NCBI RefSeq assembly: GCF_052425735.1
Contig: NC_135762.1
Location: 25,916,001 to 25,980,000, forward strand
From: Oculina patagonica
Lineage: Eukaryota
Direction: 5' to 3'
DNA length: 64,000 bases
Under the pieces are notes generated by a model. That model saw nothing but the letters and a program-made list of their open reading frames with translations, had not been told where the DNA came from and ran no database searches. The position numbers were made by a program, and so were the translations under genes. This document shows, piece by piece, positions 1-64,000 of the stretch (the first letter of the stretch is position 1; the number at the start of each line of letters is the position of its first letter).

Positions 1-798
1 CTGAGCCAATGACAAAGAAATAATTTGTACGTAACCCATTCGTGAAAACATCTTAACTTTAATGTAGTGGCGACCTAGGGGCCAGTCTCTCCGTGGGCAT
101 TCCAAAAGATAGTCAACACCGGGTTGGTTTTAGGTTCGATAACATGACGCCCAGATAAAACAATAAAATAGAAGTTTTTGTCAGTACCTTTATTAAAGAC
201 TAAATTATTCTTACTCAGCAGAAATATTGAAAACAAGCACTCGGTCTGTTGTGGGCGATCAAACCGTGAACCGGATAATTTCACTTTCACAATCTTTCTT
301 CGTTTTTTGGTTCCAATACACATTACTACAGCATTTCATCTTATCCAAAATCAATTCTATAACTCAATAAAGAAGTGACTTGAAAAGTGATATATACATG
401 ATTATACATCTTGTAATTAATGTGCGTTAAATTACCCGGTGTCTTAGAAACATATGACCACGCAAAATTTAAACCGTGTTCGAAGACCCTCTTCGAACGA
501 AAAGATTATATGACTACGAACAGAGTTTTGAAATACAAAGTTTTTTTTACAATTCCACTGATTAGCCTATATTGTTGACTTTAAAACCGATGTTTTTGGT
601 TTACCTTGTAAACTTCTGCCCTTCCTAAAAAGCTCGTCTGGAGCAATATCAATGAGATTCTAAAATTACTTTGGCAACGTTTCACTAAGAATAATTGTTG
701 ACAAAAGAAGAGAATATTTCGGCATGTTATGTTACATCTACAGCTACAACTTGATCCTGGCCAAGTATCTTATCATACTGAGCTATTTGAGACGTTCA

Positions 799-967
799 CA
801 GGGACGTACATAGCGTGAGGGTGGGGGGGGGGGGAGCAGTTTCCCCCGCCAGGAAAATTAAAAAAAAAAAAAACTAAGAAAACTAAAGAAGAAAACTAAA
901 CTAAAAAAAGAAAACTAAAGGTGTGCGGAGTCTGCCCCTCTGACAAAAAATCCTAGGTGCGGCCCTA
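799..967. mobile_element. Short hAT-like MITE
   Basis: Imperfect terminal inverted repeats CAGGGACGTACATAG / CTAGGTGCGGCCCTA around poly-G and A-rich filler. Confidence 0.4.
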
Positions 968-1417
968 GGTCTGGTTCATAGCAATAAAAATTCCTTTAGC
1001 CACGACGAACTTGAGTACTTGAGTGCTTGATTATTATAAAGTTCCATACAGGGATCTTCAGATCGGAGTTCGAGTTCGAGATTAAGCACGAGTACGACTG
1101 CTTTCGTTTCTCATTTTACATCAATCTCGTATCCTTTGATAGTTTTCTTTTCAACTGGTCAGTAACAGGGAGGAGTGAGGGCTCTTGGAAAGTATCTAAA
1201 GATCCCTTCTTGGATGCAGACTATTTTTCACTTAATAAATTAACCATTTTTAATGGTAAAAGCCGTGGAATAAACTACTAACAAAGTCAGAAACACACAC
1301 TATCAAAATTTTCAAACAAGTTATCTCTACAAACTAACAGCTATTAAATGTAAAGGGAATTGCTGTAAAACAGTTTAAACAACTGTAAATAACTTAGGAT
1401 GATAAGAACACACGGAT

Positions 1418-4400
1418 TTAAAACAAGTTGTTCTTTGATGCAACCATGAGCAAAGCTGAGACGAACAGAAGCGTCAATGGGCTGCTGACGGACAGTCTTC
1501 CTTGACCTCCAACTGCAAAACAAAGATTAAAAGTTAAAAAGAACATTCTAAGTCCATTTCTCTTTTAAAAGTACTGTGCAAAAAGCAAGATTACCATGAA
1601 ATTCAGGTACCTTAATGAGTGAGTTATAAATTCTCTCACAACATAAAACTGATAATTATAGAGCAGTTTTCAGAAGAGCGATTTTCACTTGAGTGTCGAA
1701 GGTGGCTCACGTTGGATTTGGTGCTGGTTTTCATTACTTCGTTTGGTGATTGGTTGGAAAAACGTTCACCAATTTCTCGACCAATCAGAAGTTAAAGCAA
1801 AGCCAATACCGACTCACTCCAACACGTTTTCCCGCGCTTTCTGCCGGCTACATGTAATTGCTTCGAGTTTTTGATTGGTTCATTGGTTCGTCTTTGTCCT
1901 GCATGTGTGATCGCTATTGGCCACAGTGATAACTTTCGTTTTGGTTTCAAGACACTTGTTTGGGGGAGCAGGGATAGCGCAGTGGTGGGAGCGCGCGCTT
2001 CCCATCAATGTGGGCCGGGTTCGATTCCCGGAACCGGCGTCATATGTGGGTTGATTTTGTTGTTGGCTCTCGTCCTTGCTCCGAGTGTTTTTCTCCGGGT
2101 TCTCTTCTAACCCTACACTTTTTAATTTTAATATTAATTCGATTGGGATTTATGGGCCAAAATGACACCAGTAATTGTGTTCCCCTATAAAAGTCGGTTT
2201 TTAATACACACCTGCTTTAAAGGAGGCCTTAAATCCCTTATAGACTGTGGTAGCGTTGTTATTGCTAGCGAACTGTACCCAAACCATGTTTCCTTTGCTC
2301 TGCATGGAGCTCGGCTTTGAACTGCCACACAGACGTCCTGTCAGGATTGGACCGCGTGTTCCGATTTCTCGGATTTCAACATAGTCGTATTTGCATTTAT
2401 CACTCTGCTCCAGTTCAAAAGTGTCGAAGTCGATCTGGACCTGCTGTCCTTCAGGGACAATTAAGTACCATTGTTGTGCGAAACCGCTGGGATAGTTTTC
2501 GATGCCAACTTTTGGTGTTCCAAAATCAATGGTTTCATCTTCAGATGCATTCAGATAGGCCGCTACGCCACCTGTGTATAGATTAAAATAGGTTAGGTTA
2601 TTACATGATGTAAAGTTTAAATTGATTCCCAGGTTTTATCTACCTCTGACATATAAAGGGTCTATAAACTTCTTTTACAATTAGCCGCTTATTGTACATC
2701 ACTATCAAGAGGATCTGAAGCTGTGATGCTAGCGGTACTTATTCTCTTGTATAAAAAAGTGTAGACTATTCACAGTCCCCTATTAATTTTTCTGTGAAGT
2801 CGTAGAGATTGAGCGTTGAGCTCGACCGGCCGCCATCTTGGTTCCTGAATGGAAGCGAAAACTGGGAAGAGTACAAAATGCACGTGGGTCTCCCCGCTTT
2901 TCGCTCGCGTTCAGTAACCAACGTGGCGGCCAGTCGAACACAACGATCGATCTCCACGACTTCAGGAGCGACTTCACGGAAAAATAGGGGACTGTGAACT
3001 GTTTAAAAATGTGTGGCCATTAGCGATTAATGCCCAAACCCCCTGTTTAAGTGCACTTTTTAAAAAGCGGGAAAGTTTTTGTTCTTTACTCATTCATTTG
3101 TCGACATGGGGCACTGAGAACAATTCGTGGTTTTTATTTGATGTCATCTTAAAATTTCAAATTTTTAATCTTACCATAGTTAGTAGAGGGAGACCTCTAC
3201 TAACTATGATCTTACAAAGCTATTCTGTTATATGTTGTAAAATTGAAAAACACAAATCTCTATACAAATTTTGCTATCGACTCAGTTCTTTGTTTCAGAA
3301 GTAAAAATGTTTTCCATTTACGATGACTCGGGTGAACGTGTTTGTAAATTGTCACAAAACGGATATTTTTATTTAAATTTTAAATTTTCAAACCTGATAA
3401 AGATTTAGAAGTAATAGCAAAAAAGCTACAAACTCGACCCGTCAGATATTGATAGTAGAATCAACATTATTTCGTGTTTATTTTTATGGCGGTCATATTG
3501 GTGCCCCCAAAAAGGACAGCAATATGGCGACTGCGAAATAATCACTGTAATTTTCCTGAGACTATTTTTGCAATAACTCGACTGAAAACGCTACAAAAAT
3601 ATATATGGACAAAACATTCCTCTCTGTCTACTCCACAGCCTATTACTTTTCTAGCAACCAAAAAATGTTCGTAACTCTGATGAAAACCACCAATTCTTTA
3701 ACTTACCACTCTGAGACTCAGCGATAAAGGAAAAGTTGAATCCTTTGCGATGAACAGTGTCATCCGACACAAAACGAACGTACATCGTCGTTTCAGATTT
3801 ATCATCTCCTGCTGGTCTTCCCAAACGGCGTAGATATTCTAAATACCTGTCGCTGAATCGTCCACAGGATTTACCAAAGGCTAAAAAATTGTACGAGGAA
3901 CCTTTTTGGATGTTGATACCATCACACTCACAATTTTTGCATATTTCCATGTCGAACCTTGAAACAAAAATAAAATAACACTGATGTTATCCCTGCATAC
4001 TTACGGCAGAACATAAACCTACATATCTCTGTATTGTCATCAGCACTTATATTGAGCAATTATATTAAAGCGAACTATAAGCGAATAGCGAATATATTTT
4101 TATCAATTAGATTATGAGCTCGAGATTTCTGGGTCGCCCACTACCTCTCGGAACGAGTTAATTCATTGGTTCTTAAAACAATAGATAACAGGTGACAACA
4201 ATGCCCCTAGCCCTGAATAACAATAGAGGTAGTGTTTACAGGGGGCGAATGAAAATAGAGGTTCCAGAGAAGTCATGTCTTACTGAGATTTCTATGAGGT
4301 GATTGTTGATGCCGCCGAAGGCCGAATCAACTAACACCTCAGAGCGAACAACGCAGTCGGTCACTGGTTATGCTTATGAACAGCTGCCCACAAGTTGCTT

Positions 4401-7400
4401 GAAAATTCCCAAAGAGTTGCTAGAAAGTTGCTCCAATGAAAAAATTCCAAAAAGTTGCTTTTCATTAAAAATGTTGCTCGAAAGGTGCTCCAAAAAATCC
4501 AAAACGTCCAAATCCAAACGATTTCTCCAAATGTATGCTAATTTTACCTCTGACGGGAAGATTTCTAAGCACTTTCACGCAATTTTACTGCAACAGAAGT
4601 ATATAAATTATATTTAAAGGCCAAAGTTTGTTACAAGATTTCTTTCCCTGAGAAAAACTGTGAAGATATCGATTACTCCGTGAATTGTTTTAATGCAAAC
4701 TGAACCGAAAGCTGAAACATCTGCGGATCTCCCCCGAAGATCTTCGGGAGACTTCGTTAATTTTCTTAAAAGTTCGACAAATGTTCTGAAACCTACGTAT
4801 GGCCTGTGAACAGCACTTGGACAATCCTCGGAATATCTTCAGTCTAAAAAAAATTTCAGAATGCAAAAATGTACTCGAGAGGAAAAAGCCTCAATTGCGG
4901 TTGCAAGACTGCACAAAAATCCTAGTTTCAAGTACTCCACGAAACAAAACGCATATGCATAAGCAAAATTCTTAAGGTCAAAATATTATTTACCAGTAAC
5001 GAGTATTTGCGATCTAATTTGGCGATCCTTTGCTAGCCTTTGTTTTTTTGTTTTATCGCAGTTCTAGCTGCTTTTGACTATAAATGCAGTAAAATAACCA
5101 CGTTAGTGCCTTTTTAAAAATTGGTACCGCAGAAAACTTACCTGTCGTAAATATAGTATATACCATCGTAAGTATCGGGAACTTCAATCTTCCAACATTT
5201 TGTTACGTTTATACCATAATCTCCTGAGGTGGGATAGGCCAGAACACCACTTGAAGCTGTTATGTTAGTAATACCATTCGGGCAAACTGTGTTGAATACA
5301 AACAATATAAAATCATTCTCAGTGCTAGTTTTTGCAACTTAGTTTAACAAATCACGCAACCACACTCATTAAGTAATGATCTCCAAGTGAGCCGTGAGCT
5401 GGAAAACTCAATCAAATTGAAACCAAATAATTGCTACTTAACAATTAATATAATGTTAGAATAAGTTTGACCTACTAATATATTAAAAATTAAATTAATA
5501 TAGTTAAAGTTGAGAGATTATATTTTATACCAAACCATGCAAGATGCCCGTTATAATCTTTCATTTCCTAACTCTCCCTAGTCCCTTCTCGTTTTTACTT
5601 GGGTTTAGATTCACGGAACTTACTTGAGTCACAGGTGCCTTTTCCAATGAGAAGCGCCAGACCTGCAAGAAAATGATAATGATGAGAATTCTAAATTGAT
5701 AAATTACAGATAGACAGAGACTGACGGAGAGATAGACGACAGACAGAGCAGTCAGACAGAGCAGAAAGAGACAGACAGACACGTTCCAGTAAATCAATGA
5801 TAATAAAACTTTGGAATTATTCTTTTTTGCATAAGAGAGTATTCGTGATGAAAGTTTAAAGAAAATCTATCGAGCAGTTTTAAAGAATTTTCAAAAAGCG
5901 CTTAAAACCGAAAATAACCAAAAAATTACAAAATGTTTCGAGTGTAACCTTTTTTTAACGGAGATTGAACATAAAATTTGATTTAATTTTTTTTTTTTAA
6001 TTTGCAAAAATCGCGCCATCGAGTCCATATTTTTTTCTGAAACCTTGCGGATCTAGGACAGCTCTTATATTTCAGCGAAATTAAGGCGCCGAAATTATCT
6101 AAAACACAGCATAATTTTTTGCCGTTACCAAAGCAAATAGTATTTTAATTGGCTGATTCTCAAACTTGAAACTCGTTCCCAATTTGCAAGTTAATTGGAA
6201 AACTAAAAACTTGGCGGTTTTTGTAAATTAATAGTTTACTGAAGCAGAATCTTTTTGTTTTTTAGATACGCCACCCCCTGGTGCTTGTACTTGTGTTTGG
6301 CTCGTTTCACCTCTTTTTAGTTATGTGTCTTTGGAATGAGATACGCCACGATCAATTCCTGCCGATTTCTTGATGACATATCGGCACGCAGAAATTCTAT
6401 CCATTTCCGAACGCGCGAATTAAGCCAAAGAAAAGATTTATGGGGTACATTAATATAACGTTCGTTTCTCCACGTAGTGTTAGGACGGTGCTAAACGCCT
6501 TAAAATTGACTCGGTGACTTGTTACGTGAGTGTTTATTAACAGTTTTTGTTTAACACGCTGAGAAAAAAATGCAAATAAACGCGAAATGCCCGACTCGAG
6601 GGAGATTTCAAAGATTTCAGTTGTTGATATAATATACTGTGGAATTAGATAGGCTTAGTTGATTTCATACGTTTTATTTCGATTATATCAGAAGCTAAGG
6701 CGGAAAATGTTACACTCTGGTAATTAAAAGGCGGTTAGGAACTGCCTAGGAGGTTGGTTTATAATACAGTCTGTAAATTCTTCTTTGACTCGGGCCAAAT
6801 CCTTAAACGAAATTTCACTTGATCGCTGCTCAGTTAAAAACGAACAAAAAATTTAATGAGAAAATCCAGGCCGAATATATAAAAAATAAAACTGAGTATT
6901 TAGTAAGAATAAATTTCTTGACACGAGTTCTTTCGCATGAATTAACTTTGACTCTCGCAAAGCCACTGTCGATAGTAACACTCAATGTTTCCTTGTGTGA
7001 TAAAAAAGATCACTATTTAATACTTACCAAGAACAGTTAAAATGAATTTCTCTCGCTCAATCAAACTCATATTAGGACTTCTTCAAATTAAAGTCTCTCC
7101 GGCTTCCTAACAACAGCGCTAGGGCTAATGGTCGACAGGCAAACAAAAGTGTAGTGGATGCTTGTTTCAAATTGACTTTATATGTTAACTGTTGCTAAGG
7201 GTGGAACAATGCTCGTGCATGCGCTAGGTCACGCAAGCAAGTCGTGCTGTTTTGACTTGTTACTATGGAAACAACGGAAAATATTGCGATATAAATTAGA
7301 TATAAAATTGATTCTTCATTTCTCTAGCACATGTGCCGTACAGTTATTTTGGTACAGTTATTTGGACGCCAGAACTTTTTAAGAAGTCGGCTAAACAGCT

Positions 7401-9819
7401 TTGACTGAACAAACTTCCAACTGCCCTATATCTCTGACTCTACGCTATATTTTGCAATAGTTCGATGCTTTTAGCGTGCGAGGAACGTTGTAGTTAGCCC
7501 CTCGGGCAATTATCTCCTTCATAGATAAACAGTTTTTAAAAAATACATTTAATCTGCTAGGCAAGGATGAATGTTGGCAAAAGTGTCAGTGTTTTCTTTG
7601 TATTGTAGTTTAGAAAACGAGACAACTCCAAAATCGAAAAATAAATACATAAATGCAACTCAATTTATCATTGTCTTGCCAAAATTGAAATTTACCCTCA
7701 GGCTTGCTGATATTCAAATGGAATTTTCGTAAGGCCTGAATGGACTGACCAATATTAGTATTTTTATCTGACTGACAGTCCATTGAAAATCGGTTGTCTG
7801 GCCTAAACAATTGAAGCCGGCGAAAGCAAGCAAAAGCCACATCTTTAACAGACAGTTCAGCGCTAGTAACATCACAAGCGGGTAAGCAAACAAAATAAAG
7901 TGCTACGTATTTTAAGTTGTCTCACAATGTCTCACATAATGTTTAATGTCTTACAGTGTTTGTTTGTTTGTTTGTTTTTTGATGTAGGTAGCATTATTTA
8001 CGACCGCCTTCGAGTGCTATTTTCTAATGCCATAAGACTGTCGAAAGAGTTAATTTTTTATATTATTTGCCACTGGCTTCTAGCCTCAGGGCTGTTAGGA
8101 ACAAAAAACAATTCAACAGAAGAACAAAATTTTAAAAAGGCTGAAAAAGACGCTAGGTAAACTTAAATTGCACAACACAAATCCTTATATTTTGCAGTCT
8201 CGGCCAGCCCCCGTGATGCAATCGACTCTTAGCGCGAAAAAGGGAATACGAGCAAGCGCTGTGACACGAGCAATACCCTCTGTTTACGGTTAACCAACCT
8301 TGATGTGGCATTCACTGTGCATTTATTTAGTATATTAATCTACTAACATAGTATTTAAATGTCAAGAAAGTGATAATTTCTGAACCCATATAAATGAATC
8401 AAAATCCGCAAATTCGCAAAGCAGATTTAGGGATAACTACTTTAATAATTTTGGAGAGATATATAGGATAAATGTCCTTAAAATTTTTGCGACAAAGGAT
8501 AACCGACGCTACCTAATGGAGCCTCGTTGCTCGTACTGCAAAAAAGTTTTCCGAAAATTGATAAATTGTTGCCAAGTGCAATATTTGTAATAAGGAACTA
8601 TATATACTTGACAGACGCGAGTGTTTCCATTCTGCGATGTGGTGCTCTCACCCTTTGAATCACGCCCGACGACAATTCAGACACATACATCGAACGGAAC
8701 GCCCGTGTACTTGAAAGGCGCTCAAGTAAGTTACGTTACAGTATTTGGGCAGTTAGCAGCGACTAAACTTAAAATACTTAACTGACAGGAAGGATTTCAG
8801 GATTTCAGTTGTCTATTTAAGGACAGCCGATATGTATGAACAGTGGGTGTTCTTAGCAGAGCATTTTAACTGTTCAGCAAACTGTAAATATTTATGTCAC
8901 TCGACTTCGAACGTTTGAGCTCGTTTACATCCAAAGCTAAAGCAAAGCAATTAAAGGAAGCTGCAATCAAGGAAATGACAAAGAAAAAACGTTGATAATC
9001 TGGCTTGTAAATTTTTATTCGAGGTACTTTGTGTATCTGAAAAACGATCGATAAAAAACACTTTCGGTCAGTAGTGACTAGGCGAGCAAATTTGCGCACA
9101 CGTTTTTGTCGGAAAAACGACGAAAAACTGGAATTTTATACTATCTTTTTTAAAATTTTTAACATTGAATAAATATATATTAAGTATAATATTTAGTATA
9201 CAAAAACTGAAACTTCGATATAAACAAATTAAAAATTATGAGAAGGGATTGTTTTGGCGACCGTTGGTTACTTCGCAATTAACATATACGGCGTCAAATC
9301 AAGCGAGAAATGTATATGGGTCTAACGACCTCTAACGAAAACCAAACAGATTTTTTTGTGTGTTGTGTGAATTCGTGTGAAGTTGAAGCTTGGAGCTCGA
9401 GTTGTAATCTGCTTCTGTAATGTCACTGACAAAATTGAAATACCCCCTCTTTCAGTTGAAAAGTGGCCTTTTGACGAGAAACGATCTTTCGAATTTTTGT
9501 CCGCATGTGGCCATGTTTGATTTCGCTATTATTTCAGAGTCTGATGGAAAGTAAAAGGTCAATTGTTTCGTTCCTTAACTCTCCCAAACGAAAAAAGCAA
9601 AAAATCAAGGATCAAGAATAAAATCAAGGTAGAATTTTGTGAGTTTAAGTTCCGCGTTAAATGAATAAATAATTATTAAGACCACGCCATACTGAGCAAT
9701 GTTAACCAATTCGCTACATGTGCGATATTTACGTGATTATTATAGTAAAAACACGGTCAATAGTACATACCAAGAACAGCCGCAACTGAAATAAATTGGG
9801 TTCGTTCAATCAAACGCAT
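1418..9819 (-). CDS. Secreted/GPI-anchored tandem CUB-domain protein, paralogue 1 (~310-312 aa)
   Basis: Exons (minus): 9819-9771 (MRLIERTQFISVAAVLG) or alternative 7070-7028 (MSLIEREKFILTVLG), 5662-5624, 5286-5142, 3957-3707, 2571-2212, 1512-1418. All are GT-AG and stay in frame. CUB motifs CWKIEVP, FDME..C..D, CG, YVRFVSDDTVHRKGF, QIDFDTFELEQS.KC.YDYVE, VWVQF.S...VYKGFKASF. Hydrophobic C-terminus PLTLLFVSALLMVASKNNLF*. Confidence 0.88.
1962..2105 (+). mobile_element. tRNA-derived SINE (3'-truncated)
   Basis: A-box-like TAGCGCAGTGG and B-box GGTTCGATTCC, followed by a body homologous to the copy at 58029-58268. Confidence 0.8.
2765..3002. mobile_element. MITE
   Basis: TIR TTCACAGTCCCCTATT ... 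AATAGGGGACTGTGAA with further internal inverted symmetry. Confidence 0.7.
7177..7182 (-). promoter_or_regulatory. TATA box of the proximal first exon of CUB paralogue 1
   Basis: TATAAA on the minus strand 107 nt upstream of the ATG at 7070. Confidence 0.45.
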
Positions 9820-9904
9820 TGTTCTTCAACTGAAAGGCTTTCGTCGTGGACTCTCTGCAAAAACAGCACTGTAGCAAGCGATGAAGAGTCTCAAGGTTGA
9901 CTGA

Positions 9905-9912
9905 CTATATAA
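9905..9912 (-). promoter_or_regulatory. TATA-like box of the distal first exon of CUB paralogue 1
   Basis: TATATAG ~87 nt upstream of the ATG at 9819. The equivalent motif is at 20201-20207 in paralogue 2 and ~30709-30718 in paralogue 3. Confidence 0.5.
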
Positions 9913-11149
9913 GGAAACTGTTGCTAAGCGATTCCTTACAAATAAACACTTAATTGGGAAGTTTGACCTCGCTTCGATAATCTTGTTCTTTATGTTTAGC
10001 TGTAACTGAATTTAATGTATCTTCGAGTCTCGTAGCATTTAATAGCATATAGCGTGATTCGCCTAGCTTAACAATGTTTGATTCGGCAAGATCACGCGAA
10101 CAAAATCGTGTTAATTTCAGCTGCTGTTACTAATGGCAACAACTGGCAAACTTTGCCTCAGGCATAGCGGTTCAATTTGCATACAAAATTAAATTTCTTT
10201 TCGCTCCTCTCATGCCGCGAAGCGTAAAGGCCTATTCTTATGGATATTGACTAGATGCAGAAACTTCGAATTCTTGGGGAGTCGATTAAACGACCTCGAA
10301 ACTCTCTGAACGCTCTTTTAATTTGAAGATTATATGTCGCTAACGCTATTTTTACGCCCTTATAGTTGCATGTTCGATGCTTTTCTTTGTCTTTTGAGAC
10401 ATAAAGGAAAACGTATTTATGTATTCGTTATGCCTCGAGCAAATGCCATTTACTCAAATATCCATAAATCGATAAGACGATAAACATGATTTTGGTAACA
10501 CATAAATGGACCGATTCTTTAATAACGTAACACTATGACAGAGAAACAGTCCATAAGTTAATCCACCACAAAAAATGAGAAAAGATATAACTGAAATAAC
10601 TCTATGGTCTATCAAAACTAGACCGCTGTTGAAATAACTCTATGGTCTATTAATCTTGAATTTTTTGTGTTGAAGAGCACTGCTTATTTACGATATGCAG
10701 TGTCACTTTCAAGAGTTAATTTTTTATTTTCAATATTTGTCATTCGCTAAAATGCAACTTTAATAAAGCCACAGTACTGTCAAAAGAAACAAAACAACAG
10801 AAAACAACATTTAAAGCGTTATATCAACTTTATTTCCTTTCTACATATTTTTACAAATCTTTATATTTTGCTATCCAGGTCCGCGCTTGGCGCGGGAAAA
10901 CGTACCTGAGCAACCTTAGCTGTTCCATGATTGGCCTACGTTTGTTGATAAATATTACAGCTGCTCTAGCTAATTGGTTAGAACACTTACGTGCAGCTTT
11001 TTCGAGCAATCTTTAAAAGAGATTTGGAAATGCAAAACCAAAACAAATACATGCAACACCTCCTTAGCCGGGTTGTTCGAAAGCCGACTAATACTAATCC
11101 AGGATAAAAAGTTGAACGACGTTTCATTTCTCTTATATAAATGCATCAA

Positions 11150-11150
11150 T

Positions 11151-11183
<33 letters not shown>

Positions 11184-11222
11184 GAGACAGACAGAGAGAC
11201 AGGCAGTTACACAAACAGACGA

Positions 11223-11261
<39 letters not shown>

Positions 11262-11267
11262 GGTAGT

Positions 11268-11299
<32 letters not shown>

Positions 11300-11450
11300 T
11301 AGGCAGACGGGCTGATAGAGCCAGAAAGGTAGACAGCGAGGCAGACAGCAGATAAACAAACAGACGGAAAGACAGTCAGACGGAGAAATAGAGGGGTAGT
11401 GGCAGTCAGACAGACAGTCATTCAGTAGGTTAGAAAGACAGACAGAACAA
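11150..11450. repeat. (GACA)n microsatellite, degenerate
   Basis: Direct reading; paralogous tract at 22360-22620. Confidence 0.95.
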
Positions 11451-11864
11451 AATAAACAAGGAATTCTGAAGTGCAAAGTAAAATTAAACATTAAAATTTC
11501 GGCCTAATTATATTATTTGAAATCAATTATTTTGTGAAAAAAATTCATGGCGGCTATGAGTTTTGTGTCACTTGCCATGCCTTAATTGCAAGGACTACTG
11601 TGTCGACACCTAACGTTGTCTTACAGTGAAATTGCCCCAGTAGTAGTAGAGAGCGGCTGGTCAAATTTCGCCAAAAATGGATTTTGTTTGTATCTGACAT
11701 GTGCTCACGCAGGTACGTACGAAGAGCAATTGATTATTAAATTTTCTTATCGATAAAGCTCGATCGAGCATGCACAGTGCATAAGGTGTAAATGCTATGT
11801 ATAAATTGAAGTCAATGTTTGCTGTTCACACTTCTGTGAGTGAATGGAACACACGTGGACGAAC

Positions 11865-13868
11865 TTAAAACAAGCTGTTCTTCGATGCAAACGTGAGCAA
11901 AGCTGAGACGAACAGAAGCGTCAATGGGTTGCTGACGGACAGTCTTCCCTGACCTCCAACTGAAAAATAAAGAAAATAAATTAGAAAGATAATTCTGCAT
12001 CCGTTGTCCTTCTTTTAAAATGCATTTTTAACACAAAAGAATTTTAAAGAAGAGCTCTGAGAGTGAAATGTGTTGTGTTCACGAATGCAACTTCCCAGGG
12101 AGGATGAGGGGGGGGGGGGGGGAGGTAGGTACTTTTTATAGTACTTATTGTAGTGAACTACACCTCTTATAACATGCATTTTAAAACACAACAGAAGAAT
12201 TTTAAAGAACACAAAATAATTTTAAAGAGGAGCTGTAAGAGTGAAGTGTCTTGTGTTCAAGAATGAAATCTCCCAGGGAGGATGGGGGGGGGGGGGGGGG
12301 GGGAGGAGCTACTTCTTATAGTACTTCTTGTACATGAAGTGAGCTACTATTCCTCTTCTAAAACTTTATTGAATAATCTCCCACCATTTCCGGGAGATGT
12401 AACTAGTGACCAACACCAGGGCTCGAACTCGGCCTGCCTGATCTGGAGTTCACCCCACTGACATTAAAAAGGTCACTACCATCTAAAATGCGCATGCGTA
12501 GTCCTGAGCGCCTGAACGGTGCTAATGAGCACACACCTGCTTTAAAGGAGGCCTTAAATCCCTTGTGGACCGTAGTAGCGTTGTTATTGCTTTCGAACCT
12601 CACCCACACCATGTTCCCTTTGCTCTGTATGGAGCTCGGCTTTGTAGTGCCACACAGGCGTCCGGTCAGGATTGGTCCACGGTATCCCTCGATGTCTGTT
12701 GGGTCATTATCATCAAAGTAGGCTTCCCGAAACTCAACATAGTCGTTTTTGCAGTTTTTACTCTGCTCCAGTTCGAAAATGTCGAAGTCGATCTGGACCT
12801 GCTGTCCTTCAGGGACGATCAAATACCACTGTTGTTCAAAATCTTTAGGATAGTTTTGGATGCCAACTTTTGGTGTTCCAAACTCAATGGTTTCATCTTC
12901 AGATGCATTCAGATAGGACTTTATGGACCCACCTGTGCATGGAATAAAAAAGGTTAAATGTTACTCAGGGCGCATCTTTTTTGAGACTATTCTGGCTATT
13001 CACATTCCGGTTTAGGAATAACAGAATACACCGAATATCAATTTCCAAAAGAACGCATATTGTGAACACGGAATACTGGTGGCGGAGGTGACCTGAGAAC
13101 TATTGTATCTGAGTACGCACGAGTTGCCAACGACCTCGGATGGCCGGCCGCGTTTGATTTCCCGCCAAAACTAAACCAAAAGAATGCATATTCTGCCTAT
13201 TCCGAGTAAACCGTATTCATTAAAGAAGATTTTTTTTTTTTTTTTTTTTTTGCCCCCCCTTCCATTCATTCCGTTCATTATGCTATCGGGAGCAGATATT
13301 CTAATCGGAGCAAAAGAATGCGCCCCTAATGGAAAGTGTTAATTGATTTCGATGTTTTTATAGCGACGTTAAAACCACTTTGAAAATTGCCCGCTTGTGG
13401 CAGATATCAAGACGATAGAAGCCTTCTTGCCAGCGTTACTTATTGACCCAAACCAAACGCTATACTTGAACGCCACGTTTCATGATCATCTTTGCGAATG
13501 TTTTACAGAGTCACTTTTGTCAGGAAAGGTTAAAGTTAAAGTTACAGAATCCCTTTTAGCAAGTCAATCGAGCAAGCAAAAAAGCAATCAATCAGTCAAT
13601 TAATCAGTCAATCAATCGGCAGTCAGTCAGTCAGTCAGTCAGTCAAGCAAGCAAGCAAGCTAGTAAGCACTCTCACNNNNNNNNNNNNNNNNNNNNNNNN
13701 NNNNNNNNNNNNNNNNNNNNNNNNNNNNNNNNNNNNNNNNNNNNNNNNNNNNNNNNNNNNNNNNNNNNNNNNNNNNNNNNNNNNNNNNNNNNNNNNNNNN
13801 NNNNNNNNNNNNNNNNNNNNNNNNNNNNNNNNNNNNNNNNNNNNNNCCAACCAACTAACCAACCAACA

Positions 13869-13903
<35 letters not shown>

Positions 13904-16900
13904 TTCTCTCTCTCTCTCTCCCCTCTTCTGTCAGTCAGTCAGTCAGTCAGTCAGTCAGTCAACCAATCAATCTTTACTTTGTAACACAAGTTTAAATATG
14001 ACAGCTTCAAGCTGCCATAGATCGATCAAATCTAGAGAAATGACAAAATAATCACATAATGACTAAAGCTATGCCTTTAATTAGGTGCGTTAGGTGGAGC
14101 TGAGAGGTTCTGAGCTGTTTGCATAACTTACTATCGTCAGAGTAAGCGATAAAGGAGACGTTGAATCCTTTGCGATGGACAGTGTCATCCGACACAAAAC
14201 GAAAGTAGATGGTTGTCACAGGAATTCTACTATCTATCGGATCTCCCAAAAGGCGTCGAGATTCCAAATAGTTGTTTGTGTACCATCCACAGGTTTTTCC
14301 GACAAATGGTAAAGTACTCAGAGAGCCAGAACCCTGGATACCGTCGCACTCGCAATTTTTGCATATTTCCATGTCAAACCTTGGAACAAAAAAAACATCG
14401 TTAGTTCCCTTTTGTTCTGCAGGAAACCCTTTAAGAAAAATGGACCACAGGACTTCGGCCTGGATGACAATCAGACAGTTGACTACAGTCGAAGCTTTCG
14501 TAAGCGGACACCCTAGGGACGCGAAAAAAGTGTTCGTAACTGGAGCTGGCCGCTTACGAGAATGGTTCTCGTAAGCGGCCACTAGAGGTGTAGGGGATAT
14601 ATGGCCGCTTACGGGAGCTTGCCCAGCTAAAAAATAACAGTACGGACGTGGATGACGACAAAACAAGCACTGAAATATGGTACTGTAATTACTGTAAAAT
14701 CATTGTGACGAACGACGATGTGAAGTTGATTGATAAAAAGAGATACAGAGGTTGTTAACAGGATTTTCTTTGGGATGTCCGCTTACTGGAGCTTAAAAAC
14801 AAAGCAAAGTTTAAGTCCCGGGGGAGGGGCACTCCCATATATGAGCTATATAGGTATGTGCCGCTGTGAAGGGTATGGTTTTCAAGGAGTTTAGTCTGGG
14901 ATAGGGTATAGAAATCAGAGAGTTTTGGTCTAGAATAGGGTATCATTTGCCGAGAAACTGATCAGTGGTATGAAGAATTAAGTCCAGAATAGGAATAGGA
15001 ACTCGGAAGAGAAAGCGGCTTCCGTAGACGTGAATAAAATCATTGTAACAACGTTTGTTGACAGATGGTTTTCCATAAAAACACTTATAGTGATGCAGTT
15101 TTAATTATAAAAAGAAGCAAGTCTGGGAAGGGGTAGGGATTTTCGGTATCTAGTCTAGAATAGGGTTGCAAAACCAGCTGAAGATGGTCTGGTATAGGGT
15201 AAGGGTTTCAGAGTCTCAGCGGCACACTCCCACCCAAAAATTTACAGGGTGTCTCCCCCCCCGGGGGGGTCTAAGTCGTAATCTCTGAAAGTGTCCGCGG
15301 CCGCTTACGGGAATGTCCGCTTGCGAGAATGTAAAAATACAGAGTTTGTATAGGAGTCACAACGGGGTTTCAAACAAGGCGGCCATAAGTAGAGCTGTCC
15401 ACTTACGAGAGTGTCCGTTAAGAGAGCTTCGACTGTATTTTGTACATATCTCTGATTTACTTGATTTAACTTGCAAAGTCATTGACGATGTCGGTAGAAG
15501 CCTTATATTCCGATTACGAAAATATCCTATTTCAGAGCTCGGACTAAAGGGAAGTCCTTAACTACCAATTTGCTGCTTAGTAAGGTTTCTAACCGTTATA
15601 TTTTGGAAATCAGAGTTCCAACAGATAAGTTCTTTTCACAGGTTTGTTCTCCTTGAAGAGTCCTTCAAGAATTTTAAATCTCGCCATATTTGAAAGGTCA
15701 CGTGACCAAAACAGGAAATAAAACTCCTAAAATTAATTAAGACGGAACCCATCCATCCTCGGAGACCCAGGGGCAGTTAGTGGGGCGAAAGGAAGGAATA
15801 AACCAGGCAGAAATCGATTTCTGCCCGGTTTATTCCTTCGTTTCGCCCCACTAACTGCCCCTGGATCTCCGAGGATGGAACCCATCAGGAAATCGGGAAA
15901 TATTAGTTTTAGTTGGACAAAAATCGAATACCAGAATAATTTAAAACCTACTGCGTTATTTTCTACCCTTTTCATAAAAGCTAAAGATTTAAGTAATTAT
16001 CCGTGATAACACCAACAACAATTTCTTATCAGAGCCTGAGAAAATGAATTTCAAAGTTCACAAGTTATGTAAAATCTCACGTGTAGCTTTTTTGTAAAGT
16101 CGTCTTTTAAGCGTTACAGTGGAATTCATAAATTACATAAATTCATGTCTTTGTTTGTTCTTAACACTATGCTAAATTAAGTAGCGAAGTTAGGTTGTTT
16201 TTGTTTCGGGCGTTTGGGCTGGTAGATGCCCTTGGGAATTCCATGTTCCAAAAACGTAGACTTTAAGCATTTCAAAAAACGCTATGCACTATAGCGTTCC
16301 CCGTTTTTCTTAAGTTAAACGATGTCTGCTATAATAACATACCTGCTGTAATAAATGTAAATCCCTTCGTAAGTATCGGGAACTTCAAGCATCCAACATT
16401 TTGTCTCGTTTATACCATAATCTCCTGAGGTAGGATAGGTCAGAACACCACTTGAAGCTGTTATGTTAGTAATACCATTGGGGCAAACTGTGATGAATAC
16501 AAAAAATATATAATCATTTTCAGTGATAGTTTAAGTATGACTTCTCTGCTTTCTTCGCTGTTTTTTTAAGCCTAGGCGGCTAGCACATGTCTACTAAGTA
16601 CCCTGGAGGCTGATCCCGACTACTTAGCAGAGAAGAAGCGTCATGTGACAACTCAATTAATAGGTTCTACGCCCTTTGGGCTCGTCAGGCAATCTTTTCT
16701 GCTTTTCTCTGCCTCGTGTAGAGGAGATTGTGTGATGAGCCCAAAACGTACAGACGTCTCTTCCACTTAGCTGGAACGAAGTATTGTGTAACAATTTAAA
16801 TAAATGACGGACGGGAGGGTAGACTATGTACAAGGGATTAAAGAACAAGGGTAAAATAACAAATTCTTCTTTCTTGTTATCGTACAATTCATATCATCAC

Positions 16901-16907
16901 CACTACC

Positions 16908-16980
<73 letters not shown>

Positions 16981-19900
16981 AGATCTTAATTGAACAAATC
17001 ACGCAATCTTATTCATCAAGTAATGATTTTCAAGTGAGCCGTGAGCTCTAAAACTTAATTGAAACCAAATTATTGCTACTAAAACTAAATTATTACTATA
17101 ATCCCGGAATTGGACCTACTAGCAGCATCTAATTAATATAGTTATAGTTAAACACCACTGAAGATGCCCGTTAAAGATCATTTCATTTCCTTACTGTCCC
17201 TACTCCATTCTCTTTTTTACCGGGGTTTAGATTCAGAACTTACTTGAGTCACACGTCCCTTTTCCAATGAGAAGCGCCAAACCTGCAAGAAAATAATAAT
17301 GAATAGAGCTATAAAATGATAAATCCCCGACAGAGCCACACACACACATACACACATACAGAAAGACAGACAGACAGGCAAACAGATGAGAGCAACCTAC
17401 AGACCATCGGATAGATCATCAGATACAGAAATACAGACAGACAGATTGACTGATCATTTCATATACACCGTGGCACCAATCAAGCAAATCTAGTGGAAAT
17501 TTCAGCTTCTTTCCCACAAGAATGCCTAACTAAGCCACGTTTTAAAGGAGAAACTCACTCCAAAATGGCCTTTTTGTCTTTGCGCCAAAGAAAAGTTTAT
17601 ACAAAGATATGTTATTCACCAAAGTTTTAGCTTCCAAAGAGCGTTAAAACTCTACGAAATCCTTTTCTGAAGTAGCCCAAAACTCGAGATGATAAAAAAA
17701 CCCGGGTAAGCAATTTCTTGACTCGAGTTTTTTCCGTATGAATTAACTTTGGCTCGAAAACCGTTGTCGATATACACTGTACTCAACACGTAATGTTACC
17801 TTTAGCCTCTGTGATGCGATTTTAGTCAAACCTCGATTTAACGAACCTCTATATAACGAAGTCTTCGGTATAACGAACGATATTCTTCAGCCCGGCCAAA
17901 GTTACAGTAAAATGTACGGATCATTTATACGGAACAGGACCTCGAAATAACGAACCTCGATGTAACGAAATCCTCGTTATAACAAACACAATCCGGAAGC
18001 CCTGGCCAAAAGTAAAATGTACCCCGATATAACGAAAAAATGTCAACGGCGCGACAAAAGGTGAATGCGAAACAGACCAACAAGGATGAAAATCCTTTAA
18101 TCCTGTAACAAGAGAACAAGTTCAAATACATATGTCCATATCTATGTGCATATATTATACATTATAAATGTTATTTTCAGAAATCGTTAATATCCTAGTC
18201 TGCGTAGCAGGCGCCTGTGTAGTTTTCCGAGCGCGCGTAAGGGCGCGAGATCGCGAGAGGACCACGCGAGGAAACTACACCGGCGCCTGCTACGCAGGCT
18301 ATTAATATCCGGCAATGTTGGGTACGTGGCAACGTAACAGCGTTAGAAACTGATTACCTCGATATAACGAACATTTTGGTTGTTTTTCCGCGAATTCGTT
18401 ATATCGAGGTTTTCGATATAACGAACAATTTTTTTTAGGACCCCGTAACGGCTCGATTTCCTACACAAGAATCTGTCTACACCATGTTTGTACATGTATA
18501 TGTGTCTTAGTAATTTCTTCAACATTCTTAATATACACTGCAAAATGTAAGTTCAGAAAGTCAAAATCCTTCATTTTACCTTAAATTCTCTTTGTCTTTG
18601 ACCATCGAAGCTTAACAAGAAATAACACGCAAACTGCGGTGATAAACATTACGAACAAACGCATTGTTGGAAAGAATTATACCTTTTTACTTCTGTGACG
18701 TTTCGTATGCATGTTTTCACATACATCTTCAGAAATGACGGTAAAATAGAATCAACAACTAAATTAAAATTCCAAAAACAATAAGAATGACAGATGATGA
18801 TGCAAATTATAATTTGCATATTAAAAATCGCAAACTAATAAGACAAAGACAAAGTTTTTCGTTGCCAACATAAGCTTTCAGGGCAGGTTTCAAATCTCTC
18901 ATAAGCAGAGTCTCCTTTATCTTACAATGGGTATCTGACCGTAATTAACAGACGCCCGGCGAAATTTCAGATACACTGAAAGGAAACGCCCGTGTACTTG
19001 AAAGGCGCTGAAGTCACGCTACAGTGTTTGAACAGTTATAACACGCTCAGAAAGATATACTGCGATTTAACTATAATTCTCAACTGACAGGTCGTTACAA
19101 GGGATTTCAGTTGTTTATTTAAGGAGAGCATATGTATGAACAGTGGGTGTCCTTAGCAGAACATTTTAACTGTTTATTATTCATGTTCAGCAAACTGTAA
19201 ATCTCTTATGTCACTCGACTTCGATCGTTTGAGCTCGCTTACATCCAAATCTAAAGCAGAGCAGTACAGCAAACTGCTTTCAAAGAAAACACGTTGAGAA
19301 TCTGGCTTGGAAATTTTATTCGAGGTACTCTGTGTATCGTGAAAAATGATCGATAAAAAACACTTTCGGTCAGGTGTGAAGGCGAGCAAATTTGCGTACA
19401 CGTTTTTGACGGAGAAACGACAAAAAACTGGAATTTTATATAACTTTTTTTGAAAACTTTCACAGTGAAAAAGAAAACATACACAGTATACAGAAACTAA
19501 AACCTCTATATAAACAAAAATTATGAGAAGGATTTGTTTTGGTGACCAACGCGTACGGTTGCTTCGCAATTAACAAATAGGGCGTCAAATCAAGCGAGAT
19601 ATGTATATGATCCAACGAGAACTGAACAGTTTTTTCTTCCGTTTTTTTGTGCTCTGCGAATTCATGAGAAGTTGTGGCTTTGGCGCATGAGTTGTAAACT
19701 ACTTCTGTAATGTCACTGACAAAATTGAACTCCCCCCTCCTTTAAAAAAAGTGGCCTTCGACGAAAAACGATCTTACTAATTTAGTATTTGCATGTGGCC
19801 ATGTTTGCTGCGATTCGCTATTATTTCAGATCAGAGTCTCACGGAAAGTAAAATTTCAAATTTCTCGTTTCTTTCTCCGAAACGAAAATAGTAATAATAA

Positions 19901-20114
19901 CATCAAGGATCAAAGAATAAAAACAAGGTAAAATTTTGTGAGTTAGTTTCGCGTTGAATGAATGAATGGTTATTAAGGCCACGCCGTACTTAGCAATGTT
20001 AACCGACTCGCCGCATGTGCGATATAAACGTGATTATTATAATAAAAACACGATTTGTTACTTACCAAGAACAGCCGCAACTGAAACAAATTGGGTTCGC
20101 TCAATCAAACGCAT
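11865..20114 (-). CDS. Tandem CUB-domain protein, paralogue 2 (323 aa)
   Basis: Exons 20114-20066, 17282-17244, 16487-16343, 14379-14132, 12932-12537, 11959-11865. Same phases as paralogue 1, open frame throughout, signal peptide, two CUB domains and a hydrophobic tail. Confidence 0.88.
12967..13327. mobile_element. MITE in CUB paralogue 2 intron 4
   Basis: Ends GGGCGCAT(C)TTTT ... AAAAGAATGCGCCCC; absent from the homologous intron of paralogue 1. Confidence 0.6.
13677..13846. other. Assembly gap flanked by tetranucleotide microsatellites
   Basis: Run of N between (CAGT)n/(GCAA)n and (CCAA)n/(CAAT)n. Confidence 1.
14486..15435. mobile_element. Tc1/mariner-type MITE with a nested CCCGGGG-ended element (~14817-15269)
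   Basis: TA|CAGTCGAAGCT ... AGCTTCGACTG|TA (TA target duplication). The inner element is bounded by CCCGGGGG ... CCCCCCGGG. Confidence 0.75.
15754..15877. mobile_element. Fold-back (palindromic) MITE with 9-bp TSD
   Basis: Near-perfect 124-bp palindrome flanked by the direct repeat GAACCCATC. Confidence 0.85.
16890..16980. repeat. (CAC)n(CAT)n microsatellite
   Basis: Direct reading. Confidence 0.95.
17823..18430. mobile_element. pogo/Tc1-like MITE remnant with a nested fold-back MITE (18196-18301)
   Basis: AGTCAAACCTCGATTTAACGAACC start with repeated TATAACGAA motifs. The nested TAGTCTGCGTAGCAGGCG...CGCCTGCTACGCAGGCTA element has the 9-bp TSD TTAATATCC. Confidence 0.65.
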
Positions 20115-22420
20115 TGTTCTTCAACAAAAAGGTTTTCGTCGTGGACTCTCTGCATAAACAGCACTGTAGCAAGCGATGGAAAGTCGCAAGGTGGACTGAC
20201 TATATATGGAAACTGTTGCTAAGCGATTCCTTACAAATAAACACTTGGAAAGCTTTACTTTGCTTCGATAATCTTGTTGTTAATGTATTGATGTAACTGA
20301 AATTATGTAACTGAATTTTTTTTATAGACTAGACTTATTGTGTCTTCGAATTTTGTAACATTGTACTGCATATAGCGTGATATTTCTACCCAAACAATGA
20401 TTGATTGGACAACATCACGCGAACAAAATCGTGTTGATTTCAGTTGCTGTTGCTAATGGCAACAACTGGCACAGTTTGCCTCAGGCGGTTCAATTTGCAT
20501 ACAAAATTAAATTTCTTTTTTCTGCTCCTCTCATGCAAGGCGTACAATCATGTTTTTACCAAGAGTTTAAGGCCTATTCTTCGAGGTGTATTGGTTGAAT
20601 GTAGAAATCTGTTGAGGAATCGACCAAACGGCTTCAGAACTATGAGCGCTCTTTAGGTCCTCTTTGTTATTTGAAGATGACATGTCTCTTACTATATCTT
20701 TACGCTCGGTGAATATTTTATAATTGTTCGATGCTTTTATTTTGTTAGTAACACATGAATGGACCAATTCTTTTATTTTATAACGTTACTCTGTGACAGG
20801 GAAACAGTCCATTGAAGACATGTTGTCTAGCCTAAAAAATGAAGCCAAGGGTGCAAGAACAAACTTCATCACCTTAGTCGATCATTGCCATTCCTAACAG
20901 CTGCTACATTTGATCTAAGTTAATTTACCACAAAAAATTAGACCGCTGTTGAAATAACTCTATGGTCCATAAATCTTGAAATGTTTGTGTTGAAGAGTAC
21001 TGTTTATTTACAATGTACAGTAGGTGTCACTTTCAAGAGTGCGGCTTCAGTAAGGCCACATTACTTTCGAAAGAAACAAAACAACAGAGAAACAACATTT
21101 AAAGCGGTACATCTACTTTATTAGCTTTCTCACACAAATTCGTACAAATCTTTATATTTTGCCCTCTAGTTACGCGCTTAGAGCGGGAAAACGTACCTAA
21201 GCAACCTTAGCTGGTCCACGATTGGTTTACGGTTTGTTGATAAAATATTATGATTTCTCTAATTGGTTAGGCACTTACTTGTAGTTTCTTCAAGCAATCT
21301 TTAACAGGGACTTGGAAATGCAAAACCCATACCAAAAGAAATACACACAACACTTTGCCGGGTTGTTCAAAAGCCGACTAACACTAATCCAGGATTAAAA
21401 GTCGAAGGACGCTTCATTTCTCTTGTATAAGAGCGTGTTTACTTTGCTAATGTTTTGTGGAGGTTGAGATCGACGTTAGCTGAAGAACTTACTTTCTTAC
21501 TACCCATCATGCCTGTGTGGCACAGAAAATATAAATAGAAAAGTTATAGAGCTGAAATCAACATTCACGGTAATCCTGGTTAGCTTATAATTATTAGTCA
21601 GTTGAGCAACCCGGCCTTGGTGCACGTATATTAAACATACAGCTGTACTTCCTCGCCAGTTTTATACCGCATACTCTATCTCAGTGTTGTGCTCTATTCA
21701 TTAAGTGACTTATATATTTTGTTGTAAACACACTCATTTTATAAGGACGTCTCATATTTTTTCGGCTGAAGCTGAATAAATTTAATCTTTACAAGATTTG
21801 AGCCTTTTTTCCCTTAATTTTTTAAAGGAAGGTCATTTACTAGCCCGACACACTTTTAAATTGAACTGCAACACTTTTTTATGTTGTTGATCCGGTCAAA
21901 AAATTTTGTTTCTAGGTTTAATTCACACCAAATGTATAAAAAACACACGCAAAATGATTAAACAACGTTTCAAGCAGATTAAATGGGACCTTTTGTCAGC
22001 CTCAACATTCTTATAAAGATGTTTCTAAATAGGACACGTAACAGTGTAACAATATCTGGAATTCAGTGAATATATAATGGGCAATTTGTCATTATGCATT
22101 AGTTCAAAATCACGCTCCAGGCGTATACTAAACTGTGTCTAAATGACAATTGTCCGAAGCGATTGATTTGCTGGAAATCGGTGTTTTAGTAAGTTATGTA
22201 CAGCTAAATAAAAACTATATTATTTTACACTTACGCGGCTTAATGAAGCGTCCAATTCTTTGCAAAAACATGGCTTGTAAACTTTATCAGTTGTTCTTCT
22301 TCGAAAAACACACAAAGAAGTAAGAAGGCGCGCTAATAAACAAAACAACGGAACAAACAGATAAACAGACAGACAGACGGGGATAAAAAGAGGTAGTCAT
22401 ACAGACAGACAAATATACAA

Positions 22421-22477
<57 letters not shown>

Positions 22478-22587
22478 GGGACAGAGCGAATGTCTGACAG
22501 ACATAAAGAGCCAGAGCTGGAGACAGCGAGGCAGGAAGCAGGCTGACAGACAAACAGACAGAGAGAAATAAGAGATCAGACAGATGA

Positions 22588-22618
<31 letters not shown>

Positions 22619-23206
22619 GAACAAATAAACACAGAACTCTGAAGTGAAAAGTGAAATTAAATATGCAAAATTTCGGTCACAATTATATTATTATTTGTAA
22701 TGAATTATTTCGTGCAACTTTGAAAACCACCATTTGGGCGCATGAACAAAAGATTTCATCTGAACTGTACAAATTCCAGAGGGCTTGGCATGCTGTGAAT
22801 TTTGTGAAACTTGCCATGGATTACAGTGTCGATACTGCCTCGTCCCCAGGTGTTCTCTTTTCGATCGTGCACGGTTCGCTTGGCGTTGAGGGACTAATGC
22901 GGATGGGAAGACGGACTGGCCCGCACCCTAACCATCAACCCTCGCGTTCCCTGTTTTCCCGCCTTACCCACCGACCGGCCGATAGGCGCCTGGGGACGTG
23001 TCAGGTGCCTAACCTAACGTTGTCTTGTATTACAAAATGCCCCAGAAAAATGAGAGCGGAAAGTCAAGTTCCGCCAAAGATGGATTTGTGTTTGTCTCTG
23101 ACATCTGCTAAGTAGGTAGTAGGTATGAAGTTTGAGTGATTAATTATTAAATTTGTTATCGGTTAAGCTCGAGCATGCACAGTGCATACGGTGCAAATAC
23201 TGTCTA

Positions 23207-23375
23207 CAGTCAACTCTCTCTTAAAGGACACCTCTATAGGACGGACATCTCTTGATCCCTTCTCTGCCGTTTTTAGTCATTTTACTCTAACTTAACTCCC
23301 TATAAGACGGACACCCCTCTAAGACGGACAGTTGGAGCCGATCCATACGGTGTCTGTTTAAGAGAGAGTTGACTG
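23207..23375. mobile_element. Tc1/mariner-type MITE
   Basis: CAGTCAACTCTCTCTT ... AAGAGAGAGTTGACTG; related pieces at ~35244 and ~35850. Confidence 0.7.
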
Positions 23376-23453
23376 TTTAGCATTGAAGTCAATGCTTGCT
23401 GTTCACACTTCTGTGAGTGACTGAAGACTTGAATGGAACACACGTGGACGAAT

Positions 23454-26400
23454 TTAAAACAGGCTGTTCTTTGAGGCAAACGTGAGCAAAGCTGAGACGA
23501 GCAGAAGCGTCAACGGGTTGCTGACGGACAGTTTCCCCTGACCTCCAACTGCAAAAAATGGAAGAAAATAAATTAGAAAGAAAATTCTCCATCTGTTGTC
23601 CTGTAAAATGCAATTACGTAAAACACAAAAGAATATAAAAAAAGACACTGGGAGAGTAAAGTGTCTGTTCACTTTAGTGTCCCACACTGGGAGAACCTTT
23701 CTTAGGCTGGACCTACATAAAAGGGCAGGGATTTCACGAATTGAAGTATAGAAAAGGGGAGAAAAATCTGTCATTTAGGTATTAAAAAGGGGGTTTCAAA
23801 ATATCACGAGCAGATACAACTGATGCATCTGAACATTAAGAGTTACTCAGGTGAACACGTTTAAAAAGGATGTGGTTTGACTACTGTAGGTAGTTGAAAG
23901 GGGTATCATTTTATATAGACGGTATATAAAAGGATTATTTTTCCTATCAAAATGGTAGAGAAAAGGGTAATGGTTTGGACCTCGGGGCAGGGCCTTCCAG
24001 TATAAACTTTATTGAGTAACAATACTCCTCCCCATTCCTGGGAAATGCAACACAGGGACCCAGACCAGGGCTCGAACCCATCCCGCCTGACCTAAAATCC
24101 GGCACACAAACATTGATTAGGCCACTACCAAGAGGGAGACATAAACAAAGAAAATACCTATCTACAATGCACATGCGTCGCCATAACACCCGAGCGGTAT
24201 CAAGTGATATCTCTAATACAAACCTGCTTTAAAGGAGGCCTTAAATCCCTTGTAGACAGTGGTAGAGTTGTCGTCGCTTTTAAAGTGCACCCAGACCATG
24301 TTCCCCTTGCTCTGAATGGAACTCGGTGTGGTACTGCCGCACATGTGTCCGCTCAGGATTTCTCCGTACTCCCCCCCGACTTTTAACTCGCCATCATCCA
24401 GGTAGTGGTAGGCTTCTCGGACCTCAACAAAATCGTTCTTGCAATTTTTGCTGTTCTCCAGTTCGAATGTGTCGAAGTCGATCTGGATGTGCCCCCCTTT
24501 AGGGGCAAATAGATACCACTGTTGTTCAAAATCTTTAGGATAGCTCCGATTCGGAATGCCAACTTTTGGTGAGCCGAACGCAATGGTTTCATCTACAGAT
24601 GCATTCAAGTAGGAAGTTGGGCCACCTGTGTAGGGAATGAGACCGTTACTAGTTTGATGTCGTTTAGTAATAATATAAAAGGGTAAAAACTCTGGGTTTT
24701 ATTTACCAGTGCCTAACACTGTTAGTCATATCCGGCGGTTCTTCTTCGCAGAGTTTCGATGGGACGTTCGTCATAGAAATCCGCTATGCGAGGTGAGTGC
24801 AGGCGCAAATGTCCGTAAGTTCAACTACACCATCAAAGCTCTATTAAGTCTCGCTTTCTTTATTAATCTCCGCTCTCTAAAGGCCCGGCCAAACGCACGC
24901 AACATTTCATTGCAACATATCCCAACATTGTTGCGTGCAATCGTTTGGCCACCCTCTTGCAACATGTTGGATGATGTTGGATCAAGTTTGAAAATGGTCA
25001 AATATTTCTTCCAACATCTCGCAACATTTTTTATGTTGCATGATGTTGTACTTGTTTGGCCACGTTCGCGCAACATTGTTGCGCTGGAGCATGCGCACTA
25101 GTTTGATTTGTGCCATCCAACATACTGTAACTTATCTCAACAGGGTGGCCAAACGAGTGCAACATGTTGTGCACAACAATATTGCGATATGTTGCGGGCA
25201 CTATCCATCCGGGTATTTTTTTCGGACGGACTCTATTTTAACAATAGAGTGTTTCTGTCGAGGAACTATCGGCTGATAGTTGCCCCGCGGAAATTTGATG
25301 TTCTTAAAACAAATATTAGCCCGAGAAGCGTAGCTTCGAGGGCTAATATGTTAGTTTTAAGAACATCAAATTTCCAAGGGGCAACTATCAGACCGATAGT
25401 TCCGAGACAGAAACACTCTATTGTCTTTATTGTTCACCACTAAATTTTCTTCCGCGCGCACATACAAAAACAAGCATCGTGAATTATTTTTACTTTTCAG
25501 GATAAAAAGCTCAATTGAAAGCCGAAATTTAACAAACGAAACAAAACCAGACGAGAAATCCACTAAACGCAGTGAATTTGGTTGGGGTATTTGTCTGCAG
25601 GCAGCTTGTTTACAAATAACAGTCACGGGCGGGCACTATCGATCCGGGCATTTTTCACGGGAGGGCACTATGGGCTGATAGTGCCCTCTGGCGGACGGGC
25701 ACTATCGCGTCACGTGTTCAATTTAAACCAATCAGAATCGGAGAAAATTTAGTGGTGAACTATAAGGGCTGATAGTGCCCCCCGCGGATGAACACTATCG
25801 CGTCACGTGATCAATTTAAACCAGTCAGAATCGGAGAAAATTGGTGAACTATTTGCCTCATAGTCTGAGTTTTTGAGCCAATAGTCGGAGCTGAGAATTT
25901 ACTTAAGTCTGATAGCCGAAAGCTTATGTTTTTTAAACTCTCTCTCTTTTTTAATTGGCCTATACGATGTCAAAAAATAGTTTAGAATGGCTTCAAACTG
26001 GCTTTCCATCGTTCGGAATGCACCAAATGGCGCAAGTTCATGATTTTCTAGATTTTCGAAATGTTCCAGGGAAAGATACCACCGAACCGGACCTCCCCAT
26101 ATACATACATCCTACGTTACCTTTAGGACCCCGTATATTTTTAAGGTCAACCCCCCGGGAACTAAACATAAATTTTCAGCCAAACTTTGCCAACTGGATG
26201 ATTACCTTAAGGGAAGTAGAATTTAAAACAAAAAGGGGGCGGGGTCACCATATTCGTTTAGAAGACCTTATAGATGGGACATTGGGGTTTGCGGTCTTGC
26301 GGTATTGGCCAATTTTTCATGCGGTATTTCCGTAATTTTAATCTTGAATTGCGGTATTGCGGTATTCTCCAAACCTGCGGGATGCGTTTTCTTAGCGTTT

Positions 26401-27120
26401 TGGTCTACGATAGTCGGTACAAAAACTTATCCTTCGCATTTTTCCGAATATCTTTAGCCGTTCTTGGTCGTTTCGGAAGCAAGCTGAAACAACCTAATTT
26501 TGTCAAACATTTTTTTATCTACAATTTGACTGTTTTAACAACCAGTTTAAAGTCGTGTCAGGGTTTTTACGGTACCACAGGTTTGTTTTTGCCTCACTTT
26601 TCGCACTCACGTCAACAATTCCGCCAGCTATGCAAGCTTTCTATGAAATTGCGGTATTTTCCGAATTGTTTTGCGGATTGCGATATTTGCCGATTTTTTT
26701 GCGGTAATGCGGTGTTCAGTACCCCCCAATGTCCCCCTCCTTATATATACTGCATAATTCCTTAAAAATTCCTTTGCGAGTGTTGGCAACTGAAGCACAC
26801 GTTTCCGGTGATAATTTATTTTTCAAACAAAGAAATTGATCTATATTCATTTTATAGAAAGAATTTTATCACTACACTCAAAATAAGAGAAAGAACTGAT
26901 AGGTCACCAAACTCATTTACGACGAAACGACGATTTATCTCTCTCGCGAGCTCGAGCGAAGCCGGATAGAAAAAGGCCGCCATTTTGGTTACGTGCGAGC
27001 GCTAATTATGCGTAAAATTCTGCGAGTAAAGGTGGATTTCATTGGCGTAAATATTTACGTACGTAAACGTGGTAAAAATTGTTTCTTGGTATTTTTTTTT
27101 TTTGTTTTTTTTTTTTTTTT

Positions 27121-27174
<54 letters not shown>

Positions 27175-30100
27175 TAAGGATGCGCAATTTTCTAATTTTT
27201 TTTAAAAATTTCTACTGAGGAGTTTAAGACATAACTTACCACCATCAGAGCCAGCAATAAATTCAAACTCGAATCCTTTGTTATGAACAGTGTCATCTGA
27301 CACAAAACGTATGAACAGGGGACTTGACACGATAACGCCAAAGGGTTGGAGCGAACGCCAGCGATGTTCTAAATAGCTGTCACTCATTCTTCCACAGAGT
27401 TTACCGTATCCAGATTTCAGTGTATTGTACGAGCTAGCATATTGCATATAGTCGCACTCGCAGTCATCACATACTTCTATCTCGAACCTATGAACAAAAA
27501 TAAAACAAAACGTTAGCCTTCCTTGTTCGCCCGGGTGGAAAATAAAACAAAGGCAAATCTACCACGAGGGTTATTAATTTTAATCAATATAAGTATTTAT
27601 TCCGTTCTTTTTTTAGTAGAATTTTAATGCAAATGCTGTAATCTGATTGGCCGAGCTATTGCACAAAATCAGCATTAGGATAATCTAGTGACCGACTATT
27701 AGGCAAACTTGCAATCTGATTCCCGGACTTATATAGCGGATTGCGGATTAGCTGAGAATTTTGGCGCGGATTCGGAACTCTACATCAGGAAGCTCTGATC
27801 ATGGACATTTAAACGAAGTTCGTTCCATTTTGTTCAGTCTTCTTAAACGAAGTTCGTTCCATTTTGCTCAGTCTTCGTAGGTAGGTTGGCGGAAACGTCA
27901 CAAAATTAAAGAAGCGATAAAAATTGTTTAAAATCATCATCTACTGTCTGCTGCAGCGAAACAAAGTTTAAAGTAACGCAAATTCGGATTTGAACGAAAA
28001 TAGTGGTGGATTGACTGATTTAGCCCAAAAATAGCACGGATCGGCAAATTTGCGTATCCCCCCCCCCCCGGGACGTGTCGTTGGGCCAGGTCTTCGCTAC
28101 AATTTCTTGTGTGTTTTCATGTTGTGTTTTTGTTCCATGTGAATCATGTCATTTCGTGTCTCAGCAATTGTATACTCATCTGGCGCAATCGAAGAACTTA
28201 CCTGTGAAAAGTTAAGCCAATCCTGTCGTAATGCTCGGGGACTGTAATAATCCAACATTTTGTCACGTTCACCCCGTAATCACCTGAGCTGGGATATGAA
28301 AGGGTGCCACTCTTGGCTGTTATGTTTGTAAAGCCAGTGGGGCAGGCTGTTGGAAATACAAATAAAAAATGATAAATAAGTCATTTAGTTGTCCTCTGCA
28401 AAACTAACGAGTCTTACAAATGTGCGAGGCAGCGAGGCATGCGAGGAAGAAATCCCTACTCCAAATAAAATTAAAGAGCTTGCTAGGGGGTTCTGGGGGC
28501 ATGCTTTCCAGAAAATTTTGAAATCTAGAAGCTCTGAAACGCTTTGTTCAACATTTTTAAAAGGTGTTTCTTGAGAAAGATGAGTCTTGTTCAACTGGGA
28601 ATTATTTTCTCAACACAACATATCTCAGTGTTTTTTTGCTTTGGGTTAAAGTAGTCGAGGCAAGTGCCTCGTCTTGCTCTCTTGCAGTCTACCGACAGTG
28701 TACCGATCGCTACAGACAAAGTGTATTTTGTTACTGAACTTACTTGAATCACATTGTCCTTGTCCCAGGAACAGCACCAGCACTGCAAAGAGATTAAATC
28801 AGATTAGAGCCCGTTTAAATCCAGAAAAATAATAATGGGTAATAACAGTTTAGTGTAACGCTTAGAATTCTGTGGAATATTGCCCGTTTGCGAAAGGTCA
28901 TCAGCTCGACTCTCACTGGGAGAACTGGTGATTTTTTTTACCAAGCTTAGCTGTGTGGCAGGAGTCACTGTTTGAGTGTCATTTCGACATATTTTTTCCA
29001 AGCTTCACATACAGTATGTTGTTTAAATAATGTTTTAGGAAAAGTAAAAAAAAATACAAATGTTTCTGGTCCCCGCCCGCTTTATTTTTTGGTGCCCCCT
29101 CTCTTTTTTATTATTTGTTATTGAAAACGTTGGAACGAACAAAAACCAACAGGTGTTATACTTCAACTTTGTACTTAGTTAAAAATTTTGCAAGACATGG
29201 CTTTTGTTAGTACGAACTCGGGCTAAAATTTTAAAGCCTTGGTCGCTAGGTCCGTATTGGATAGGTAAATTAACTTGCATGATTTATTTTGCAAGTTAAC
29301 TTTTGGAAAATTGGACGATGGAGAAAAAAGGTAAGGAATGCAACAAAATAATAAAAAAACAAATAACAAAAAAAGCGCCCTTCCGCTCTCTTTTTTGTAG
29401 CAAACCGGACGAGAAACATTTGTTTTTTTTTTACTTGGCCCTATAAAGTAGTTGAAAAAATACCATCATTTTTCTACTGGAATTTAGCCTGCATAAGAAA
29501 AGATATATCATAACCGAGAGCTTCTCAAGGCCGAGATCAAATTAAAAAGCGAACTTAACTGAGCGTATTTCAACTGGTATAAGACGCCTCGAAATCCTGA
29601 AACAAGGCGTAACCTGCGATTAAAAAGCGTTTCGAACAATTGTTGAACGCTTGATGAGGTCCTTGATCGATATCTCATACTGAATAAGACAGGCAAAATA
29701 TTTGTGCTAATCATTGAAAGTAGAAAATTAACCACCAATATGTAAAAGAAATAGCGCGTTGTTTGTTCTTAACTTAGTGTAGTTGTATGATAAAGCATCA
29801 TTTCTTCAAAAATTGAGTTGCAACAATGTGAAAATCTCCTGTGATCTTTAAAAGCGTTTCGAACGCCTGATCTCATACTTATTAAGACAAGCAAAATATT
29901 TGTGCTAATCATTGAAAGAAGCAAATTAACCACCATTATGTAAAAGAAATAACGCGTTTCCTGTTCTCAACTTTGTGTACGTAGTTGTATAATAGAATGC
30001 AACATTCCTTCAAGAATTCACTTGCAAAAATTGTGTAAACTTTCGTGGAAACCCTTAGCAACAATTCTGTTGACGTCTAACAACCATCAGTGTGGTTTAG

Positions 30101-30626
30101 TATCCAAGACGTTCTTTATTCAACGCAAAAATAATATTTTCGAATTCACCTGAATATATGTGTACTCGTTCAAGTTTACCCTGAACTGACCAGAAGGCTG
30201 CTGCGAGCTAGCTTAAAATTTTGCGAGACTCTAAGCCGTTATCGGAACTTGTTTGTTAAACTTCATTTGGGGTCGATCGCTGCGGAATTCGTGTCTAACT
30301 ATTGAGCTGAATAAACGATTACAAAATGCTGCTTCTTTTCACATCACTGAAAGGATACAAATCCTTTCAATGTAGCAAAGCCTACAAGCCGAGATAAAAC
30401 AATATGAATAACTGAAATTCGAGAAACAAAAAGAATAAAACTGTTTACAAACTTCTCAGAAATCGAACACAGTTTGCAATTTGTTTCCGGCAAGCATGAG
30501 TAACTGTATGCTGATTTTACAAGAATAACTGTTATATTAAGTGGCGTGAATAATATAGTTATAAGCAGTTTACTCACCAAAAACGTTTGCAAATGAAAGA
30601 AATTGGTGTCGTTTAAACAAACCCAT
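23454..30626 (-). CDS. Tandem CUB-domain protein, paralogue 3 (325 aa)
   Basis: Exons 30626-30578 (MGLFKRHQFLSFANVF), 28782-28744, 28346-28202, 27487-27240, 24625-24224, 23548-23454. GT-AG, in frame, two CUB domains, tail PLTLLLVSALLTFASKNSLF*. Confidence 0.88.
26273..26739. mobile_element. Non-autonomous DNA transposon
   Basis: TIR GATGGGACATTGGGG / CCCCAATGTCCCCCTC, subterminal TGCGGT repeats, flanking direct repeat CTTATA. Confidence 0.65.
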
Positions 30627-32653
30627 TTTCTTGCAGAAGATTTTTACTGGCTTTTCTTCTCTGAACAACGTTACGAGAGCTGTACTGTAGTGACTAACAA
30701 CGCAGCACTATATATATACGCTGGAAACTGTTGATTATTTAAACGCTGTAGAAACGGTTACTACGAAAATAGAGAGACTATACCCCGTACGATATCAATC
30801 ACGTTGCACATAGTGATTGGCTTAATTAGCAAAACATGCATGTAAATCCATTGTAAATACTTTTTCAATTTTACATTGACGTTTTTATCATAGGAAATCT
30901 TAGAAATTCTCTTTGAGATTGGTTTGAAATTCTAAAGAGTTGTTCTCGACTTTAATTTGTAAAAGGTTTATCTCCTGAAGTTATAAAAATTATGCCAAGC
31001 AAGAACTTGCTAAAATTCAGAAATGTTTTTTTCTATGGAAACAGAAAAACTTTGCCGCAGGGGGTTCATTAAGGTACTGCGTTAAAAATTTGCATTCAAA
31101 TCACCTTAAACACTGCTTTCATGTCAGCATGGCATATTCTTGTTATATAGCTTTATGCCGTTCTGTTAAGACGAGAAAATAAGCCGGTTTTTTTTTCTGT
31201 TGGCTAAAAAAGGCATTCTCGATATTTCATTTGAGTGCCCAGCGTTAATTGAGAAGCCAAATTAAACGATTTTTGTGAAAAGGCGTCATTCGTGACGTCA
31301 CTGTAAATTGTTGCGGTAGGGTTTCTAACTAACACACCAAATCTCGGAGACAAAGAAATCGCAATTTCAATGAATAAAGCATTTGTTTTCTTTATTTCGT
31401 TATGCACCTTAAAGAACCAGGCTTCGAACTGACACGTTTTGTGATTCTTACACGTTGTACCTTGTGAATGTCGTGGCTGTCTCTCTCCCGCTCCGCGGAG
31501 TTCTTGCTTATAAACCCACAGAAGTTGTTTTTTGGCGGACTAATGAAATGGTAGTTGTTAGAAGTGATACAATTAGGACAAAGTGGCGTGACTAATTAAT
31601 TATTCAAAGATCAGCTCAACAGGACTTCGTACGTCAAGATACACTGAATGACACGATGGTCAGAATGGAAAAAGATGCCGCCTGAAATTGATTGCAAGGC
31701 ATCCCATTGAGAGGATTAAGTTACCCTTGTTCAAGTACTAATTAAAGTCATTAAAGGGACGCACTCTTAACACCGTGTTTGTAAACTAACTGCCATGCTG
31801 ACGCTCTCTTGCTCGATACAACGATACTCAATTTATTACAAGTCGTTATGTTGTTTGAGTGTGAACCAGGCTTCAGACAGGCACTCTTCGTGATTCTTAC
31901 ATGTAGTACGTTCACTGAGTTATGTAGCTGCGTTTTCTTCCGCAGAGTTCCCGATTATAACCCCACATATACAAAGCTGTTTGTGGAAGCAAATTGGTAG
32001 CTATTACAAGTGTTACGTACAATTAGGACAAAGTTGCGTGACTAATTAATTATTCAAAGATCAGCTCAACAGGACTTCGTACGTCAAGATACACTGAATG
32101 ACACCGTAAATGGAAAGCCAAAGATTGCAAGACATCCAACTGAGAAGATAAAGCTTATCTTGATCAAAAACCTATTCAAGTGGTACACTCTTAGCTACGT
32201 GTTTGTTGTTACTTATTTTCGCGGAAACTTAATTTCGCGAAAATGGAACGAGCATATTTCGCGGGACTTTAATAATCTTTGCGATTTGGCCAAAAATAAG
32301 TAATTAACATAAAAAATACAATTCAAAACGTTTAAAATAAATTTTCGCGGGTCTTTAAGTCCCGCGAAAATGAGTAACAATAAAATTGACACTCTCTGAC
32401 TTGAAAGAACGAACTCAATTTATTACATTTAAAGGTGGTTGATGAGGTAGCTCAGTTCATTGTGTTGGTGCGCGCTGGCTGTATATCTTACCATGATATT
32501 TCTAATCACCCATTTACTCCAACTCATGATCACTTTGAACAAACAAACAAAATAAACAACTTTTTTTTAACTATCGGCTTTGCAGTTGAGTTGTGAGCAT
32601 CGGGGGTGGAAGCGGAATTGTTAGACCCGCTTAGACCTCACTTACTCTTTAAT

Positions 32654-33134
32654 CAGGGTCCCCTATCAGGCCTCTCTGCAAAATGGAATCACGTAAAAAT
32701 GTTTGGCTTTTCACGCGTCACGAATAATTCTAAAAATGTTTTCACGTTCACGCAAAAATCATGGCGATCCCTGTTGAGACTGTTACGCTCGGAAGGTGTA
32801 AGACCAGATATTGTGCCTGTCAAAATCACACACGCGACAAAATAGCTGACAAAAGTCCCAATTCCAACCACAGAGCTAAAACAAAGATGTACGTTTACTA
32901 GAACTACCTAAAAAATCATAAATAAAGTCACGAAAAAGAAGATGATTCACCATTCACGTTTAATTCAACTCTTCGTTCACGGGTCACGTTTAAGCTAACA
33001 ATTGTCACGCGTACGTAAAAAGACCTAAAAAGATCTTGAAATTTGGAATCACGAAAAAATAAAAGCCCAAATCACGTTTCACGGCAAATAAATAGCCTCA
33101 ATCACGCTTCACGTAAAAAGTATTGGAGACCCTG
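32654..33134. mobile_element. hAT-like MITE
   Basis: CAGGGTC ... GACCCTG ends and many internal TCACG subterminal motifs. Confidence 0.55.
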
Positions 33135-33802
33135 TTTAATCCTATCATTTGTTTCTGACTTGTTATGCATTCGTATATATTTTGCACGGTATTCTTTTTT
33201 CAGTTTCTTTCCCACCAGATTTTGCTGTAAATGAGCAAAATTGGGGCTTACAGACCTACACGATTCCTTCTGAGTGGCCAATGCATATTTAGAAGCCTTA
33301 AACAAAATGTCATAACTGAAGCCAATTAACTTTCCTTGTGCGCACATTGTGTGGCAAAGCAGGTTTCTTGAATACGGACCAAAATAGGCAGTGGCCTCGT
33401 GATTACTCGTGATATCTTTTGCAGGCTCGTAGGAAAGGAATTTTAATGGACTGAAAGATAACGTAAATAATCGGCTCTGAGGTATATTTTGGTAGCGTGC
33501 GCGGGGGAGGGGGGGGGGGGGGGCGGCGGCATTTTTGCCCGGAAAATTTTGGAAATCTAGACATACTTCCCTATCATTTGGTACATTTTGTACGACTTTG
33601 AGATCCATGATTCTCAAATCGGCGAAGTAATCCTTTAGAGGCTTAACCAGTTTGTTGCTGGAAAGACTACTTCCAAAAAGGTTTTGCCTATCAGAATGTC
33701 GCGTGTCTTCAAAGGAATTTGTTCTAACAAGACTAAGAATTTCTCCTCTAACGAACCGCAATTTAACACCTGGCTTGGGTTGTTCAAAGGCTTGATACGC
33801 TG

Positions 33803-34625
33803 CAGTGGCGTAGCCAGGGGAGGGTTCCAGGGGTTCCGGAACCCCCCCTTCGGGATATCGCAATAGCTAATTCAAGAGAAAAAATATTATTAGAACCCCC
33901 CTTTAATTCCGCCAGATTAGAAAAATGAAATTTTTGAAAAAATAAAATGAAATCTATAAAGTATCACCTTGTGTTTACAATTACAAAATTTCGTGTATAC
34001 AAGCCTCCGTTGTACGTGTAGTGCGGATCAAGACCTACCAAACAGTGCAGTTCAGGCCTTGGCAGAATGTGACAGCGATTTTTATCCAAATGTGCACAAG
34101 TTGCTGCGCATCTTGTGTACGTTGCCAATTACTTCTGCAGAATGTGAGCGATCGTTCAGCACATTGCGCAGACTAAAGACATACCTGCGGGCTACAATGA
34201 CCAGCGAGCGAGAGTCAGGACTTGCTCTTATGAACATACATTACAACAGACAAATTGATATTAGTGCAACAGTCGACATTTTTGCACGAAAGCATCCACG
34301 GCGCCTACTTCTGGCTGATATACTAGCTGACAAGTGAGTGACGGTACGCCGGGAGTGAATGGTACGCCGGAAAAATTACCTGGTACGCGGGATTTTGAGC
34401 TTCCCTTCTAAGAAATGCTAGCTTCAATTGACGCTAAAATTGCTAAAAATTTATGCTTAGAATCAAGGAGATGCCATTTCTGGGGACCGCAAATTTCAAA
34501 ATTTCCCGGAGGAGCATGCCCCCGGACCCCCCTAGAGGAGGAGCGCCTCCGGCGCTCAGTTTTACCTTCACAATTACAATTCACATTTGGAACCCCCCTA
34601 TACAAAAATCCTGGCTACGCCCCTG
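33803..34625 (+). mobile_element. Internally deleted hAT DNA transposon nested in a MITE (~33769-34752)
   Basis: TIRs CAGTGGCGTAGCCAGG / CCTGGCTACGCCCCTG. It carries only the transposase C-terminus. Confidence 0.85.
33969..34337 (+). pseudogene. hAT transposase C-terminal dimerisation domain fragment
   Basis: FYPNVHKLLRILCTLPITSAECERSFSTLRRLKTYLRATM..ER..GLALMNIH is the hATC signature. The catalytic core is missing. Confidence 0.88.
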
Positions 34626-36021
34626 CGCTGTCCACCGGATAAACCAATATTCAATGTATAGCGTAGTTTATTTTGTCAGTAGGCTTTTCCCCTAGGGAGC
34701 GTTTTATCCGTTGAATAGCTAGCGTCATGCAATTTTGAATAACTGGGCCCAGGTGTGTCAGGAATTGAAGTTTTCCGGTTAATTCTTTCACTCTGCCGGG
34801 TACTGGAAAGATCTTAATATAGTCGAACTTCTCCTTACGGACATCATCCCTCAGTACAGACGCTACCTCTCTAATTCAGACACCTCCATTATATGGACAC
34901 TCTTTCCTGTCTCTTTGGTGTCCGTATAAAAAAAGTTCTACTTTCTTTAGCATAGTTACAGGGCGAAAACAAGAATCCATAATGAGAAGAGCATGTCAGA
35001 ACGCCGAATTCAATAGGGAAAGCCGACCACCATACTATGTCTTGCAATTGATTATTTTTGAAAGACCCTGTTCGTTCCTTCGGCTAGATTAACATGCCTA
35101 AGCACAGCATTCCCTCTCTACCCTTTTGTTAGTAGATCAATGTTTAGATCAGAGCTCGCCCATTTTTGGCTCGGCCATCGAGAGAACCGAGAAAAGCGAG
35201 CCAGTTCCTTGTATGTCTGCATCCGCCTCCTGTGAACTAGAATACAGTCAACTCTCTCTTAACGGGCACCTCTATAAGCGCCTGCTGTTGGTCCGTCCCT
35301 GCCGTTTTTGATTTTTCGGTCATTTTACTGTCAATTATAAAATAACTCAGATACTATGCGCGCTCTGATTGGTCAAATTTGGTCAGAAAACCTATGTACT
35401 TTTGTACCGGTAAACTCCCGCTTCCCGACATGGCCATACTACGCTCGACCACGCATAAGGACGAAGAATTAACGTTAGTCTAATGTCTTGTTTTGGTCTA
35501 TCTGATGAGGGGCCGCTGTGATTGGTTTACCGCGTCATCCGATGAACTTGTTGAGAATAAGACATTTGATCACGAAATATAAAATGGATTCCTATTTCTT
35601 TGACGAACGCTTTAATTTCCGATAGTTGTTTCATTAAAGCAATAAACCACACTTTCTCGGGCTTTACTTGTGCCACTTGGGATGTTGGGAGAACACCCGA
35701 AATGCTTGTAAATCACTCGCCTGACGGCTTGTTTTTTTTATTGTAGAATTGTAGATTCCCCCTTCTTTTTTTATCTTTAATAATAGTATACGTCATCAAT
35801 AATCGATCAATAAAATTGTAAATAGTAAAGCCCTAGAAATTGCGAAACTCTCTTTAAGACGGACACCTCTCTAAACGGACAGTTGGAGCCAGTCCCGACG
35901 GAGTCTGTCTTGGAGATAGTTGACCGTATGGTTAAATGTGACTCCGCCTGAGTTCTTGGGCCAAACTTTCGCACTTGGCCTCCGGATAATCGACAAATAC
36001 ATTCGCTACGGCAGTCGCTAC

Positions 36022-36166
36022 CAGACTCGTACCCAGTCGCTTCTCTTGCTTTTTGAGCGGCGCGCAAGGCATCAAGGGAAGGACGAACTTATTTACTTTT
36101 TCTACGTCCTTCCCATCATCCTCTTCGAACGTAGCCAAAAACGAGTAACGACTGGGTACGAGTCTG
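36022..36166. mobile_element. Fold-back MITE with 9-bp TSD in the RUVBL1 promoter region
   Basis: CAGACTCGTACCCAGTCG ... CGACTGGGTACGAGTCTG flanked by the direct repeat AGTCGCTAC. Confidence 0.85.
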
Positions 36167-36359
36167 AGTCGCTACCATACTCGGGAGCAAGCAAAGAATC
36201 TGTGGGGTGGAGACAGCAGGAGAGGAAGACTGGGAGTCACTTTTTATGTAACCTCGCCTGCACCGAGCTTAGCTACCTGGCCAGATTTTAGTTTTAGCGG
36301 TTGTCAAGTCAAATTCAACAAAATTGCATTATATTTCCCCTCAAAAACCGTTTTTGTGA

Positions 36360-57547
<21,188 letters not shown>

Positions 57548-58028
57548 TACATCACTAAACGTTTAGTTAGCGCGTGCAACAAAAGGATAGCTTCCTTCCT
57601 AATGCTGTTACTTTTAGTTAGGTCATGGATAGTAAAAAGACTCTTTACTATCCATGATTAGGTGTTTAATCGCTTGCGATTTCAACTGTGTTAATATTTA
57701 AGCTGTTTCAGTATGTGTGCGTTTGTCAGTTTGTATTTTATGAAATTACAGGTACATGTATCGGCTTCTAAGCCGCTTTCTCAATGGTTAGTGTAACGGA
57801 TTGTTCCAGTACCTATTCAGGAGTGGTTGCATGGAAAATACTGGCCATTTTGCCGCTCGTAGTCTATCTTAATCTCCCTCTGGTTTCCGGTTTATTTCTT
57901 TCTTTGGATCGTTTTCTACCTTGGAAAACTATTATCAGACGTTTTTGAGTTTTCCTTCAATTTAAAAGTAATTTTGTACACCAGACAAATCACGCAAAAT
58001 ATCGTAACAGATCTAAATTGCTATATTA

Positions 58029-58268
58029 AGAGAGGAAGACACATCGGCTCTTGCTGGTTTTCATGCGGGTCCTCTATCCAGGTCGAATTGGAATTTGGAA
58101 ATGTTGGTTTTTCAGGTGTGAGGAAAACCGGAAAACCCGAGAAAAACCCTCGGAGCAAGGCGAGAACCAACATCAAACTCAACCCACATATGGTACCGGG
58201 TCGGAATTGAACCTGGGCCACATTAGTGAGAGGCGAGCGCTCTCACCACTGCGCCAACCCTGCGCCCC
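58029..58268 (-). mobile_element. tRNA-derived SINE, near full length
   Basis: Minus strand GGGGCGCAGGGTTGGCGCAGTGGTGAGAGCG...GGTTCAATTCC with A/B boxes; homologous to 1962-2105. Confidence 0.8.
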
Positions 58269-58593
58269 TTAAGACCCTTAAGATCTCCCTAAGACCCGAG
58301 TTGCGTCCCTTTTTCCGCGCTTTTTTCACTCCCTGCGAGAGAGACATCTGACGTTCAAGCCGAAAACTTCTATATTGATTACGTTCCCTACAGAGATTCG
58401 TGTGGTGTTCTCTGATTGGTTGTTGACAAATTTGAATTTTCGCGCGAAATTGACAACCAATCAGAGATCTCTTATAGAGCTACGTCATTAGCAGGGAATT
58501 TTGTCGAAAAGGGCGTAGACAAAACACCGAAAAACACATGAACGTTTTGTCATTTATTCTCACATTTAGTGGATCATTTAAACTATTTTCTTG

Positions 58594-61500
58594 TCAAGGC
58601 TGATAAAGTATTCCCCTCCACAACGCTATTGATTTAGGGAACCCTATGTCGACCTGCCTCGCCGTATGGTTAAATCGGTAAAAGAGGTTTTCTTTGAAGA
58701 AGTAAGTGTTGCCGTCGTTTGCGGAAAACACGGTATCGAGGTTGTCCGGAACGCCTTTCCAGAACGAGGCTATCGACCGCGGGTAGCCTGGGTCCACTGC
58801 CTGGGTTGTGTCGTTGAAGCGATAGTAAAGCGATCCTTTAAAGAAATAGGTGATGCCATTGGTGTATCTGAAACGAAGATGAAAGCGTTTACCATTCAGC
58901 CAGAGTCGGTCTCAGTGTTTTACATTGGGATCAACGAAGTATTTTTCTAAATTAAAATATAATTAATTCACAATTTTCCCTTGCTATGCTTCCTTAACTT
59001 CCTACTCCATTCTATAATCACACACATGGCTCACACCCCTCCTTTTTGCCCTGCTGAAGGGTTAACGCTCGTAACTGGTACATAACTCGTCACTGGTACT
59101 TTACCTGCAAACTTTGCCGCGCGCTTTGGTTTACTCTTTACTACCCACGTGTTGGCATTGTTGGCAAACACTTAAAGGAACTACGTAATGCACTCACGAA
59201 CGCAATCACGAGGGTAATAATTGGGTCTTAAACCCGGTCTGATTCATGAGTCAAAACGCAATAATCATTTGGTCAACGCACCTCCTACAGTCCATGCAGT
59301 GAGGTAACCCAAAGGCCCCTTCATCAAAAACAGCCATTTTAAGCATAAGGCGTTCATCAATTTCTTTGAAACGCAGGAAACCGTTTGTATTGTTAATGCA
59401 GAGTATAAAGACTCTGAACGTTCTTCAGCTTTCTAACTAAGCTCTCTTGTGGTTAGTTTTACCTGAAAACAGCATCCACTCTATTCGGTACTCCTTTCCA
59501 AAACGAGCTTATGTCGCGCGGATAGCCATCTTGCACTTTTTCTTGGCCGTTGTCGTACCGGTAGTAAAGTTTTCCTTTAAAGAAGTAAGCAAATCCATCA
59601 CTCCAGAGAAACGCCGCGTCTACATCCGCCGGAACTCCACCCCAGGCTGCCAACGCGCGCGGATATCCGACATCAACTTGGCGATACAGATCGTTAAAGC
59701 GCCAATAGCTGTCATTCTTGAAGAAGAACGTGTAGCCGTTCAGGTGTCTAGAGAAAGTTAAATATTGAATTAAAAGCATGTGTTAGTCACGTAGTATATC
59801 GTGCATTACGTCATGGCTGTAATTAACGAATGAAGGTAATTAGGTAAAACGCTGTGTTCTAAAATTAATTCAGAATCAAAACAATTTTGGTTGCTTCTTT
59901 TTCTGGTGACCTTAAATTTGCAATTGTATGCTCTCCTTTTCTGATTGCCCGCCTATCCTCCCCCGTCTTCATTTACCTATCTACTTTACTGCCTACCAAC
60001 CTAGCGTCGGGTGGGGACTGACCAACCTTCAGTACCTACCTACCTACCTACCTACTTACCTTCCTACCTACCTACCTACGTACGTACCTACCTACTTACC
60101 TTCCTACCTACCTACCTTCTTACCTACCTACCTAATTGCCTACCTGCCTGCCTGCCTAACTACCTACCTACCTAATTGCCTACCTACCTACCTAATTACC
60201 TGCCGACTCACCCACCCACAGACCTAGCTACCTACCTAAGTGCCACCCTCCTTCCCTTACTACCTACCTACAGTAGCTACTTATGTGCCGACCTCCGTAT
60301 AGACTAACTACCAACCTTCCTACATACTTAAGTACCTGTCTCCCTCCCCCACGACCTACCTNNNNNNNNNNNNNNNNNNNNNNNNNNNNNNNNNNNNNNN
60401 NNNNNNNNNNNNNNNNNNNNNNNNNNNNNNNNNNNNNNNNNNNNNNNNNNNNNNNNNNNNNNNNNNNNNNNNNNNNNNNNNNNNNNNNNNNNNNNNNNNN
60501 NNNNNNNNNNNNNNNNNNNNNNNNNNNNNNNNNNNNNNNNNNNNNNNNNNNNNNNNNNNNNNNNNNNNNNNNNNNNNNNNNNNNNNNNNNNNNNNNNNNN
60601 NNNNNNNNNNNNNNNNNNNNNNNNNNNNNNNACATCTTTGATACTTAGTCTTTATACACCTGCTTGCCAATCATAGCACTACTTTCTTCCAATCCTGACC
60701 TACTCTCCTATTTACTTGCTGCGCAGACAGGCGAGACTAAATCATACCTAAACGCCGTATAGCGAGTTAGCTCGGGCTCACCACTCCACCACTGCATTAC
60801 TGACTTGGGGTAGTTGGAAGACACACCAATAGACTGATCACTATGCAAAAAGAACCAGTTTTGTGTATCCTTATAAACATAAACGCCTCCATTGTACCAC
60901 GGTAAAGCGCCTTCAATGTCACTTGGGACCCCCTTCCAGTAGGAGCTCACCGAGCGCGGATAGCCGGGGTCCACACTTGCGGTGCGCGGATTGAACCTGT
61001 AGTATTGTGTTCCTTTGAAGAAGTACGTATAGCCATTCGAGTAACTGATGTTTTAAACAAAAGATTAAAAATAAGAGTAAATATAATTTAAAGAGTTTCT
61101 TCCCTGCTCTGGAATCGCGATTGTAAAATGAAATCAACTATAGAAACTAAAAAATAAAAAGGAAAAGCCAAAAGATGAGGAAAGCTAGAAACCAAAATTT
61201 GTTAGTCACCTTTTCCGAATATGTAGCGTGAGCACTTTTATGACCGATTGCCATTATAAATGGTCCTCCATAAAGGGACAGTATCAGGAGAATTCTTTTA
61301 AGTTTCGTGTAAACTATGCTATAACAATGAGAGGGTACTCACTGGTCTACTAAACAACCTTTTAAAAAAATAAACGAAAAGCATAAATAAATCCATTCTC
61401 TTAGATGTGAATAAGCCCTAATCAATGGTTTTTTATATGATTTTCTTCCAAGCAACACGGTCCGACTTTGTCAAGCTTAATTTTAGACCACTTTCTTCCT

Positions 61501-63410
61501 ACCTATTTATGGCCACACTACTTTTTAACAATTTTCATGACTAGTACAGTACGTTTTAGCAAGGCCAGGGCCCGGTTGTTCAAAGCACGATTAAGCTAAT
61601 CCAGGATTAGTGTGAAATTTGGTTTCAATTTTTTAACATTTCTTTGAGGCTTTCTGTTTATATTTTCTCGCCCCCAGTTTTGACGTGGACCAATCTCAAA
61701 CTTCACAAAACATTAGCTATGGAAAACCCTTCTTAACAAGAGAAATTAAAACCTCGATCATCTTTTAATCCTGGGTTTGCGTTAATCGCCTTTCGAACAA
61801 CCCGGCCCTGACCACTATTAGTGGATTTTTAATATATTACATTGAATTTCAAGTAGCACTAAATCTTGGTGACACTGTCCCTTAAATGCACAATGCAACA
61901 TCTACAATGTACTCAGTAAAACCGTTTCTAACTTTACAACTTTATTTATTTGCACCCTATACATTCAATTAAATTAACAATACAATAATAATAAAAAAAT
62001 AAAGTAAAGTGCATGGCTGCCCAGAATAACCACGATTGGCTAACAAGATTGGGCAGCCATACTTAGTTTTTATTACAATAATTATTAAAAGGTCAGGTAT
62101 ACTTAACATTTACATTTCAATTTGCCAAGATTTTACATAACAGTTATAAACAGACTATGTAATGAACTACTCAAGGGTAGCGACCACTTCATATTTAGTT
62201 ACGAGCCCAAAAGCTTCTTAAACGAAAAGCTATGTAGAACGACCTGTCTTCTTTCGCTATTCTAAGGTATACTAAATGCCTTACCTGATGACGTCATCTA
62301 TACCATTTGGCACGCCTACCCAGTAATCACTTATAAGCCGAGGGTAGCCTGGGTCCACACTCAGCGACGTGTCGTTAAACCGGTAATACGTTTTTCCCTT
62401 GAAGAAGTAAGTGAAGCCATTGGCGTATCGAAAGACGCCGTTTATAGAAGAAGGCACGCCTTTCCAATGGTCGCTTATTGGCCGAGGGTAGCCTGGGTCA
62501 ACGCCAGGGCGATTCTCGTTGTAGCGGTAGTAATTCGACCCCAGGAAAAAATAGACAAACCCATTTGACCAGCGAAAGACAGCGTCGATCTTACAAGGTC
62601 CTTGAAATTGGGAAGATAAATCATAAGTTAACAAGCTGTCGAAAAAAGCATTGGCTTAAATTGTGTTTAGTGCATTGGATTCTAAATGAAGTGGTCCGGA
62701 TTCGAGCTTGGCGCGCCGGGCTCCCTGTGTTGTGTCAGTGAGAAAGACACTACTCTACAACTACTTCAACTACCAGTACCACTGCTACTACCCCTAACTC
62801 TACCACTACCACCACCACAACCAATTTTCAGAAGGGTTAACCTAGGGGGGGGGGGGGGGGGGGGGGGCAAGAAGTACTTCAAGTTGCTTTACGCTGTAAA
62901 GAAACAGGAGCTATTCAACGCCCTAGCTAATTAATGCACCGCTACGCTTGAAACAATTCACCCTTTGCGCCTGATGGCAACAATAGTTTTTGTCCAGAAT
63001 AAGTTCAAAGTACCGTTACACCTTATCGTAGAAATATTTTAAAATATTCAATTAAAAGGAAGACAATATAGGTGTAACATTACTTACTGTAGATGTTTTT
63101 CATCAAGGTAGGTCTATAAGTCTTCACGTCTCGTTCCATTTTAGCTATCTGCCCTGGTGTAAATTCATACATACACTCATCTTCCATGACTATAAAAAAA
63201 TAAGAGAGAAAAGATGAATCTCATAAGGAGAACTCAATCAATGACCGACCGAACGACCGACTGGCAGACCGACCGACCCCAATCAATCAAGCAATCAATC
63301 AATCAATCAATAAAACAACCAATTAATCAGTCTGTCTGCCAGATGGTCAATCAATCAGTCCATCCGACCGTCAGTCAATCAGTCCATTCAGCCAGCCAGC
63401 CAGCCAGCCA

Positions 63411-63443
<33 letters not shown>

Positions 63444-63778
63444 CCGGTCGTCGCGCGCGCGCGCGCGCCCCCCGACCTTCATTCAGTCAGTCAGTCAGTC
63501 AGTCAGTCAATAACAAAGCGCTAAGGAGCATTAAGAAGCGCTGGTGTAAAACCAACTTGTGTTGCCCTTTAAAATAATTGTTATGAAAAATAAGCCTACA
63601 TGTTTCAAAATCTACGCGACTGCAAAACAAGTTACTTACAGCCCATGTAATTGTGAATTGGGTCCAGTCCACTTTGAGATTTACAGGTGTCGACCGGTTG
63701 GTCAGTACAGACATACGTGTAGTCATCACATCGTGGGGTGTCCGCGACTACATCATCATCTTCGTCCTTACAACGACC
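58594..63778 (-). CDS. Peptidase M43 (pappalysin/ulilysin-type) metalloprotease with eight C-terminal hemopexin repeats; 5' end beyond the window
   Basis: Exons 63778-63640, 63189-63088, 62600-62285, 61044-60748, 59747-59463, 58867-58594, all GT-AG and in frame. Translation GRC...DVVADTP...DTCKSQSGLDPIHNYMGFMEDECMYEFTPGQIAKM, then eight repeats of the form DAVFR..NG.TYFFKG..YYRFN.....VDPGYPR.I...WKGVP. Confidence 0.88.
60030..60361. repeat. (CCTA)n microsatellite followed by an assembly gap (60362-60631)
   Basis: Direct reading. Confidence 0.95.
61566..61810. mobile_element. MITE
   Basis: CAGGGCCCGGTTGTTCAAA ... TTCGAACAACCCGGCCCTG; relatives at ~21357-21617 and ~33769-34752. Confidence 0.7.
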
Positions 63779-63869
63779 CTGTCACACAGACATTTTTACA
63801 ATTACTGTCTGTTGTTTTTATTGGATAAATATGTGCATGTTTCATTTGTAATAACAGGGATATAAGTGG

Positions 63870-63882
63870 GATACAGACATGC

Positions 63883-63918
<36 letters not shown>

Positions 63919-64000
63919 GGGGAGACAGGCAGACAGACAAACAGACAGCCAACAGACAGACAGACGAAAAGACAGACAGACAGACAGGACAGACAAACAG
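63870..64000. repeat. (GACA)n microsatellite
   Basis: Direct reading. Confidence 0.95.

Follow-up and report, generated by a model that had tools for sequence, protein, structure and literature searches.

A conserved anthozoan gene joining an M43B metalloprotease domain to two predicted hemopexin propellers

Gene structure and transcripts

The stretch of Oculina patagonica DNA analysed here (64,000 nt, hereafter the window) cuts partway through LOC144653558, a minus-strand gene of 11 exons on chromosome C5 (a 34-Mb chromosome scaffold), which RefSeq names "uncharacterized protein LOC144653558". The window holds the 3' two-thirds of the gene; five further coding exons lie upstream, outside it, and the 10 introns are all GT-AG. 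The protein is 704/705 aa long, and our 689-aa gene model agrees residue for residue with positions 16-704 of P0260, a database protein.

Coding exon 6 of 11 (63640..63778, minus strand, like all features that follow) encodes the part of the M43 protease domain past the zinc motif, namely an acidic/Cys-rich segment, DTP, DTC and the NYM Met-turn; it has AG/GT borders and a single copy in the genome, RNA contigs join it at 63778|64199 and 63189|63640, and it falls within the peptide that scores as M43 below. Exon 7 (63088..63189), whose joints 63189|63640 and 62600|63088 were seen in 2-3 runs, encodes the S1' aspartate (D285 of P0260), Cys286, FTPGQ and the C-terminal helix of the domain, a segment alignable with bacterial, fungal and coral M43 domains. 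The hemopexin module begins exactly at the border of exon 8 (R-P-C-K-I-D), and the four exons from there on carry two blades each, eight in total (Pfam Hemopexin, PF00045, E 1e-17 to 1e-33): exon 8 (62285..62600; blades 1-2, 1.3e-33, joint 61044|62285), exon 9 (60748..61044; blades 3-4, ending propeller 1, 6.6e-17, joints 61044|62285 and 59747|60748), exon 10 (59463..59747; blades 5-6, starting propeller 2, 3.4e-27, with transcript joints) and exon 11 (58594..58867; blades 7-8 and the TGA stop at 58596-58594, 2.6e-24, joint 58867|59463). The 3' UTR continues below 58594 for at least ~390 nt, the X1 contig reaching 368 nt past window position 58570; the polyA raw-read run X22 yielded 9 reads only, too few for defining transcript ends.

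Upstream, the window ends in the (CTGT)n-rich start of intron 5 (63779..64000). Coding exons 1-5 lie at L003 4133-4087 (with the ATG), 3271/3268-2952, 2408-2374, 1794-1528 and 1234-1199 (IGHYFGLFHVCE), where the window coordinate equals the L003 coordinate + 63000; they are backed by the joints 63778|64199 and 64234|64528 and by identity with P0260, and supply a predicted signal peptide, a short pro-segment and the rest of the M43 domain.

Splicing was read from Logan contigs of three runs, one from each of three studies; they carry the joints 58867|59463, 59747|60748, 61044|62285, 62600|63088, 63189|63640, 63778|64199 and 64234|64528; all appear as CT..AC on the plus strand, that is, GT..AG on the minus strand, and a single 2444-nt contig of depth 41 covers every one of them. 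That the three runs are RNA is a guess, and we take the contigs as mRNA because they skip introns and the genome holds no second copy. The two small exons proposed by an earlier sequence-only reading (63778-63640 and 63189-63088) thus proved exact in their coordinates, with canonical borders and the quoted motif string in place, and the in-frame splicing it had postulated to the four hemopexin exons, including 63088|62600, is present in the transcript contigs.

Intron 9 (59748..60747) holds an assembly gap (60362-60631). Contigs from X1, X2 and X3 skip exactly 1000 positions here, with GT..AG ends; since transcripts join 59747|60748 directly, the gap falls wholly within the intron and conceals no exon. 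Its flanks run on in the mRNA without a break or a change of frame, and the orthologues are collinear over the exon 9/exon 10 junction.

The catalytic domain belongs to M43

The zinc motif, H221-E-I-G-H-Y-F-G-L-F-H231, is intact and assembled from two exons (L003:1528-1794 and 1199-1234), with an intron interrupting it after HE (HE|IGH). An HExxH scan of 20 kb upstream returned nothing relevant; the motif, split by this intron, was found by reading open frames and DNA. The proposal that extending the model past 64 kb would reveal such a site was thereby borne out, five exons giving the signal peptide, the pro-segment and HEIGHYFGLFH.

Short exons explain why a whole-genome Pfam search for M43 missed LOC144653558, its sole match being the PAPP-A-like gene on C1; the LamG+M43 gene on C1 is a locus separate from LOC144653558. 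Run singly, the exons of the N-terminal catalytic half had no Pfam match, and an initial 185-aa peptide scored 20.7 bits for M43, under threshold, passing only with the zinc-motif exon included. Spliced from the window, a 102-aa peptide scored 48.1 bits (E 1.6e-12, cut-off 23) for Peptidase_M43 (PF05572), and the orthologues described below scored 37-49 bits.

That the gene encodes an ordinary matrix metalloproteinase (MMP) with a divergent M10 catalytic domain, as the name "MMP-14-like" of its Orbicella orthologue would have it, gains some color from the MMP-like layout (signal peptide, Cys-switch, catalytic domain, hemopexin) and from a hemopexin part whose best match is the MMP-14 hemopexin domain (37% identity). 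Against this, the same 102-aa peptide reached only 14.5 bits for Peptidase_M10 (cut-off 24), over the HExxH zinc helix only, and no orthologue had a Peptidase_M10 match in Pfam. PDB sequence matches of the catalytic part were to mirolysin (2e-20), ulilysin (1e-16) and PAPP-A (1e-6), and included no MMP catalytic domain. An AlphaFold2 (AF2) model (mean pLDDT 87.4, mostly >90 in the catalytic domain), compared by VIA-align, matched promirolysin at Z 27.1 and proulilysin at Z 26.2; the predicted catalytic domain, at about residues 89-314, thus has the compact fold of the mirolysin/ulilysin type, in which the domain runs to ~230-270 residues (Z 25.8-27.1, rmsd 1.9-2.8 Å over 214-252 residues), whereas full-length MMPs aligned at rmsd 13-15 Å, driven by the propellers. 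Profile scores, PDB sequence matches and structure comparison together refute M10 identity, to which we give virtually no credence, and uphold the original assignment to M43. Leads from the ESM Atlas stayed below threshold (0.85) and pointed to bacterial clusters with M43 or with hemopexin and metallopeptidase domains.

Within M43, the closest characterized relatives are the MEROPS M43B enzymes mirolysin (Tannerella forsythia) and ulilysin (Methanosarcina acetivorans), with which the coral protein shares the catalytic fold (Z 26-27), HExxHxxGxxH, the NYM Met-turn, the S1' Asp and an R-T-C-G pro-segment, at 25-28% identity to the solved structures and 45-47% to other bacterial members. It differs in being an animal gene with 10 introns and two C-terminal hemopexin propellers; bacterial M43B members have no such propellers, carrying either no extra domains or PKD or T9SS sorting domains. 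Scleractinian proteins further contain an additional pair of Cys (H-V-C... and ...P-R-C), and the tyrosine-switch Tyr is replaced by Phe in Oculina and Orbicella. PAPP-A and PAPP-A2 belong to the same M43B family (PDB E about 1e-6, Z 20-21) and are likewise multidomain animal proteins, but in PAPP-A a catalytic domain of larger size is accompanied by LamG, LNR and CCP modules, whereas the coral protein has M43 and Hemopexin only.

Two predicted hemopexin propellers without a hinge

In the AF2 model the eight blades are predicted to fold as two four-bladed propellers (residues 312-508 and 510-702), a geometry derived from a shallow alignment of 58 rows. By VIA-align the first superposes on the MMP-13 hemopexin domain at rmsd 1.7 Å and the second on that of MMP-14 at rmsd 1.8 Å (37% identity), and the final helix of the catalytic domain stops near residue 310, leaving no hinge between M43 and propellers, so that the two-propeller, hingeless arrangement first read from the exons holds in the model. 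PDB sequence matches of this part are to MMP-14 or vitronectin, and within the Oculina genome it is closest to MMP paralogues on C13 (42-51% identity); the hemopexin part is thus most like MMP hemopexin domains. Blade-by-blade comparison did not reveal duplicated exon pairs, all pairs being 39-51% identical. Cysteines for a disulfide from first to last blade were not found in Oculina, which has C317 where blade 1 starts and no Cys ending blade 4 or 8; P0152 and P0153 retain a Cys at the blade 4/5 border.

MMPs such as MMP-14 (M10) share the module order of signal peptide, Cys-switch pro-segment, metzincin catalytic domain and hemopexin, but the coral catalytic domain is of a different metzincin family, its pro-segment is of pappalysin type and ~50 residues long rather than a three-helix prodomain of ~80, it lacks a hinge, and it has two propellers to the one of MMPs; hemopexin intron positions also differ between the M43 gene and the coral MMP on C13. 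Serum hemopexin too has tandem four-bladed propellers, with 1qjs matching model residues 312-702 at Z 26.4. There, however, the propellers are oriented differently (rmsd 8.7 Å); the coral pair lacks the long inter-propeller linker, shows no evidence of heme-binding histidines and is fused to a protease.

Predicted zymogen features and a sister group lacking zinc ligands

Residues 1 to about 28 would form a signal peptide directing secretion. The pro-segment that follows bears R36-T-C38-G, the same tetrapeptide as the cysteine switch of promirolysin; the R-x-C-G motif aligns with the R-C-G of bacterial M43B pro-segments, and the structural alignment begins at model residue 36 against promirolysin residue 21. 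In promirolysin the Arg of R-x-C-G inserts into the S1' pocket and the Cys sits on the zinc, and mirolysin Asp289 confers specificity for P1' Arg/Lys (PMC6949598). The N-Y-M Met-turn of the coral protein begins at residue 277, and D285 (M-E-D-E-C), aligned to the Y-T-x-D-x-C segment, corresponds to this S1' aspartate. By analogy, R36 would occupy the S1' pocket and C38 the zinc in the latent form, and removal of the pro-segment would release an enzyme predicted from D285 to cleave before Arg or Lys. The propellers probably serve as exosites for binding of matrix, substrate or partners, and the enzyme may take part in remodeling extracellular matrix.

Eight-bladed orthologues with M43 and Hemopexin domains are found in Orbicella, Stylophora, Pocillopora and the octocoral Paramuricea, and the range covers at least five scleractinian genera and one octocoral. 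Their database names vary: the Orbicella protein is a "matrix metalloproteinase-14-like", that of Stylophora an "Extracellular metalloprotease" and that of Paramuricea a "zinc metalloprotease". The anticipated mislabeling as an MMP has thus occurred in Orbicella but not in Oculina, Stylophora or Paramuricea.

The three His, catalytic Glu, Met-turn and S1' Asp are intact in Oculina, Orbicella, Pocillopora/Stylophora, P0152 and Paramuricea. In a divergent sister group of transcripts (P0153, P0263, P0364 and P0365) the Cys switch and between one and three of the zinc ligands are gone, while all eight blades are kept; catalysis is thus not indispensable in every family member. These losses, together with the Phe of Oculina in place of the tyrosine-switch Tyr, could suggest that the Oculina product is itself a pseudo-protease, a non-catalytic binding protein of hemopexin type. 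We think this improbable, since the zinc His, Glu, Met-turn and S1' Asp are conserved over deep divergence, as is the latency motif, which is useful only to an active enzyme. An active zymogen agrees better with this pattern, and we are confident that the locus is a conserved anthozoan gene for a secreted zymogen comprising signal peptide, R-T-C-G pro-segment, M43B domain of the lower type and two hemopexin propellers. What the data establish is the structure, splicing, expression, domain make-up and conservation of this gene.

Origin of the M43 domain

The sequence-only reading described a microbial-type domain in a gene with spliceosomal introns, and both halves of that description stand, the gene having 10 GT-AG introns and the nearest catalytic domains outside the coral family being bacterial or metagenomic (45-47% identity). 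Such matches, and the listing of "unicellular pappalysins" for archaea, bacteria, algae and fungi only (PMC6949598), speak for an M43 domain that came from bacteria by recent horizontal transfer and was joined to a hemopexin gene of the host, or for bacterial contamination of the assembly. Yet the M43 part is broken up by five spliceosomal introns, including the one in HE|IGH, the gene lies on a scaffold of chromosome size (34 Mb), and its orthologues span scleractinians and an octocoral. In our tree the anthozoan M43 domains cluster together (SH-aLRT 78) and fall outside the group of 135 rows (SH-aLRT 91) to which all sampled bacterial, fungal and algal sequences belong; the anthozoan group adjoins the choanoflagellate and PAPP-A root, a rooting that rests on long branches. 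Judged by this tree, the anthozoan catalytic domain is a deep lineage of its own, not nested among bacteria, and the phylogeny proposed earlier as a check on horizontal origin therefore lends no support to recent transfer. Recent acquisition or contamination is accordingly unlikely, though an ancient transfer before the anthozoan radiation may have occurred, given the long branches at the root.

Significance

Full-text searches on M43, pappalysin or ulilysin with hemopexin, on coral or cnidaria, and on six orthologue accessions found no paper on this architecture, nor does an M43-hemopexin protein figure in a paper on the Nematostella matrisome or in a preprint on coral venom. A 2025 survey found no multidomain intermediate between lower and metazoan pappalysins (PMC11925022). 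The metzincin literature sets single-domain "unicellular" pappalysins of archaea, bacteria, algae and fungi against the huge PAPP-A type of animals; the coral gene shows that a lower-type pappalysin with a mirolysin-style cysteine switch can occur in animals, here built into an MMP-like matrix protease with putative exosites.

As a tentative scenario, anthozoans may have retained an ancient holozoan "lower" pappalysin, of a kind supposed to be missing from animals, that was fused, before the hexacoral-octocoral split, to an MMP-type hemopexin, with exon duplication yielding two propellers. The matrixin layout would then have arisen twice independently, and the coral protein would be the first multidomain pappalysin of the lower type in an animal, with a catalytically dead sister branch, probably acting in remodeling of mesoglea or skeletal matrix.

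The "MMP-14-like" label on one orthologue is a warning for annotation: whether such a gene is called M10 or M43 matters for transcriptomes of coral stress and disease, because inhibitors and substrate-specificity rules differ between the two. The coral M43-hemopexin gene offers a natural experiment in convergent protease architecture, and its product is a candidate extracellular-matrix or biomineralisation protease of corals.

Gene structure and splicing

Six minus-strand exons within 63778-58594 have canonical AG/GT borders and keep a single reading frame down to a TGA stop (58596-58594). The sequence-only reading had proposed two small exons ahead of the hemopexin exons, and their coordinates (63778-63640 and 63189-63088) proved exactly right. 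The four final exons (62600-62285, 61044-60748, 59747-59463 and 58867-58594) encode two hemopexin blades each (Pfam Hemopexin, E 1e-17 to 1e-33), and all three introns separating them are in phase 2, a regularity that suggests internal exon duplication.

Logan contigs from three runs, each with its own study and organism label, aligned to window positions 58570-64560, showed joints at 58867|59463, 59747|60748, 61044|62285, 62600|63088, 63189|63640, 63778|64199 and 64234|64528, every one with CT..AC on the plus strand, that is, GT..AG on the minus strand, and all seven occurring within one 2444-nt contig at depth 41. The proposed splice of the M43 exon to the first hemopexin exon (62600|63088) is thus used. 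The RNA nature of the runs is a guess, and the evidence consists of assembled contigs, not raw reads (a polyA raw-read run gave 9 reads only); we read the contigs as mRNA because they lack introns and the genome has just one copy of the M43 exon, a combination that is difficult to account for in any other way. A run of assembly Ns (60362-60631) falls between the exon ending at 60748 and the exon beginning at 59747; since the 59747|60748 joint is present in the transcript contigs, the mRNA skips this gap, which hides no exon, and the reading frame runs on unbroken. Alignments with orthologues stay collinear over the same junction.

In intron 8, positions 61570-61970 reached depths in the thousands in these runs, with many loose ends; this is a dispersed, highly transcribed repeat outside the mRNA of this gene. 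Introns (63280-63520, 63845-64000, 62846-62870) also hold (GACT/GATT)n and (CTGT)n tetranucleotide microsatellites, a (GGC)n run and a poly-C tract, and the repeat type at 63280-63410 is present at at least 100 places in the genome.

The window spans G000:C5:25916001-25980000; to complete the gene model, 20 kb beyond its end were taken in. A scan of this DNA for HExxH did not find the motif, because an intron splits it; reading of open frames and DNA located an exon ending in A-V-H-E|gt, followed by a 36-nt exon encoding I-G-H-Y-F-G-L-F-H-V-C-E. Their joined product, HEIGHYFGLFH, is the HExxHxxGxxH zinc site sought past 64 kb. In the DNA adjoining the window (L003; window coordinate = L003 + 63000), minus-strand coding exons lie at 4133-4087 (with the ATG), 3271 or 3268 to 2952, 2408-2374, 1794-1528 and 1234-1199. 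Among their joints, the two nearest the window are present in transcript contigs; the 5' end of the mRNA is taken from orthologues and from the model in RefSeq. The resulting 689-aa model is contained exactly in the 704-aa protein P0260 (XP_078369717.1, 'uncharacterized protein LOC144653558 isoform X2 [Oculina patagonica]'). A single signal-peptide Ser distinguishes isoform X1 from X2, as a NAGNAG tandem acceptor (cag|cag) at L003:3268-3271 (window-equivalent 66271/66268) explains.

Domain identity and predicted structure

The 102-aa peptide spliced from three exons scored 48.1 bits against Peptidase_M43 (cut-off 23) and just 14.5 bits against Peptidase_M10, the latter confined to the zinc helix, and in Pfam the orthologues scored 37-49 bits for M43 with no M10 match. 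Among PDB sequences, the catalytic part of a 77%-identical orthologue (P0151) matched mirolysin (2e-20), ulilysin (1e-16) and PAPP-A/PAPP-A2 (~1e-6), and its hemopexin part matched MMP-14, vitronectin and MMP-2. These results agree in placing the catalytic domain in M43, not M10, as the sequence-only reading had held. The N-Y-M Met-turn and Asp D285 (in M-E-D-E-C) are conserved, and R36-T-C38-G is the promirolysin tetrapeptide, aligning with R-C-G of bacterial homologues.

P0260 was modelled with AlphaFold2 from a 58-row alignment (mean pLDDT 87.4, pTM 0.72), and Foldseek matches were re-aligned with VIA-align 2; the coral structures discussed are thus predictions, not experimental. Promirolysin chain residues 21-328 aligned with model residues 36-355 (Z 27.1, rmsd 2.8 A), beginning exactly at R36-T-C38-G, followed by proulilysin (33-312, Z 26.2, 2.4 A), ulilysin (86-311, Z 25.8, 1.9 A) and PAPP-A (43-312, Z 20-21, ~3.5 A). 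The eight blades are predicted to form two 4-bladed propellers rather than one 8-bladed ring, because residues 312-508 and 510-702 each match an MMP hemopexin domain (MMP-13, Z 24.8, 1.7 A; MMP-14, 37% identity, Z 26.8, 1.8 A); serum hemopexin aligned over 312-702 (Z 26.4, 8.7 A). In the model the final catalytic-domain helix runs to about residue 310 and is followed immediately by R-P-C-K-I-D, which starts at the exon border and leaves no hinge, so that the model and alignments support the two hingeless propellers originally proposed.

Family and origin

Relatives combining M43 and Hemopexin were found in Orbicella faveolata (partial model, 83% identity to Oculina), Stylophora pistillata and three Pocillopora species (~75%), the octocoral Paramuricea clavata (47%) and several unnamed transcript contigs. 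With eight blades and a C-terminal W-[RK]-G-x-L-Y end in all full-length members, Paramuricea included, the architecture is, judged from these sequences, older than the hexacoral-octocoral split. Our word-seeded searches, which can miss members, matched nothing named from sea anemones, Acropora or animals outside the Cnidaria. The expected mislabelling as MMPs held for Orbicella ('matrix metalloproteinase-14-like') but not for Oculina ('uncharacterized'), Stylophora ('Extracellular metalloprotease' or uncharacterized) or Paramuricea ('zinc metalloprotease'); the Pocillopora entries are uncharacterized, hypothetical or unnamed. A divergent sister group of the family (transcript contigs P0153, P0263, P0364 and P0365) keeps eight blades and has lost the Cys switch and one or more zinc ligands (Q-E-x-G-I...W in P0263; Leu in place of the third His in P0153); its members are probably pseudo-proteases.

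Beyond the coral family, bacterial or metagenomic catalytic domains come nearest (45-47% identity), ahead of fungal M43 domains (38-41%) and a choanoflagellate domain (~36%), which could suggest contamination or a recent transfer from one of the bacterial lineages sampled. However, a quick IQ-TREE analysis (LG+C20) of 146 domains, with the PAPP-A-like domain of the coral itself as root, placed the anthozoan sequences in one group (SH-aLRT 78) adjoining the choanoflagellate and outside a 135-row group (SH-aLRT 91) that contains every bacterial, fungal and algal domain sampled. Both explanations are contradicted by this position, by the gene's ten introns and chromosomal setting, and by its orthologues in other corals, so that the horizontal origin initially raised finds no support in its recent form. 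Vertical descent and very ancient transfer both fit the tree, whose root rests on long branches.

The nearest hemopexin modules are those of MMP genes on C13 of the same genome (42-51% across two blades), where the hemopexin intron position differs from that of the M43 gene. These closest paralogues form a tandem cluster (G000:C13:34.25-34.37 Mb; L008, L009) and are MT-MMP-like, with an M10 catalytic exon (HELGHSLGL), hemopexin exons and a hydrophobic C-terminal tail. Elsewhere in this genome, a PAPP-A-type pappalysin, largely in one exon, has a 939-codon open frame for Laminin_G_3 and Peptidase_M43 (G000:C1:36322000-36328500; L006:1967-4786, minus strand).

Metallopeptidase-propeller fusions seem to recur: a 760-aa JGI metagenome protein (P0264) has Aspzincin_M35 and about eight hemopexin repeats, and ESM Atlas leads in Actinomycetota clusters pair hemopexin with Reprolysin-like domains and M43 with PLL-type propellers.

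Possible function and meaning

Lower pappalysins are kept latent by a short pro-segment running backwards through the cleft, as in the promirolysin structure, where Arg21 occupies the S1' pocket in a salt bridge with Asp289 and Cys23, part of a conserved Cys-Gly motif, sits on the zinc; Asp289 accounts for the P1' Arg/Lys specificity common to ulilysin, mirolysin and PAPP-A (PMC6949598). By inference, the coral protein would be secreted as a latent zymogen and have a role in the matrix: activated by loss of ~50-60 N-terminal residues, it would then cut before basic residues, and its tandem propellers may act as exosites by analogy with MMP hemopexin domains. It differs from the mirolysin and ulilysin prototypes in that Phe replaces the tyrosine-switch Tyr (Oculina and Orbicella) and in an extra, scleractinian-specific Cys pair; the Oculina protein also lacks the canonical blade-1 to blade-4 disulfide partner.

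Neither part is new: hemopexin propellers and the M43B lower-pappalysin domain, cysteine switch included, are already known, and their combination carries automatic RefSeq annotation; full-text searches, orthologue accessions included, found no paper on it. Lower pappalysins have been listed for unicellular organisms only (PMC6949598), and PMC11925022 reports that multidomain forms bridging the lower and the metazoan pappalysins could not be identified. The gene is thus a clean example of convergence on an MMP-like layout, and a trap for annotation, rather than a new mechanism.
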